The notes beneath the pieces were generated by a model, which saw only the letters and a program-made list of their open reading frames with translations, was not told the origin of the DNA and did no database searches. A stretch of 64,000 nt of DNA. It comes from Candidatus Cloacimonadales bacterium. GTDB taxonomy: Bacteria > Cloacimonadota > Cloacimonadia > Cloacimonadales > JAFGVF01. Positions 1 through 64,000 of this stretch are shown here, in pieces; within the stretch, counting starts at the first letter, position 1; each line of letters opens with the position of its first letter. Both the position numbers and the translations under genes were made by a program. The stretch lies in NCBI GenBank assembly GCA_963677495.2, contig CAXXOU010000004.1, positions 832,001 to 896,000 of the forward strand, given 5' to 3'.

Positions 1-828
1 ATATACGAATTCCTTACCAAAATCAATGTGAAAAGGTCTACTATTATTTGTGGGATAGGTGGAGGTATAACTACCGATATTACAGCTTTCGCAGCATCTA
101 CTTTCAAGCGTGGTTGTCGTTTGTGGTTAATCCCTACAACAGTTATAGCTATGGTGGATGCGGCTATTGGTGGCAAAACTGCTGTAAATAATCTCAATGT
201 AAAGAATGCAATAGGTACTTTCTATCCAGCTGAAAAGGTATTCTATTGCTCTGATTTTCTCAGAACTCTTCCATTAACAGAAGGTTTAAATGGTCTATAC
301 GAGATACAAAAGATCTCGTTCATAAACCAATCATTCCATCTTGATAAGTCTGTTTTCTCACGAGGTATCACTCAAGATTTGATTCTTCAAGCTGCGGAAC
401 TCAAGTTCGATATATGTCATCGGGACCTATATGATAAAGGTGAGAGGAGAAAACTAAATCTAGGGCACTCCTTTGCTCATCTTATAGAAGTCTTAACCGA
501 ATACAAAGTCCCTCATGGACTTGCTGTTGGTATTGGGATGAGAATCGCTCTAAATCTTAGCCTCCGTTTGGGAATTATTGATACTAAGACCAATCTGAGA
601 ATCGAATCACAATTAAATCAAATTCCTCTTACAGTATTTCTTGACTCCAATCTCATAGTAAAAATAAAGGAATTGGGAAAGGAAATACTCTTATCCGATA
701 AAAAAGCTACAGATACTCTCAACTTAATCCTATTCAAAGGAGCTGAAGCAGAAGTTACAGTTTATCCTATTTCCTTTTCCGAATTGATAATAAATTCGAT
801 AATAGAGGAAATAGAGAAGTTATGTTAA
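1..828 (+). CDS. aroB: 3-dehydroquinate synthase (5'-truncated by window edge)
   Basis: GGGITTDI, PTT..AMVDAAIGGKT, KNAIGTF, R..LNLGHSFAH..E and HGLAV motifs; frame is open back to base 1. Confidence 0.92.
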   Translation: MYEFLTKINVKRSTIICGIGGGITTDITAFAASTFKRGCRLWLIPTTVIAMVDAAIGGKTAVNNLNVKNAIGTFYPAEKVFYCSDFLRTLPLTEGLNGLYEIQKISFINQSFHLDKSVFSRGITQDLILQAAELKFDICHRDLYDKGERRKLNLGHSFAHLIEVLTEYKVPHGLAVGIGMRIALNLSLRLGIIDTKTNLRIESQLNQIPLTVFLDSNLIVKIKELGKEILLSDKKATDTLNLILFKGAEAEVTVYPISFSELIINSIIEEIEKLC

Positions 829-2537
829 AAAGATTCGTTTCTTATTACAAACCACATATCCACCTGTTTATTCTGGATATGACTGCTGCTATCCTGAGTT
901 CTATCATGGGAGTCTTTTTCCCGATGATTACCAGGAATCTACTTAAGTATTACATCCCTGCAAAAGACTTAAAACTGATATCTACAGCTTTTATATTGAT
1001 GGCTGTTGCCTGGTCGTTCAGAGCAATCTTTAACTTCATTCGTGTCAAATGGGGGCATATTCTAGGTGTTAGAATGGAAGCTGATATGAGAAAACATATC
1101 TTCCAGCACTTGCAAAAACTCTCATTCACATATTACGATAATACTAAGACAGGTCATATAATGTCTCGCATTACAAATGACCTTAACATGATTGCTGAAG
1201 TTGCTCATCACGGTCCGGAAGATTTGATAATCTCTATATTCATGATTATCGGCTCATTCATCTTCATGTTTAGCTTCAATACTAAACTAGCATGGATCTC
1301 TTTGATACCTCTACCTATAATTCTTATATGGGGACTCACTCTCGGACGTAGAATGAAAGCAGGCTTCAGAGATGTTCGTGCTAAGATTGCAGATATGAAT
1401 AGTAGTGTAGAAAACTCAGTTGTTGGCATTAGAGAAGTTAAGTCATTTGCTAAAGAGGATCTGGAAATTGCTAAGTTTGGTGAAGTTAATAGACTCTTCA
1501 AGAAGGCTAAAGAACGTATGTACACATTAATGGCTACCTTCTTTACCGGTATGAACTTCCTAACTGACCTGTATTACGGTACTGTAGTTGCAGGAGGTAC
1601 TTATCTTATTCTCAATAACCAGTTAGATGCAGCTGACCTTCTTAGTTTCATTCTTTATATTAATTTTATTCTAGATCCAATTAAACGTCTAATCAACTTC
1701 ATTGAACAGTATCAACAAGGTACTACTGCTTTCGAGCGTTTTACCGAGATTATGGATATTGAACCCGACATTCAGGATGCACCGGATGCTGTTAAAGCAA
1801 AGGATATTTCAGGTAAGATTAAGTTCAATGATGTTACATTCAAATATGAGGGAACAAAGGACATAGTTCTTAAAAACATCGACCTGACTTTACCGGCCGG
1901 TAAAACAATCGCTATTGTAGGTGAGTCCGGTGCAGGTAAATCAACACTTGTTTCACTTATACCTAGATTCTATGAAGTGGAACATGGAACAATTACTTTA
2001 GATGATAAGAACATTACTGAGTTCAAACAACGCTCTCTTCGTGAGAAAATAGGCATTGTGCAGCAGAATGTGTTCCTCTTTGACACTACGATTAGAGAGA
2101 ATATTCTTTATGGTAATCCTGATGCTTCAGAGGCTGAACTAATAGATTGTGCTCAGAAAGCTAATATTTATGACTTCATTAAGAATCTTCCAGATGGTTT
2201 TGACACACTGGTAGGGGAGAGAGGAGTTAAACTTTCCGGTGGTCAAAAACAGAGAGTTTCAATAGCTAGAGCCTTTTTGAAGAACCCACCTGTACTGATT
2301 TTCGACGAAGCAACCTCATCCTTGGACACAGAATCTGAGTCTCTCATCCAAAAATCTATGGAAGAATTAGCTGTAAATCGTACAACTGTGATTATTGCAC
2401 ACAGATTATCTACGGTAAGAAATGCAGATTGGATCTATGTACTTAGGCATGGTGAGTTGATTGAAGAGGGAACACACGAAAATCTTTTAAGTCAGCATGG
2501 ATATTATAACACTCTGTATACTCGTAACTTATTATAA
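822..2537 (+). CDS. ABC exporter, fused permease/ATP-binding protein (MdlB/MsbA-like)
   Basis: N-terminal TM helices; GESGAGKS, LSGGQKQR, IFDEATSSLD and AHRLST motifs. Confidence 0.92.
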   Translation: MLKRFVSYYKPHIHLFILDMTAAILSSIMGVFFPMITRNLLKYYIPAKDLKLISTAFILMAVAWSFRAIFNFIRVKWGHILGVRMEADMRKHIFQHLQKLSFTYYDNTKTGHIMSRITNDLNMIAEVAHHGPEDLIISIFMIIGSFIFMFSFNTKLAWISLIPLPIILIWGLTLGRRMKAGFRDVRAKIADMNSSVENSVVGIREVKSFAKEDLEIAKFGEVNRLFKKAKERMYTLMATFFTGMNFLTDLYYGTVVAGGTYLILNNQLDAADLLSFILYINFILDPIKRLINFIEQYQQGTTAFERFTEIMDIEPDIQDAPDAVKAKDISGKIKFNDVTFKYEGTKDIVLKNIDLTLPAGKTIAIVGESGAGKSTLVSLIPRFYEVEHGTITLDDKNITEFKQRSLREKIGIVQQNVFLFDTTIRENILYGNPDASEAELIDCAQKANIYDFIKNLPDGFDTLVGERGVKLSGGQKQRVSIARAFLKNPPVLIFDEATSSLDTESESLIQKSMEELAVNRTTVIIAHRLSTVRNADWIYVLRHGELIEEGTHENLLSQHGYYNTLYTRNLL

Positions 2538-2629
2538 TGAGCGGGAAGCGAGTGTTAAAAAAGTTAAAATAAAATGTGTTTTATGCTTGACAGCATAACT
2601 CAGATATAGATGTTGGCTAAACATCACGT

Positions 2630-2708
<79 letters not shown>

Positions 2709-2732
2709 GATATAGAGTGAATTGTAAAAGAT

Positions 2733-2808
2733 GGGCGTTTAGCTCAGTTGGGAGAGCGCCTGCCTTACAAGCAGGTGGTCGGGGGTTCAAGTCCCTCAGC
2801 GCCCACCA
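2733..2808 (+). tRNA. tRNA-Val (TAC)
   Basis: GGGCGTT/AGCGCCC acceptor, CCTGC-CT-TAC-AA-GCAGG anticodon arm, GGTTCAAGTCC, CCA. Confidence 0.97.
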
Positions 2809-2824
2809 TCTTTTATTCCTATAA

Positions 2825-2900
2825 GGGCGTTTAGCTCAGTTGGGAGAGCGCCTGCCTTACAAGCAGGTGGTCGGGGGTTCAAGTCCCTCAGCGCCCACCA
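2825..2900 (+). tRNA. tRNA-Val (TAC), identical tandem copy
   Basis: Same sequence as 2733-2808. Confidence 0.97.
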
Positions 2901-2908
2901 TAAATTTT

Positions 2909-2940
2909 AAGGCTGTTACATTTCGTAACAGCCTTTCTTC
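2909..2940 (+). terminator. Rho-independent terminator after tRNA cluster
   Basis: AAGGCTGTTAC-ATTTC-GTAACAGCCTT hairpin followed by a T-rich tract. Confidence 0.8.
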
Positions 2941-2989
2941 ATTTTATAAACTTTATATTATTAGTACTATGCTTGTGGTGTAATATAAA

Positions 2990-3826
2990 AGGGATTTGCC
3001 TTCGCAAATCCGGTAACCCCGTTTGTCATCCTGAACGGAATGAGGATACGAATGAAGCTGAAGGACCTCTCCGATAACTTTAGTCTCCCAACTAAAGAAA
3101 AGCTCTTTTCCGAAGGAAAACAGTGAAAAGATTTGCAGACTAAGCTCGAGTCCATACGACCATCGGGAGTTCGACTCCAAGCGAAATAACACCATTAAAT
3201 AAGTTTATATTGCCATTATCGCTTGGCGTCGTGTTCGTATCTCACATGGACGCGAGCTTAGAATTCATTCACTTCATTCACTACGCTCAGGGTGGCATAC
3301 ACAGTGCGATTTGCAACAACTTACGGCATTTCAGGGAGTTTGTCGGCCTGATAAGGCAACGGACTTCCTAAAATGCACTTCGAAGTGGCATATTCCTGAT
3401 TTCGTTCTCGCGTCACGCTATCGCTGCAACGCAAGTCCGAGGTTGTGTGACATGACAAACCGACACAGTCGGTTAAGTCCATATATGGACTGCATCAACT
3501 GTGTAGATGCAACTGCAAGATGACCCAGGAAGAAGTGATTCGCAAAGAAGTGGGAATCGCTAATTCCGGTACGCGATGTCTGATTTGTTCTCGCATCAAG
3601 CTATCGCTACAACGCAAGTCCGAGTTAATTCCTTCGAAGTACAACCATTCGCAAGGTCATTCGACCATTCCGAAGGTTTTCGGTAGTTGTCACCTGTCCG
3701 TGACTGTCCTTGTATGTCCTTGCAAGTCTGTGCTTGTGCCTATTGTGCAAGTCAATTCGTTCTCGCCCCACACTTCGTTGCGGCCTGTCGGGGCGTAGCT
3801 TTCAAGCGAAGACTGATGCAAGTCCA
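2990..3826. repeat. Mosaic of multi-copy palindromic (REP/MITE-like) modules, locus 1
   Basis: Segments recur elsewhere: 2990-3110 ~ 31067-31183; 3143-3183 ~ 8619-8659; 3297-3440 ~ 60466-60610 (reverse complement) and 31541-31680; 3455-3483 ~ 50244-50272; 3756-3783 = 31644-31671. Confidence 0.85.
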
Positions 3827-3871
3827 CAAAAACATTTGACAAACAATCCCACACAAATATAGATGGCTTAA

Positions 3872-3987
3872 TTCTGTTTTCGGGGCTGGGTGAAATTCCC
3901 GACCGGTGGTACAGTCCACGAGCCGAAAAGGTTGAATTGGTGAAATTCCAATACCGACAGTTAAAGTCTGGAGGAGAGAAAACAGTT
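3872..3987 (+). promoter_or_regulatory. FMN riboswitch (RFN element)
   Basis: CTGTTTTC...GGGTGAAATTCCCGACCGGTGGT...AGTCCACGAG...GGTGAAATTCCAATACCGACAGTTAAAGTCTGGA..GAGAGAAAACAG directly upstream of the rib operon; TTGACA at 3836; weak hairpin plus T-tract at ~4001-4025. Confidence 0.95.
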
Positions 3988-4025
3988 CTTAACTCGTTCC
4001 AAGCCCCGGTGCGAGGTTTTTTATT

Positions 4026-5114
4026 ATGTGCAAAAAATTTATGAAACGTGCTCTGGAGCTTGCCGGCAAGTTCGAAGGGCAGACAAGTCCCAATCCGATG
4101 GTGGGGGCTGTCCTTGTGAAGGATGGTGTTATTATTGGGGAAGGGGCTCACGAAAAAGCAGGTCAACCACATGCTGAGGTTAATGCTATCAGAAATGCAA
4201 CCTGCTCCCCTAAAGGTTCTACACTTTACGTAACCCTGGAACCCTGTTCCCATTACGGGAAAACTCCCCCTTGTGCTGATTTAATCATAGAATCTGGTGT
4301 CACTGAAGTCTATATTGCAATGACTGATCCCAATCCACTTGTGAATGGCAGAGGGATTATGAAGATGCAGAAAGCAGAAATCACAGTTCATGTGGGTATG
4401 TGTGAAGAGGAAGCAAAACAGCTTAATGAACAGTTCATCTGTAATGTTACTAAGAAGCGTCCATTCGTTAGCTTGAAGTCCGCACTTAGTCTTGATGGCA
4501 AGATTGCAACTTCAACTATGGATTCGAAGTGGATTACTAATGAGTTATCTAGGACTGAAACACATAGGATTCGTAACATCCATGATGCAATCATAATTGG
4601 TAAGAATACTTTCCTAAGCGATAATCCATCAATGAATGTACGTTTTAATCAAAAAACTGGGCAAGAGCCTGATAAGATTGTTCTAGCCGACTCATTCTTG
4701 GGTGATAGAGAGTTTGTTGAAAATTGCAATGCTTACAAAACTCTCAATGGCAATAAACTCTATATTGCTTTTCCTGAAAGCTGTGGGGATGACAGTTCTG
4801 AGCTTGAAACTCTGGATTCAGTTGAGTTGATTAGGTTCAATTCTCTCGATAACTTAATGAAACAGCTATTCGACCTGGGTGTAATGAGTGTCATGCTTGA
4901 AGGAGGCTCAGGATTGTATAATAGCTTTATCAAAGCAAACTTAGTCGATAAGTACTATCTCTTCATTGCACCTCTGATTCTTGGAAACGAAGGTATTGGG
5001 TGGAGTGGAGATCATGGCATAAACAAAGTGGAACATGCGAAACGCTTGCAAAATACTACAATAAAACAATTTGAAGATGATACATTGCTAATCATCTATC
5101 CCGAGGAGAGCTAA
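4026..5114 (+). CDS. ribD: Bifunctional diaminohydroxyphosphoribosylaminopyrimidine deaminase/reductase
   Basis: PNPMVGAV, HAE, TLEPCSH..KTPPC, SLDGKIA and EGG motifs. Confidence 0.95.
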   Translation: MCKKFMKRALELAGKFEGQTSPNPMVGAVLVKDGVIIGEGAHEKAGQPHAEVNAIRNATCSPKGSTLYVTLEPCSHYGKTPPCADLIIESGVTEVYIAMTDPNPLVNGRGIMKMQKAEITVHVGMCEEEAKQLNEQFICNVTKKRPFVSLKSALSLDGKIATSTMDSKWITNELSRTETHRIRNIHDAIIIGKNTFLSDNPSMNVRFNQKTGQEPDKIVLADSFLGDREFVENCNAYKTLNGNKLYIAFPESCGDDSSELETLDSVELIRFNSLDNLMKQLFDLGVMSVMLEGGSGLYNSFIKANLVDKYYLFIAPLILGNEGIGWSGDHGINKVEHAKRLQNTTIKQFEDDTLLIIYPEES

Positions 5115-5755
5115 TGTTTACAGGGATTATAGAAGAAATCGGTAGAATAAAGAACTTCATAGAGGGCTCTGATAACTGTGTTATAGAGATCTCAGCCGAG
5201 AAGGTCTTAGAGGACTCAAAGCTGGGAGATAGCATCTCTGTAAACGGTATATGCTTAACGGTTACATCTCTAAGCTCAGAAAGTTTCACTGCTGACGTTA
5301 TGCCTGTAACAATTGAGAAGTCTTCATTAAAAGGCATTAGTACCGGAATGGAAGTTAACCTTGAAAGAGCTTTAACTCCCACAACCAGAATGGGTGGACA
5401 CATTGTTTCAGGTCATGTAGATGCTGTGGGAACGATTATCTCAGTTCTACCTCTTGGTAACGCAGTGTTGTACTCAATAGCAGTGAATTCGGATGTAACT
5501 AAGTTCATGATACCGGAAGGCTCAATAGCAATTGATGGGATTAGTCTAACAATAGCTGAGTTGAATGGAAGTAGTTTCACTGTGTCAATCATACCGACCA
5601 CGTTGGAGGAAACAGTTTTGAAGAACAAATCAGTTGGGGATATCGTAAATATAGAGAGTGATGTGATTGGTAAATATGTCTGGTACCAGACAAATAATAA
5701 ACAAAATGAAAGTAAGATAACTAGGTCATTTTTAGCAGAAAATGGATTTATATAG
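5114..5755 (+). CDS. ribE: Riboflavin synthase (alpha chain)
   Basis: MFTGIIEE N-terminus, GDSISVNGICLT, VNLERAL, GGHIVSGHVD. Confidence 0.95.
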   Translation: MFTGIIEEIGRIKNFIEGSDNCVIEISAEKVLEDSKLGDSISVNGICLTVTSLSSESFTADVMPVTIEKSSLKGISTGMEVNLERALTPTTRMGGHIVSGHVDAVGTIISVLPLGNAVLYSIAVNSDVTKFMIPEGSIAIDGISLTIAELNGSSFTVSIIPTTLEETVLKNKSVGDIVNIESDVIGKYVWYQTNNKQNESKITRSFLAENGFI

Positions 5756-5768
5756 GTTAGGAGTAGAG

Positions 5769-7004
5769 ATGGAAGAGATTAAATTAAACACAATCGAAGA
5801 AGCATTAGAAGATATAAAGAACGGTAAAATCATCATTGTAGTGGATGATGAAGATAGAGAGAATGAGGGTGATTTCGTAATGGCTACGGAGCTTGTCACA
5901 CCTGAAGCAGTGAACTTTATGATTACTCATGGTAAAGGATTGGTATGCGTTTCAATGCCGGAGCAGGAACTTAACAGATTGAACATCAATCTCATGGTTT
6001 CTAAGAACTCCGATTCTTTTAAAACAGCTTTTACTACATCAATCGACCACCTTTCAACAACTACAGGTATTTCAGCTCATGAGAGAGCAGAGACGCTTAA
6101 ACAGCTAACTAATCCTGATTCCAAACCTGCTGATTTCAATAGACCGGGGCATGTATTCCCATTACAGATACAACATGGTGGTGTTTTAGCACGTCCGGGA
6201 CACACTGAAGCATCTGCTGATATGGCTAAGATGGCGGGATTATTCCAGTCAGGTACTATCTGTGAAATCGTGAATCCTGATGGTTCAATGGCACGTCTTC
6301 CACAGATAATGGAATATGCTAAAGAATGGGAAATGAAGGTAGTTTCAGTAGCTATGTTGATAGAATACATTAAAAAGAATGAGATAAAACTTTATTCAGA
6401 AAGGAAATATGATGCAAGATTGCTTGCAGAATCTACACTATCGACTGCCTTCGGTGACTTTGATCTTTATGCATTTGATAACTTTGGTTCTGAAGAACCT
6501 AACCTTGCTTTAGTTAAAGGCAATCCTGCAGAATTTGAAGGTGATGTTTTAGTACGAGTACATTCAGAATGCTTTACAGGAGATATCTTCGCTTCCAAAC
6601 GTTGTGATTGTGGAGCTCAGTTACATGAATCCATGCGTCGTGTTCAAAAAGAGGGACAAGGAATGATTATCTATCTCAGACAAGAGGGGAGAGGTATCGG
6701 ACTTGTGAACAAAGTGAGAGCTTATAGATTGCAGGAGAAGGGTTACGACACAGTTGAAGCTAACCACAAGCTTGGTTTCGCTTCAGATCTTCGTGACTTC
6801 AAATCAGCAGCTGATATCTTGAAGTTCTTCGGCGTAATCAATATCAGGCTCATGACAAATAACCCTTTAAAAATAAAAGATTTAGAGAAATACGGTATCA
6901 AAGTAAAACGTCGTGAAGCGATAGAGATACCTGCTCATAATGGCAATCATCATTATTTAAAAACAAAGAAAGATAAAATGGAACACATCTTAGAGAAAGT
7001 GTAG
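5769..7004 (+). CDS. ribBA: Bifunctional DHBP synthase / GTP cyclohydrolase II
   Basis: [39 protein letters not shown]; start taken at ATG 5769 behind AGGAG. Confidence 0.95.
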
Positions 7005-7015
7005 TGGAGGATAGA

Positions 7016-7480
7016 ATGGCTAATATTATTGAAGGAAAACTGATTGGTAAAGGTTTAAAGTTTGCGATTGTATGCGGAAGATTTAATGAGTTTATTTCAT
7101 CAAAACTGCTTGGTGGAGCTATGGATGCTCTTGTTCGTCATGAAGTTGGTGAAGCAGATATTGATGTTATTTGGGTACCTGGTGCTTTTGAGATGCCATT
7201 GGCCGCTTTGAAAGCTGCTAAAACAGAGAAGTATGATGCGATCATCTGTCTTGGTGCTGTAATCAAGGGTTCAACACCTCATTTCGATTATGTATCTGCT
7301 GAAGTAAGCAAAGGTATCGCTAAAGTTATGATGGATTTCTCTATCCCTGTAAGTTTTGGTGTATTGACTACAAACACTATTGAACAGGCAATCGAAAGAG
7401 CAGGAACTAAAGCCGGTAACAAAGGCTGGGATAGTGCAGTTAGTGCTATCGAAATGGCTAACTTACTCAAACAGGTTTAA
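7016..7480 (+). CDS. ribH: 6,7-dimethyl-8-ribityllumazine synthase
   Basis: RFNEFI, VPGAFE, LGAVIKG.TPHFDYV, GNKG; ATG 7016 behind GGAGG. Confidence 0.95.
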
Positions 7481-7527
7481 AAGATATTCGGGGTGCACTT
7501 GATTGTGCATCCCTCTTTGGTTTAACT

Positions 7528-8250
7528 ATGATATTCAATAGAACAGAGATGATATTCGGGAAAGAAGCTGTTGCCCGTTTCAAACAGGTTAAAGTTGCTG
7601 TCTTTGGTCTGGGTGGAGTTGGATCATACGCTTGCGAGAGCTTAGCAAGAAGCGGATTCAGCAGGTTCGTATTAGTCGATTTCGATACAGTCGATAGAAC
7701 CAATATCAACAGACAAAACATAGCCCTGCATTCGACAATTGGTAAGGCAAAGACAGATGTAATGATGGAACGCTTGTTGGATATTAATCCTGATTGCGAG
7801 ATAGAATTTTATAATGAATTTGCTGATATTAATACACGCAATAAGATGCTATCTAATGGTGTAGACTTTGTTGTTGATGCAATCGATAGTTTAAACCCGA
7901 AAGTTGGACTTCTGGAAGATGTCTATAACCTTGGAATCCCAATTATAAGTTCAATGGGAGCAGGTAACAGAATAGACCCTTCTCAAGTAAGACTAAGTGA
8001 TCTTTTTGAATCTCAAGGATGTCCTTTAGCTTCTCGAGTTCGAAAGTATCTCAGAAGAAGAGGCATTTCAAGCGGTATCCCATGCGTTTATTCATCTGAG
8101 AAACCGGTTGAGCTTAACCTGGAGTGCAATGCAAAGAGCGAAGTATCCAGAGGAAGAGCTCGAGTCCCTGTCGGTTCTGTTTCCTATATGACCGCAATCA
8201 TGGGATTGTGGGTGTCATCTTATGTAATTCGTACAATAGCGAATAGATAA
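7528..8250 (+). CDS. tcdA: tRNA threonylcarbamoyladenosine dehydratase (ThiF family)
   Basis: GLGGVGS, D.D.V..TNINRQ, DAID, SSMGAG..DP, CPLA..VR..LR, VYSSE. Confidence 0.88.
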   Translation: MIFNRTEMIFGKEAVARFKQVKVAVFGLGGVGSYACESLARSGFSRFVLVDFDTVDRTNINRQNIALHSTIGKAKTDVMMERLLDINPDCEIEFYNEFADINTRNKMLSNGVDFVVDAIDSLNPKVGLLEDVYNLGIPIISSMGAGNRIDPSQVRLSDLFESQGCPLASRVRKYLRRRGISSGIPCVYSSEKPVELNLECNAKSEVSRGRARVPVGSVSYMTAIMGLWVSSYVIRTIANR

Positions 8251-8283
8251 GTAAGGTTTTTTGGCAGAGAGTTTACCTCCTCT

Positions 8284-9118
8284 CGCTCTGAAAGAGTGAT
8301 TGTTTAATAGCCCCATGCGTGAGCTTGAGGTTGAAATTCGTTATAATGATTAGCCCTGTAGGGGCGTAAGAACTATTTGTTTGTGATATTACGCACCTAT
8401 ATAGTTAATTCTGCTCCCATGCATCTCTCTACTCTCAGCAGTAATCAGTGATTTCAAACTGACTTTAACTTGGTGATAGGTTGGTTAATTCTTAGCAATT
8501 AGGCCAGGAATAGGCCAAGTGTTTGCCAAGGGTTTACCAAGTGTTTCGCAGGAATTACTGCCGAGATATAAAGGAGATAAAAGAGAAGATGTAATTCTTG
8601 GGTTGGCAAGTTGTCATTAGCTCGAGTCCATTCGATTGAAAGGAGTTCGACTCTATGCGTTCTTTACAGCTTTCGCTTTGCATATGGCTATTTGAACTTA
8701 TACCTCTTCGAGGTTGCATATGTAACAACGTACTGCGACTCTCCTGAGTTGCTGTGACGACGAAGTCGGCAAATTCCACTGACGGGAGATAAATATATAA
8801 TAGTTAACCGGGAGGATTCCAGATTTCCAGTTGACTTCCGGCAAAGTATTTGTTCCGTAGGGGCACAACAACTTGTGCCCTATTTAGCTGTTTATGTTTC
8901 TGGATAAATCCATATCTAAACGTATGTTGTGGATACACCTTAGGGCTTAAGTTGTTAAGCCCCTACAAAAATACTTATAACTCTTCAAGCTATGTGCAAG
9001 TGAGGACACTCGCACTACGTTTTAGCCCTATATGGGCTGAATATGAATAGCCCCGGGTTTTGTGAACCCGGGGTCAAGTACACCCAAAAGACCTTTCGAA
9101 CCCTGAAGGGGTTCAACA
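8284..9118. repeat. Mosaic of palindromic modules, locus 2 (includes a GTAG-REP doublet and an 11-bp phased array)
   Basis: 8284-8400 resembles 9024-9118 in layout; 8469-8552 phased CTTGG/CCAAG; 8730-8783 ~ 31926-31979; 8857-8966 inverted REP pair; 8988-9021 ~ 32060-32093. Confidence 0.8.
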
Positions 9119-9212
9119 ATCTTATCGGATGAATTAAGCAATTTAAACAACTTTTCCTTGACTTCTATAATTAGCTGTGTTAATGCATATCTAAATCATA
9201 AAAGAGGGAAAC

Positions 9213-10259
9213 ATGAAAAAGATTTTACTCATCTGTTTACTGAGCATTCTGCTATTGGGATTGAAAGCTAACTCTACAATTAATGACATTAGATTCGGAT
9301 ATTATGATTTTGGTACACGTATAGTTATTGAAACCGATAACACAACTGATTATACATACGATGTGATTAGTGGTGACCTTATACTCAGAATCAATTCATC
9401 AATCACAAAAACTGCAAGTAATATCAAGCCTAAATCCAAATTCATTAAATCTTTTAAGATTAGTGATGAAGATGACCAAACTGAGATAACAATCGCTACT
9501 CGCTTGTTTAGACGTCCAAATATCTTTACGCTCTCAGGTAGTCCATATAAGATAGTTGTCGACCTTTTGTGTGAACCATCTAAAGGCAAATATGCAAATG
9601 ATTTGGGTATTGCCAACTATCTCCGTAATCTTGGACTCAGGAAAGCAGCTGACGTAGAGTTTGCAAAGATTGAGAAAAGCAATCCTGATAAGAAAGACTT
9701 TTACTACTATTATGCCCTCAATGATTTAAAGCTCGCTCGAAAGAAAGATGCCATTAAGCATTTTAAGATGGTACCAACTAATGATAGAAACTATGCAGAT
9801 GCAGTAAAGCAACTAAAGAAACTAGGCGTTTCGATTGAACAGAAGAAGAAGGAAGTCGAGCCTGCACCTGTGCAGATAAAAGAGACTAAACCTCTTGAAA
9901 CTGAGGAGATTGTTGAGGTTGAAGAGGAAGTGGTAGAATCTGTTCACGAAGACAGTGATTCAACTTCTGTTGTAGACCCCTCTTTCTTTAAATCTCCGTT
10001 CTGGTATCTTACTCTTGTCATTGCTATCATAGTTATAGGCTCTACAATCTTCTTTTTTGTTAGAAGGAACTCCTTTAAGTCTAAGTTTGATGAAAGCAGT
10101 ATCAAGTTCGATAATGAGCATGACCTTAAGAGTAAGCATGAAGCTATACGAAAGCTATACAATCAGGGTTGGAGCGTTAAAGCTATTTCTAAAGAGCTGA
10201 ACATTGATCAAGATGATGTTTATCTGACTATTGAGGAAGAATCAGAAGGTAAAGCATAG
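9213..10259 (+). CDS. Hypothetical membrane protein: signal peptide, AMIN-like domain, TPR-like region, single TM, C-terminal HTH-like tail
   Basis: MKK + hydrophobic leader; 'IRFG..TRIVIE...PYKIVVDL' AMIN-like pattern; acidic linker; FWYLTLVIAIIVIGSTIFFFV TM; LYNQGWSVKAISKELNI tail. Confidence 0.6.
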   Translation: MKKILLICLLSILLLGLKANSTINDIRFGYYDFGTRIVIETDNTTDYTYDVISGDLILRINSSITKTASNIKPKSKFIKSFKISDEDDQTEITIATRLFRRPNIFTLSGSPYKIVVDLLCEPSKGKYANDLGIANYLRNLGLRKAADVEFAKIEKSNPDKKDFYYYYALNDLKLARKKDAIKHFKMVPTNDRNYADAVKQLKKLGVSIEQKKKEVEPAPVQIKETKPLETEEIVEVEEEVVESVHEDSDSTSVVDPSFFKSPFWYLTLVIAIIVIGSTIFFFVRRNSFKSKFDESSIKFDNEHDLKSKHEAIRKLYNQGWSVKAISKELNIDQDDVYLTIEEESEGKA

Positions 10260-11219
10260 TTGAGAATTATAATCATTAGAATGAGCTCTTTGGGGGATAT
10301 TATCCTCACGGAGCCTATCACTGCACTTCTTAAGAAAGAGTTTCCTGATGCTGACATCGATTATCTAACTAAACCGGTTTTCAAGGAGCTTGTTTCGCTC
10401 TTCCCACATGTTGATAACATTCATACAGATTACAAGAACCGTGGTTTTCTAAAATCTTTAGGGCAGTATGATTATGCCTTTGATTTACATGGAAAGCTCA
10501 GTTCTGCAATAGCTTTGCATGCTATCAGAGCTACGAAGAAGTTTACATATAAAAAACAAAGACTCTTGAGACAAAAGATAGTGGCAGGAAGAACAGATGC
10601 ATCAATTTCATCTACAAGCAGCTTGTACTTCTCTGCAATTGAACCTGTTATTGGAAAACAGGATATTCCCAATCCAAGTATAACTATTCCTCATATAGAA
10701 GATATCCTTAACAAGACTGATAGACTTCAAGTTGGCATATTCCCCGGAGCCAGTTACAATAGTAAGCGTTGGCCTTCTGAGTATTTCAAGCTTCTTATTG
10801 AAGATTTGATTTCCAAATCAAAGGCCGAAGTCACACTATTAGGTTCTAAGTCTGAGTACGAACTTTGTGAGTCTATTGCATCAATACATCCGACGTATTG
10901 CACTAATAGAGCCGGGGAGTTTGATCTAGTTAGACTTGCCAAGTTTGTAAGTGAGTTTGACTTGCTTATAACAAATGACAGCGGTCCGATGCATTTAGCA
11001 TCTGCTTATGCTAAACCATTAGTGGCAATCTTTGGAGCAACTCACCCTCGTCTTGGCTTTGCTCCTATGAATGATAATGCCGTTGTTTTAACTATGGATT
11101 ATCCCTGTCAACCGTGTTCCTTACATGGGGGAGATGTCTGCCCTTTGAAACACTTTAGATGCATGCAGGACATCTTACCTGATGAAGTATATAATGCCTG
11201 CTTGAAAGTACTGGAGTAA
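10260..11219 (+). CDS. Glycosyltransferase family 9 (LPS heptosyltransferase-like)
   Basis: IRMSSLGDII, PGAS...KRWP, TNDSGPMHLA, IFGAT, C.PC...C...HF.CM. Confidence 0.9.
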   Translation: MRIIIIRMSSLGDIILTEPITALLKKEFPDADIDYLTKPVFKELVSLFPHVDNIHTDYKNRGFLKSLGQYDYAFDLHGKLSSAIALHAIRATKKFTYKKQRLLRQKIVAGRTDASISSTSSLYFSAIEPVIGKQDIPNPSITIPHIEDILNKTDRLQVGIFPGASYNSKRWPSEYFKLLIEDLISKSKAEVTLLGSKSEYELCESIASIHPTYCTNRAGEFDLVRLAKFVSEFDLLITNDSGPMHLASAYAKPLVAIFGATHPRLGFAPMNDNAVVLTMDYPCQPCSLHGGDVCPLKHFRCMQDILPDEVYNACLKVLE

Positions 11220-11222
11220 ATT

Positions 11223-12314
11223 ATGTTAAAGAAAATGATAGAGGTCCCCCCCTCCAGAATTATTGAGGTGGGGAATATTATAAAGAGATTATCAAAAGAA
11301 ACAGGCGAGGAATATTTAGCTTTAAATCGTGGAGTAAATGCTGTTGAACCAATAGATTTAAACCAACTTGTTAAGTCTATGGACTTAAATCAAGGTGTAT
11401 TACAGAATTACCCTGTATCACATGGCTCGGAAACATTCAAAAAAGCTGTGATTGATGAATATTTTGATAATAGAACTACTTTAGATATGATAACAGTAAC
11501 AACAGGTGCTATTAGTGCTTTAGATTTAATATTGAGAGTCACAAGTCCAACTACAATCTACTTACCGAAGTTCTTCTGGGGGCCATATCGCTATCTTGCT
11601 GAGTTAAACGGTCACAAAGTGAGTTTCTATCAAGAATTGACAGAATCGTTCGAAAAAGATGCCATTTTAGTGATTTGTGACCCTAATAATCCTACCGGTG
11701 CTAAGTTTGATGACGATTACCTCTATGAAAACTTGGAAAGAATCTCTAACTCAGGAACTATGGTTCTTTTCGATAGTCCCTATCGTCGAATGAGAAAGGA
11801 TAGATCGGATGATTTCTTTAAACGTATCTCTCATCTTGAGAATGTGGTTACAATAGAATCTTTCAGTAAATCCTTAGGGATACCGGGACTTAGGATTGCG
11901 TTCATCAGAACCATTAATCAAGATTTGACAAATGCAGTGAGAACAAGACTTACATACGGCTTTAGTGGAGTTAACATGTTTTCGCAACAAGTTGTAGTTA
12001 AGCTTCTTACGACTGAAACAGGACAGCAAATAGTCAAGCGATTCAAGCAAACAACGAACAATGAAATAGTCAAAAACATCAATTGGCTTAGAGATAACAA
12101 ATTACTTGAGGAATCATTATACACACAGGAACCGGATGGAATCTTTGCAATTGTCAACAAATCGGAAGAATATCTTCTTAGCAAAAGAATTGGGGCAGTA
12201 ACATTAAACTTCTTCACAGCTCTACCTGAGTTAATGAATCGATATTCTAACTGTTCAAGAATCTGTGTATCAGTTCCTCATACTAAATTCGTGGAGTATT
12301 TTAAAGGAGTCTAG
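11223..12314 (+). CDS. PLP-dependent aminotransferase class I/II
   Basis: VTTGA, DPNNPTG, FDSPY, ESFSKSLGIPGLRIA. Confidence 0.85.
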   Translation: MLKKMIEVPPSRIIEVGNIIKRLSKETGEEYLALNRGVNAVEPIDLNQLVKSMDLNQGVLQNYPVSHGSETFKKAVIDEYFDNRTTLDMITVTTGAISALDLILRVTSPTTIYLPKFFWGPYRYLAELNGHKVSFYQELTESFEKDAILVICDPNNPTGAKFDDDYLYENLERISNSGTMVLFDSPYRRMRKDRSDDFFKRISHLENVVTIESFSKSLGIPGLRIAFIRTINQDLTNAVRTRLTYGFSGVNMFSQQVVVKLLTTETGQQIVKRFKQTTNNEIVKNINWLRDNKLLEESLYTQEPDGIFAIVNKSEEYLLSKRIGAVTLNFFTALPELMNRYSNCSRICVSVPHTKFVEYFKGV

Positions 12315-12392
12315 CACTCAAATCTCTAATTGAGCAGTATTTTTCTACTTTGTACTCATGCTGTCTTTTCTACCTTTCAGCAAACTATCTAT

Positions 12393-12819
12393 CAAAACGC
12401 AGTCATCCCACTGTTTTCCCACTGTGCACGCACTGTGCACCCAGTGAAACAGTGGGTTGGCAGTGCCTTCACAGTGCGTGCACAGTGCAAACACAGTGCG
12501 TTGATGGATAGTGCAGTAAAAGAGAGTAAAAAGGGAATAAAATGTAGCTAAGTTATTGGTAATGGCACTGCGTATGATATTCTGAAGCAGTCACCTGTAC
12601 GACTGAAAGGAGTTTGGGGAATTGCGACTTCGAAGTACACGAATATAACTGATACGCATTTCCCCAAGCTCGAAAACTCGCACTGGTGACTGCTCCTGTT
12701 GTGGGGCGAGGATGAAAACTTATCAAAAGAGGTATAGTAGTGTATTTTAGGAAGTCCGTTGCCCTATCAGGCCGACAAACTCCCTGAAATGCGGTAAGTT
12801 ATTGCGAAATGCAAAGTAT
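12393..12819. repeat. Composite repeat, locus 3 (CASTG phased array + long hairpin element + conserved B module)
   Basis: 12393-12575 nearly identical to 60276-60458 and to the reverse complement of 31690-31872; 12583-12698 ~ reverse complement of 31424-31532; 12745-12805 ~ reverse complement of 3312-3375. Confidence 0.9.
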
Positions 12820-12823
12820 AGGT

Positions 12824-13594
12824 TTACTTCCTAATCATATCGAAGACAATCTTAGCTAGTAGAAGTGTAAGGGCTCCAATAAATACCGGTTTTATTATCT
12901 TATTGCCTTTTTTAACGACAAGATGTGAGCCTGTAAGATTTCCTGCGATACCAAATATAGCAGCTGGAATTGCTAAACTGAAGATAACTTTACCATTTAT
13001 TAGAAACGTGGTTAAAGCTGCAATGTTAGAAGCAAGATTAACAACTTTAGTATTACCATTAGCAATTTTGAAATCATACCTTAAAGATAAGGTATATATC
13101 ATTATAAGAAAAGCACCTGTACCGGGGCCAAAGAAGCCATCATAAAATCCAATTATAAGACCTGCTAAAGAGCCAATAAGCATCTTCTTTAGTTTCGATA
13201 CTTTATGAGAATGATTATCTTTTCCCATCTCTTTTTTAAAGAGTGTAAAGAGAGTCATAGCAGGGATTAGCACTAACAATAAATAGTTAAGAAATGATGG
13301 GTCAAGCCAGAGAACAGTCTTTGTACCTAAAGTAGAGCCAACAAGGGCAAAAACAGCACTTATTAGAGCAACAGGAATATCAATTAAACCATGTTTAAAA
13401 TACTTGGCAGTAGAGAAGATTGTGCCACTACAAGATGAGAACTTATTGTTTCCTAAAGCAAAGTGGGGTGGAAGTCCGGCAGCTAAGTAAGCCGGGACAG
13501 ATATTAGTCCCCCTCCACCTGCAATTGAATCAATCAATCCGGCAAGATAAATCATTGGTAATACAATCAGATATGTAGTGAAAGATAATTCCAT
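12824..13594 (-). CDS. TSUP / TauE-SafE family transporter (YfcA-like)
   Basis: AGLIDSIAGGGGLISVP, GFYDGFFGPGTG, K.VNLASN; multiple TMs. Confidence 0.92.
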   Translation of the reverse strand: MELSFTTYLIVLPMIYLAGLIDSIAGGGGLISVPAYLAAGLPPHFALGNNKFSSCSGTIFSTAKYFKHGLIDIPVALISAVFALVGSTLGTKTVLWLDPSFLNYLLLVLIPAMTLFTLFKKEMGKDNHSHKVSKLKKMLIGSLAGLIIGFYDGFFGPGTGAFLIMIYTLSLRYDFKIANGNTKVVNLASNIAALTTFLINGKVIFSLAIPAAIFGIAGNLTGSHLVVKKGNKIIKPVFIGALTLLLAKIVFDMIRK

Positions 13595-13597
13595 ATG

Positions 13598-16500
13598 TTA
13601 AAACTCCGCTTTTATCTCTAATGTTAGCTTATGCTCAGTGGGGTCATCAGGATAACTATTGCCTGTATAGTCAAGGTTTGCGGAAGTATATTTATTAAAC
13701 TTATAGAACACTTTTAGTGCCCAGTTTGTTATAACACCATCTCGTTTACCGGAATAGTTTGTTAAAAATGATGAGCCGGTACGAGTGTTAGATGTGAAAT
13801 CAAAAGAGCTATTAATCTTAAAGCGTTTATAATACCAAGTTGCAGAAGGACTCACTGATAGGGAAGTTATTTCGTAATCGTCGTCACCGGATTGTTTTGA
13901 ACCTTCCTCTAACTGATAGGAGAGTTGATTTCTTAATATTAGTTTCGTAGATAGTTTCTTCTCAATATCAAGTGATATATTGTTCTGGGAAACGTCAGAA
14001 CTATACTTAGAATCTTTACCATCGGTTCTTCTGTAGCCAAAGTCCCAATCAAGCGTCAGTAAGTCATTCAACCTGATTGATGAATCATATATGGTTTCCA
14101 TAGTCTCAGTAGCATTGTCAAACTCGCTTAAATATCTATTATCAAGGGTTTCGTTTGACTCGTAACTAAGCACTGAGAAACATTTTTTAGGTATTAAATC
14201 CAGCCAAAAAGTTTGTCTTAGAAGTCGATTAGAATAGATGGAAGTGGAATCATTAAAGGTGGTTGAAGGTCTTAATAGATAAACATCCCATCTCTTATCT
14301 GAACGAGAGTTTTCAGTAACCTGAGCATAAGATTCAGATTGAATTCCACTTAATAATCCCTCTTTGAAAAGCGACTTGAAATCAATAAATAGGCTAGTAT
14401 CAGCGTTTAGCTCAATTGATAGCTCTGAATCACCGGAATTAATATATTCATAGTCGTAAAGGAGCTCCTCTTCGAACTCTCCATTCTCATCATAGATACC
14501 TTCCTCTTCTCCAACATATACGAGAGAACGAACTTGTGGATAGAACTCCAAGTTGTTCACTTCATAGTTACAATTAAGGTTCATTGTATTATCAAGAAAA
14601 CCGGTTATTGAGCTTAATTTAACTAAATCAACGTTTTGCTTGTTATCATCAACTTTATCATTCACCTGACTATGGTTATAAAAAAGGTTGAAATGGTAGT
14701 CTTGATAATTAAGACTATGCTGAGTAGAGATAGTGTAGGTATCTTTACTTCTATCCCAATCATTAGATACTGAAAGCGTATCATTTTGTTCTATTCTATA
14801 GCTGGCATTTCCCTGATAATGCTTTAAGTCTTGTGTGCCTAATCCACTAGTGTAGCTAACATATCTGGTTCCGGTTTCGTTAACAACTAATGGGTTCTGT
14901 TTTGATGAGTAGTTTGCATATGCTCCGGTTAAATTGAGATAACGATAAACATAAGATAAAAGGAGCTCATGCCTTTCCGTATCTGACTCTGAATAGATGT
15001 AATCCTCGTACTCCTCTTGAGTTAACAAAAGAGAGTAGTTTATTGAGGGGTTATAATCAGAGATCTGCGAAATACTGGTGCTAAGTTTTGCATAGTTTTG
15101 TGTGAACAGATCTTTGCTATCATTATGTTTAAGTTTAAGGTCAAATTTGAACTTATCAGAAATAGATGTTCCGGCACTTAGGTCATATTCTTTAACTGAA
15201 ACAGTATCAGAAGGTGGAAGATATATCAGGCTATAGCTATCTCCAGCATCTTTAATGTCAGCAAAGAGATCTCTATCTTTACCTAATAGGGTAGCAGAGA
15301 ACGATAGATATGGTGAAACCTTATCCCAATTTGGTTTAACTAGTAACTTACCAAAACCGGACCAACTATCATTATCTGAATCATCCTTTGAGCTAAATGT
15401 ATTTTTATCATAATGAGTATATATAGCTTCTGATGTTACTTTGAACCAATCAGAACCATATTTTAGAGAGAAATCAATATTGTTCTTTAATTCGGGAGCG
15501 TAAAGTTGCTTTAATGGTAACCATTCACCTTCACCGGTTCCTCGATATTCATACACAGAGGGGCTAATCTCGGAATAATCACCTTGTCCTAAACCAAAGT
15601 AGGTAAAGCTGATATCATAAACACCAAGTGTGTCAGAATGAACATAGTAATCTCCTGAATCAGAAAGAACATATTGTCCTAATCCCGAATCGAACGGCCC
15701 TAATACTCCATTTACATATATAGCAGCATCTCCACTATCTTTGAGAGCATCAAGTTCATCATCCGTAAAATCCGTATCAATAGGTTGATTCCTATTATCA
15801 GAACGTGAAATCAAATAAGTATCAAAACGCAGGTTCTCAAAAAGATTAATTCCGGCATTAGCTAGATAGAGGTTCTGATTATACTTCTCGTTGGAGTATT
15901 GAAAAGTAACTCTTATGGAAGTATTGGAGTTCACAATCTTAATAAATGTTATGGAGCCATCTGAATAATCAATAACATAATCACTTCCTCTAGATGCTTC
16001 CACACCATTTATATAAACAACTTCCGTACCCGGGACGATTAACAAATTATATGGATTATCAGCTATTGAAAGATAGTATGGACCTTGCTTACCATCAAGG
16101 CAATTGAAGCTATTCTCAGCATTCTTGGCTTTTGTAACTGCTAAAGCACCACCGGCATTGAAACTAGTCTGATATGATGCTTTGAGTCCCTCAAACTTAG
16201 TAGAGTAGTTAATGAATTTTGTATCAGAATACTCTGATTCCAAGTCACCGAATGCAAGTTCATATTGTTTACCATACAATCTTATATAGATCTCATCTAA
16301 ACTACTAAGCTCCTTAGAATTACCTTCAGGTGAAATTGGTGATTCGCTATCAGATAACTGAGCTTCAATATTAATATTGTTACTTAACTCACCACTAATC
16401 TTAAGAAACAGAGATTGATCTAAATCAACACCTTGATCTCTTGTTACGGAGATTGAGAAAGTCTTAGAACCGGTGATTAATAGTTTGCTATTGCTATTAA

Positions 16501-16879
16501 AAAGTTGCCGTTTAGGTTTAACATTTTTAATGCTTAAAGAATCAGATAACACTATTTTTTTAAAATAGACGAAGCTTTCAGTGATACTTTTTGGTACAAC
16601 GGAATAGCTTACGTAAAGAGTTCCATTAGGTGCAGTTAAGAAATATACAATACCATTATTAGTTTGCACGGAATAGTCTTTATCGATGATCAAAGTATCA
16701 CCCAAAGAGGTGATTGTTAAAGTATTAGCGATTATTGGGGAAGCTTTAAGCTGAAACTCCTTATTAATACCATTACCCTCAATAGTCTCAACTCGGGAAA
16801 GGGGAGAGGAGTAACTCAATCCCCAGATGAAAGATGAGATTATCGATATGGTTATTAATAGAAGGTTCTTCTTCAACAT
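13598..16879 (-). CDS. Large hypothetical outer-membrane (beta-barrel-like) protein
   Basis: Signal peptide, 1093 aa, alternating aromatic beta-strand pattern, C-terminal Phe (IKAEF); 'GSKTFSIS...QSL.L.ISG.L...PEGN...L' N-terminal block. Confidence 0.6.
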   Translation of the reverse strand: MLKKNLLLITISIISSFIWGLSYSSPLSRVETIEGNGINKEFQLKASPIIANTLTITSLGDTLIIDKDYSVQTNNGIVYFLTAPNGTLYVSYSVVPKSITESFVYFKKIVLSDSLSIKNVKPKRQLFNSNSKLLITGSKTFSISVTRDQGVDLDQSLFLKISGELSNNINIEAQLSDSESPISPEGNSKELSSLDEIYIRLYGKQYELAFGDLESEYSDTKFINYSTKFEGLKASYQTSFNAGGALAVTKAKNAENSFNCLDGKQGPYYLSIADNPYNLLIVPGTEVVYINGVEASRGSDYVIDYSDGSITFIKIVNSNTSIRVTFQYSNEKYNQNLYLANAGINLFENLRFDTYLISRSDNRNQPIDTDFTDDELDALKDSGDAAIYVNGVLGPFDSGLGQYVLSDSGDYYVHSDTLGVYDISFTYFGLGQGDYSEISPSVYEYRGTGEGEWLPLKQLYAPELKNNIDFSLKYGSDWFKVTSEAIYTHYDKNTFSSKDDSDNDSWSGFGKLLVKPNWDKVSPYLSFSATLLGKDRDLFADIKDAGDSYSLIYLPPSDTVSVKEYDLSAGTSISDKFKFDLKLKHNDSKDLFTQNYAKLSTSISQISDYNPSINYSLLLTQEEYEDYIYSESDTERHELLLSYVYRYLNLTGAYANYSSKQNPLVVNETGTRYVSYTSGLGTQDLKHYQGNASYRIEQNDTLSVSNDWDRSKDTYTISTQHSLNYQDYHFNLFYNHSQVNDKVDDNKQNVDLVKLSSITGFLDNTMNLNCNYEVNNLEFYPQVRSLVYVGEEEGIYDENGEFEEELLYDYEYINSGDSELSIELNADTSLFIDFKSLFKEGLLSGIQSESYAQVTENSRSDKRWDVYLLRPSTTFNDSTSIYSNRLLRQTFWLDLIPKKCFSVLSYESNETLDNRYLSEFDNATETMETIYDSSIRLNDLLTLDWDFGYRRTDGKDSKYSSDVSQNNISLDIEKKLSTKLILRNQLSYQLEEGSKQSGDDDYEITSLSVSPSATWYYKRFKINSSFDFTSNTRTGSSFLTNYSGKRDGVITNWALKVFYKFNKYTSANLDYTGNSYPDDPTEHKLTLEIKAEF

Positions 16880-17338
16880 CTAGTATATTTTAACCTTATA
16901 GTTCACTAACTTTGAGTTTTCATAAACAAATTTAGCAGAGAAGAATTTACCTTCAAACATCCATTTCAGAAAAAGATGGTCACCTTCCCATAATGGTAGT
17001 TGGAAGAGCATATCATCATCAATCCATTCAAGGTTCCCCTCAGGAGAATCAATAAGTTCACCGGAGAATCCCGTAACCTCATATAAATAGACATACCAAT
17101 CGTTCTTACCATCAAAAAGAGGGAATGTAAGTACACCGGCTAGCCTATAGTCATTAATAGTTAAACCACTTTCTTCTAGAACTTCACGTTCTAAGCATTC
17201 TTCCGGTGATTCTCCCTTTTCGAATTTACCACCAAGACCATTCCATTTATCTTTATGGATATCGTTCTCTTTTTTCACCCTATGAAGCATCAGGGTTTTA
17301 TTATCATTTCTAATATAACATAGTGTTGCTTGTATCAT
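16880..17338 (-). CDS. NUDIX hydrolase, 8-oxo-dGTP diphosphatase (MutX/MTH1-like)
   Basis: WNGLGGKFEKGESPEECLEREVLEESGL Nudix box; EG.LEW, LWEGD. Confidence 0.9.
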   Translation of the reverse strand: MIQATLCYIRNDNKTLMLHRVKKENDIHKDKWNGLGGKFEKGESPEECLEREVLEESGLTINDYRLAGVLTFPLFDGKNDWYVYLYEVTGFSGELIDSPEGNLEWIDDDMLFQLPLWEGDHLFLKWMFEGKFFSAKFVYENSKLVNYKVKIY

Positions 17339-17346
17339 AAATACCT

Positions 17347-19026
17347 CTAAAACTTAGTTTCTAAACCAAAGTGTAACATACCGTTCATGGGGGAAGTCCA
17401 TTCGTTTGAATCATATCCAAGAGCATAATCTATACCTAAAATACCAACCGGAGTTGATAGCCTTAATCCTAATCCGGTACCAATAAGATTGTATTGAGAT
17501 TTTTCCTCATCCACATCTTTGTATTGCATAACACCATAATCGAAGAATAAATGCATCCTGGAATCTCTATTTAGCAGATAGCGTAGCTCAATATTACTCC
17601 AACCTGTAAGGTATCCATTAAATCTTTGCTCTGCAAAACCTCTTAGACTATTGAAACCACCCATTCTATATTGATTGTATATTTCAACATCATGATCAGT
17701 AACATAATTTCCGTTTACACCAAACATAAAGACAAGGTTCTTAGTTATTGTCTCATAATTGTGCCAACTTAACTCGGTGTGTTCTCTCTCGGAAGTCAAG
17801 GAATCTGATTCAACATATGTGAATCTAAATCTTACATCAAGCTCCATACCGGTAGTGGGGTTTAATGAGTAATCAACATTTGAATGTCGCCAGAAGAACC
17901 CGATTGAATACTGCTTTTCAGGTTCTATAGTGATTGGTCTTCTCGAACCGGCTGCAATGTCATTATAACCTATTTCTAATCCATATCGATTCTTTAGATT
18001 GTAGTAATAGATCTCAGAGGTGACACTAGAGTCAATGTATGTTGAATCCTGCTCCACTCTATTTAACTCAATATTACCACCTACAGGGATATTTATTGGT
18101 CCCGAATCTTCATAGTAAAGATTTAATTGGCTGTAATCGTTTGGGTAGCTTTCCCAATTGAAATGAAGATTTCTATCGGTACCAAAGAGATTTAAAAACT
18201 TAAAGTTGATATATCCACTAAACTGACTTCCGGCTTCTTCTGAATTGTCATAACCGGCTAATCCTGATAGATAAGTCATTTTATCCTCTTGAATGTCAAA
18301 CATTAGGGTGCTTTCATCAATAGGAAAGATATTGCATTCGCGAATATATTCCTTCTTTCTTATATTTTCGGATGCTTGCTCTAATACATCAGGAGAATAG
18401 GAGCTATTGCTTCTTATACCTGAAATCTTCACTAGGATATCATCTTTAGTAACTTTATTACCTCTGAAGGAGAACTTTTTAAAGTGACAGGGCTTACCCT
18501 CATCTATTCGTATGATTGCTTTAAATGTACCATTAAGACTAACCATTTCATCTATCTTTGTTTGAACGAAAAGATAGTTCCTGCTAATATATAAATCGGT
18601 AGTTTGTTTTAGTATGTCATTAAGATCTGCCAGCTCAATAGGTAACTTAAGATGTAACTTATCCTTGAGTTTAGATTCTGAGAAATATTTGTTACCAACA
18701 AACTCAATATTACTGATAATAATTGATTTCTCGTTTCTAATCTTAAAGATAACTGTGACAGTGTTGTTTGAGATTGGAACGATCTCCGGATTCGCTATTT
18801 CAACCAAATGCAGATTACTTTTTTTATAGTATTCAAGTAATCTTTGCTTATCAGCAAGGAGTACATCATTATTGAATGGATCACCTTGCTTAGTGCTGAC
18901 TATCTTTTCTAGTACTTTATCAGGGAAATGCGTATTGCCTTCAAAAGTTATCTCACTAATGATTACTTCACAACTTGCATTGATTGCAATAATTAGAATG
19001 GTTAATAACAGGAGTTTTCTTAGCAT
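17347..19026 (-). CDS. BamA/TamA (Omp85) family outer-membrane protein with POTRA repeats
   Basis: Repeated I..I.F.GN POTRA starts, GG..SLRGF, G.GLR..TPVG.L.IDYA, C-terminal Phe. Confidence 0.85.
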   Translation of the reverse strand: MLRKLLLLTILIIAINASCEVIISEITFEGNTHFPDKVLEKIVSTKQGDPFNNDVLLADKQRLLEYYKKSNLHLVEIANPEIVPISNNTVTVIFKIRNEKSIIISNIEFVGNKYFSESKLKDKLHLKLPIELADLNDILKQTTDLYISRNYLFVQTKIDEMVSLNGTFKAIIRIDEGKPCHFKKFSFRGNKVTKDDILVKISGIRSNSSYSPDVLEQASENIRKKEYIRECNIFPIDESTLMFDIQEDKMTYLSGLAGYDNSEEAGSQFSGYINFKFLNLFGTDRNLHFNWESYPNDYSQLNLYYEDSGPINIPVGGNIELNRVEQDSTYIDSSVTSEIYYYNLKNRYGLEIGYNDIAAGSRRPITIEPEKQYSIGFFWRHSNVDYSLNPTTGMELDVRFRFTYVESDSLTSEREHTELSWHNYETITKNLVFMFGVNGNYVTDHDVEIYNQYRMGGFNSLRGFAEQRFNGYLTGWSNIELRYLLNRDSRMHLFFDYGVMQYKDVDEEKSQYNLIGTGLGLRLSTPVGILGIDYALGYDSNEWTSPMNGMLHFGLETKF

Positions 19027-20078
19027 TAATTATGATTTGCAATAAGCTTAATTAGTTCTGGTAACAGCTCAGCTTCCGGAACCTTTTTGATTATCTCACC
19101 TCTTCTAAAGAGAAGACCCTCACCATTTCCTCCAGCTACTCCATAATCAGCTTCTCTAGCTTCACCGGGACCATTGACTATGCATCCCATCACTGCTACT
19201 TTAAGATTCAAATCAGAGTAGGGAAGAAGAGCTTTCTCAACCTTATTTGCAAGCTCAATTAGGTCTATTTTAGTTCTACCACAAGTTGGGCATGAGATTA
19301 TTTGTAAGCCTTGCTTTAGATCGAGTGATTTAAGTATAGTTTTTGCAATCAATACTTCTTCCACAGGATCTCCCGTAAGAGAAACTCGGATAGTATCACC
19401 AATTCCTTCACTGAGAAGTACTCCCATACCAATAGAGGATTTAACCGTAGCAGAGAGATAAGTCCCTGCTTCCGTAACACCTAAATGTAAAGGGTAGTCC
19501 ACTTTCTTACTAAGTAATCTATAGCTATCAATCATCATTTGGAGGTCAGAGCTTTTCACAGATATTTTCATATCATAAAAGGACAGATCTTCAAGAATCT
19601 TTACATGTTCTAGAGCTGATTCTACCAATGCTTGGGGAGTAACACCATATTTGTTGATGAGTTTTTTATCCAATGAACCTGCATTTACACCAATGCGAAT
19701 AGGAACGTTATTGGCTTTAGCTGCGGAAACAACTTCTTTAACTCTATCTATGCTTCCAATGTTACCGGGGTTAATTCTTAAACCTTGAATTCCTGCATCA
19801 ATAGCACCAAGAGCTAGTTTGTAATCAAAATGAATATCTGCAATAAGAGGAATAGAGATTTGCTTAATAATCTCAGGTAATGCCTTAACTGCATCTACAT
19901 CGGGAACTGCACTACGTATTATATCACATCCAACAGCTTCGATTCTATGTATTTGCTCTATTGTTTTTGAAACGTCAGATGTATTGGTATTTGTCATTGA
20001 TTGAATAGAGATAGGAGCATCCCCACCAATTAAAACATCACCAACTCTAATTTGTTTTGTAGATTTTCTATGTTGCAT
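19026..20078 (-). CDS. ispG: (E)-4-hydroxy-3-methylbut-2-enyl-diphosphate synthase
   Basis: IQSMTNT, ADIHF, RINPGN, IRIGVNAGSL, HLGVTEAG, CPTCGR, MGCIVNGPGE. Confidence 0.96.
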   Translation of the reverse strand: MQHRKSTKQIRVGDVLIGGDAPISIQSMTNTNTSDVSKTIEQIHRIEAVGCDIIRSAVPDVDAVKALPEIIKQISIPLIADIHFDYKLALGAIDAGIQGLRINPGNIGSIDRVKEVVSAAKANNVPIRIGVNAGSLDKKLINKYGVTPQALVESALEHVKILEDLSFYDMKISVKSSDLQMMIDSYRLLSKKVDYPLHLGVTEAGTYLSATVKSSIGMGVLLSEGIGDTIRVSLTGDPVEEVLIAKTILKSLDLKQGLQIISCPTCGRTKIDLIELANKVEKALLPYSDLNLKVAVMGCIVNGPGEAREADYGVAGGNGEGLLFRRGEIIKKVPEAELLPELIKLIANHN

Positions 20079-20250
20079 TTACATTCCTTATCTAGTATTG
20101 TAGGAATGATTCAGCATTAAGTTGTTGAGTCAAGAAATATCCTTAAAGGAGTTCTTCAGAGTGAAACTTGTGAGTGAAAAAGGACTTCTTGGAAATTAAT
20201 TAATATCACTAGCAAATCGAAGAACTGGCAATAATTCAAGAGACATCTTA

Positions 20251-20335
20251 CCACGGATTGACCACAGGTAAACTACGCCTAAACCAAGGGAGCCGTGGTC
20301 AACCCTTGGTCAATCCGTGGTTTACCCGTGGTCAA
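20251..20335. repeat. 11-bp phased inverted CCACGG/CCGTGG array
   Basis: Motifs at 20251, 20262, 20273, 20284 | 20293, 20304, 20315, 20326; homologous to 41504-41585. Confidence 0.85.
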
Positions 20336-20383
20336 GTATTTGGGATGTATGAAAACAAGGAAGAGGTGTTTGATTAAAAAAGT

Positions 20384-20410
20384 AAAAGAAGGGAGCATTA
20401 AGCTCCCTTC
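20384..20410 (-). terminator. Rho-independent terminator after the TetR gene
   Basis: GAAGGGAGC-ATTAA-GCTCCCTTC hairpin with an A-run on the left (U-tract on the minus strand). Confidence 0.75.
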
Positions 20411-20430
20411 AAAATATGGTAAACATAAGA

Positions 20431-21003
20431 CTATTTAAGGATACCTGTTAGCATAACACTAAAGGCTTGTTTAACACTCTTATCTAGGTTGAACTTACGA
20501 TCTTTAACAATGTCAGCATCCATGATTCTGTACAAAACACCTGATACTAATAAGTACATTGCATTAACAGAAATATCTTTAACTGCTTTAGCTTCAACAC
20601 CTACATTATAGATTTCAGTAAGCATCTCTTTTTCAAAAGTAACATTGAGTTCTTTCTCTTTATTGAGAAGTTTGCGATGTTTGTTAGGAAGGTTACTAAC
20701 TTTAAAGATTTCGCTGAAAGAAGGTTCATCAACAACTTGGTCAAATTTTGTCATGAAGAATGCTTCGAGTTTCTTCTCAAATGTAGTAGCCTTTTTAACT
20801 TTGTCAGTAACTTCTTTTCTTAGACTTGCATATTTGTTAGCAAGCATCTCCCCAAAAAGATGATCTCTGTTTTCAAAGTAGTAATAAATCGCAGTTTTTC
20901 TTAAACCAATCTCGTAAGCAACATCTTCAAGGGTTGCTTTAGCAAATCCGTAACGAACAAATACTGTTTCGGCTGCTTGTAAAATTTCTTCTTTTCTGTC
21001 CAT
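20431..21003 (-). CDS. TetR/AcrR family transcriptional regulator
   Basis: EEILQAAETVF...GF..ATLEDVA..IG..KTAIYYYF HTH; start ATG 21003 behind AGGAG. Confidence 0.92.
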   Translation of the reverse strand: MDRKEEILQAAETVFVRYGFAKATLEDVAYEIGLRKTAIYYYFENRDHLFGEMLANKYASLRKEVTDKVKKATTFEKKLEAFFMTKFDQVVDEPSFSEIFKVSNLPNKHRKLLNKEKELNVTFEKEMLTEIYNVGVEAKAVKDISVNAMYLLVSGVLYRIMDADIVKDRKFNLDKSVKQAFSVMLTGILK

Positions 21004-21196
21004 TCTAACTCCTTTAAGTTTGAACACTAAATACATAAAGATGGTATTATAGTGTAGAGGGATTTTTTAACATTATTCCATTTTTCTTTCCTATAAAACC
21101 ACTTTTACAGTATTGTTATATTTATGGCAAGAAAAATTTAGACTTTTTCTAATATCGCAAAAAGAGCTTGGAGCCCAATTTTACAAGCAATGGTAC

Positions 21197-21976
21197 TTAT
21201 TTGAATAAAGATATACTTTCAGGAACTAAATCTAAGTCGGTATAGTTTACGTTTGTTAAATAAAGTCCGTTAGGTGGAGCAGTGAACATTACTTTTTGGT
21301 TAGCTTTCTTTCCATTTAAGAAATCAGTAATAATTTCAGGATTCATCTGATGATGAGAGATGGTCGCAAGGCATCCTATGATTCTGCGAACCATGTTATG
21401 TAGAAATCTATTAGCTGAGATAGTGAATATAAAGTCGTTATCTTTTACCTGTATATCAAGTCTTTTAAGATTACAAATTGTGTTCTCTATTTGTGGGTTT
21501 GGTTTAGAAAAAGCATCAAAATCATGTGTACCAAGAAACAAAGGCAGGGCAGAGGATATTAAATCCAAATCAAGCTTATGATGCGGTAAGAAACTCTTAT
21601 ATTTTACATTGAATGGGTTTTTTTTAGTTGTAAGAATGTAATTGTAGGTTCGTTCATAGGCATTGAACCGTGCATTGAAATTTGCCGGTACTTTCCAAAA
21701 CTTCAATGGTCGCACACTATGAGTATCTAAGGCTGTTATTAATGCCATAACAAATCTTTCTTCAGGTATATCAATTGGGAAATCGAAATGGGCGTATTGA
21801 CAAGTAGCGTGGACTCCTGTATCTGTACGTCCTGAACCTGTTATTTTTATCTCTTTTTTTGCTATTTTTGTAAGAGCATTCTCTAGAGATTCCTGAACGG
21901 TATAGGCATTCTTCTGCCTTTGCCATCCATGGAATACGCTACCATCATAGGCTAATTGTACTAAATATCTCTGCAT
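21197..21976 (-). CDS. truA: tRNA pseudouridine(38-40) synthase
   Basis: YDGS.FHGWQ.Q, GSGRTDTGVHA, G.HDF..F, FLHNMVR, APPNGLYL. Confidence 0.96.
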   Translation of the reverse strand: MQRYLVQLAYDGSVFHGWQRQKNAYTVQESLENALTKIAKKEIKITGSGRTDTGVHATCQYAHFDFPIDIPEERFVMALITALDTHSVRPLKFWKVPANFNARFNAYERTYNYILTTKKNPFNVKYKSFLPHHKLDLDLISSALPLFLGTHDFDAFSKPNPQIENTICNLKRLDIQVKDNDFIFTISANRFLHNMVRRIIGCLATISHHQMNPEIITDFLNGKKANQKVMFTAPPNGLYLTNVNYTDLDLVPESISLFK

Positions 21977-22634
21977 AGTTTATTGGGTAGTTTGTGATAA
22001 ATGTGAGCATGATTATGATTAATAATACCAGCGGAACATCTCTCCAAGTTCTAGGTTTCATATTAGTTATCTTTGAGTGTATCTCGCTTTCAACTTGCTC
22101 TTGAATAAGCTCTTTTGATTCCCAAACTTCAACAAAAGAATTTGTGTAAGCTGAAACTATAGTTCCAATACTTTTATTCTGGATTTCTGATACATGTGCT
22201 TTGTTATACTCTATGAATCTATCAATTATGGAACCACAAAGCAGCATCAATCCAAGTGAGCTTCTAACAACTCTTAGATGAGTAATGTTCTTCAAATCCG
22301 TTAATATTGTCTTTGCATCAAAAGAAGTGAATACAAAGCAGGATATTAGCACCAGAAGGCTCATCTTAGTTGAGAAAAAGATAGAATTATTATAATCTGT
22401 TTTAAACAAAAGTGCTAAGATATGATAACTTAGGAAGAAAGGCATCAACCTAAGCATTATTGAGCCCCAATTCCTGATTAGTTCTTTGTCAAACACAAGT
22501 AAACTAAAAACAATTAATTGCGCGAAGATAATGAATATGTCTTTCGCAACTACTGCTGCTACTAAAGCTATGATTATCAGTATACTTTTTATGTAGCTAT
22601 TCACAAGCAGTAATGCTTTAGATCTCTTTAACAT
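21945..22634 (-). CDS. Hypothetical integral membrane protein (possibly divergent EcfT/CbiQ-like)
   Basis: Several hydrophobic segments; position upstream of truA; family assignment weak. Confidence 0.5.
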   Translation of the reverse strand: MLKRSKALLLVNSYIKSILIIIALVAAVVAKDIFIIFAQLIVFSLLVFDKELIRNWGSIMLRLMPFFLSYHILALLFKTDYNNSIFFSTKMSLLVLISCFVFTSFDAKTILTDLKNITHLRVVRSSLGLMLLCGSIIDRFIEYNKAHVSEIQNKSIGTIVSAYTNSFVEVWESKELIQEQVESEIHSKITNMKPRTWRDVPLVLLIIIMLTFITNYPINYAEIFSTISL

Positions 22635-22640
22635 CAGATA

Positions 22641-24650
22641 TTATTCAGTTAGTTCTTCGACTATTTCAGATTTCTTCTGAGGTTTAAGCTCTTTTAACTC
22701 AACTTCTTCAATTGGTTCCTCTTGCTCAATATCAAGTGTATCATGAATAACTTCTTCCTGAACATTCAAAGAATCAATGTCATCTTTAACTTCAGTCTTC
22801 ACGAACGTGCCTTCTTGATAAAATGTTCTGACATTAACTCTATATTTATCATCAAAATCCTCATCAAGAAGTTTATCAAAGAACGGTTTGGCTGAAACTG
22901 AATCATCCAAAACAAACTTGTATACAAAACCTGAAGTATAGAGTGAATTTAAGTAGAATTTAGATAATGGGTCATTAGCGAACTCAGCTAAGAGTTTAAT
23001 CGAAGAATCAGGGTTATTGTACATATTCTCAACCGCTAAATCATACTTCTGCAAGTTCTTTTGTTGTAAAGGTGATTCAAGTACTGCTTTCTCGCCATTA
23101 AGCATCAAACTACAAGCATAAGTATACTCGTTTGTAGCATAATTGTTTTTCAAAACATCATAATTGAGCAAAGCGTTTGTAGAATCAGATTTGATCTCTA
23201 AATATATCCATGACTTAACAAAATATGTGAATGGAAGAATCTTAGCTTCGAAATCTGCAAGGGTTGATTCATAGTTTTCAATCTGATTGTTGATAGTTCT
23301 ATACTCGGGACTATTTTCAAACTTAGGTACTTCTACCTTTGTTGTGTCAGTGCTTATTGAATCAACCTGGGTAAGTTTTATTGAATCTTGATATGCAATA
23401 AATTTATCATTTTCGTGGGCTAATTCTATTCTCAATGTATCTAGATGTAATGCTAAAGCTTCCTTAGTCTCGATAATGTTATCATACACAACAAGGGCAG
23501 AATCAGGCATACTCATTACATTAATGAAGTATTCAGCTAGCTTGAATTGCTCATCTACCAATGATTCCGGATTGAGATTCCTATCTGGATCGGAAAGTAA
23601 TTGAATCTGACTTGCAACTGAGCTTTTAGTAATCGCTGCTTCTACGAACTCTGATTTCTTATATTCAGTTTTCACTTTGTTGTAGTACACAATTGCTTCT
23701 GCATAATCAAAGGAAGTATAGAGATAATATTCACCAAGTAAAAAGGCACATTCAGCTGAGATAGCTGTCCTGGAATGGTTATCCAGTATGAATTTCATGT
23801 CATCAACAAATCCGTCAGCATCACCGTTAGCAAGCTTGATTCTTCCTCTAAGCATTTTTACATATGGGATTCTATCATTTCTGCTTTCTTTTTTTAGAAG
23901 CTTTTTTACTATCTTTTGAGCTTTTACCAAATCATCTTGATAATAATAACTATAGGCAAGATAAAATCTGGCATCAAGCTTCATCTCATTCTGAAGTCTC
24001 AATCTTAAAAGTGAGGAAAGTACTTCTATTGATCTATCATAATCTTTGGCCTGATGATATGTTTTACCAAGTAAGAAGTACGCTTCTTCGTATTCATCAC
24101 TTTTTTTACCATTATCCAATATTTTCTGAAGATGATATGTAGCTTTTGTATATTCATCATCTTCCAGACTAAACTCAGCAATGAGGAGATGAGCTCGATT
24201 ATACCATTCACTATTTTCCGGAGCAATAAGGAAATCAGTGACATATTTGTTCAGATCTTCATCTTTATGCATACGTCTAAACAGTCGCATTACATATAAA
24301 CGAGCTTCCGGAGTAAATTCACTATCCGGGAAATTATTGATTAATTCATTGAATTGCTTCAATGCTTTATGTGGGTTAGTCTTCTTGTAAAAGAGAGCCC
24401 TGGCCATAAGGAAAGCAGCATCATCAGTCCATTTACTATTCTTGTAATTAGTAATGATTTTACCACATTTCTTCACTACTGCGTTATATTCTTTTATTGC
24501 TTGAGCCGAAGGTCGACCATGTGAGTTTAGAGGTCTTTCTTGAGCTAATTCAAAATTCTTTCTTGCATTATAAAAAGTGTTATAATAAACACAGCCACTT
24601 AACAATAATACTACAACTATTATCAGGTAGATACCAGGGATCTTTTTCAA
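22641..24650 (-). CDS. TPR-repeat lipoprotein (BamD/SprE-PorW-like)
   Basis: Lipobox LLSG-C, 'YYNTFYNA', 'SKWTDDA.FLMARA', multiple A.FLLG..Y TPR units. Confidence 0.7.
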   Translation of the reverse strand: MKKIPGIYLIIVVVLLLSGCVYYNTFYNARKNFELAQERPLNSHGRPSAQAIKEYNAVVKKCGKIITNYKNSKWTDDAAFLMARALFYKKTNPHKALKQFNELINNFPDSEFTPEARLYVMRLFRRMHKDEDLNKYVTDFLIAPENSEWYNRAHLLIAEFSLEDDEYTKATYHLQKILDNGKKSDEYEEAYFLLGKTYHQAKDYDRSIEVLSSLLRLRLQNEMKLDARFYLAYSYYYQDDLVKAQKIVKKLLKKESRNDRIPYVKMLRGRIKLANGDADGFVDDMKFILDNHSRTAISAECAFLLGEYYLYTSFDYAEAIVYYNKVKTEYKKSEFVEAAITKSSVASQIQLLSDPDRNLNPESLVDEQFKLAEYFINVMSMPDSALVVYDNIIETKEALALHLDTLRIELAHENDKFIAYQDSIKLTQVDSISTDTTKVEVPKFENSPEYRTINNQIENYESTLADFEAKILPFTYFVKSWIYLEIKSDSTNALLNYDVLKNNYATNEYTYACSLMLNGEKAVLESPLQQKNLQKYDLAVENMYNNPDSSIKLLAEFANDPLSKFYLNSLYTSGFVYKFVLDDSVSAKPFFDKLLDEDFDDKYRVNVRTFYQEGTFVKTEVKDDIDSLNVQEEVIHDTLDIEQEEPIEEVELKELKPQKKSEIVEELTE

Positions 24651-24660
24651 TTCAAACTTC

Positions 24661-26187
24661 CTATTTCATTTTAAAGTATTTCTCTACTATTTGAGTGAAG
24701 ATAGGACTATCAACTAACTCTTTCATTCTAAGAATGTCAGGTTGCATAAATCTATCTTTCTCTATTTTCTTTACGTCTTTTCGGATTTCAGCTTTAATCT
24801 CTTCAATTATTGGTGAAGATGGGAAATCTCTTGCATCTAATGCCTGACAGCCTGCCATTAGCTCAATTGCAAGTACAAATGATGTGTTTTCTACAACACT
24901 TCTTGCTTTCAGAGATGATACAGAACCCATACTTACATGGTCTTCCTGGTTAGCTGATGTTGGTATAGAATCAACTGATCCAGGATGTGAAAGCACTTTG
25001 TTCTCTGAAACTAAATTAGCTGCTGTTAGCTGTGCAATCATAAACCCGGAATCAACTCCAAGTCTTGATGCTAAGAAAGCATTTAAACCACGGTTTTGAG
25101 CTGGATTAAACATCTGTTCCATTCTTCTCTCTGATATGTTTGCTAATTCACTGACACAAATAGCCATGTTATCAAGCGCAAAAGCTAAAGGTTCGCCATG
25201 GAAATTACCACCGGAGATTACTTCTCTCTCTTCTGGGAAGATGAGAGGATTGTCAGTTGCTGAATTAATCTCTACTTCTAAAACACTTCTAACGTATTTT
25301 AAAGAGTCTCTTACTGCTCCATGAACTTGTGGCGCGCATCTTAAAGAATATGGATCTTGTACATTACCACAATCTTCGTGTGATTTTCTCAATGGACTTT
25401 CAGCAAGTAAGGCTTTCATGTTCCAAGCAGCATCAATCTGTCCCTGATGTGCTCTTACTTTATGAACTAATGGACTAAAGGCTGCATCAGTTCCAAGTAA
25501 TGCATCAACTGAGATCGCTTCTGCAATATCAGCTACTTTACAATAATGTTCAGCTTTTCTGAGTGCTAGTGCACCGATAGCTGCCATAACTTGTGTACCA
25601 TTGTTAAGAGCAAGTCCCTCTTTAGCCGCAAGTTTAACAGGTGTAAGTCCGGCATTTTTCATTGCTTCAGCACCAGGCATCTCTTTACCCTTATATATTG
25701 CTGTACCATAACCAAGCAGTACAAGAGCAAGGTGGGAGAGAGGAGCTAAATCTCCACTGGCACCAACTGAACCTTTCTCAGGGATGATTGGGTGAATGCC
25801 TGTATTTAACATTGCAATCAATGTCTCAAGTGTGGACAATCTGATACCTGAATTACCTTTTGCAAGAACGCTGATACGAAGGAGCATTATCGCTCTGGTT
25901 TCCTCTTCTGTGTAATGATTACCAACACCGGTAGCATGACTAAGAATAAGGTTTTCTTGTAGCTCTTCAAGTTGCTCAGGTGGAATAGTTACTGTTGCGA
26001 ACTTCCCAAATCCGGTTGTGAGACCATATACTACTTTTCCTTCTTTAATAATCTCATCTACGAAGTCACGACACTTGTTGATTTTGACCTTAGATTCTTC
26101 AGTAAGTGCTATTTTCCTATTCTGGAATGCTACTTCCCATATGTTTTCTATTGTGAGTGAATTGCCATCTATGAACAATGTATTCAT
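24661..26187 (-). CDS. hutH: Histidine ammonia-lyase
   Basis: YGLTTGFG, GSVGASGDLAPL (MIO), KEGLALNNGTQ, QDPYSLRC, SGGNFHG, NQEDHVSMG; start ATG 26187 behind GGAGA. Confidence 0.95.
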   Translation of the reverse strand: MNTLFIDGNSLTIENIWEVAFQNRKIALTEESKVKINKCRDFVDEIIKEGKVVYGLTTGFGKFATVTIPPEQLEELQENLILSHATGVGNHYTEEETRAIMLLRISVLAKGNSGIRLSTLETLIAMLNTGIHPIIPEKGSVGASGDLAPLSHLALVLLGYGTAIYKGKEMPGAEAMKNAGLTPVKLAAKEGLALNNGTQVMAAIGALALRKAEHYCKVADIAEAISVDALLGTDAAFSPLVHKVRAHQGQIDAAWNMKALLAESPLRKSHEDCGNVQDPYSLRCAPQVHGAVRDSLKYVRSVLEVEINSATDNPLIFPEEREVISGGNFHGEPLAFALDNMAICVSELANISERRMEQMFNPAQNRGLNAFLASRLGVDSGFMIAQLTAANLVSENKVLSHPGSVDSIPTSANQEDHVSMGSVSSLKARSVVENTSFVLAIELMAGCQALDARDFPSSPIIEEIKAEIRKDVKKIEKDRFMQPDILRMKELVDSPIFTQIVEKYFKMK

Positions 26188-26448
26188 CAGAAATCTCCTA
26201 TTGATATTATTTTTTTTCAAATTTTACAGTTTATCATCTTTTGTCAATATGATAGGTGTAGGAAATGATATATTTCTATTGTAAGGCAGTCAGTAGTAGG
26301 ATCTGTATGGAGAACTACTTCTTTGTTGGTGTACGTATCAAGCTGTAGCTTTAGTAAGAGCTAAAGCGTTTTTGAGAAGACTGGACCGTAATGTAAGTTA
26401 CTTCTTGGTATAGAAATCTTTCAATGATTCATTTTGTTGTATTGAGCT

Positions 26449-26522
26449 AAAAAAGACAAAGCTATGAATATGAGATTTCATAGCTTTGTCAACATTCCAA
26501 GACACCTGAATATTCAGGTGCC
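26449..26522 (-). terminator. Tandem hairpins / terminator downstream of mutB
   Basis: GACAAAGCTATGAA...TTCATAGCTTTGTC preceded by an A-run, plus CACCTGAATATTCAGGTG palindrome. Confidence 0.6.
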
Positions 26523-26545
26523 TTATATATTTAAGATAATGGACT

Positions 26546-28723
26546 TTAGAGTCCTAATCTTTCATTTAACTTTTCAATGATAACTTTTGCAGCATAAGGA
26601 AGCACTGTACCAGGTCCGAAGATAGCAGCAGCACCATGCTCATAGAGATAATCATAATCCTGAGCAGGGATAACACCACCACAAATAACCATAATATCTT
26701 CACGACCCAGCTTTGCGAGCTCATCGATAAGCTGAGGAAGAAGTGTTTTATGTCCGGCAGCAAGTGAACTCATACCGATAACATGAACATCATTCTCAAC
26801 AGCTTGTCTTGCAGTCTCTTCAGGAGTCTGGAAGAGAGGTCCCATATCAACGTCAAATCCCATGTCTGCATAAGCTGTAGCAACAACTTTAGCACCACGG
26901 TCATGACCATCCTGCCCCATCTTTGCAATCATGATACGAGGACGACGACCCTCTTTCTCTTCAAAGTCATCTGCGAGTTTTCTAACACCATCAACATCTT
27001 CTGCTTTCTTATATTCAGCTTTGTAAACATTAGAAATAAGCTTGATAGTTGCTTGATGTCTTCCGAATTTCTTCTCCATAGCGTCTGATATTTCTCCTAA
27101 TGTAGCTCTTGCTCTTGTTGCATAGATAGCAAGCTCAAGCAGGTTACCTTCACCAGTTTCGCATGATTTTGTGATTGCATCAAGGCATTCCTGCACTTTC
27201 GCATTATCACGCTCAGCTTTAAGTTTATTAAGACGTTCGATCTGAGATATACGAACTGATGTATTATCTACTTCAAGAATCTCAATAGGATCTTCCTGAT
27301 CAAGACGATATTTATTAACACCAACGATTGTCTCAACACCGGAGTCAATCTTAGCTTGTCTGCGAGCAGCAGCTTCTTCGATACGCATCTTTGGAAGACC
27401 TGTTTCGATAGCTTTTGTCATGCCACCAAGCTCTTCAACCTCAACGATATGATTCCATCCCTTTATGAGAAGGTCGTTAGTAAGAGCTTCAACATAATAA
27501 GAACCACCCCAAGGATCGATTACATTACAAACACCTGTTTCTGTTTGAAGGAATAGCTGAGTGTTACGTGCAATGCGAGCACTGAAGTCAGTTGGAAGCG
27601 CAATAGCTTCATCAAGTGAGTTTGTATGCAATGACTGTGTATGCCCCATAGTTGCAGCAAGACCTTCAAGAACAGTACGTGTAACGTTGTTATATGGATC
27701 CTGCTCAGTAAGAGACCAGCCTGATGTTTGTGAGTGAGTTCTAAGAGCCATTGATTTAGGGTTCTTAGGGTTGAACTGCTTAACAAGTTTCGCCCAGAGA
27801 ACACGAGCAGCTCTAAGTTTTGCTACTTCCATGAAGTAATTCATGCCTTCAGCCCAGAAGAAAGAAAGACGTGGGGCAAAGGCATCTATATCGATACCGG
27901 CATCAATACCGGTTCTTATGTACTGTAAACCGTCAGCAATAGTATAAGCCATCTCAAGGTCAGCAGTAGCACCAGCTTCCTGCATGTGATAACCTGAAAT
28001 ACTGATACTATTGAATTTTGGCATATTCTTTGAAGTGAACTCAAAGATGTCAGCAATAATTCTCATAGATTCAGCAGGTGGGTAAACATAAGTATTACGA
28101 ACCATGTACTCTTTAAGAATATCATTCTGGATAGTACCTGATAACTGTTCCCATTTAACTCCCTGCTCTTCAGCAGCAACAATATAGAATGCCATAACAG
28201 GAATCACAGCACCGTTCATTGTCATAGAAACTGACATCTTATCAAGTGGGATACCATCAAAGAGAATCTTCATATCAAGAATTGAATCGATAGCAACACC
28301 GGCTTTACCAACATCACCAACAACTCTTTCATGATCTGAATCATAACCTCTATGTGTTGCAAGGTCAAAAGCAACTGAGAGACCTTTCTGACCCATTGCA
28401 AGGTTTCTACGATAGAAAGCATTACTTTCTTCAGCGGTTGAGAAACCGGCATATTGTCTGATTGTCCAAGGTCTTGTTACATACATTGAACCATAAGGAC
28501 CTCTTAAGTATGGTGGGATACCAGACATAAAGCCAAGGTGCTCCATACCTATCAAATCATCTTGGGTGTAGAGAGGTTTAACCTTAATCTTCTCATTTGT
28601 TTCCCAAACCATCTCTTCAATCTTCTTCCCGGATTCCGCTTGTACTTTAGTAACCCAGTCAGTGTATTTCTCTTTACTTTCTTTAAGTTTTAAATTTATC
28701 TTTGTGAAATCAGGATTGCTCAT
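26546..28723 (-). CDS. mutB: Methylmalonyl-CoA mutase, large (catalytic, B12-binding) subunit
   Basis: [39 protein letters not shown] (DxHxxG), SSLAAGH. Confidence 0.96.
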
Positions 28724-30852
28724 TTAGCACCTCCAACTTTCTCAACAAGTTTAGTAAGAATTTCATAAGCATTAGCTTTTACATGAATAAACTCATCTAC
28801 ACCGAGTTTCTTGAACTCTTCAACATGCTCTTTTGGATATCCTGCAAGGATAATAGATGCATCAGGATTGATCTCTTTAGTTTTTGCAACTAGACCCGGA
28901 ACAAGTTCAGGATAAGTCGCATCAGTTGAACAGATAACGACGATTGGTGATTGCTTCTCTTTATAAGCTTTAGCAAAGCAGTTAGGACATTCAAAACCAT
29001 CAGTCATGATTGTTTCAAATCCAGCTACTTCAAAGAATCCACGTGAGAAGTCAGCTCTTGGTTTATGCTGTGGGATAGGACCCATGTTAGCAAAGAATAC
29101 TTCAGGAGTCTTTTCCATCTCTTCAACACTCGCTCTGAGAAGTTCGAAATGCTTTGTGACTCTTGTTTGGTCGAATGTATCTATTTCAATATCTTCAACA
29201 GTAGGGTAGAGGATAGATGCAATCTCGAAAAGAGTCGCACCTTTTTCCCAAAGCTCACTCATCTTATCAATTGAGCATGAGCATTTCGCATCAAGTGTTG
29301 TTTCTTTAAGTTGAGTTTCAACTGCTGAATCTCTATTTGTAATGAAATCCTGTACATCAAGGATGCGTCCTTGAACCATACGTTTTACATCGTTATCTCT
29401 ATTTTCAAGCTTCTCTTCAACAAGATTAGCATACATGTTTGTTCCAATCTTCACATCTTTGCGAGTGTTAAGATTCTTTTTCTTCTGATCAGATACTTCA
29501 GCAATAGCTTTCTGTAAAAGGCCTTTTTTAAGAGCTTCTACAAGACCTGATTCTTTATCGATAGCCTGGAACATCTCCCAAGCTTTAGTAGCAATCTCAT
29601 CTGTCATTGATTCTATATACCATGAACCACCGGCAGGATCGATAAGTTTGCTTAGGTTAGATTCATCTCTAAGGATAATCTGTTGATTTCTTGCAATTCT
29701 TCTTGAGAACTCATCAGGTCTTCTCACAAGCTCATCGAAGAACCCGATATGAAGACTATCAACTCCACCGAGTACAGCACTGAAACCTTCAGTTGCAGTT
29801 CTGAGGATGTTTACATAAGGATCGTAAACAGTTTTGTTGAATCTGCCTGTAGAAGCATGGATATATATCTTCTTAACATCTTCAGAAGCACCGAATGCAT
29901 CAAGGATATTACTCCAGATAAGTCTTGCAGCTCTAAATTTAGCAATCTCCATAAAGAAGTCAGAACCGATAAAGAAATTGAACTGCATGCTCTTGGCAAT
30001 AGTATCAATCTCTAAACCACGCTCAAGCATTGCTCTGATATACTCAACAGCTTTCGCAAATGTATAAGCAAGTTCCTGAGTAGCACTACAACCACTGTCG
30101 CAGTATACTCTAGAGTTCACGGAAATCATTCTAAGTTTAGCATCATTCTTCTCAGCCCATTTGACCATGTTACGCATCATGTCATAAAGGTGAGGGAGAG
30201 GTAATGATAACTTACCTGATTCTTCCAATTCTAGAATCGGGTCAAAAGCTATATTACCTTGTAATGATTTGATGTCATCTTTGAAGTAAGCTTTCAGTAG
30301 CGCTAAGAAAGCAGGAGCCATGATACCTGAATCGAAATCAAGAGCTGTATCTTCAAAATACACATCATTAAATAAGGTTTTAAGGTCTTCAAGTGTTTCC
30401 ACTGAAGTTCCTCTGTAATAGTATTCTTTATTAAGTTTATCAGGGTTTTTACCTGATTTGCATTGTCTATCAAGTCTGATTTTCACTTTAGTGATACCGC
30501 GACCAAGGTCTTCTAAAAGCATTTTGTTTGCTTTCTTAGGACTGTAAGCGGTTTGTTCCTGGGCAATTTCCCAAGAACAATCTAAATATCCCAAGGCGTT
30601 ATTCGCTCTTACTTTGTCGTCAGCTCCGGGCATTTGTGATTTGAATTTAAGGTTTTGAATATCTTCTTCAGTGTAAATAGGTTTTAGCGTAATTCCTTCG
30701 TAAGTCTTAGTTAACATAGCTTTATCAAAGGGTTTACCCTTGAGAAGTTTGTTAACTGCTTCAACCCATTGCGAGTATTCCGGATTACCGAAATCCTCCA
30801 GTAGATTTAAGTCAGAAGCTTTTTCAGCTTTCTTCATCTTAATTTCTGCCAT
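28720..30852 (-). CDS. mutA: Methylmalonyl-CoA mutase small subunit
   Basis: [41 protein letters not shown]; lacks DxHxxG; overlaps mutB start. Confidence 0.9.
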
Positions 30853-30995
30853 TTGTTTACTCCGTATTTCAGAAATTTTTTTTATTCAACTATTTGAGTT
30901 GCATAAATATGTCAATGTCATTTTGATTTTTCTGCTTTCTGTGACGGGTGAAGTTTAATTGCCAGCAGACACTTTTTTACTGTTTCGGTTATTAA

Positions 30996-32690
30996 GGAGT
31001 TTGTCAGTCTGTCCGACGATATTCATTTCGTTTCACTTCATTCGGCTTGGCAGTGTGACAATGGTCAGGGATTTGCATTCGCAAATCCGAGAACCATTCT
31101 GTCATCCCGATTGAGTGAGGATACGAACGAGTAGAGGGACCTCTCCGATAGCTTTAGTCTCCCCGCTAAAGAAGAGCTTATTTGCCTTCCGAAAGTTGCT
31201 CAAAAAAAATACAAACCACGAAAAGCACAAAAAGCACGAAAGGGGGATTAGCTTCATTATTTTTCGTGTATTTAGTGCTTTTCGTGGTTAGATATAAAAC
31301 AAAAATTTGAATACCTTAAAGATACGTCAATACCTCAAATGTTAACCCACTAAAGCCATCCGAGCGCCCCATCGACTCCGTTCATTTCGTTTCACTTCAT
31401 TCACTCCGCTCAGGGTGACATGTCAGGAGCAGTCACCAGTGCGAGTTTACGAGCTTGGGGAAATGCGGAAAAGATATGTTCTCCGGTACGCATTTCCCCG
31501 AACTCCCGATGGTCGTAATGGTGACTGCTTCAAAATACATGCACAGTGCGTTTTGCAATGACTTACCGAATTTCAGGGAGTTTGTCTGCCTGATAAGGCA
31601 ACGGACTTCCTAAAATGCACTTCGAAGTCACTTTCCCTAACTTTTCGTTCTCGCCCCACACTTCGTTGCGGAGCAAGTCCAAAAGAGATATACACAGTGC
31701 CTTTTGCAATCACTTAGCTACATTTCATGCCCTTTTCACTCCCTTTCACTGCTCTATCCATCAACGCACTGCATCTGCACTGTGCACGCACTGTGAAGGC
31801 ACTGCCAACCCACTGTTTCACTGGGTGCACAGTGCGTGCACAGTGGGAAAACAGTGGGATAACTGCGTTTTGGTGGATGGTTTAGTTCAATAGAGCATCA
31901 GTATCGAAGATACATGAATGACAATGTACTGCGATTCTCCTGAATTGCTGTGGCGACGAAGTCGGCAGTTACCACTGACTGTAATTTGGTTTTAAAACGC
32001 TAAAATGTGTCTCAATTGCTTTGCAAACACGATTGGTTTCCCGAAGATAGCTCTAAGCGAGCTATGTGCAAGTGGGGACACTTGCACTACGTTACACGCT
32101 CCCATTCAATAAAGCTATGACAAAGATTACATAGTTATCCACAACTTGTGACTAACTTACTGCTTTGAGTAAGAGAGAAGTAAGAGTCCAGTAAGTGTGA
32201 AGTAAGAGATAAGTAAGAATTGAATGGGGGTAATCGAAGGGACATAGCATGCTATAATCTATTGAGTAATTAAAATATACCGGATTTCTCATTTTGAATC
32301 ATACATTTTTCATCTTGCATTTAATCCCGATTCTCCCACGAGTAATAAAGACATGAAGATAATATCCATCCCATATCCAACTAATAAGATTCCTATATGT
32401 TCATATAGTTTTCATATAAGAGTCATATAGGGATCATATAGGAATTATGCAGTTGTTGCTCCAGTGCCTAACGTGGGAGAAGGGGGATAAATCGAGCATT
32501 AAACTATAAAATATAATAAGAAAAATGGTTAACGGATGCTCCCCAGAACCACCAGATTCATCTGGTGGCTGAATGCACTAACACACACTATCTTAACCCC
32601 ACTCTCCCGATTCTGCAGGAATCGGGAGGGTGGGGAGTTTGGGTGTAATCTCCTGCCCCTATTTGAAAAAAGGGGTTCTGGGGAAGCTAA
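30996..32690. repeat. Longest mosaic of palindromic modules, locus 5
   Basis: Contains copies of modules found at loci 1, 2, 3 and 8, a 9-bp CACGA inverted array (31214-31289), 11-bp arrays (31767-31856, 32134-32217, 32361-32440) and hairpins at 32550-32690. Confidence 0.85.
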
Positions 32691-32968
32691 TTAATGATTA
32701 TGTATTATCTTCTGGTGTTGTAACAAGATTATGATTGACATGATAAAAATAGATATTCAAATCAGTTATCGCTTGGAAAAGAGGTGTATAATCTCGAGCT
32801 CTTGAACATCGTGCAACATGTTGTACTGTCTCAATCCATGAGTTGAATGGGATCGTGATTGAACCTATGGATGTTTCTCGCAATTAAATTTTTTATAGAA
32901 TCCTTGTTATTATTCATTGACATGCATTATACTGAATATTTTTATTGAAAAAAATATTGGAGATAAAA

Positions 32969-33991
32969 ATGAATAGGAATACTTTAAGTCTTTATCCTAT
33001 CGATTTCCCATTTGAAACACTTGTATCTAGAATTGAAGCAAATCCTCCCAAACTTATATTGGATCCAGATTTTCAAAGAAAATACAAATGGGATAATGAT
33101 GGTTTCGAGAGATCAAGTAAGTTTATTGAATCTTGCTTAATGAGAATTCCATTACCTGCTTGTTATTTTGCAGAAAATGAAGAAAGCAATCATTTAGTTA
33201 TTGATGGGGTTCAGAGATTAACAACAATTCAAAGATTCTTTAATGATGAATTTGCATTAGAAGGTCTAACTTTCTATAATCATTTAAATGGCATGAAATT
33301 TTCAGAGCTTGGAGATTTAAAAAATGAGCTAGAGACAACTACAATTCGCTGTGTTGTCTTGAGAAAAGAGAATGACAAAGCCTTGATTAGAGAGATTTTC
33401 GCCAGATTGAATCAAGGAACAGTTAAATTATCAGATCAAGAAATTAGACATGCAATATACTCAGGTCCTTTTGATGAATTACTCACAGATATTGCATCAC
33501 ACACTTTTATACAAGCATTTAGAAATAATGATCAAAAAGAAGACAGGTCTGATGAGGAGCTTGTACTAAGATTCTTTGCTTTAGAATCAGATCTTGAATC
33601 ATATGATGGGAAACTATCAAAGTTGCTTGATGATTTTATGCAGGACCATCAAGACATAAGTAGGGAGGATGCACAAGAACTAGCAAATAAGTTCAAAACA
33701 ACCCTAAATAAATGTATGAGGACATTTGATGAACCCTTTACAAATGCAAATTTAGAAAAGAATAAGCGAAAAGGTGTTGTATACTATGATCTACTTATGT
33801 GGAGCTTTAGCAAGTTACCTGATGAGATAATTGACTCTAATAAAAATGAAATAATTACTGCATATTCTAACTTATGTGAAAATGGCGACTTTCAAAAAAA
33901 CATGCTAGGAGGATTACAAAAAAAATCTTCTATCATTAAAAGAAGAAAGTTATGGACTGCTGAGTTAAGGGGGGTTGGAATTGAAATCTAA
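32969..33991 (+). CDS. DUF262 (ParB/Srx-like, GmrS-like) domain protein
   Basis: PDFQRKYKW, FIES.LMRIPLP, VIDGVQRLTT, IFARLNQG..LS.QEIR motifs; ATG 32969 behind GGAG. Confidence 0.88.
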   Translation: MNRNTLSLYPIDFPFETLVSRIEANPPKLILDPDFQRKYKWDNDGFERSSKFIESCLMRIPLPACYFAENEESNHLVIDGVQRLTTIQRFFNDEFALEGLTFYNHLNGMKFSELGDLKNELETTTIRCVVLRKENDKALIREIFARLNQGTVKLSDQEIRHAIYSGPFDELLTDIASHTFIQAFRNNDQKEDRSDEELVLRFFALESDLESYDGKLSKLLDDFMQDHQDISREDAQELANKFKTTLNKCMRTFDEPFTNANLEKNKRKGVVYYDLLMWSFSKLPDEIIDSNKNEIITAYSNLCENGDFQKNMLGGLQKKSSIIKRRKLWTAELRGVGIEI

Positions 33992-34601
33992 CTCACTAGT
34001 AAAACTTGAGATTAAAATTGATCATTTGGCCAGTAAGATAAGTGATTTTGAACATTTACTCCTTGAACCGAATCCTAACACTTTTATAATAGAAAATGCG
34101 AATTTTTTGACTAGATCGTTTTTGATCAGTCTTTGTGGATATTTGGAAGTATATCTTAAAGACATTATTGAGGAATATCTTGTAAAAGTTAATGATCTTG
34201 TTTCGAGTATTAAAGTTCCAATCAATTTGATTCGTTGGTCCATTGAGAATAAACCAAAGGCAAACTCAAAGATGAACTCATTACTTGATCCTAAAAAAAC
34301 TAAGTTTGAAGATTTACAGTTAAGAATAACTAAGAACGATTTAGACCAATTCATATCTGGAAATCCTTTCAGAACTAAAGATCTTCTCATTATGTTTGGA
34401 ATTGATTTAGAATCATATGATTTTTTTTCAAATATGAAAGTTCAGATTAACTCCTTTGTATTCACAAGAAACAATATTCTACACTATGATGATGATGCTT
34501 CCAGTTTGACAACTGGTGATATAATGGAAGCAAGTTCATTGTTTCTTAATTATGCCTTACAAATAGATGATCTGATAACAAATAAGATAAATCAAGTCTA
34601 G
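33975..34601 (+). CDS. HEPN-domain protein (MAE_28990/RiboL-PSP-HEPN-like), putative RNase
   Basis: N-terminal 'LISLCGYLE.Y' helix and RNNILH (Rx4H) motif; overlaps the DUF262 gene. Confidence 0.7.
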   Translation: MELKSNSLVKLEIKIDHLASKISDFEHLLLEPNPNTFIIENANFLTRSFLISLCGYLEVYLKDIIEEYLVKVNDLVSSIKVPINLIRWSIENKPKANSKMNSLLDPKKTKFEDLQLRITKNDLDQFISGNPFRTKDLLIMFGIDLESYDFFSNMKVQINSFVFTRNNILHYDDDASSLTTGDIMEASSLFLNYALQIDDLITNKINQV

Positions 34602-34696
34602 CGAATGTGAAATTAAACCAAATCTGATTCAATTCTTTAGTTGACACAAAATACTGCTATATAAATTCACTGCAAACAGAAGAAGCGAGGCAACCA

Positions 34697-36589
34697 GTGA
34701 GTTTAGTAGCCATAAGTGGGCTTAATTTCAGTTTCGGTGGTAGGGAACTATTTAAGGATTTAAGTCTTTCAATAGAAAAAGATAGCAGAATCGGGCTCGT
34801 GGGAGTCAACGGTTGTGGAAAAACAACACTTTTTAGTCTGATAAAGGGGAGACTTACACCCGAGAGTGGTGACATCCTCAAAGCAGGGAAGTGTCAGATG
34901 GCATTCCTACGTCAGGAAAATGAACTAAATCAGACCCAATCCCTTTTAGAAGAGGTACTCACATCCCGTCCTAAGATGTTGGAGATAGAGAAGCAGTTGC
35001 ATGAACTGAATCTTCAACTTGAGAAAGAATCAAACGAAACGCTTCTCAATAAAATGACAAAGCTTCAACAGCAGTTTGAGCTGATGGGTGGATTCACTTT
35101 TGAAACGGAGATGAAGCTTTTACTCACAAGCTTAAACTTCCCGGAAAGTGAATGGTATCGCTCAGTATCAAGCTTTAGTGGGGGAGAGCAGTCCAGAATC
35201 CAACTTGCAAAGATACTGCTTGCACCTCATGATCTGCTCTTACTCGATGAACCGACAAACCATCTAGATACTTTCCAGATTGAGTTCTTGAAGAACTTCC
35301 TGAATAGAAATACAACACCATATATTATCATCTCGCATGACAGATACTTCCTAGATGAGACTGTGAAGAACATAGTAGAGATCAGAGGTAAGAAAGCTAA
35401 GAAATATAGAGGAAACTACTCAGCGTTTGTGCAACAATCAGAAGCTAATCATCTGCTTGAAGAGAAACTTTGGAAAGCACAACAGAAGCATATTGCTAAA
35501 GAGGAAGACTTTATACGCAGGAACTTAGCCGGTCAGAAAACTAAACAAGCTCAGGGACGTAGAAAGATTTTAGAGCGGACTGAGAGACTTGATAGACCGG
35601 ACTCATTAGAGACCTTTAACCTTGGCTTGAATAGCGAGTATCGCTCAAGTAACGATATATTCAGAATGACAGATATTAAGTTCGGTTATCCGGATAAAGA
35701 GCTTGCGTATGCTGAAGCTTTATACGCAGGATACAAAGATAGAATCGCGATTATAGGTGCAAACGGTTGTGGTAAATCAACACTTCTGAAAGCGCTTTTA
35801 GGGTATCTTGCTCCGTTATCAGGTACACTGTACGTTGGTAACAATCTTAAGATTGGATACTTCGGACAGATGCAGGAGGAGCTAAATACAAGTATAAAAG
35901 TGATGGATACAATCTGGGAGATGGTTCCGGATGCTCCACAAGGTTATGTATTAGGTTATCTTGCAAGATTCGGGTTCAGAGGAGATGATGTTGATAAGAA
36001 TGTCGGAACTTTGAGTGGTGGAGAAAAAGCAAGGCTTAAGCTGGCTGTACTTATACATCAAAAACCAAATCTATTGATACTTGACGAGCCGACAAACCAT
36101 CTTGATATCTATATGGTAGATAGTCTGGAAGAAGCCCTGAAAGCTTATGACGGTACTCTTGTTTTTGTATCGCATGATAGATATTTTATTGACAAGGTTT
36201 CCACTAAAAAGTGGTTTTTCTCCAAAGGTATCATTAAAGAGAGTAAAGATAGCTTCGCAAAGGTTATCGAGCGCATTCAACTTGAGAGTCAGGAAAAGCC
36301 TGTAACTCCGAAACAGCAAAAGCCAAAGAGTAATAAACGACGTGTAAACCCTATTCTTCTGGAAAAGAAGATGAAGGAGATTGACGATGTTACTGCTGAG
36401 ATGGATGCTTTAAACAGTGAGAAAGGTGAAATTGAAACTGAGTTCTCATTACCTGATACATATAGTAATGCTGAGCGAGTCAAAGAACTAAACAATCGTA
36501 TGACTGAGATAAGCAAAGCATTAGAAGAACGTGCTGAAAAACTTGAGATACTCGAAGATGAGTATCTTGAGATGAGTATAGATGATTAA
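34697..36589 (+). CDS. ABC-F family ATPase (Uup/YheS-like)
   Basis: Two NBDs (GVNGCGKT, GANGCGKS; SGGE; LDEPTNHLD twice), no TMs, C-terminal coiled coil. Confidence 0.93.
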   Translation: MSLVAISGLNFSFGGRELFKDLSLSIEKDSRIGLVGVNGCGKTTLFSLIKGRLTPESGDILKAGKCQMAFLRQENELNQTQSLLEEVLTSRPKMLEIEKQLHELNLQLEKESNETLLNKMTKLQQQFELMGGFTFETEMKLLLTSLNFPESEWYRSVSSFSGGEQSRIQLAKILLAPHDLLLLDEPTNHLDTFQIEFLKNFLNRNTTPYIIISHDRYFLDETVKNIVEIRGKKAKKYRGNYSAFVQQSEANHLLEEKLWKAQQKHIAKEEDFIRRNLAGQKTKQAQGRRKILERTERLDRPDSLETFNLGLNSEYRSSNDIFRMTDIKFGYPDKELAYAEALYAGYKDRIAIIGANGCGKSTLLKALLGYLAPLSGTLYVGNNLKIGYFGQMQEELNTSIKVMDTIWEMVPDAPQGYVLGYLARFGFRGDDVDKNVGTLSGGEKARLKLAVLIHQKPNLLILDEPTNHLDIYMVDSLEEALKAYDGTLVFVSHDRYFIDKVSTKKWFFSKGIIKESKDSFAKVIERIQLESQEKPVTPKQQKPKSNKRRVNPILLEKKMKEIDDVTAEMDALNSEKGEIETEFSLPDTYSNAERVKELNNRMTEISKALEERAEKLEILEDEYLEMSIDD

Positions 36590-36601
36590 TTAGGAGAATA
36601 G

Positions 36602-37861
36602 ATGCAAAAAGTAGATTTATTAGTAATTAATGCAAAGCAACTTCTGACATTAGCCGGTAAGGCTGCTCCCAGAGTAGGAAAAGAGATGTCAGAGCTTGGT
36701 CTAATCGAAGATGGAGCTATTGCTGTAAAAGATGGTCTCATTGTTGCAACAGGTACAACTGATGAGCTCAAAGCACAGTTTGAAGCTGATGACATTGTTG
36801 ATGCAACTGATAGAGTAGTGATGCCCGGATTCGTTGATCCACACTCACATCCGATATTCGTGCATACTCGTGAGAATGAGTTCGCAATGAGGATACAGGG
36901 CAAGAGCTATGTTGAGATCTCTCAAAGTGGTGGTGGAATCCGTTCTACTATGAACTCAACCAGAGATGCAGATGAAGACCTGTTGTTTGAGCTGGCAAAG
37001 AAGAGAATAAGTAAGCTTATCAGTGTGGGAACAACTACCTTAGAAGCTAAAAGCGGATATGGTCTTACTACTGAGTCTGAACTTAAGCAGTTAAGAGTCA
37101 TCAAAAGATTAAATGATGAACTACCAATAGATATTGTACCTACATTTATGGGTGCACATGAATTTCCAACTGAGTATAAAGAGAACCATGAAGCCTACTT
37201 GAAGATTCTTGAAGATGAGATGCTTCCTGCAGTTGCTGAACAGGGCATTGCGAAGTATTGCGATATCTTTACTGAACTGCATGTTTATAATATAGAGGAA
37301 TCGAGAAGAGTTTTAACTAAAGCTAAAGAACTTGGCTTAAAACTAAAGATGCATGCTGATGAGATAGAACCAATCGGTGGGGCAGAACTGGCAGCTGAAC
37401 TTGGTTGTGAAAGTGCAGACCACCTTGGGGCAGCTTCTGATGAAGGAATAGAAGCAATGGCCAAAGCAGGTGTGATTGCAACCCTTTTACCCGGTACTAT
37501 ATTTAGCCTCGGTATGAAAGGATATGCCAGAGCAAGAAAGATGATAGATTCAGGTGTGCCTGTTGCTCTCGCTACAGACTATAACCCGGGAAGTTGTAAT
37601 GCTGATTCTCAGCAGATAATTGCTACACTCGGATGTCTTCAAATGAAGATGTTACCGGAAGAAGTAATTGTAGCCACAACCATCAATGCAGCCTATGCAA
37701 TTGGCATGGGAGATAGGGTTGGATCACTGGAAAAAGGCAAGCAAGCTAACTTCTTGGTCATGGATATGCCTAATTTTGGCTTCCTTCCTTACCACTTCGG
37801 ATCTAACAATTGCGAAAAAATATATATCAATGGCCAACGCTTCACAGTATTGGAACGATAA
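36602..37861 (+). CDS. hutI: Imidazolonepropionase
   Basis: PGFVDPHSH, GTTTLEAKSGYGL, TFMGAH, MHADE, ADHL, ALATDYNPGS. Confidence 0.95.
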   Translation: MQKVDLLVINAKQLLTLAGKAAPRVGKEMSELGLIEDGAIAVKDGLIVATGTTDELKAQFEADDIVDATDRVVMPGFVDPHSHPIFVHTRENEFAMRIQGKSYVEISQSGGGIRSTMNSTRDADEDLLFELAKKRISKLISVGTTTLEAKSGYGLTTESELKQLRVIKRLNDELPIDIVPTFMGAHEFPTEYKENHEAYLKILEDEMLPAVAEQGIAKYCDIFTELHVYNIEESRRVLTKAKELGLKLKMHADEIEPIGGAELAAELGCESADHLGAASDEGIEAMAKAGVIATLLPGTIFSLGMKGYARARKMIDSGVPVALATDYNPGSCNADSQQIIATLGCLQMKMLPEEVIVATTINAAYAIGMGDRVGSLEKGKQANFLVMDMPNFGFLPYHFGSNNCEKIYINGQRFTVLER

Positions 37862-37920
37862 TTGCGAAATTGATATTTCGAGATAAGTTAACCTAATTTT
37901 TTTTATAAATGGAGGAACTA

Positions 37921-40900
37921 ATGAGACGACTTCAAGTCATTTTAATCATGTTAGCTGTAGTTGCGACCTGTTTTGCTTCAGCTGATATGAGTGTAAGAAC
38001 AGCAGAAAACAGGGTGAGTGTAACTTATACCAGCTCACTTCAAACAGAAGAGAACAGATCTACTGTCGAAACATTCATACTTCCGGCTACTGAAGCTGAG
38101 ATTCAGATTAACAATATGGTAATTGAAAGAAGAGACGCAAGCGGAAACGTTCTTGAAACTCTTCGTAACGCTGATGAAGATCGCGTTAGAATTACTGACA
38201 GCTTTGTTATGCGTGAAATGTATGGGTTCGAAGTAACAATTGATGAACAAATTGATAACAATGACGGAAGCGTATCCATTATCTCTGAACTGGATTATGA
38301 TCTTGTTGCAAGAAACAATATCACGATTCCTACAGAGATCTCTTCAGCTTTCAGACAAGCTTATGAAGATATCGCTTTAAACTTTAACGATTCATATCTT
38401 AGAAACCTTCCTGATAAGAGACCCGGTATTCTTATGATTGGACGTCCAAGTATTGCTCCTTACATAGCAAGCTTTATCGAATGGAAGAGATCTTTAGGAT
38501 TCAATGTACATTTTGCTGACACTGATGAGTGTGGTGGAAATACACTTGATGATATTGATGCTTATGTAGAAAACTATTACAATGAACATCACCCTGAATA
38601 TCTTATTATTTTCGGTGATACAGTTGGTGATGACTACTATATTCCAACTAACTTCTTCCAGTCTCCTGATGGACTTGAAAATGATGCTGATGATAACTAC
38701 TATACAATGATTACAGGTGACGATAGTATGCCTGAAATGCTTGTAGGTAGAATGTCATTTAACGATGTAGGTCAGCTTCTTACAATGGTTAACAAGACCA
38801 TGATGTATGAAGGTACACCATTCTTAGGAGATCCTAGTTGGTTCTCAAAGGCTCTCATGGTTGCAGGTAACTACGCTGAAGGTGGACTTCAGCCAAGTAC
38901 TCCAACTCTTACATGTGATTTTTTTGCAGAACTCTACGAACAAGATGGTTTTGCTGTAGATAAAGTTTATTATCCACCAAACGAGTTGGCTGCAACAGTT
39001 ATCAGACAGCACATAAATAATGGTAGAAGTTGGATTATTTATCGTGGTTGGGGTGATGCTACAGGTTGGCACTATCCAAGATTCCATAAAGAAGACCTCG
39101 ATGCTTTACAGAATGGACCAAAAATGCCTGTTGTTCTTTCAATCGTATGTAATACAGGTGACTTTGCTAATGCCACTCATGTTGAGTGTTTTGGTGAGTA
39201 TTGGATGCATCTTGGAACTCCAAGTCAACCTAATGGTTGTGTAGCTTTTGTTGGGCCATCAGATCTTCACACAAGAACAGCTCTTAATAACTCATTCTCT
39301 ACTGGTATTGTTGATGCAATAGTACACAAAGGAGTAAGAAGTTTTGGTGCTGCTGTGCTTGGTGGCAAAATTGAAATATATAACAACTTCCCACTCGAAA
39401 GAGCTGATGGTGGATATGTTCCTTTCTATAACCATATTTATGCTATCTTATCAGATCCTTCAATGAATGTTTGGTACGGTGTACCACAAGCTATTGCTGA
39501 CAACTTACCTGATACAATTGATAGAGCTACATCATCACTTGTTATAGATTACCCTGGTTTAGATGGGGCAAGAGTTACAGGTACTAAAGATGGTTTAAAC
39601 TTTACATATACTGAAGTTGTTAATGGTAGAGCAATCCTTCCTGTTGATTCTATGACAGATGGAGACCTTACTGTAACAATCAGTAAAATAAACATGGTTC
39701 CTTTACAGAAGACAATCTCTGTAAGCGAATCTACAGATAACATAGCTGTAACAGCAAACGTATTAGCAAACGGTGAATACCTTATCGCCGGTGAACCAAT
39801 GGAGATTACTTATACACTTAAGAATCTCAGTGCTAACAGTTATGACAACGTTACAGCTACTTTAACAAGTAACAATGCTGAAGTTAATACAATCTCAGCT
39901 GCTGTAAACGTGGGTACTCTTGCTGCTAATGCAGAAGCAACTGCTACATTTACTGTTGAACTTAATGGTGCTATCCTTCCAAGTAATGTTATTGAGATGG
40001 ATTTAGCTATTTCACCTACAAGTACTACTGAAAAGTTCTCATACAGAATTGGTGGACATGCATTATTTGCAAATCCACAGACAGCTTCAGTGGCTATCGG
40101 TGGAGATTCAAACATCACTGTTGATGTTACTAACATCGGTGTTTATGGTGTTGATGGTGATATCGAAGTAAGAAGTCTTTGTGATGCTGCTACAGTCGCA
40201 CAACCTGACATTGATGATATCGAAGTTGCTGTTGGTGCTACAACTCAGGTTTCATTCACTGTTAGTGTAAACTCCGAATGTTTCCCTGGTCGTTCATTAC
40301 CATTTGCTTTCATCACAACTGATGAAAATGGCTATGAAACAACTTCACACTTCAGCGTAACTGCCGGAACAGTTGATAATACTGCTCCTACAGGACCTGA
40401 TGCTTACGGGTACTATGCTTATGACAGTAATGACACAAGCTGGGCACAGGCTCCAACTTATGAGTGGATAGAAATTGACCCTCGTGATGGTGGACAAGGT
40501 ACTGTTTATGAAGTAACTGATGACATGTCTGTAGATATGGACTTACCTTTCACATTCAGATATTATGGAATCGATTATAACAGTATCACAGCTTGCTCAA
40601 ACGGTTGGATTTCATTCGAACAGACATGGATGAGTAACTTTGATAACCTTTATATTCCTTCTCCATTAGGACCATATGCTATGGTTGCTCCATATTGGGA
40701 AGACCTTAAAGGTACTCAGGACGGCTCTGGTGGGTATAATGATATGAGACTAGTTACTTGGCATGATACTGCTAACAACAGATTCATCATCGAATGGAAT
40801 GATGCATATAACAGATTCACTGTTACATCTGCAAATCCATCACTCGAGAAGTTCCAGCTTATCCTTTATCCACAAGCTGATAATGATGGTGAAATGGTTG

Positions 40901-41397
40901 TAATGTACCATACAGTTGATAATCCTGCTACTAACACACTTAGTAACTATTCAACCGTTGGTATTGAGAACCATACACAGACTGTTGGTTTAACTTATTC
41001 ATTTGCTGACAGCTATCCTGCATCTGCAAGTCCGCTTACAGCAGGTTTAGCAGTTAAGTACACAACAAGTGCACCTGATAACTTTGTTGGTAACGATGAT
41101 GAAGTTGCTCCTGAATTAGTGGGAACTACTCTCTTTGCTAACTATCCAAATCCATTTAATCCAACTACAACAATCGGGTTCAACATGGCTCAACCTGGTG
41201 CAGCACGTCTTGACGTTTATAACCAACGTGGTCAGCATGTAACTACTCTTACAAATGGTAGATTCCCTGCAGGCAGACAAACATTTGTTTGGAATGGCCT
41301 AGATAGTGAAGGTAAAGAAGTAGCTAGTGGTATCTACTTATACAAACTTCAAGCAGGTACATATACTAAAACAAGAAAGATGATTCTTATTAAATAA
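37921..41397 (+). CDS. Secreted C25 (gingipain-like) peptidase family protein with Ig-like domains and FlgD-Ig/CTD-like C-terminus
   Basis: WKR..G..V, YL.I.GD, D..Y...GDD..PE..VGR, VC.TGDF, CFGE.W, LSDP; C-terminal NYPNPFNPTT...W.G.D..G..V.SG.Y.Y...KM.L.K. Confidence 0.85.
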   Translation: MRRLQVILIMLAVVATCFASADMSVRTAENRVSVTYTSSLQTEENRSTVETFILPATEAEIQINNMVIERRDASGNVLETLRNADEDRVRITDSFVMREMYGFEVTIDEQIDNNDGSVSIISELDYDLVARNNITIPTEISSAFRQAYEDIALNFNDSYLRNLPDKRPGILMIGRPSIAPYIASFIEWKRSLGFNVHFADTDECGGNTLDDIDAYVENYYNEHHPEYLIIFGDTVGDDYYIPTNFFQSPDGLENDADDNYYTMITGDDSMPEMLVGRMSFNDVGQLLTMVNKTMMYEGTPFLGDPSWFSKALMVAGNYAEGGLQPSTPTLTCDFFAELYEQDGFAVDKVYYPPNELAATVIRQHINNGRSWIIYRGWGDATGWHYPRFHKEDLDALQNGPKMPVVLSIVCNTGDFANATHVECFGEYWMHLGTPSQPNGCVAFVGPSDLHTRTALNNSFSTGIVDAIVHKGVRSFGAAVLGGKIEIYNNFPLERADGGYVPFYNHIYAILSDPSMNVWYGVPQAIADNLPDTIDRATSSLVIDYPGLDGARVTGTKDGLNFTYTEVVNGRAILPVDSMTDGDLTVTISKINMVPLQKTISVSESTDNIAVTANVLANGEYLIAGEPMEITYTLKNLSANSYDNVTATLTSNNAEVNTISAAVNVGTLAANAEATATFTVELNGAILPSNVIEMDLAISPTSTTEKFSYRIGGHALFANPQTASVAIGGDSNITVDVTNIGVYGVDGDIEVRSLCDAATVAQPDIDDIEVAVGATTQVSFTVSVNSECFPGRSLPFAFITTDENGYETTSHFSVTAGTVDNTAPTGPDAYGYYAYDSNDTSWAQAPTYEWIEIDPRDGGQGTVYEVTDDMSVDMDLPFTFRYYGIDYNSITACSNGWISFEQTWMSNFDNLYIPSPLGPYAMVAPYWEDLKGTQDGSGGYNDMRLVTWHDTANNRFIIEWNDAYNRFTVTSANPSLEKFQLILYPQADNDGEMVVMYHTVDNPATNTLSNYSTVGIENHTQTVGLTYSFADSYPASASPLTAGLAVKYTTSAPDNFVGNDDEVAPELVGTTLFANYPNPFNPTTTIGFNMAQPGAARLDVYNQRGQHVTTLTNGRFPAGRQTFVWNGLDSEGKEVASGIYLYKLQAGTYTKTRKMILIK

Positions 41398-41419
41398 AGA
41401 AACTTCAACAATTTCAACT

Positions 41420-41449
41420 AAAAACCGAGAGTATACCTCTCGGTTTTTT
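41420..41449 (+). terminator. Rho-independent terminator (possibly bidirectional)
   Basis: AAAAACCGAGAG-TATAC-CTCTCGGTTTTT. Confidence 0.85.
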
Positions 41450-41503
41450 CTTTATATCTTTAATAATTTATCGGGAACAATTAACTGTTTCTGAGTATAT
41501 ATA

Positions 41504-41585
41504 CCACGCATATACCATGGATAAACCACGGGTAAACGGCGGGAGCCGTGGTTAACCCGTGGTTTATCCGTCGTCAACCCGTTGT
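41504..41585. repeat. 11-bp phased inverted CCACGG/CCGTGG array, second copy
   Basis: Motifs at 41504, 41515, 41526, 41537 | 41546, 41557, 41568, 41579; shares the GGGAGCCGTGG centre with 20251-20335. Confidence 0.85.
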
Positions 41586-41834
41586 CAAGAATCAAGCAAT
41601 CTAGTTTCAAAGAAAAGGGCTTTCTTAAACTCTTAATTAATCGAGTAAAAGTGTAACAAGAGAGCCAGATAAGAGTCCATAGTTTAAGGAAGATTTGGAC
41701 ATTTATGTTTAAAACCTCAAGTGAAACAATCAAAATATTGAAAAAAGGTTGACTTCACAAAAACGAGTTTTCAATATGGCAAGTTGCGCCTTTAAAAAGG
41801 CATAGATAATCATTTGAACTATTAGTGGGGACAG

Positions 41835-44075
41835 ATGAAGAAAGCATATAGAAATGACGCATACGCGAAAGTGACAGGTGAAGCTAAGTATACTGATGAT
41901 ATTAAGATGTATGGTATGCTTAATGCAGTACCGGTTTATACAGATTCAGTACATGCAAAGATTATTAGTATTGATAGCTCTAAAGCTCTTGAACAAGAGG
42001 GAGTTGTTAGGGTTATTACTGCTGAAGATATACCGGGAACTAATTTATTAGGGCAAATCTATAAGGATGCATATCTACTCGCATCAGATAAGATTAGGTT
42101 TCATGGTGATGTAGTTGCAATTGTTGTTGCGAAGACCAGAGAGCAGGCATTGAACGCAGCTCCATTTGTGGATATTGCGTTAGAGCAGTTAACTCCAATT
42201 ATAGATACTGAGAAAGCACTTGAAGATGATACTAACCTTGTACATGAATCAAAGGGTACGAATCTAATCAATAAACATGTGATTCGTAGGGGAGATGTAG
42301 ATAAAGCCTTTAAAGATTGCAACCTCATCTTTGAACGTGAGTTTGAAACAGGTCATGTGGAACATGCTTATCTTGAACCTGAGAATGCTCTTTGCTATAA
42401 ACGTGGAGATGGAGTGATGGAAGTGCGAGGAAGCATGCAACATCCATTCTCTACAAGAAGGTTTGTTGCTCAGACTCTTGGTGTAAAGCTTTCTGAAGTG
42501 GAGGTTGTAAGTGTTCCGATGGGTGGTGGATTTGGCGGTAAAGATGATACTGCAGGATTCGTTTGTGCCAGAACTGCTCTTGCATCTTTACTGTGTAATG
42601 CTCCCGTTAAGATGAATTACACTCGCGAATGGTCTATGAGGGAAAGTTATAAACGACATCCTTACAAGATGAAATATAAGATTGGATTGAAGGATAAGAA
42701 GTTTCATGCAGTTCAATGCAAGATGATTGCTGATGGTGGAGCTTTTACGTCTGTGACACCGTGGGTTACCTGGCGTTCAACTGTTCAATGCTGTGGGGCA
42801 TATCAAGTTCCAAATGTGAAAGCTGATATATATGGAGTACATACTATCAATCCTGCAACCGGTGCTTTCAGAGGTTTTGGCTCACCACAAGTTAACTTTG
42901 CAATTGAACAATTGGTTGAAGAATGTGCAGAGAAGCTTGGAATTACAGAGGTAGAGTTCAGAGAACTGAATATGTTAACCCAAGGTTGCAAGACAATTAC
43001 AGAGCAGAAGATGGATAACCATGTTGTGAATACAAAACTTGCTCTTGATAAAGTTATAAAGGCTTCCGACTACTCAAAGAAACTTCAGAAGTGCTGTTTT
43101 GGAAAAGGTGATAAGCAATACGGGATTGGCTTATCGCTATCATATAGAGGTTGTAGTCTCGGTGCTGAAGGCATGGATTTCTGTTCTGCCATAATCAATG
43201 CACAATTTGATGGAACCATACTACTTGAAACAGGTGTACATGAAAACGGACAGGGTGCTGAGAGTGCTATGATACTAATCTTAGCTGAGCAACTCGGTGT
43301 TGATATGGATAGAATCCGTTATAATCGTGCATCAACATCACATATACCAGATGGAGGAACAACTGTTGCCTCCAGAGGTACACTTATGGGTGGTGGAGCA
43401 GTAGTCAATGCTGTGAAAATACTTAAGAAGATAGTAGCTAAAGCATTGAAAACAGAGCTCAAATGTAATGTTGATGAAGTAGATTTTAGAGATGATAAAG
43501 TGTGGGGTAAAGGTGTTTCATTTAGCTGGGATAAGGTTGTGTCGATGATGCATTTAAAGAGTATCTATCCCTATGCCTTTGGAACATTTGCTGCACCTAA
43601 AGTAGATTGGGATGAAGAGACCGGAAAGGGTAAAGCATATTTTACTTGGGTTTACAGCGCCAATGTTGCAGAAGTGGAAGTGGATAAGAAAACAGGTAAG
43701 ATTAAGCTTCTAAATGCTTATGCGGTACATGATATAGGTAAAGCAATCAATAAACCGTATCTACTTGGGCAGATCTATGGAGGTCTTACTCAGGGAGCAG
43801 GTATGGCAGTTATGGAGGATTTAGGTTTAGAATCAGGTAAGATTACAAACTTGAACTTTCATAAATACAGGATTCCACGTATCACTGATGTACCGGATAT
43901 AGATGCAACTATTATTGAGTGTGAAGATGAAAACACTCCTTCCGGGGCAAAAGGTATAGGAGAACCTGCTTTAGAACTCATTGCTCCGGCTATTGCTAAT
44001 GCTGTGTATCGTGCAACAGGAAAGAGACAATTTAGTTATCCTCTTGAAAAGAGTATGAGGGATAAAGATGAATAA
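41835..44075 (+). CDS. Xanthine dehydrogenase family molybdopterin-binding subunit
   Basis: KVTG.AKYT.D, HAYLEPE, GGGFGGK, AFRGFGSPQ, ENGQG, ASRGT, GAKGIGEP. Confidence 0.9.
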   Translation: MKKAYRNDAYAKVTGEAKYTDDIKMYGMLNAVPVYTDSVHAKIISIDSSKALEQEGVVRVITAEDIPGTNLLGQIYKDAYLLASDKIRFHGDVVAIVVAKTREQALNAAPFVDIALEQLTPIIDTEKALEDDTNLVHESKGTNLINKHVIRRGDVDKAFKDCNLIFEREFETGHVEHAYLEPENALCYKRGDGVMEVRGSMQHPFSTRRFVAQTLGVKLSEVEVVSVPMGGGFGGKDDTAGFVCARTALASLLCNAPVKMNYTREWSMRESYKRHPYKMKYKIGLKDKKFHAVQCKMIADGGAFTSVTPWVTWRSTVQCCGAYQVPNVKADIYGVHTINPATGAFRGFGSPQVNFAIEQLVEECAEKLGITEVEFRELNMLTQGCKTITEQKMDNHVVNTKLALDKVIKASDYSKKLQKCCFGKGDKQYGIGLSLSYRGCSLGAEGMDFCSAIINAQFDGTILLETGVHENGQGAESAMILILAEQLGVDMDRIRYNRASTSHIPDGGTTVASRGTLMGGGAVVNAVKILKKIVAKALKTELKCNVDEVDFRDDKVWGKGVSFSWDKVVSMMHLKSIYPYAFGTFAAPKVDWDEETGKGKAYFTWVYSANVAEVEVDKKTGKIKLLNAYAVHDIGKAINKPYLLGQIYGGLTQGAGMAVMEDLGLESGKITNLNFHKYRIPRITDVPDIDATIIECEDENTPSGAKGIGEPALELIAPAIANAVYRATGKRQFSYPLEKSMRDKDE

Positions 44076-44541
44076 ATCTATAGTGAATGGAAAAGAGATA
44101 GTTATTACTAATGAGTTTCTTGATATGAAACTCTTGGATTATATCAGAGAGGAATTAGATTTAACCGGTGCAAAGAACGGTTGTGATATTGGAGTTTGTG
44201 GTGCTTGTACTATAATAATTGATGATATTGCTGTCCGATCTTGTTTAAATAAGGTTAAGGATATCGTTGGACACGAAGTAATAACTATCGAGGGTTTAAA
44301 GAATCAAGATGGTTCTTTGCATCCGATACAGCAGGCATTTGTTGATTGTGGTGCAATACAGTGCGGTTTCTGTACCCCGGGGATGGTGTTATCTACTTAT
44401 GCCCTTCTGGTTAAGAATCCAAACCCGACAGTTGATGAGATTAAAAAAGCACTTAAAGGCAACTTGTGTAGGTGCACAGGATATAAACAGATAATAGATG
44501 CAGTTTTGCATGCTAGTAAGATTATGAGGAAAGATAAATGA
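44068..44541 (+). CDS. Xanthine dehydrogenase family [2Fe-2S] subunit
   Basis: GC.IGVCGACT, QCGFCTPG, NLCRCTGY. Confidence 0.93.
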   Translation: MNKSIVNGKEIVITNEFLDMKLLDYIREELDLTGAKNGCDIGVCGACTIIIDDIAVRSCLNKVKDIVGHEVITIEGLKNQDGSLHPIQQAFVDCGAIQCGFCTPGMVLSTYALLVKNPNPTVDEIKKALKGNLCRCTGYKQIIDAVLHASKIMRKDK

Positions 44542-45725
44542 TGAAGAATTTAGAAGAGAAGATAGAAAGATTCTTGGCTTTGGACATTGGAGATTATAGT
44601 AATGATTTTCTGCTCACGTGGGAAAAGACAGATAACCAGATAGAAGCTACTCAGCTACTTACCGAGATATTCTCTGAATTACACAAACATAAACGCTCTT
44701 TCAGATCATTTACTGAAGGATTAGCAATATCTATATTCAGAGACAATTCAACAAGGACAAGGTTTAGTTATGCATCTGCAGCTAATGCTTTAGGACTTGC
44801 TGTAAGTGATTTAGATGAGCAAAAATCACAGATCGCTCATGGTGAAACAGTGCGTGAGACGGCCAATATGATATCATTTTTAGCAGAAGCGATTGGAATC
44901 AGGGATGATATGTATCTTGGTGAAGGAAATAAGTATATGCGCGAAGTTTCTGAAGCACTTGATTTAGGATTTAATGAAGAAACTCTACATCAAAGACCTG
45001 CTCTTATAAATCTTCAATGCGATATAGATCATCCAACCCAGTCTATGGCCGACTTGGCTATGTTAAGAGACTATTTTGGTGGAGTAGAGAATCTGAAAGG
45101 TAAGAAGATAGCTATGACCTGGGCTTATTCTCCAAGCTATGGTAAACCTCTTAGTGTACCACAAGGTATTATTGGTCTCATGACTCGGATGGGTATGGAA
45201 GTAACTTTAGCACACCCTGAAGGATATGGCCTCATTCCTGATGTAGTGAAGTTAGCCGGACAGCAAGCATTGGAATCAGGTGGTAGTTTTAAGGTTGTAG
45301 ATAGTATGGAGGAAGCATTCAATGATGCAGATATTGTATATCCTAAATCATGGGCTCCCTATCATGTTATGCAGCAGAGAACAGAGCTTCTAAAGAATGA
45401 GGATCTGGAAGGTTTGAAGGAACTTGAGAAGTCATGTCTTGAGAACAATGCGAAGTACATGGATTGGGAATGTACTGAAGAGAAGATGAAACTGACAAAA
45501 GATGGAAAAGCATTATATATGCACTGTCTTCCTGCTGATATTACAGATGTAAGTTGTGAAAGGGGAGAGGTAGCAAAGTCAGTTTTTGATAGATATAGAA
45601 AAGAGACTTATAAAGAAGCAGGATATAAACCATTTGTTATTGCTGCTATGATTTTCTTAGCAAGGTTTAAGAATCCTAAGCTTAAACTTACAGAAATATT
45701 AGAACGCAACATTGAGAGATACTAA
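44538..45725 (+). CDS. ygeW: Knotted carbamoyltransferase YgeW
   Basis: FRDNSTRTRFS, IGIRDDM, NLQCDIDHPTQ, WAYSPSYGKPLSVPQG, YPKSW, HCLPAD. Confidence 0.92.
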   Translation: MMKNLEEKIERFLALDIGDYSNDFLLTWEKTDNQIEATQLLTEIFSELHKHKRSFRSFTEGLAISIFRDNSTRTRFSYASAANALGLAVSDLDEQKSQIAHGETVRETANMISFLAEAIGIRDDMYLGEGNKYMREVSEALDLGFNEETLHQRPALINLQCDIDHPTQSMADLAMLRDYFGGVENLKGKKIAMTWAYSPSYGKPLSVPQGIIGLMTRMGMEVTLAHPEGYGLIPDVVKLAGQQALESGGSFKVVDSMEEAFNDADIVYPKSWAPYHVMQQRTELLKNEDLEGLKELEKSCLENNAKYMDWECTEEKMKLTKDGKALYMHCLPADITDVSCERGEVAKSVFDRYRKETYKEAGYKPFVIAAMIFLARFKNPKLKLTEILERNIERY

Positions 45726-45734
45726 GGGGGAGTC

Positions 45735-47195
45735 ATGAATAGAACAGAAATACTCAACAACACAATAAAAAGATGCAGAGAAAAGAATATAATCATCCCA
45801 ACCTATAAGCAGATGAGAAACCCTAAGCTTGTTCCTGATGCCATCAAGAATGGACTTAAAGATGTTGGATTATGGGATTTGAATCCCTTGAATTTGTTCC
45901 GCATCACTTGGAAGAATGAGCCAGTGACCAAAGGTGGTGGTTATGGTGATGTAAACTATATCAAATTGCCTTCTGAGCTTACAGGTATTCCTTCTCCAAT
46001 CTATGTACTCATTGGGAAATACTTCCCAACAGGAGCACATAAAGTGGGTGCAACATTTGGTCCATTAGTTGAGAAACTGATTACTGGTAGATTTGATCCT
46101 ACAACACAGAAAGCACTCTGGCCTTCTACTGGTAACTACTGTAGAGGTGGAGCTTACAACTCAGCTTTACTTGATTGCCATGCTATTGCTATTCTACCTG
46201 AAGAGATGAGTCAGGAACGATTCAACTGGCTTAAAGAGATTGGTGCTGAGGTGTTCGCAACACCGGGTTGTGAGAGCAATGTAAAAGAGATTTATGATAA
46301 AGCAAAAGAGTTACTACATGAACGGGGTGATACAATTGTTAACATGAACCAATTCGAGCAGTTTGGTAACCCGATATGGCACTATGCTGTAACCGGCCCT
46401 GCAATGGAAGAAGTTTTCAATAATGAGAAGAAAGACAATGACAGATTTGCAGGTGTATTTCTTACACAAGGATCTGCAGGTACACTCGGAGCAGCTGAGT
46501 ATCTGAAAGAGGTATATCCACATATGAAGCTATCAGTTGGTGAAGCATTACAATGTCCTACACTCTTATATAATGGCTTTGGTGGACATAGAATTGAAGG
46601 TATTGGTGACAAACATGTTCCTTGGGTACACAATATTAAGACTATGGATATGGCAGCAGGCATCGATGATGATTTAGTAATCGCAACAATGCGCTTGTTT
46701 AACGAACCGGAAGGGCAGCAATATCTATTGGAGAAAGGTATCAAGCAAGAGTTAATTAATCAGCTTGAGCTCTTAGGTATCTCTTCTATTGCCAACATTA
46801 TCGGTACAATCAAGATGGCTAAATATTATGAAATGACTGAAGAAGATGCACTGTTTACAGTAGCAACAGATTCAATGGAGATGTATCAATCTCGTATGGA
46901 AGAATATAGTAATAAAGAGGGAATATATACACGAGAAAGAGCAGCAGTTGACTTTGATGGAAGACTGCTGCATCTCGGGATTGATTCCCAGATAGAGTTG
47001 ACATACTACGATAAAAAGAGAATGCATAACCTTAAATACTTCACTTGGGTTGAACAACAAGGTAAGACTGTTGAAGAATTGAATGCCCAGTGGTATGACC
47101 GAGGATATTGGACCGATAAATTCTCGCAAGTAAATGAATGGGATAGACAAATTGAGGAGTTCAACGCTAAAACAGGACTTCTAAAGGAGTTATAG
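45735..47195 (+). CDS. PLP-dependent enzyme, fold type II (cysteine synthase/threonine dehydratase-like), YgeW-associated
   Basis: FPTGAHKVG (PLP Lys), PSTGNYCRGG, GSAGTLG, IEGIG. Confidence 0.8.
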   Translation: MNRTEILNNTIKRCREKNIIIPTYKQMRNPKLVPDAIKNGLKDVGLWDLNPLNLFRITWKNEPVTKGGGYGDVNYIKLPSELTGIPSPIYVLIGKYFPTGAHKVGATFGPLVEKLITGRFDPTTQKALWPSTGNYCRGGAYNSALLDCHAIAILPEEMSQERFNWLKEIGAEVFATPGCESNVKEIYDKAKELLHERGDTIVNMNQFEQFGNPIWHYAVTGPAMEEVFNNEKKDNDRFAGVFLTQGSAGTLGAAEYLKEVYPHMKLSVGEALQCPTLLYNGFGGHRIEGIGDKHVPWVHNIKTMDMAAGIDDDLVIATMRLFNEPEGQQYLLEKGIKQELINQLELLGISSIANIIGTIKMAKYYEMTEEDALFTVATDSMEMYQSRMEEYSNKEGIYTRERAAVDFDGRLLHLGIDSQIELTYYDKKRMHNLKYFTWVEQQGKTVEELNAQWYDRGYWTDKFSQVNEWDRQIEEFNAKTGLLKEL

Positions 47196-47738
47196 ATTAC
47201 TGCTATCATTTTAGCAGGGGGCTACGGACGCAGAATCGGTAGCCCCAAAGCTTTACTTAAAATAGATAAGATTACTTATCTCGAGAAAGCTCTTAATAAC
47301 TGTGCTACCTGTGACAAAGTTGTTATTGTTGTTAATCCAATTGTTAAAGATTATTGTGATACACTCAAAGTTGATTGCAAGCTTGTAGTGAATCATAGTA
47401 GAGAATCCACGATGATTGATAGCATAGTTCTTGGATTGAACGCTTTCAGTGATGAGTACTACATAATCTATCCGGTAGACTTTCCATTTGTTAAAAAAGG
47501 AACAGTGGATCTGTTAATCGAACAGACCACCAATAAGCAAGATGTCGTAAAACCAACGTATTTAGGGATTTCCGGACATCCGATCTTAATATCTGCAAAT
47601 ATCAGAGATAGTATTCTCCAAAACCCAACTTTACCATTATCAAAATATCTTGACCCGAAGAAAACCAGCAGAATAAATTGCAATGATAAAGGTATTCTAA
47701 AGAATGTAAATTATCTTAAAGACATAAGGGGCAAGTAA
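47196..47738 (+). CDS. MocA/YgfJ-like nucleotidyltransferase (molybdenum cofactor cytidylyltransferase-like); start non-canonical
   Basis: Open frame from 47196 reads ITAIILAGG.G.RIG.PKALL...PVDFP...GHP...N; the ORF track start at 47388 misses the LAGG..R..K motif. Confidence 0.8.
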   Translation: MTAIILAGGYGRRIGSPKALLKIDKITYLEKALNNCATCDKVVIVVNPIVKDYCDTLKVDCKLVVNHSRESTMIDSIVLGLNAFSDEYYIIYPVDFPFVKKGTVDLLIEQTTNKQDVVKPTYLGISGHPILISANIRDSILQNPTLPLSKYLDPKKTSRINCNDKGILKNVNYLKDIRGK

Positions 47739-48506
47739 ATGAACAATAACTTTTATAGACATTTAGCAGAATTTATTACTAATAGCACACCGGCATGGAT
47801 TGTTACAATAACCGATGTAGATGGCTCATCTCCAGCGGCAGAAGGTATGAAAATGCTTATTTCTGAAGATGGAGGAGAAGTACATGGTTCTATTGGTGGT
47901 GGAGACATTGAATATCAAATCATTGACCTCGTAAGAACTGAGAAACCTTTGCAAACTAAATCGATAGAGTTTGACTTAGGAAAACTTGAAACAAATGATA
48001 TGATTTGTGGTGGTATCGCAAAAGTAATGATTGAACCGCTTAATCAGCATCCGGTTCTCTATATCTATGGTGCCGGTCATTGTGGGATTGCTCTGAGTTC
48101 TCTGGCCTCTAAATGTGGATTCAGAGTAGTAATTGCTGATAGTAGAAAGGAATGGGCTAACTCTAATAAGCATCCTGATGCTGAAAGATTTGAGATTATT
48201 GATTATTCTCAAGCTGGAGATATCATTGCTAATCAGAAGAAAGCTTATGCTGTTATCATGACTTTTGGACATCAACATGATGAAGAAGTTCTCGAATCTC
48301 TTGTGAAAATGGATTTACATTATCTGGGTATGATGGGAAGTAAAAGTAAAACAAAAGAAGTATTCGATAACCTTATGCAAAAGGGAATAAAGCAACCGCA
48401 GCTAGATAAAGTTCATGCGCCAATCGGACTAAAAATTGGTTCAAGAACACCATGGGAAATTGCCGTAAGTATTATGGCTGAGATGATAAAAGTAAAATGT
48501 GAATAG
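47739..48506 (+). CDS. XdhC/CoxI family xanthine dehydrogenase accessory factor
   Basis: GSSP...G.KM, GSIGGG, MICGG, GAGH, GMMGSK.K, APIGL.IG..TP.EIAVSI.AE. Confidence 0.92.
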   Translation: MNNNFYRHLAEFITNSTPAWIVTITDVDGSSPAAEGMKMLISEDGGEVHGSIGGGDIEYQIIDLVRTEKPLQTKSIEFDLGKLETNDMICGGIAKVMIEPLNQHPVLYIYGAGHCGIALSSLASKCGFRVVIADSRKEWANSNKHPDAERFEIIDYSQAGDIIANQKKAYAVIMTFGHQHDEEVLESLVKMDLHYLGMMGSKSKTKEVFDNLMQKGIKQPQLDKVHAPIGLKIGSRTPWEIAVSIMAEMIKVKCE

Positions 48507-48508
48507 AA

Positions 48509-48943
48509 CTATTTATTCTCTCTTTTGATGCTTTCATAAATCCAAGCGGAAACGATAAAGAATTTATATATCAAAAGATAGCAGATTATAACTGTTATCC
48601 AGAAGGTCTTTCCAAACATAGCTTTCAACTCACAACCATTATAAAAGCTTAAGTCTTTTATCGCGATAGAAAATGAAGTAAAACTAGGAATTATCCATGA
48701 TAAAGAGGCAAACATTCGTCTATACCAGGTTGGAAGCATTGTAACCCCTTTAGCAGCCTCTGGCATTATGGCATGGATACCCATTAGAAAAGCAGGACAT
48801 GAAACTGCAAATGTGCCTATGAGTGTCTTTAATCCTAAATCTCCGATAAACATAACCATTACAGAAAAAAGCGCACTATAGATTACTGCAATCAGATAAT
48901 GAATCCATATTTTTGAAAAGTCAATTTTCATGAAAAACTCCAT
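48509..48943 (-). CDS. Hypothetical membrane protein
   Basis: 144-aa ORF with about 4 hydrophobic segments; no family recognised. Confidence 0.55.
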   Translation of the reverse strand: MEFFMKIDFSKIWIHYLIAVIYSALFSVMVMFIGDLGLKTLIGTFAVSCPAFLMGIHAIMPEAAKGVTMLPTWYRRMFASLSWIIPSFTSFSIAIKDLSFYNGCELKAMFGKTFWITVIICYLLIYKFFIVSAWIYESIKRENK

Positions 48944-49065
48944 TGTTTAAGTGGTGCAACATTGCATTATCAGGTATTATTAGCAAGATAATTCGCTTTA
49001 AATTTTGCTTGTCACCAAATTAACCTATATTTTCAGTGTGACTGTCAGAGTTCAAAGGAGGACTT

Positions 49066-49932
49066 ATGAACGGAAAGAAAAAATATGCCAGTCTCTTCAG
49101 AAGATGCAATGAACAAGAGTATAAGACAGCATTTGCATTTTTTTACTTCGATAGTAAAAAAGGGGAGACTTGGGAGACACCTTTTAAAAAATTAGTTGAT
49201 CTGGCTGATAATGAAAGCTGGAATTTTACATCAAAAGATGCGAAAAATAGATATAGAAATCAGGACATTCCAATCTTAACTAATTACTTGAACTATACTT
49301 TTATGAGACTTCAAGATGAGAATAAGATTTGTTATAGTAATTCAGGGAACTGGTCTTGTTTTAACACTGGGCTGCAGACTAAATATGGATCTGATATTTT
49401 TGCCATTTTCTCTAAAAATAGTAATGATAATGGAGATGCTTGTCACTGGTATTTTCAAGACTTTATAAAATCCAATGATGATAGAATGAAATATTATTCT
49501 TATGCACCGGAACTTGCTGATTATATTGTTAATCCTGCAGAGCTTATCTTTGATTATAAACTTGATATTGAGATTAACTATGAACATATAATTGAAGATA
49601 ATATTGAACGTTTCCCTAAAGAGCTAAATCGAAATCAAATGCTTATCCGAAATGCTCTTTTTGGTGCTGTAGAAGCTTCTAAGAAGAAGATACGTAGAAA
49701 TTACCATTACAGTGTTCCTATTTGGCATAAAGATAGTATTCAACTATTAATGCCGGTAGCTCTTGTTAACCCTGAGAACAGACCCGATATGGCAATCGTT
49801 CTAGATAAACAAGAATCACCTGAGGATAATAGCAAATCATTATACATAGCTAGAACAGTTTTAACAATGGACCAAGCATATATGAATGCAAGACTAATCG
49901 CTAAAACTGGAAGGACTTGGTTAGTACCCTAA
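49066..49932 (+). CDS. DUF3825 domain protein
   Basis: LA..E.W, IL.NYL.YTF.RL, FNTGL, HI..DN..RFP, RNY...VP..H...QLL.P, T.LT..QAY.NARLI; strong AAGGAGG RBS. Confidence 0.75.
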   Translation: MNGKKKYASLFRRCNEQEYKTAFAFFYFDSKKGETWETPFKKLVDLADNESWNFTSKDAKNRYRNQDIPILTNYLNYTFMRLQDENKICYSNSGNWSCFNTGLQTKYGSDIFAIFSKNSNDNGDACHWYFQDFIKSNDDRMKYYSYAPELADYIVNPAELIFDYKLDIEINYEHIIEDNIERFPKELNRNQMLIRNALFGAVEASKKKIRRNYHYSVPIWHKDSIQLLMPVALVNPENRPDMAIVLDKQESPEDNSKSLYIARTVLTMDQAYMNARLIAKTGRTWLVP

Positions 49933-49994
49933 AATACTTAAAACTAATTTATTATTAAGCTCTAATCGATGCTTCATTAGTCTTTCATAATTCA

Positions 49995-50272
49995 CGGGAC
50001 ACACTCGGGACTTTTCCCGAGAAATTCCCTTGTAAGTCGCATAAAACTCCCAAATAATCCCCGCGAGTTGTGATAGGTTAGTGAAAGTGTGGATTGCATC
50101 AGCTGCGAAGATACACCAGCCACTCGACCGCTTTATGGAGTTTGTCAGATATGAAGCTTGCGGAGCGGGAACGGACTTCATCAAAAGCACACAGCATAAC
50201 CTACATCAATACGGGTTTTGTGCTAATTCAGAAAGTGCCACATACAAACCGACTCAGTCGGTTAAATCCATA
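49995..50272. repeat. Mosaic of palindromic modules, locus 7
   Basis: Phased CGGGA/TCCCG array 49995-50063; 50091-50130 ~ 3487-3525; 50137-50190 ~ 3335-3378; 50244-50272 ~ 3455-3483. Confidence 0.75.
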
Positions 50273-50278
50273 GTTGGG

Positions 50279-51106
50279 TTATTTAGCAAATACAATTATA
50301 CTGAAAATGGCGATTACTATCATAAATGCAGGACTGATAAACGCAAGCCACTTTGTATCTTTTAGTTTTGTCTTTTGGATAGCACCATAGGGGAGAAGTG
50401 AGAAGATTGTAAGACTTAAACTCATGCCTAAACCGATTGATAGTGTAGCGATAATGATTTTAACAAAATCATTGGTTGTAAGCATTAGATAATTAATTAC
50501 CAGTAGCGTGGCAGGACATGGTACAATACCAATGGCAAGCACTAAAGTCCAGAAGGTTAGCTTCCTGTTTTTCTTACTTGTAAGATTATTTACTATCATT
50601 GAGACAGCTACAATGATAATTAAGGCAAAAGAGGAGAGCTGGGCAAACCTGATAATTGAGTCTGAATGCTTAATAACCGAAAGATTACTTATCCCTTTCA
50701 GCACCATGAGCAATAAAAATGTAGATATTGCATGCACAATCCCGATTAAGAACGTACTTCTGACCCGTTTAATTCGATTCATCGGGTTAGCTGAGAAGTA
50801 ACCGATTATGAATAACTTACCATGACCTGGGCCTAAAGCATGAACCAATCCATAAAGAAAGATAAGAAAACAGAATGTAATGAATCCTTCTTTAGTCTTA
50901 AGTTTCTTATTAACCTTATGCATACGAAAACGAATCTCTCGTTGGAGTTTTAATAGAGGTTTGAATGATGGACCTGTAGAGTAAGTTGGTTTGGCGACTC
51001 GAATAGAATCGGCTTTTGGTGCTGCATGCCTATTTCCTATCAACGGATTTGCGAATGCAGTGGTGAATGATATAATAATCAGAAATACAGCAATGTATCT
51101 ATTCAT
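50279..51106 (-). CDS. Nickel/cobalt transporter (HoxN/RcnA/NiCoT-like)
   Basis: LYG.VHALGPGHGK and G.VPCP motifs; multiple TMs. Confidence 0.8.
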   Translation of the reverse strand: MNRYIAVFLIIISFTTAFANPLIGNRHAAPKADSIRVAKPTYSTGPSFKPLLKLQREIRFRMHKVNKKLKTKEGFITFCFLIFLYGLVHALGPGHGKLFIIGYFSANPMNRIKRVRSTFLIGIVHAISTFLLLMVLKGISNLSVIKHSDSIIRFAQLSSFALIIIVAVSMIVNNLTSKKNRKLTFWTLVLAIGIVPCPATLLVINYLMLTTNDFVKIIIATLSIGLGMSLSLTIFSLLPYGAIQKTKLKDTKWLAFISPAFMIVIAIFSIIVFAK

Positions 51107-51650
51107 TAACTGTTATCTCAAACTGAGGAACCGGTAGTTTCCCATACATCTCAAAGTTGACTCTAACTCGTTTTTCTTCAAATGATACGTTTTGCAGATC
51201 CTGAGATTTTGACATCAGAGCACACACTTCAATATAGTATGTTGGGTCATAACTAATGATTTTAGCGTTTTTCTTTGGTAATATGTATTCAAATGTGTAA
51301 TGGACATCTTCTTCGTCTATATATGCCTTAAAATTGCTTACAGAATTTATTGTGAAAGCACTCTCATTAACTTTAACATCATAAAGGTAATTGAAGTTCT
51401 GTACAAAGTTGAAAGCATTGACTTCTAAAGAATCGATTTCCGCACCTTCAAACAATCCATTCTTATCATAATCAAAGTCCTCGATAAGACTCAAAGAAAA
51501 GTATGGATCAAATTGCCAGTCTGTTTGAATAAGTAATGAATCACTTGAATGAGTTGCAATAGTAATCTTACTATCAATGAACATGTGAGGGTGAGCAAAC
51601 ATGTTTAAAGATATAAGCAGTAAAACAAAGATTAGTATAAGTTTATTCAT
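51099..51650 (-). CDS. DUF1007 family periplasmic protein
   Basis: Signal peptide, AHPHMFID, W.FD.YFS, YDPTYY; adjacent to the Ni/Co transporter. Confidence 0.82.
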   Translation of the reverse strand: MNKLILIFVLLLISLNMFAHPHMFIDSKITIATHSSDSLLIQTDWQFDPYFSLSLIEDFDYDKNGLFEGAEIDSLEVNAFNFVQNFNYLYDVKVNESAFTINSVSNFKAYIDEEDVHYTFEYILPKKNAKIISYDPTYYIEVCALMSKSQDLQNVSFEEKRVRVNFEMYGKLPVPQFEITVNE

Positions 51651-52581
51651 TGATAACATACCTAAAGCCTAGTCCTGAATTCTTGTATAATGGGCATTTG
51701 TACTTCTCGATAGGGTATTTAGAGTCGATCTCTTCATTGTTTTGAAAGCAAATCATTTCATTACAACCACCACAAGAAGATGAAGCCGGAGGTGTACCTG
51801 TTAGAGTCCATTCTGAAACACCTGTTGTGACATTTTCCACTTTAGCAGTCACATCTTTCTGAACTTTACTAGCAATGGTGGTAGGGAAGAGGAGTTCTAT
51901 TTGTCTGTGATTTGGAAGTGTTACGTTTAATGTATTACAAAAAGCATTAATCTCAAACCAAGTAACTCCGGTAACAGGATCATTCGGTTTGTTTAAACGA
52001 GCGTCCTTGTACCATGGAGTGTTTCTATAACTCCATTGCATTGGCTTAGTAAGTCTTTTAAGACCTTGATAGAACCATCCTATCTTAGGATCTTTCATCA
52101 AGTCCTTCCTGATAGTCCATTTATCTTCTATTTCATATCCGTCAGCCAAAATGAACTGCTTGTATTGTTCATTTGTGACTTCAAATTTGCTTATAAAGAA
52201 CGCCTTTACAGAAATCTGTTCAAGTATTCGTTCTTTAATCTCACAACTGTATCTACCTGCTGGAACATAAACCATTTCGGAATAGAGGAAATCATTAGTA
52301 AACAACTCCATTCTATACTCATCAAATTCTCTTTTAGGAATTGAAATAGTTCTTTCTACCTTATCTACAACATCTTCTGTTATTTCTTCTCTGTAAACTT
52401 GTGCTTCCCCGTTGTGATAAAGTGTGAGAAGAACTTCAGAATTTGAAGGCACATCTACCAAGAAGTATTTAAACTCAAGCATTTCATTCTCTTCTGATGC
52501 AATAGTATCGAAGAGTACTGGGAAAGCTAATGTCGAAACATAGGCTACAAGCATTGCTGTGAGTATATATATTCTTCTCAA
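51643..52581 (-). CDS. Secreted protein with formylglycine-generating enzyme (FGE/SUMF1)-like domain
   Basis: MVYVPAG, FFISKFEVTN.QY..F, PV.GVTW.E..AFC, VSEW, GFR motifs. Confidence 0.7.
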   Translation of the reverse strand: MRRIYILTAMLVAYVSTLAFPVLFDTIASEENEMLEFKYFLVDVPSNSEVLLTLYHNGEAQVYREEITEDVVDKVERTISIPKREFDEYRMELFTNDFLYSEMVYVPAGRYSCEIKERILEQISVKAFFISKFEVTNEQYKQFILADGYEIEDKWTIRKDLMKDPKIGWFYQGLKRLTKPMQWSYRNTPWYKDARLNKPNDPVTGVTWFEINAFCNTLNVTLPNHRQIELLFPTTIASKVQKDVTAKVENVTTGVSEWTLTGTPPASSSCGGCNEMICFQNNEEIDSKYPIEKYKCPLYKNSGLGFRYVINE

Positions 52582-52587
52582 ATTATT

Positions 52588-54477
52588 CTATCCTGCATGA
52601 AACTGCATATTATAAAGCATTTTGTATCTATCACATGTCTTCAAAAGTTCATCATGCTTCCCAATACCAACAATGTTACCTTTATCCATCACAACTATCT
52701 TATCGGCTGAAATGACTGTGGAAAGTCTATGGGCAATCATGATAACAGTTCTATGGGCAGTAGCACTTTCTATTGCCTGTTGGACTTTCTGCTCTGATTC
52801 TGTGTCTAAAGCACTTGTGGCTTCATCGAAGATAAGAATTGGTGGATCACCTGCAACTGCTCTGGCGATACATAAACGTTGCTTTTGCCCACCTGATAGA
52901 TTTGAAGCTTTTGGAGCTATTTCAGTTTTATATCCCTCCTGCATTGTATCGATGAACTCATCTGCATAAGCAATCTTCGCAGCTTCTTGAATCTTCTCAT
53001 CTGATAAACCATTAAGAGTACCATAGGAGATATTCTCTGCAACGGTTGCATTGAAAAGAATAGATTCCTGAGTAACATAGCCATAAAGACTACGCAAATC
53101 ATCAACAGCAAGTTCATGAATGGATTTACCATCTATTTTAATATCTCCACCGGTTACATCATAGAAACGAAGTAATAGATTTACAAGAGTTGTTTTACCT
53201 GAACCACTATTACCAACTAATGCTACCCGTTCACCTTTGTTTATCTTTAAATCAATCGCTTTCAACACATCAGTTTCTTTGTCATAAGAGAATACAGTTT
53301 TCTCAAATGTAATAGCTTTGTTGAAACTATCAATTCTGATAGGGTTTTCAATTTCAGTAACATCCTCATCTCTATTAAGGATTTCACCAATACGGTCTAA
53401 TGATACCAGACCTTTTCTAATATTCGAGTAAGCTTTAGTGAGTTCTTTTAAAGGATGCATTGTTGAGAATATAGCGAAAAGAAATGCCATAAAGTTACCG
53501 ATGGAGAAACCTGTGGCTTGATCAAGAACAAGTTTACCACCAATGATCAGGAGTACAGCTCCCATAATAGCACTTGAAAGCTCTGAGATAGGTATATTAA
53601 AGCTAGTATAGAGGTGTGATTTTCTCCATAATTTATAGTATTTAAAACTTACTCCCTTGAACTTATCTTCTTCAGAATGCTCTTTAGAAAAGGCTTTAAC
53701 TACTTTCATGTTACTGAGTACTTCTTCCATGTATGAGAACATTGTTGAATACTGTCCCTGCTGACGTTTAGCATACTTTTTAAGCTTTTGGCCTATGAAG
53801 TTTATTAACCAACCGAACCCGGGAAGAATAAGCAGAATCATTAAGAATAGTTTTGAGTTTATTGCAATAGCAATGTAACCATACATGATTACAAGTGAGA
53901 TGTTTCTCATTATAGCTAAAGCAGAACCAATGAACTGGTCACTCACTATCTGTATATCTGATATCATCCTCACTAATGAATCTCCAGTCTTATTATCTTG
54001 GAAGAATGCCATAGATTGGTATAAGTACTTCTTAAATAAACTGGTTCTTAGTTCATATACAGTTCTACCCCTAAGAGTTAATGAAAAGACTCTATTAAGG
54101 TAAAAGAAAGTATTTTTTAGAAGGTAAATAGAGACAAAGCCGATACTTATAATCCAGAGAAGCATATAGGAATCCGTTTTCATACATAAAGCTTCAAATT
54201 GAGTACCAAGTGTTTTTAATATCTCATGATCTAAATTAAAGAGGGAGTGTTCACTCAGGAACTGTGAGATAATCATCTGAGCTTGAGAAAGAAACTCACT
54301 TGCAGTTGTAATAGTTACATCTTTTGGTGAATCGACGAATACATAGTCTAAAATAGGAACTATCATTGTGATACTCAATCCACTAAAAACAGTGAATATA
54401 AGCATTGCAATGAGACTTCCGACTAAATATTTCCAATTCTTTAGTGCTATTTTATATACTTTCTTTAATGTTTCCAT
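52588..54477 (-). CDS. ABC exporter, MsbA-like lipid flippase
   Basis: TM domain plus GNSGSGKT, LSGGQKQR, DEATSALD and AHRLST motifs. Confidence 0.88.
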   Translation of the reverse strand: METLKKVYKIALKNWKYLVGSLIAMLIFTVFSGLSITMIVPILDYVFVDSPKDVTITTASEFLSQAQMIISQFLSEHSLFNLDHEILKTLGTQFEALCMKTDSYMLLWIISIGFVSIYLLKNTFFYLNRVFSLTLRGRTVYELRTSLFKKYLYQSMAFFQDNKTGDSLVRMISDIQIVSDQFIGSALAIMRNISLVIMYGYIAIAINSKLFLMILLILPGFGWLINFIGQKLKKYAKRQQGQYSTMFSYMEEVLSNMKVVKAFSKEHSEEDKFKGVSFKYYKLWRKSHLYTSFNIPISELSSAIMGAVLLIIGGKLVLDQATGFSIGNFMAFLFAIFSTMHPLKELTKAYSNIRKGLVSLDRIGEILNRDEDVTEIENPIRIDSFNKAITFEKTVFSYDKETDVLKAIDLKINKGERVALVGNSGSGKTTLVNLLLRFYDVTGGDIKIDGKSIHELAVDDLRSLYGYVTQESILFNATVAENISYGTLNGLSDEKIQEAAKIAYADEFIDTMQEGYKTEIAPKASNLSGGQKQRLCIARAVAGDPPILIFDEATSALDTESEQKVQQAIESATAHRTVIMIAHRLSTVISADKIVVMDKGNIVGIGKHDELLKTCDRYKMLYNMQFHAG

Positions 54478-54540
54478 AGTCTCTTCTTAAAAGTTTTTTG
54501 TAAGGGTAAATATTGGTGGGATTTGTCAACAATAATGCAT

Positions 54541-54578
54541 AAAAAAAGAAAGAAAGCTGCCCTTAGACAGCTTTCTTT
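54541..54578 (-). terminator. Rho-independent terminator after secF
   Basis: AAAGAAAGCTG...CAGCTTTCTTT hairpin with an A-run on the left. Confidence 0.7.
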
Positions 54579-54592
54579 TGAAATGTATATTC

Positions 54593-55555
54593 TTATTTGC
54601 GACCGGTCATCTTCTTGAAACGAGGATGATCTTTCTTAGTTGCATGGAACCAGTCTACAACGATTGGGCTTGCAACGAAGATTGATGAGTATGTACCTGT
54701 GATAACACCCACAAGGATAGCAAATGAGAAGTCTTTGATAACAGTTCCACCAAAGATATACAGAGACAACGCAGTAAGGATAGTTGTACCTGATGTAATG
54801 ATGGTTCTGCTCAATGTTTTATTGATTGAGAAGTTGAAAACGTTAGCATAGCTGTCGCGATGACGTTTTCTTAAATCTTCACGGATTCTATCGAAAACAA
54901 CGATACTATCGTTTATTGAGTAACCAACAAGCATGAGCAATGCAGCTACGATACTTGTAGAAATCTCTTTTCCGAAGATAGAGAAGATACTGAGTGTGAT
55001 AAGAACATCATGGAAAAGTGCAATCATAGCTGCAACACCAAAGGTAAGCTCGAATCTAATCCAGATATAGATAATCATAAGGATAAGAGATACGAAGATT
55101 GCTTTGATAGCTTGCCATTTAAGTTCTTCACCAACTCTAGGACCAATTTCCTGCTGTAAACGAACAAAATCTTTTTCAGATTTATTCGCATATTCAGGTA
55201 ACTCAGTTTTGAAAGCTTTAAGGATAGCTGACATCTGGTCACCTTCTTCAGAAGTCTGGGCTTTAATTAAGAAGATTTGACTGTCTGCACCACCGAGTTT
55301 CTGAATCTCAGCACTGCTCTGGCCAACTTTCTTCATTACGTCACGAATAACATCAATTTCAACCGGTGTTGTACCTTCTTTCACTGGTGTGAAATCAAGT
55401 TCTAATGAGATACCACCTGTGAAGTCGATACCATATTTTGGCCCACCATTGATAACCATTGCAACGATACCTGCAAGGATAACAAAAGCGGAAATCATAT
55501 AAGCGATTTTACGTTTTTCAATGAACTGGAAGTTTGTGTTTGCTAATAATCTCAC
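54593..55555 (-). CDS. secF: Protein translocase subunit SecF
   Basis: GIDFTGG, IGP.VG.EL, AL.HDV, GYSIND.IVVFDRIRE, TLSRT. Confidence 0.96.
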   Translation of the reverse strand: MRLLANTNFQFIEKRKIAYMISAFVILAGIVAMVINGGPKYGIDFTGGISLELDFTPVKEGTTPVEIDVIRDVMKKVGQSSAEIQKLGGADSQIFLIKAQTSEEGDQMSAILKAFKTELPEYANKSEKDFVRLQQEIGPRVGEELKWQAIKAIFVSLILMIIYIWIRFELTFGVAAMIALFHDVLITLSIFSIFGKEISTSIVAALLMLVGYSINDSIVVFDRIREDLRKRHRDSYANVFNFSINKTLSRTIITSGTTILTALSLYIFGGTVIKDFSFAILVGVITGTYSSIFVASPIVVDWFHATKKDHPRFKKMTGRK

Positions 55556-55564
55556 GGTGACCTC

Positions 55565-57208
55565 CTAAATGCTCAACTTTTCGCGGTTACCGCTTGTTAC
55601 GAAAGTATCAAATAATGCTTTCACAAATACGATAGCAGTGAACATAGAACCTACAATACCGATTCCAAGTGTCACAGCAAATCCACGAATAGGACCTGTT
55701 CCGAAGTTATAAAGAACAATCGCTGCAATCAATGTTGTGATGTTAGCGTCAGCGATTGTGATAATAGCTCTTGCAAAACCTGCATCAACTGCAGATCTGA
55801 CTGTCTTACCAAGTGCAAGTTCTTCTCTGATTCTTTCGAAAATAAGAACGTTTGCATCAACTGCCATACCGATAGTAAGAATAAGACCGGCGATACCAGG
55901 CATTGTTAATGTTGCACCGAAAAGTGTAAGGATAGAAAGTGTGAATGCAATATTCAATACTAAAGCAAAGTTTGCGAATAAACCACCGATTTTGTAGTAT
56001 ATAAGCATGAAGATAGCAACAATAACCAGACCGATGATACCAGCCATTTTACCAGCTTGAATACTATCTGTACCAAGAGTAGCACCAACGTCTTTACGTT
56101 CGATAATCTCTACAGGTGCAGGAAGGTTACCGGCTTTAAGAACGATAACAAGGTCATGTGCTTCAGCCATATTGAATACACCACTAATGATAGCTCTACC
56201 ATCAGGGATTCTATCATTGATTCTTGGTGCCATATAAACAACATCATCAAGAACGATAGCAAGCATACGGTTTCTGTTTTGACCGGTAATGTTGGCAAAC
56301 TTTTTAGCACCGTTTCTGTTGAACTCAAGATTGATGATTGGTTTGTTATATGTGTTAGGATCACTCATGTTCTTACCTGTTGATGTATGTGCATCATCAA
56401 GGTAATCACCTGTAATCTCAGCATTAGAATAAAGTATATATATACCTCTGTCTGCTTTAGGATCATCTTTATCATCTTTACTAAGAGCTAACTGATAGTT
56501 TGATGGGAAAGATCTTTTGAAAGCAGGATCATCAAGAAGTTTCTTAAAGAAAGGTACATAATCATAAGCAATAGTATAAGGTCTGTCACCACTATTAATA
56601 AGGTTAGTGAAGACTTTATCCTTTTCATCTAAGAGGTCAGTTTCAACTGTCTCAGATGTAGTTGATGTAGAATCAGCTGCATCATCACTAAGGATGTCAG
56701 AAGCTACATCAGCATCTGCTTTTGCAATCTCTTCAGTAATTTCACTTAAGAAACTGTACTTATCGAGGTTTTTCTGTAAGTATTCATCGATACTGGTGAG
56801 AACTTTTTCATACTCATTTTGTTCTGCAACGAGTTTGAACTCAAGGCGTGCTGTACGTCCGATAAGGTTCTTAGCTCTGTCAAATTCCTGAATACCGGGT
56901 AACTGAACAAGAATTCTGTTCTCTCCGATTCTCTGGATTGACGGTTCTGTAACACCAAATTGGTCGATACGGTTTCTAATAATTTCAATGGCAGATTGAA
57001 CAGCGTTTTCTTTGTCAGCTTTATTGATTTTAACTTCACTGAAGTCAACTTCTAAAAGCAGTTGCATACCACCCTTCAAGTCTAAACCAAGATTCAGTTG
57101 CTTCTGAGCCCAACCCCATGGGATACCCGGTACAAATTGTAGGGTAAAATAGAGGGACAGAAGTATGAACAGGAATATTAACATTCCTCGTACTGATCTG
57201 TTTTTCAT
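55565..57208 (-). CDS. secD: Protein translocase subunit SecD
   Basis: LGLDLKGG, RID.FGV.EP, AIVLD, L.AG.LP, GMAVDANVLIFERIREE. Confidence 0.96.
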   Translation of the reverse strand: MKNRSVRGMLIFLFILLSLYFTLQFVPGIPWGWAQKQLNLGLDLKGGMQLLLEVDFSEVKINKADKENAVQSAIEIIRNRIDQFGVTEPSIQRIGENRILVQLPGIQEFDRAKNLIGRTARLEFKLVAEQNEYEKVLTSIDEYLQKNLDKYSFLSEITEEIAKADADVASDILSDDAADSTSTTSETVETDLLDEKDKVFTNLINSGDRPYTIAYDYVPFFKKLLDDPAFKRSFPSNYQLALSKDDKDDPKADRGIYILYSNAEITGDYLDDAHTSTGKNMSDPNTYNKPIINLEFNRNGAKKFANITGQNRNRMLAIVLDDVVYMAPRINDRIPDGRAIISGVFNMAEAHDLVIVLKAGNLPAPVEIIERKDVGATLGTDSIQAGKMAGIIGLVIVAIFMLIYYKIGGLFANFALVLNIAFTLSILTLFGATLTMPGIAGLILTIGMAVDANVLIFERIREELALGKTVRSAVDAGFARAIITIADANITTLIAAIVLYNFGTGPIRGFAVTLGIGIVGSMFTAIVFVKALFDTFVTSGNREKLSI

Positions 57209-57274
57209 GATCTACTTCTCCTGTTTTATTGATTTTTATTTATCTATATTGTTTATCGAGTGGGGAAGTGGTGT

Positions 57275-57484
57275 CTATAATCTCAAAACCAATGGATGGA
57301 AAGGAACCTGACAGATATACTTGCGGATGGCTAAGAGGAAGTTCAACTCTGTAAGAATTATAAGCCACTTATATCTGATTAACGAGCGGAAAGATTTTAC
57401 AAACTTACCGAAGAAAGAGGTAAGTGTAATATATAAATGTACGATAGCTTCATATTGAAGCAGATACTTTATTTCTTCCTGCAT
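57275..57484 (-). CDS. Small ORF upstream of secD, candidate leader/arrest peptide
   Basis: 69 aa, ATG with AAGGAA upstream and TTGACT about 60 nt upstream, same strand as secD and ending 66 nt before it; no homology recognised. Confidence 0.4.
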   Translation of the reverse strand: MQEEIKYLLQYEAIVHLYITLTSFFGKFVKSFRSLIRYKWLIILTELNFLLAIRKYICQVPFHPLVLRL

Positions 57485-57813
57485 TAACGCAAATTTCCTT
57501 TTATCTGAGATTTATCAGATCAAGTTCGATAATTGCAGACATTGAGTCAAGCTATTTTATTTGGCACTTATGATAATCCACTTCATATCTTCATACCATT
57601 ACACTTTCATTGAGCAGTCATCCAATAGATTCAATAGATTAAGTGCATCATTAGAGCATAACCGTGAAAGCAAAATACAATTACTGAGATGTCAAGTTAC
57701 TTGATAGAATATATAAGCAATTATTGTGAATAAGAATTGTTTAAATATCAATAGTAAGTTCATCCGAATACTATATGAGATTGAAAATTGATAGCAATCA
57801 TAATCTGAGTTTC

Positions 57814-60105
57814 CTACTTCAACAGCATCATCTTCTTAGTTATATCAGTAGAACCACTCTTAAATCTATAGAAATAGACTCCTGAACTCACAGCATTATT
57901 GTTAGCATCATCGCCATTCCAGATGACTGAGTGTTTACCTTGCGTGTATCGTTTATCGGAGAGAGTCTTTATCTTTTGCCCTTTGATATTAAAGATGGAA
58001 ATGTTAACATCTCCTTGATGGGAAAGATTAAATTCTATCTTCGTAGTTGGATTAAAAGGATTAGGATAGTTCGAAAGAGTAATCCTGTTAGGCTCAAGCT
58101 GCGGATTTACTTCATCATCATCAACACCGAGTGGGAGTGTTGTTAAGAAGGGATAACCATCGTTATGTTCAGGTTCAATATACCAGTAGTCCTCATCATT
58201 CCAAGGTTGAGTAATAAATCCCCACTCGAAGTCAGTATAGGTGGACATTGTCTTCATCTCAGTAGTAGTTCTGCCCATTCCACCATAACTCATTGTTTTG
58301 CCTGATGTCTCAATATCCCAAAAGCAATTGTACTCAATGGCACCATCATGATCTAGTCCAATGAATCCCCACCCATCCGGGCAATCAACATAACCAGTGC
58401 TATATGATTTATATATAATAGACTCAGAGTTACTTACTGCACCAATAAAACCGCCGGCAGTACTATCAGCTACTACCATCCCGGTGCTATAACAATTGTC
58501 TATCTCATGTGAATGGCTGCTTCCTATAAAACCACCTACTCTATAGTTACCCTCAACATTTGAGGTACTGTAGCTATTAGAGATTTCTGATACACTATTC
58601 CATCCAATCAAACCACCAACTCCTTGTCTACCCGTTATACTGTTTGTCGTATAACAATTGGAGATAAATGAATGACTATTACAATCACCTACTAAGCCAC
58701 CAAATGCGTATCCATAAAGGGTATTATCTGTAACTGTTCCGGTAGCGTGGGAGTTAGTTATTGTAGTTCTACTACAATCTCCAATTAAACCACCTACTCT
58801 AGTTGTTCCAAATACAGTTGAGTTGGAAGAACAGTTTTCAATAGTACAGTTGTAGGAAGCTCCTAATAATGCTCCTGAGTAACTACCGGCATCGAGGACA
58901 ATGTTAACTTGGCAGTTAAACAGGTCTAAATCCCTTCCATATCCTGCAATTCCACCAGATTGATAACCTCCGTTCAATTCGCCTGAGATAAGGCAATTAT
59001 TGAATGTTGAATCTGTTGCTCTTCCGCTAATCATCCCGGTGTACCGTTTCCCTGATACGGTTGAGTTACTAATAACTAAGTCTTCAAATGATGCGTTATA
59101 TGTATAACCAAATAAACCCACATAGGCTTGCTCTTCGTAGTTAAGATGAAGATTTGTTATACTGTGTCCATTCCCATTAAATGAACCTGTAAACATTGGA
59201 AAGTATATGTTTGTGAGAGCAGATAAATCAATGCTATTTGTTAACTCGAAACTATAAGCATCATATCCAAACATCAGCAGAGACTTCAGCTCATCAGCAG
59301 TTGAGATTTGATAAACACCATCAACAGAAGTGAGATAATCATCAACATTCAAATACCTTCCATTATCAAGCCAAGTTTGGAATGTTTGGCTATCTAATGC
59401 ACCAACTTTGATTGTGTGCACATCTTCTATAAGTACAGATTCATAATCATAGAAACTGTTTTGAATTACTACATTATTATTAAAGCAATCACCAACCAAG
59501 CCACCTGTCAATCCTTCTGCCCAGGTAAATTCACCAGCATAAGATACAACATCGCAGGTACTAGAACAGTTAGTAATCTGACCATCTGAAAACATACCGA
59601 CAAGACCACCTGTACATTCAGCTCCATGAACTATTCCTGAAGCTGAGCAGTTAATTATATTTCCAGTACCAATTCCAACTAGTGCACCGGAATAACCACC
59701 TAAAACATATATGTTTTCAAGATGTACATTGCTAATAGTTGCATTGTTGATTCCTCCAAATAACCCGGCTACATATCTTCCAATAGGCTCAAGATTACTT
59801 ATAGTATAACCTTGTCCATCATAATTACCTGAAAAGGAATAAGTAAATCCAATATAATGATCCCAATCACCAATAGAGTGAAACCAAACATCATTTAGAC
59901 CGTTATCAGAGCAGTCAATATCAGCAGTTTGGATGATGTGAGAATCCAGCATTGATTGATCAAAACCTAACCATAATAGGTTCTCAAAGTTTGCGATTTG
60001 GTAAGGGTCTGTTTCCGTGCCACTACCTTGTGGTTCAACAGGGTCTGAGTATAGGTTGATAAGAGATGAGAGAATTACCATGATTACTATCAACAGCTTT
60101 TTCAT
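57814..60105 (-). CDS. Secreted GLUG-motif repeat protein with FlgD-Ig/CTD-like C-terminus
   Basis: GSGT..DPY.I, F.G.YDG.G.TI.NL, many GGLVG...I.N.Y.TG repeats, FWD.ET, NYPNPFNPTT...KKM.LLK. Confidence 0.85.
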   Translation of the reverse strand: MKKLLIVIMVILSSLINLYSDPVEPQGSGTETDPYQIANFENLLWLGFDQSMLDSHIIQTADIDCSDNGLNDVWFHSIGDWDHYIGFTYSFSGNYDGQGYTISNLEPIGRYVAGLFGGINNATISNVHLENIYVLGGYSGALVGIGTGNIINCSASGIVHGAECTGGLVGMFSDGQITNCSSTCDVVSYAGEFTWAEGLTGGLVGDCFNNNVVIQNSFYDYESVLIEDVHTIKVGALDSQTFQTWLDNGRYLNVDDYLTSVDGVYQISTADELKSLLMFGYDAYSFELTNSIDLSALTNIYFPMFTGSFNGNGHSITNLHLNYEEQAYVGLFGYTYNASFEDLVISNSTVSGKRYTGMISGRATDSTFNNCLISGELNGGYQSGGIAGYGRDLDLFNCQVNIVLDAGSYSGALLGASYNCTIENCSSNSTVFGTTRVGGLIGDCSRTTITNSHATGTVTDNTLYGYAFGGLVGDCNSHSFISNCYTTNSITGRQGVGGLIGWNSVSEISNSYSTSNVEGNYRVGGFIGSSHSHEIDNCYSTGMVVADSTAGGFIGAVSNSESIIYKSYSTGYVDCPDGWGFIGLDHDGAIEYNCFWDIETSGKTMSYGGMGRTTTEMKTMSTYTDFEWGFITQPWNDEDYWYIEPEHNDGYPFLTTLPLGVDDDEVNPQLEPNRITLSNYPNPFNPTTKIEFNLSHQGDVNISIFNIKGQKIKTLSDKRYTQGKHSVIWNGDDANNNAVSSGVYFYRFKSGSTDITKKMMLLK

Positions 60106-60275
60106 AATACCTCCAAAAGTATTGCATTGCCTGATAGTTTATGGTGATAGAGAGATTAGGATTAATCTAGCTATCAGCATAAACATCTACATTATTGATA
60201 TGTAAATCTAGCGTGTCAAGGATTTAGTTTTTTACACCTTGGTCTTTTAAAGTATTCTCTTATTGTACTATTCAA

Positions 60276-60610
60276 CAAAACGCAGTCATCCCACTGTTTT
60301 CCCACTGTGCACGCACTGTGCACCCAGTGAAACAGTGGGTTGGTAGTGCCTTCACAGTGCGTACACAGTGCAAACGCAGTGCGTTGATGGATAGAGCAGT
60401 AAAAGAGAGTAAAAAGGGCAATAAATATAGCTAAGTCATTGCAAATCGCACTGTGTATGTCTATTTCGGACTTGCGTTGCAGCGATAGCGTGACGCGAGA
60501 ACGAAATCAGGGATATGCTACATCGGAGTGCATTTTAGGAAGTCCGTTTGCCTTATCAGGCTGACAAACTCCCTGAAATGCGGTAAGTCATTGCAAATCG
60601 CACTGCGTAT
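60276..60610. repeat. Composite repeat, locus 8 (CASTG phased array + B module between 27-nt direct repeats)
   Basis: Near-identical to 12393-12575 and to the reverse complements of 31541-31872 and 3297-3440; direct repeats at 60432-60458 and 60584-60610. Confidence 0.9.
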
Positions 60611-60641
60611 ATCTGTTCATAGCCTAATTGATTGAGATATT

Positions 60642-60667
60642 AAAATTGGGCTGATTACTCAGCCCAA
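60642..60667 (-). terminator. Putative terminator after era
   Basis: TTGGGCTGA-TTAC-TCAGCCCAA hairpin with an A-run on the left. Confidence 0.6.
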
Positions 60668-60686
60668 GATAAATCTATTGTTTAGT

Positions 60687-61574
60687 TTAGAAACCTAACT
60701 CTTTTAGATAAAGGTTATTCTTTCTCCAGGATTTCTTTACTTTTACCCAAAGATGGACAAGAACCTTTGTCTCAAGCATCTTGCTTAAATCCTTTTCAAC
60801 AGCAATCCTAATCTTTTTAAGACCACTACCTCTAGAACCGATAATTATAGGTTTTTGACTCTCACGTTCAATCCAGATTGTAGCATCAATATTGATAACA
60901 TCCGGTTCCTCCTTATATCGATCAACCATCACAGCTGTGGAATATGGTACTTCTTTATCAAATATGAGGAAAATCTTTTCCCTTATCATCTCTTGAGCGA
61001 AGAAACGCATTGGGAGATCAGATAAGTTTTCAGGATCATAGAAGGGAGGTGAATATGGAAGCAAATCAGTAAGTTTTTGCATTAATGCTTCATTGTTAGT
61101 TCCTTTCAAGGCTGAAATACCGAAAACATAATCAAACTTCTCTTCAAGAAGCTTCTTCTTCTCCTCGAAGTCTTCATTTGAAGTAAGATCGATTTTGTTT
61201 AACACCGCTACTCTAGGAACTCTGACTTTCCCGGCTTTCTCAATAACCTGATTATCATAATCAGTTGGGAAGTCCCTAATATCAGTCATAAAGAGAACAA
61301 TATCAGCATCCTTCAAAGAGTCTGATATAATATTTCTCATTCGAGTATGAAGCTCATAACGTGGTTCTACAAACCCGGGAGTATCAACAAACACAATCTG
61401 TTTCTGCTTATCGGAATAGATACCTTTGATTGACTGTCTGGTTGTTTGAGGTTTAGGAGTAGTTATTGATAACTTCTCTCCAATTAGGGCATTCAGCAGT
61501 GTTGATTTACCTACGTTGGGCTTACCAATAATGGCAACATATCCGCATTTATAGCTAGTTAAATCTAATTCCAT
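60687..61574 (-). CDS. era: GTPase Era
   Basis: GKPNVGKSTL, KPQTTR, DTPG, NKID, ISA, KH domain with IIIG..G..K, LWVKV. Confidence 0.96.
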   Translation of the reverse strand: MELDLTSYKCGYVAIIGKPNVGKSTLLNALIGEKLSITTPKPQTTRQSIKGIYSDKQKQIVFVDTPGFVEPRYELHTRMRNIISDSLKDADIVLFMTDIRDFPTDYDNQVIEKAGKVRVPRVAVLNKIDLTSNEDFEEKKKLLEEKFDYVFGISALKGTNNEALMQKLTDLLPYSPPFYDPENLSDLPMRFFAQEMIREKIFLIFDKEVPYSTAVMVDRYKEEPDVINIDATIWIERESQKPIIIGSRGSGLKKIRIAVEKDLSKMLETKVLVHLWVKVKKSWRKNNLYLKELGF

Positions 61575-61587
61575 TTTACTCTCTTTA

Positions 61588-61839
61588 TTAATAGAAATTC
61601 CTGGTTGGGGGAGACCAGCTTTTGAGAAACTTCAATATCTCATCAGCATTTTGAACGAAGTCCTTCATGACATTTACCTTGAAAAGCTGCTTCTTCTGAT
61701 CTATAGTTGAATAGTTAAACCAACCCTCAAAAGATTCCAGGATGTAGCCAAGTACTATTACCTCCTCTTTGGGAGTAAAAAGTACTAGTTCTAAAGACCT
61801 ATCTTGCAATACTTTTCTGGTAATAATCTTGAACTTCAT
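61588..61839 (-). CDS. Small protein, DUF4911-like
   Basis: 'LGYILESFEG....ST' pattern; sits between lon and era in an operon. Confidence 0.55.
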   Translation of the reverse strand: MKFKIITRKVLQDRSLELVLFTPKEEVIVLGYILESFEGWFNYSTIDQKKQLFKVNVMKDFVQNADEILKFLKSWSPPTRNFY

Positions 61840-64000
61840 TTACTTAATAGCTTCCTTTAAAACATCTTCTACTTTAGTTGCAAAGATGATATTCATGTCT
61901 TTCTTTATCTCTTCAGGAATCTCTTCCAGATGAATCTTGTTCTTCTCAGGAATAATCACGTTAGTAATTCCCTGACGTTTAGCAGCGATAAGCTTTTCAG
62001 GTAATCCACCAATCGCAAGAACCTGACCGGAAAGAGTGATTTCGCCTGTCATCGCTATGTCATGCCGTACTTTCTTTCCACTAAGAATGGAGATGAAAGC
62101 AGTTGCAATGGTAACACCAGCAGATGGACCATCTTTTGGTATTGCACCTTCTGGAATATGAAGATGAATATCCTTCTTCTTATAGAAATCAGGCTCTATC
62201 TTATACTTCTTAGCATGTAATCGTGCATAGCTTAAAGCAGCCATAGCCGATTCCTTCATAACATCACCAAGCTTTCCTGTGAGTTTAACTCTACCACTAC
62301 CCGGCATTGTTACAACTTCAATCTGCATTGTTTCTCCACCTACAGCTGTCCAGGCTAAACCTGTGACTATACCAACTTTATCACGTTTATTGGCTAATGA
62401 TGATGAGTGGATAGGAATTCCTAAGAACTCTTTTACAGATTTATCGTTAAGGGTTATGCGTTTCTTTATATCACCTTCAACATACTTCCTAACGATCTTA
62501 CGAATAATCTGAGCAAACTTACGTTCAAGCTCACGTACACCTGCTTCACGAGTGTAATTTGATATAACATTACTAATCTGCTTTTCAGGAATAGATATCG
62601 TAACTTTATCACCAATATTGTGCTCTTCAATCTGTTTAGGTATTAGGTGTTTCTTAGCAATATTCTGCTTCTCAAACTGAGTATATCCTGGAATTCTAAT
62701 CAATTCCATACGATCCATTAGAGGTGCCGGGATCCCTGCTAAGCTGTTAGCAGTTGTGATGAACATAACTTTTGAAAGGTCATACCCGAAATCAAGATAA
62801 TGATCTCTAAAATCATTGTTTTGCTCAGGATCAAGTACTTCAAGTAGGGCAGAGGCAGGATCACCACGGAAATCCATACTCATCTTATCTATCTCATCCA
62901 TCATGATCAACGGATTCATTGAACCGGCTTTCTTCATACTTTGGATAATAATACCCGGTATTGCACCGACATAAGTTCGTCTGTGCCCTCTAATCTCAGC
63001 TTCATCTCTAACACCACCTAGAGATATCCGTACAAAATCACGATTTAAAGAACGGGCAATAGAACGACCAAGTGAGGTTTTACCAACTCCCGGAGGTCCT
63101 ACAAAACAGATAATCTGACCTTTGGTCTTCTTAGAAAGCTTTATAACTGAGATGAATTCAAGAATACGCTCTTTAACTTTATCTAATCCATAATGGTCAG
63201 CATCAAGGATCTCACGTGCACCTTTTATATCTACTTCATCTGTCTTCTTCATATCCCAAGGAATATCAAGTATCCAGTTTATATAGTTGAGAACAACTCC
63301 ATACTCTTGTGATTGTGGTGCCATTCTTTGAAGACGTTTTAGCTCTTCATCAAAGCGTTTCTTTGCCATAGGACTAAGGTTAACCTTGTCAGCCTTCTCT
63401 TTAAGCTTTATAAGGTTTGAATCATCTTCTTCTGTGATACCCAGTTCTTTATGGATGATCTTTAACTGCTCATTTAAGTAGTATTCACGTTGCATCTTAT
63501 TAAGAGTCTTCTTCACTCGGCCTTCGATGCGCTGCTCTAGTTTAGCAACTTCAATCTCTCGATTCATAGTTCTCAATAATTCAGCTAATCCGGTTTTGAT
63601 ATTATTGTCATTGAATATTCTTTGCTTAGTGTGAATATCAACATTGAAGTATGTAAGTATAAAATAGAATATCTCCACGGGATCATCAAGAGCATCAAGT
63701 GATTGAATCATCTCTTCGGGAAGAGAATTATTAACAGCTATGTAGTCACTGAACAGAGAGCGTAAGTTACGTTGGTAAGCAGTAAGTTCTATTCTATTAA
63801 CATTGAGTTCTAAATCAGTTCTTACCAGGTTCGCTCTCATAAGTTTTTTAGCATTTATAAAGCGTACAACAGTTGCTCTATACATACCTTCAACCAATAA
63901 ACGGATGTTTCCGTCAGGTAACCTGAAACTTTGAAGAATCTGGCAGACAGTACCAGTTCTGTAAAGCTGTTTTGCTGTTGGATTAGCATCTGACTCATCA
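61840..64000 (-). CDS. lon: Lon protease (5'-truncated by window edge)
   Basis: [49 protein letters not shown]; frame continues to the window end. Confidence 0.96.

Follow-up and report, generated by a model that had tools for sequence, protein, structure and literature searches.

Phased inverted 11-bp arrays form dispersed repeat families in a Cloacimonadota genome, most with a copy upstream of a DUF6266-related paralog

What kind of element is an intergenic sequence in which a short motif recurs every 11 bp, jumps in phase at a centre and then continues as its own reverse complement, and why do several such sites, built on different motifs, lie close together in one bacterial genome? We addressed this question for a stretch of 64,000 nucleotides (hereafter the window; C4:832001-896000) from the 3.41-Mb, four-contig genome of a Candidatus Cloacimonadales bacterium (G000). 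The original prediction, made from the letters of the window, described nine intergenic sites of a single architecture. We recovered all nine as members of element families, and all nine lie between genes; they are listed here with one further feature.

8434..8565, + strand: family C element (CTTGG/CCAAG) with terminal inverted repeat; 31 copies in the genome
12385..12575, + strand: family A element, copy 1, with three CACTG cores, then five CAGTG cores, then a conserved 3′ tail that closes with one more CACTG core; 67 copies genome-wide
20249..20336, + strand: family B element (CCACGG/CCGTGG); 40 copies in the genome
31690..31880, − strand: family A element, copy 3, inverted
32101..32231, + strand: family D element (CTTACT/AGTAAG) with terminal inverted repeat; 12 copies in the genome
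32135..32143, + strand: perfect TTATCCACA inside the D element, half of a dyad common to families D, G, N and S
32367..32467, + strand: family E element (TATATG/CATATA); 8 copies in the genome
41502..41589, + strand: family B element, copy 2
49992..50073, + strand: family F element (CGGGA/TCCCG); 24 copies in the genome
60268..60458, + strand: family A element, copy 2

The copies at 12.4 and 60.3 kb differ at 3 of 118 nt, exactly as had been claimed. In the CACTG/CAGTG array at 12.4 kb, position 12442 reads CAGTG and not CACTG; the left arm consists of three exact CACTG cores, and the centre is an 8-bp step. Eight of the other cores listed at the outset are degenerate (8480, 8491, 8504, 8548, 50026, 50037, 50048 and 50059), and the inverted two-arm architecture, which describes the sites of the window, does not carry over to families G and H, whose members have mainly one arm genome-wide. 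The cluster of A, D and E elements is followed (32945-34601) by a gene for a GmrSD N-terminal domain and a RiboL-PSP-HEPN gene, which likely constitute a defence pair.

The strictness of the period is evident across the whole genome. When a cluster was defined as one 5-mer occurring four times at a fixed lag, we counted 144 clusters at lag 11, none at lags 10, 12 or 13, and none at lag 11 in each of three block shuffles, which excludes a chance origin of the 11-bp arrays and bears out the enrichment over shuffled controls on which the original prediction hinged. Spacings between exact cores are multiples of 11 in 148/148 cases for family B, 105/106 for C, 57/57 for H and 22/22 for D, with values of 390/463 for A, 34/47 for F and 62/92 for G; in family A, 58 of the remaining spacings correspond to the 8-bp centre. 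Using 20 seed models chosen by hand from the array listings, we matched 322 non-overlapping elements genome-wide, with a median spacing of 9.6 kb and lengths of about 110-190 bp, the ends being specific to each family. In addition to the families of the window, these comprise G (37 copies), H (29), N (24), I (10) and rarer families, three of which are single copies. The estimate of at least six core motifs can thus be raised to about 15-20 element families genome-wide, and what had been overlooked is that the arrays are dispersed repeat families with tens of copies each. Replication-strand bias was absent in seven of eight families (family A, p 0.05).

The copies of a family resemble one another along their whole length. 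Gap-free alignment is possible for 65 of the 67 family A copies, at a mean identity of 90%, and homology spans about −55 to +135 relative to the centre, ending sharply on the right and diffusely on the left. Core columns are 99% conserved and spacer columns 91%. The earlier impression that spacers vary while spacing is kept is correct between the units of one copy, but between copies the spacers at equivalent positions are well kept, indicating that whole elements were copied. Compared with a MITE, terminal inverted repeats are found in the consensus sequences of families C, D, E and N, and family A has its diffuse left end. Hairpin repeats of other families lie directly against the right-hand end in 42/67 copies of family A, as seen in the window at 30960-31700 and 12575-12695.

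Inverted arms could also mean that the elements act as RNA or as single-stranded hairpins, comparable to the repeat RNA of type III toxin-antitoxin systems or to terminator-like REP hairpins. Consistent with this, family A folds strongly as a single strand (z −8.1), B and D fold moderately, and family A is oriented, with its 5′ side toward the gene start in 51/66 cases (p 0.0007). However, C and F fold weakly and E no better than shuffles, the elements have no match in Rfam and do not favour convergent gaps, and the period is that of the DNA helical repeat. For family A, selection for a hairpin is ruled out by 19 compensatory versus 362 broken cells in the arm pairing, together with arm swaps between copies, which leave the folding energy unchanged (−35.6 vs −35.9 kcal/mol). 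We regard an RNA or hairpin role as very improbable, and the absence of compensatory change in family A backs the initial reading of the arrays as double-stranded DNA sites.

Families D, G, N and S additionally contain an inverted dyad of TTATCCACA, which we take to be the DnaA-box consensus, and 97 of the 154 perfect boxes in G000 lie within 60 bp of an element. It is possible that these dyads serve as dispersed DnaA titration sites. Two boxes also lie just downstream of a dnaA-like gene (read as dnaA from its N-terminus), and a five-box cluster far from this gene is a candidate origin; the cluster and the gene are at C1:766198-766411 and C1:868295-869743.

If each core is a protein-binding site, a family of related proteins might accompany the arrays, and neighbour clustering revealed 22 full paralogs of a protein of about 150 aa in G000. 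None is encoded in the window, and the partner genes of the window's families all lie outside it, that of family A at C4:1447755-1448204. In a tree of 94 paralog rows, a clade of 59 rows (support 93/83, unstarred) has a lag-11 score of at least 21 within 600 bp upstream in 36 rows, compared with 1 of the 35 other rows; a few array-bearing loci fall outside the clade, for example L198 and L205. Specifically, 14 of the 15 G000 paralogs in this array clade have an element no more than 1.3 kb upstream, at distances of about 200 to 1230 bp, and none has one downstream, as against 0/7 with an upstream element in the other, acidic clade. The pI is at least 7.7 in 13 of the 14 element-linked paralogs and 4.5-5.8 in the seven others. 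These 14 linked elements represent 11 families, where 8.1 would be expected from abundance (p 0.035), and the A-linked gene at C4:1447755 shares an upstream A array with its 90% identical ortholog in the congener G001. For 13 of 27 labelled rows, the closest paralog from another genome bears an identical element label, against a null of 1.5; a grouped version of the test gave 21/27 and was set aside because the groups were drawn after the tree was seen. Label agreement alone is insufficient for co-evolution, since kin share loci and descent of the locus can explain it.

The linkage extends to most array types, so that a gene family was found where the original prediction would place one, except for families H, K, O and P, which have no linked paralog in G000; family Q occurs only beside a truncated paralog. 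Within 600 bp upstream, elements are found at 10/22 paralogs and at 238/523 long-gap genes, that is, without enrichment. Neighbours of the G000 paralogs vary, with no recurring small partner ORF, and the loci lie on chromosome-size contigs in surroundings rich in other repeats and near RAYT genes, which by eye form two clusters of 7 and 5 RAYT-like members in this genome. Six paralog pairs stand back to back (C1:774903-782343, C3:291424-297691, C4:777582-783015, C4:1040941-1041881, C4:1465701-1474719 and C4:1498361-1504070), and in five of them a full gene of the array clade is paired with one of the acidic clade, with 4.5-8 kb of cargo in between. By eye, we also noticed a TATA-rich motif ending in AGAGG about 100-300 bp upstream of most G000 paralogs of both clades, possibly a shared promoter.

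The same arrangement recurs in other genomes. Of 151 genomes from the phylum, 97 encode members of the 150-aa family, and at a lag-11 score of at least 23 arrays were found upstream of 15/36 loci in genus g1 and 13/50 in other genera, with 0/36 and 0/50 downstream and 0-1 at lags 10, 12 and 13. Among 48 further Cloacimonadota loci most have no array, many of them belonging to array-less clades. Arbitrary blocks of 120-140 kb contained five arrays in G013, four in G014 and two in G009, none in G024 and G031, both of which lack the family, and none in 120 kb of G004, where members are present. All 11 block arrays share, as matched by eye, their motif with an array upstream of a local paralog. 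The G014 motif (26 matches) is confined to 1 of 41 genomes, and one G013 motif occurs in 2 of 41 (65 and 16 overlapping matches), genomes that each contain the linked paralog clade. Because cores differ from genome to genome, the resemblance of some of them to restriction sites, raised in the original prediction, is not needed as an explanation.

The 150-aa family, with 370 representatives at an E-value of 0.001 or better and nearest Atlas clusters mostly from Cloacimonadota, has no Pfam match among 143 members, and sequence searches of the PDB, Foldseek against the PDB, and viral, plasmid and phage searches returned nothing significant. The predicted model (pLDDT 95) consists of three short strands followed by helices. 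In the VIA structure comparison its best hit was the TraM N-terminal domain (Z 4.0, rmsd 2.4, 49 aligned), below the tool's trust level; several ribbon-helix-helix proteins at Z 2.6-4.0 were too weak to use, and the prediction of a two-copy complex scored 0.03. With no solved fold matched, structure adds no support for DNA binding by the paralogs, and the recombinase, ParB-like or HU-like partner once envisaged is not recognisable as such in sequence or structure searches.

We had presumed a likeness of the family to DUF6266 (PF19781) and later tested it. A DUF6266-bearing Atlas cluster at 0.85 served as a lead only; hhalign then gave a probability of 85% (E 7e-6, 117 columns), and the DUF6266 profile scored 39, compared with at most 16 in 21 controls. 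The predicted models share the same N-terminal order of three strands and three helices, and differ in that DUF6266 is modelled with a C-terminal fibronectin type III domain where the 150-aa protein ends in a short helical part. The 150-aa family is thus very probably a remote homolog that shares the N-terminal domain of DUF6266, although the Cloacimonadota proteins fall below Pfam detection. Both groups have upstream phased arrays with dispersed copies: among 26 DUF6266-type loci from three Bacteroidota genomes reached by pattern scan, a lag-11 array lies upstream in 7, a rate that is not general because the genomes were chosen for having an array, with lag-10 arrays at 2, none downstream, and 19 loci having no lag-11 array. 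Two DUF6266-linked motifs recur at dispersed sites (14 and 23 overlapping matches), each confined to its own genome, and that of G159 is limited to its two DUF6266-type genes. The original prediction of paralogous protein-site pairs therefore finds genomic support in the 22-member family with its clade-specific upstream arrays, in other genomes of the phylum, and at DUF6266 genes in Bacteroidota.

Element positions turn over between close relatives. Family A occurs in 3/3 congeners and 0/37 other relatives, and a comparison of syntenic gaps over 800 kb with the congener G001 (3.1 Mb) found that 0/7 element-bearing gaps, among 298, were filled in both genomes. The proposed comparison of empty and filled sites therefore shows unshared positions, but the alignments are too diverged to fix insertion ends. 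Elements in G001 are commoner at synteny breaks (8/55 vs 0/34 adjacent pairs, p 0.02; 16/49 vs 1/94 in a looser count), an association that we treat as a lead only, as long gaps favour both elements and breaks. Over 400 kb, G001 and G000 are separated by about 50 synteny breaks, 33 of them beside a G000 element, at a median protein identity of 83%. Flanking direct repeats of 4.4 vs 4.8 nt give no excess indicative of target-site duplication (37/67 A copies, with the left end estimated). IS families are present in G000.

We favour, with a probability of roughly 55%, a reading in which the arrays are scattered members of about 15-20 element families (110-190 bp), most of which have a member upstream of a 150-aa paralog related to DUF6266, and in which every basic paralog has a core of its own as binding site on double-stranded DNA. 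Since most array types have one copy just upstream of a gene of the protein family, each protein probably docks on a type of its own. By analogy to ParR on parC and to BldC, a basic paralog, as protomer or dimer, would dock on its core once per helical turn and polymerise head to tail along each arm, such that the two arms would face one another on either side of the centre. At a paralog gene, the upstream copy may then be an autoregulatory operator through which the protein represses its own gene, the gene-less copies would provide tens of docking sites per paralog (about one element per 10 kb overall), and docking at these dispersed copies could organise or bridge the chromosome. The copies themselves likely spread by copying in trans or by recombination between elements.

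Two other readings assign the paralogs a different part. They might mobilise the elements, as RAYT does for REPINs, recognising the phased cores and copying or recombining the element by an undescribed chemistry. One gene beside one of many dispersed copies, positions unshared between congeners, the defined ends and terminal inverted repeats of several families and the excess of G001 elements at synteny breaks would all fit this, as would the conservation of Y72 (99%) and R33 (94%) in the family. Yet the protein is only 150 aa long, matches no nuclease or recombinase in Pfam or by fold and has no HUH motif (H-x-H in 3/143 sequences), the DUF6266 alignment contains no invariant Tyr, and family A gives no signal of target-site duplication; we therefore find a mobiliser unlikely. 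We rate as somewhat less likely again that another factor binds the arrays, either a small Xis- or BldC-like protein or, for the subset with box dyads, DnaA, and that paralogs sitting in repeat-rich hot spots merely inherited a neighbouring element. The lack of enrichment over long-gap genes in G000, the abundance of other repeats and RAYT genes around the paralogs, the concentration of TTATCCACA boxes near elements and the existence of arrays with no detected partner are compatible with such a binder. It is harder to reconcile with the upstream-only position where arrays are sparse, with the agreement of dispersed and paralog-linked motifs in 11/11 cases and with the recurrence of the link in a second phylum; moreover, no small ORF recurs beside the G000 paralogs, and the three HTH_17 matches in G000 are too few for about 15 cores.

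Binding of each basic paralog to its own core, our preferred reading, has partial precedents. REPINs (bioRxiv 10.1101/2021.07.10.451892) are likewise dispersed intergenic inverted-repeat families with a cognate gene nearby, lineage-restricted in sequence and turning over in position; unlike the RAYT partnership, however, the linked protein here lacks an HUH motif or transposase fold, occurs as up to 15 paralogs per genome, and faces arms that are phased 11-bp arrays rather than short REP hairpins, with pairing unconserved in family A. The parC site of plasmid R1 (PMC2241845) contains two sets of up to five 11-bp units each, to which ParR binds cooperatively and autoregulates, and so resembles our arrays in having two sets of 11-bp units upstream of the gene of a (here presumed) binder. 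Its units are direct and form one plasmid locus with ParM, whereas those studied here are inverted and chromosomal, with tens of gene-less copies and many specificities, and no partition ATPase is seen beside the G000 paralogs. The plasmid collection held no match to the 150-aa family, whose ribbon-helix-helix likeness stays below the trust level. The arrays and their paralogs are thus neither a REPIN-RAYT nor a parC/ParR system. BldC, a 68-aa protein with a MerR-like winged helix that forms head-to-tail oligomers on direct repeats (PMC5859096), can serve as a model of how a small protein builds a directional filament along phased repeats whose number varies, but the 150-aa protein shows no MerR-like winged-helix fold.

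A literature search, in a library with few subscription papers, found no description of phased inverted 11-bp array families and no paper on DUF6266; one excerpt mentions tandem repeats of 6-11 bp in general only (PMC4060949). If the preferred reading is true, it would provide a first function for the multi-copy DUF6266 family, account for a large class of intergenic sequence in two phyla, and add to REPIN-RAYT a second kind of partnership between a cognate gene and dispersed repeats, one without an HUH enzyme. With so many naturally occurring paralog-motif pairs built on one 150-aa scaffold, a recognition code would be open to direct test, and the pairs could serve as a source of orthogonal DNA-binding parts. 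We speculate further, in a tentative and on balance doubtful extension, that an undescribed, multi-channel address system of the chromosome is common to Cloacimonadota and Bacteroidota, in which a DNA-binding domain of new fold has diversified into numerous paralogs that each read a separate 5-7 bp core once per helical turn on elements copied to tens of sites; at least 15 orthogonal protein-DNA filament codes per genome would bridge sites, shape the nucleoid, favour rearrangement, and hold about 60% of perfect DnaA boxes via the dyads of four families.

Similar periodicities appear elsewhere. The acidobacteriotal genome G161 has many 11-bp CCAAG arrays and no match to the 150-aa family or DUF6266, and records L217-L296 from Terriglobia and Ca. 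Angelobacter contain many 11-bp CCCAAG arrays, often several per genome. The TAACTGA heptamers of Beggiatoaceae and Bacteroidetes (PMC4679880) are also abundant intergenic short-period repeats of unknown function, but in the excerpted account they have a period of 7, are almost all direct, mostly abut start codons and come with no described cognate paralog family. Other short-period intergenic arrays accompany the 11-bp ones in our own data, at lag 7 in G000, where they are a separate signal of 24 clusters, and in G013, at lag 8 in G014, and at lag 9 in the window (31213-31241).

Follow-up and report, generated by a model that had tools for sequence, protein, structure and literature searches.

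The intergenic tract at 31.0-32.7 kb belongs to a window of 64,000 nucleotides (G000:C4:832001-896000) in a Cloacimonadales genome of 3.41 Mb (G000; four contigs, 37% GC), and is flanked by divergent mutase genes on one side and a GmrSD+HEPN pair on the other. One encoded protein has a homologue named from Ca. Zophobacter franzmannii, and the closest Atlas clusters are mostly those of Cloacimonadota. It is a mosaic of small repeats and one of several in the window (Table 1), with modules of a de novo library covering 1,111 of its 1,695 bases. The ORF at 31615-31893 has no Pfam match and is built of repeats, and was rejected as a gene. An Rfam search of the window returned tRNAs and an FMN riboswitch only, so these tracts, hereafter called pads, match no known RNA family. 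As the first-pass annotation had stated, no transposase or integrase is present among the 48 window ORFs scanned for families. The GmrSD-N and RiboL-PSP-HEPN genes immediately after the pad (window 32945-34601) resemble a defence cassette at a repeat-rich synteny break, and have no orthologue in the sample of G001, one of the sister species G001-G003. Elsewhere in the window, the locus-1 mosaic is bracketed by three tRNA genes (two of them identical and in tandem) and the FMN riboswitch (window 2630-2897, 3872-3987).

Table 1. Repeat features of the 31.0-32.7 kb spacer and of other loci in the window (window coordinates).
Feature	Position	Strand	Remarks
J-type fragment + module A	31022..31184	+	Resembles Ssn-related/CGTC-type hairpin repeats; NTS motif in the available part of PMC11893778
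Inverted repeat pair	31209..31292	.	Resembles the pair 3' of the single GxxExxY gene C4:902418 (match by eye)
Module J, A superfamily	31347..31421	+	Adjoins D or B at fixed register
Module D, inverted doublet	31424..31535	-	Both ends of Y1 locus C3:76538-77188, with ~22 nt in place of the gene
Module B	31538..31628	+	27-nt word R + long imperfect hairpin
R8-family unit (M17)	31648..31682	-	Related to repeats flanking Y1 genes C1:229000 and C2:350415
Module C, 196 bp	31689..31882	-	Nine CA[CG]TG words 11 bp apart (one 8-bp step), word R at end
H + linker + GTAG hairpin	31925..32091	-	Copy of the unit that recurs around Y1 gene C4:1452082-1452666
DnaA-box-like hairpin + 11-bp AGTAAG array	32096..32233	+	Word array shared with the region upstream of 150-aa gene C4:58745
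11-bp CATAT array (a113)	32324..32490	.	Paired with the 150-aa clade of C4:58745
Three-hairpin unit	32536..32686	+	Repeated around subclass-1.2 Y1 gene C4:22109-22561
Locus 1 mosaic	2990..3825	+	A, G, J, B+R8, F-I, R8, R5, R8 unit split by G39
G39, 33 bp	3784..3816	-	Inserted without duplication inside R8 (M17) unit
Locus 2 mosaic	8285..9113	+	Subclass-1.2 hairpins, a23 array, G, H, GTAGGGGC pair, GTAG hairpin
C + D variant + B (reverse)	12383..12815	+	
a48 array, then I-linker-F unit with ~65-nt hairpin in linker	49989..50272	+	
C + R8 + B (reverse)	60267..60605	+	Composite occurring about 15 times

Pieces with zero mismatches, at ~20x, cover most of the 31-32.7 kb locus; they come from contigs of four runs that represent at most one sample, possibly the source. 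Exact cover is absent at the B/C joint (about 31684-31747) and at 32100-32131, and no piece spans the whole locus. One sample only holds this locus, with no RNA data set listed as carrying it, and no transposition, excision or empty allele was seen. The two short stretches and the missing spanning piece would suit an assembly chimera, which together with one decayed IS or a segmental duplication had been named in the first-pass annotation as fatal to its reading. Such an origin is scarcely credible, as the families have copies throughout the genome in 881 adjacency types, the same families occur in G001-G003, and the exact pieces extend across most of the locus.

Intergenic gaps in this genome are piled with small non-coding repeats of more than 30 families, and many of these families are also found on the flanks of a single-copy partner gene of their own. 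Chance is excluded as the source of the repeats, since 3,888 16-mers occur at least five times in intergenic DNA against none in one third-order Markov simulation. All of the modules named in the first-pass annotation proved to be dispersed families and not window-only, with 5-67 near-full copies in the genome (at least 60% of the query covered: A 19, B 40, C 65, D 18, F 38, G 5, H 66, I 30, GTAG hairpin 67). The module pairs that it listed do align (identical bases/length of the first copy: A 97/121; B 119/144, 135/144 and 97/140; D 93/109; F 27/29; G 32/41; H 48/54; I 28/39; GTAG hairpin 32/34), and module C has three copies in the window. Some of its divisions have to be redrawn: the proposed B variant at 50137-50190 reaches only 35/54 identity and is a member of a related hairpin family, H belongs with the GTAG hairpin in a single ~165-bp unit, and F and I together make up a tandem unit. 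What was read as I-B-F at 50 kb is this tandem unit in its other register, with a hairpin lying in the linker, an arrangement that occurs twice, there and at C4:1478087, one copy also having G39 inside I. The D hairpin has a z of -6.1.

The de novo library of 170 modules, with 12 rRNA-derived ones dropped, gave 2,917 genome matches covering 130 kb, and its modules were grouped by hand into 37 families. Of all 2,425 spacers, the one at 31-32.7 kb holds the most families, 11. The clumping proposed earlier was borne out, as 87 spacers hold at least five families against 17 expected from random placement in the 819 spacers of at least 150 bp, an excess that shrinks to 87 against 69 when occupied spacers alone count; 359 of the 819 are empty, against 152 expected. 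Module order is variable, as the first-pass annotation held, and the modules do not follow one fixed order.

Genes of every type that it suggested as partners are present outside the window and flanked by repeats: G000 holds 14 Y1_Tnp (PF01797) matches, 13 of them over the cut-off, one short GIY-YIG gene and one of 617 aa, one GxxExxY, two DUF559 and four intact four-helix-bundle genes. One repeat family lies on both sides within 200 bp of 13/14 Y1 genes, against 17/2,420 other genes (p=1e-25), a count for which families were grouped after the Y1 contexts had been seen; the module-level count without grouping is 11/14. The exception is the sole classic IS200, which is multi-copy in G001. The Y1 proteins are single-copy and at most 66% identical among themselves, and HUH and catalytic Tyr motifs are present in all 13 extracted (one read by eye). 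H with the GTAG hairpin, D, F/I (whose units surround Y1 gene C2:265272) and the 32.5-kb unit have one partner Y1 gene each, and terminal inverted repeats are shared with the autonomous element by module D only. The pairing recurs in G001-G003, same protein clade with same family, for H, F/I (two loci), Y10, Y81 (two loci), Y68 and R5, and three modules that have no partner in G000 (M97, M70, M47/74) flank Y1 genes in G001-G003.

Six Y1 proteins of 147-150 aa with Y---Q--HH are assigned by motif to subclass 1.2; the available part of PMC6006769 (Table 1) describes TnpA-Y1 proteins of this subclass as having Y---Q--HH, about 148 aa, low in copy, divergent and generally without partner repeat structures. 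The NCBIfam RAYT model scored one of the six class-2 proteins scanned above its cut-off of 80 bits, the others reaching 38-76 bits. A GTAG foot is present in the H unit and the GTAGGGGC pair; D, F/I, R8 and the 32.5-kb unit were not filed as classical REPs because a GTAG/GTGG foot was not seen in them by eye. The repeat-flanked partner genes elsewhere support the earlier proposal of many non-autonomous families; their mobilisation in trans is suggested by the gene-repeat pairing, and for B, A and the 11-bp arrays it is unsupported. No partner gene was found for B, K26 and A/J, which rank with the commonest families, either in G000 or at the loci examined in relatives. Pattern scans for a partner of B gave 0 matches in metagenome and genome collections (from which its own genome may be absent) and none was found at the Y1 loci of G001-G003, nor was a small GIY-YIG gene flanked by A found in 12 genomes of the family. 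Together, 13 divergent Y1-repeat pairs in one genome, a mapped gene-less derivative and fixed joints make a matched panel for the study of specificity and cleavage-site choice, and this panel takes in subclasses published without partners.

True nesting is seen for two elements, G39 and IS21. G39 is a 31-33-bp element whose ends were delimited in 21 of 24 copies. Its removal restores the module across the site in 18/21 copies (seven hosts; background 22%, p=1e-9), the sites have C[A/T] on the left in 21/21 and C on the right in 18/21, and target-site duplications are absent at the insertions; G39 is truly nested, by blunt insertion, inside other modules. Between the tmRNA end and a 79-aa GIY-YIG gene there is a stretch similar to G39, with a score equalled in 4/2,486 other upstream windows; the library HMM did not detect it. 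This juxtaposition suggests that the 79-aa gene likely serves G39, which would then be a very small substrate, with a predicted rule for target choice, on which to study a small GIY-YIG protein. At one locus of another genome (L133, G005) a small GIY-YIG gene lies between tRNA-like copies with an inserted hairpin. Meanwhile, 17 copies of an IS21 element, at least 99.7% identical, encode IstA/IstB and have TG-CA ends, 16 with 6-8-bp duplications; gene-masked DNA was searched for them first, and a later genome-wide motif scan gave the same 17. The copy at G000:C1:126465 is 2 bp longer and its istA frame is broken. IS21 lies inside a module in 11/17 cases and at most 30 bp from one in 16/17, where these classes make up 22% and 39% of intergenic DNA.

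The first-pass annotation inferred that the elements preferentially insert into each other. Nesting of G39 and IS21 agrees with this, but most neighbours are not nested, an automated search for split modules found one, and the data fit preferential insertion and survival in tolerated DNA alike. Two other loci were noted in passing: two IS110 genes with the same N-terminal sequence (L088, G000:C4:1492880 and 1497017) lie among R5/DUF41 repeats, possibly reflecting repeat targeting, and G000:C4:295810-301358, with 36-nt repeats and 30-nt spacers beside genes of 113, 224 and 1,057 aa, resembles a type II CRISPR locus.

Most of the non-nested joints are fixed-register abutments or tandem registers. 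Of 2,320 adjacencies, 1,237 belong to types seen at least five times and 1,119 of these lie within 3 nt of a fixed spacing, many simply connecting parts of one element. The end of C adjoins R8 (20+6), K26 (19) and D (8), each at its own register, and its left and right partners occur in many combinations. Word R, found both in B and at the end of C, joins several left partners to three right partners. C sequence tracks its partner weakly (0.141 against 0.147, p=0.054), there are no near-identical C pairs (minimum 4.6%), and a C subfamily linked to K26 is marked by one column in 10/15 against 2/30 copies, a borderline result after 1,068 tests. Mantel tests for co-amplification were underpowered and non-significant, and their internal control failed in subsets.

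The data are best accommodated if the pads are pile-ups of more than 30 families, many of which partner genes copy in trans, mainly as ssDNA hairpins via Y1/HUH enzymes, and this is the probable explanation. Each Y1 would recognise its own hairpin, and by cutting and rejoining at nearby sites it could build composites such as C-R8-B, which might then be copied as units, occasionally swapping partners at shared words such as R. By analogy with E. coli TnpA-REP, for which the available part of PMC8266576 describes cutting on the 5' or 3' side of the hairpin and then strand transfer, Y1 activity of this type would be the likeliest source of the joints, ahead of recombination at shared words. An unlikely rival to the scheme holds that each joint formed once and was then shuffled by ectopic recombination or gene conversion at such words, with little ongoing transposition. 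The several partners connected by word R, the weak tracking of partners by C, the want of near-identical C pairs and an excess of synteny breaks at repeat-bearing spacers (below) would all follow from it, but it leaves unexplained the intact family-specific Y1 genes, the blunt G39 insertions in seven hosts and the borderline K26-linked C subfamily. Recombination or gene conversion is probably a contributing process, and composites are probably copied as units with some exchange.

Another component of the pads is the 11-bp array. Period 11 dominates non-coding DNA, with 300 loci against 9-46 for periods 8-14, and the window holds arrays beyond those first listed (20248-20335, 41516-41585, 8459-8555 and 49989-50076; a13 twice, a23 and a48). 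The AGTAAG tract at 32160-32200 was considered as a four-helix-bundle repeat and rejected, its period being 11 and that of four-helix-bundle repeats 7. An exact DnaA box lies at window 32134-32142, inside a hairpin module that has 77 copies and adjoins 11-bp arrays of several kinds. A family of 150-aa proteins accompanies the arrays, with 22 near-full-length genes and two fragments in G000, matches in 21/30 relatives and 407 clusters at 50% identity. An array family lies upstream of 14/22 of these genes by reading, 13 by the library test and 15 by the de novo test. Within the set of repeat-bearing spacers, those upstream of 150-aa genes hold arrays no more often than the others (13/21 against 351/523), and raw array-gene co-location was discarded as evidence of pairing, being not significant once conditioned on such spacers. 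In G000-G001 orthologue pairs of array-bearing 150-aa genes the same array is kept in 5/5 (labels hand-assigned), against 2/18 and 2/43 at the flanks of other genes (G001 sample of 400 kb). Module C pairs with C4:1447755, lying upstream of this gene and of its G001 orthologue in opposite orientations relative to the gene, and the frame of the DnaA-box-like hairpin/AGTAAG unit recurs, with another word, upstream of the 150-aa gene C4:777579. A TATAxTAGAGG-like motif follows a ~22-bp direct repeat upstream of many 150-aa genes, also in distant relatives, and may be a promoter or an element end.

Array words are 99% conserved, and the nine C words carry 7 rare variants at 45 sites against 129 at 101 flank sites, about 8-fold fewer (59 of 64 copies kept). 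The 150-aa proteins have few invariant residues, which would fit binding better than catalysis, and a basic N-terminus is found in most array-linked members and not in the array-less clade (one clade, not independent). This family, which may be kin to DUF6266, a term absent from the literature searched, has no Pfam match at E<=0.001, scattered weak PHROG matches only, and weak HMG matches in 3/147 members (E 0.006-0.02). Foldseek searches of PDB and BFVD with two models (pLDDT 84 and 95) gave no match at E<=0.001, which is not proof of a new fold; VIA gave Z<=4.1 for both, and comparison with DUF6266, HMG-box and RHH DNA-binding proteins gave a best Z of 3.9 (rmsd 2.4, 49 aligned). The arrays probably serve as tracks to which their paired 150-aa proteins bind. 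This family could supply compact sequence-specific DNA binders, and candidate routes for array movement are machinery of their own or hitch-hiking on Y1 units. Alternatively, the arrays could be protein-binding platforms kept by the host for chromosome organisation or regulation, seeding pads beside which hairpin families pile up. The dominance of period 11, the conserved words and the basic N-terminus speak for such platforms, but array positions are not conserved (the 2/18 and 2/43 flanks above), and arrays are not needed to account for many of the pads or for most of the hairpin families. This account is somewhat less likely than shuffling by recombination.

A bolder version of the trans-copying scheme is put forward tentatively. 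Besides REPtrons, there may be two undescribed selfish systems: 150-aa clades, with a confident and unmatched fold model, each reading and propagating its own 11-bp-phased array, and a repeat parasite in which the 79-aa GIY-YIG protein inserts a 32-bp element bluntly at C[A/T]^C inside hairpins. Alongside these, Y1 enzymes of subclasses published without partners might splice units at fixed joints.

Comparison with sister species shows pads to persist as tolerant sites while their content changes. Of 26 cases in which a module adjoins an orthologue in G001, G000 also has a module in 18 and the same family in 3; in the same sample 55/102 long spacers carry repeats. The G001 spacer upstream of the mutase gene holds no module, and that of G002 a different, degraded set. 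Repeat-bearing spacers are synteny breaks in 51/55 cases against 28/47 for long repeat-free ones (p=9e-5, a comparison that counts neighbours absent from the sample), and pads also mark rearrangement points in the lineage; spacers with both neighbours conserved and modules present (6/167) are too few to compare. Sites are often reused, but their contents rarely match.

That elements aim at the pads is shown only indirectly. They might instead insert widely, without targeting, and survive only in a few neutral spacers at operon boundaries, leaving the pads as graveyards. All 17 recovered IS21 flank pairs are in intergenic DNA, site reuse is little higher than the proportion of long spacers that bear repeats, and repeat spacers are mostly synteny breaks, as this improbable alternative would predict; against it, G39 lies at a defined register inside other modules, the C end adjoins four partner modules at fixed spacings (20, 19, 8 and 6 times), and empty long spacers are in excess. 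Under copying in trans, the pads would keep accumulating elements because repeat-bearing operon boundaries are both tolerant and target-rich.

The closest known counterparts of the pads are REPtrons, in which, according to the available parts of PMC8266576, PMC6006769 and PMC3116915, a single-copy Y1/HUH gene is flanked by its own dispersed hairpin family, with several gene-repeat pairs per genome and tandem clusters at the gene. Unlike them, one genome here has 13 flanked genes, most repeats are without a GTAG foot, and a single tract mixes families whose partners are unrelated; and whereas no partners are listed for 1.2 and 2.1 in the available part of PMC6006769, six 1.2-type genes, as well as class-2 genes with NH[YF]H motifs, have them here. 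Module D recalls TIRtrons/TIRYTs (PMC3733652, available part), forming inverted ends around a Y1 gene and also a gene-less doublet, but it carries the divergent GGGGAAAT in place of the GGGGWSAS consensus and is fused at fixed register to unrelated units. Neisserial mosaics, dRS3/NTS and Ssn (PMC10745880 and PMC11893778, available parts) are likewise mosaics in intergenic DNA at which insertion and recombination take place; A starts with an NTS-like GTCATCCC, and a small GIY-YIG gene lies beside its repeat as in Ssn systems. Unlike there, no single bounding repeat is present, no Ssn-like gene flanked by A was found, and G39 inserts inside other repeats. With 11 unrelated families in one spacer and 881 adjacency types, the pads do not have the single bounding repeat and regular alternation of NIMEs and BIMEs. 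Compared with the IS21 family, nearly all copies here lie in or beside other repeats. The cyanobacterial small dispersed repeats, reportedly described by Elhai in 2008 as very small elements inserting into other repeats, are alike by description, and unlike them G39 has a candidate partner gene. In the literature searched, which fell short of most subscription papers, nothing relevant was found on G39-like elements or on IS21 in REPs, and no description for Cloacimonadota of the breadth of families, the 1.2 partners, G39 or the array-paired family. Overall, the pads work like REPtrons, TIRtrons and neisserial mosaics as these are described in the available parts of PMC3733652, PMC3116915, PMC10745880, PMC3184786 and PMC11893778, and differ from known systems in their breadth, their partner-bearing subclasses, G39 and an array-paired protein family.
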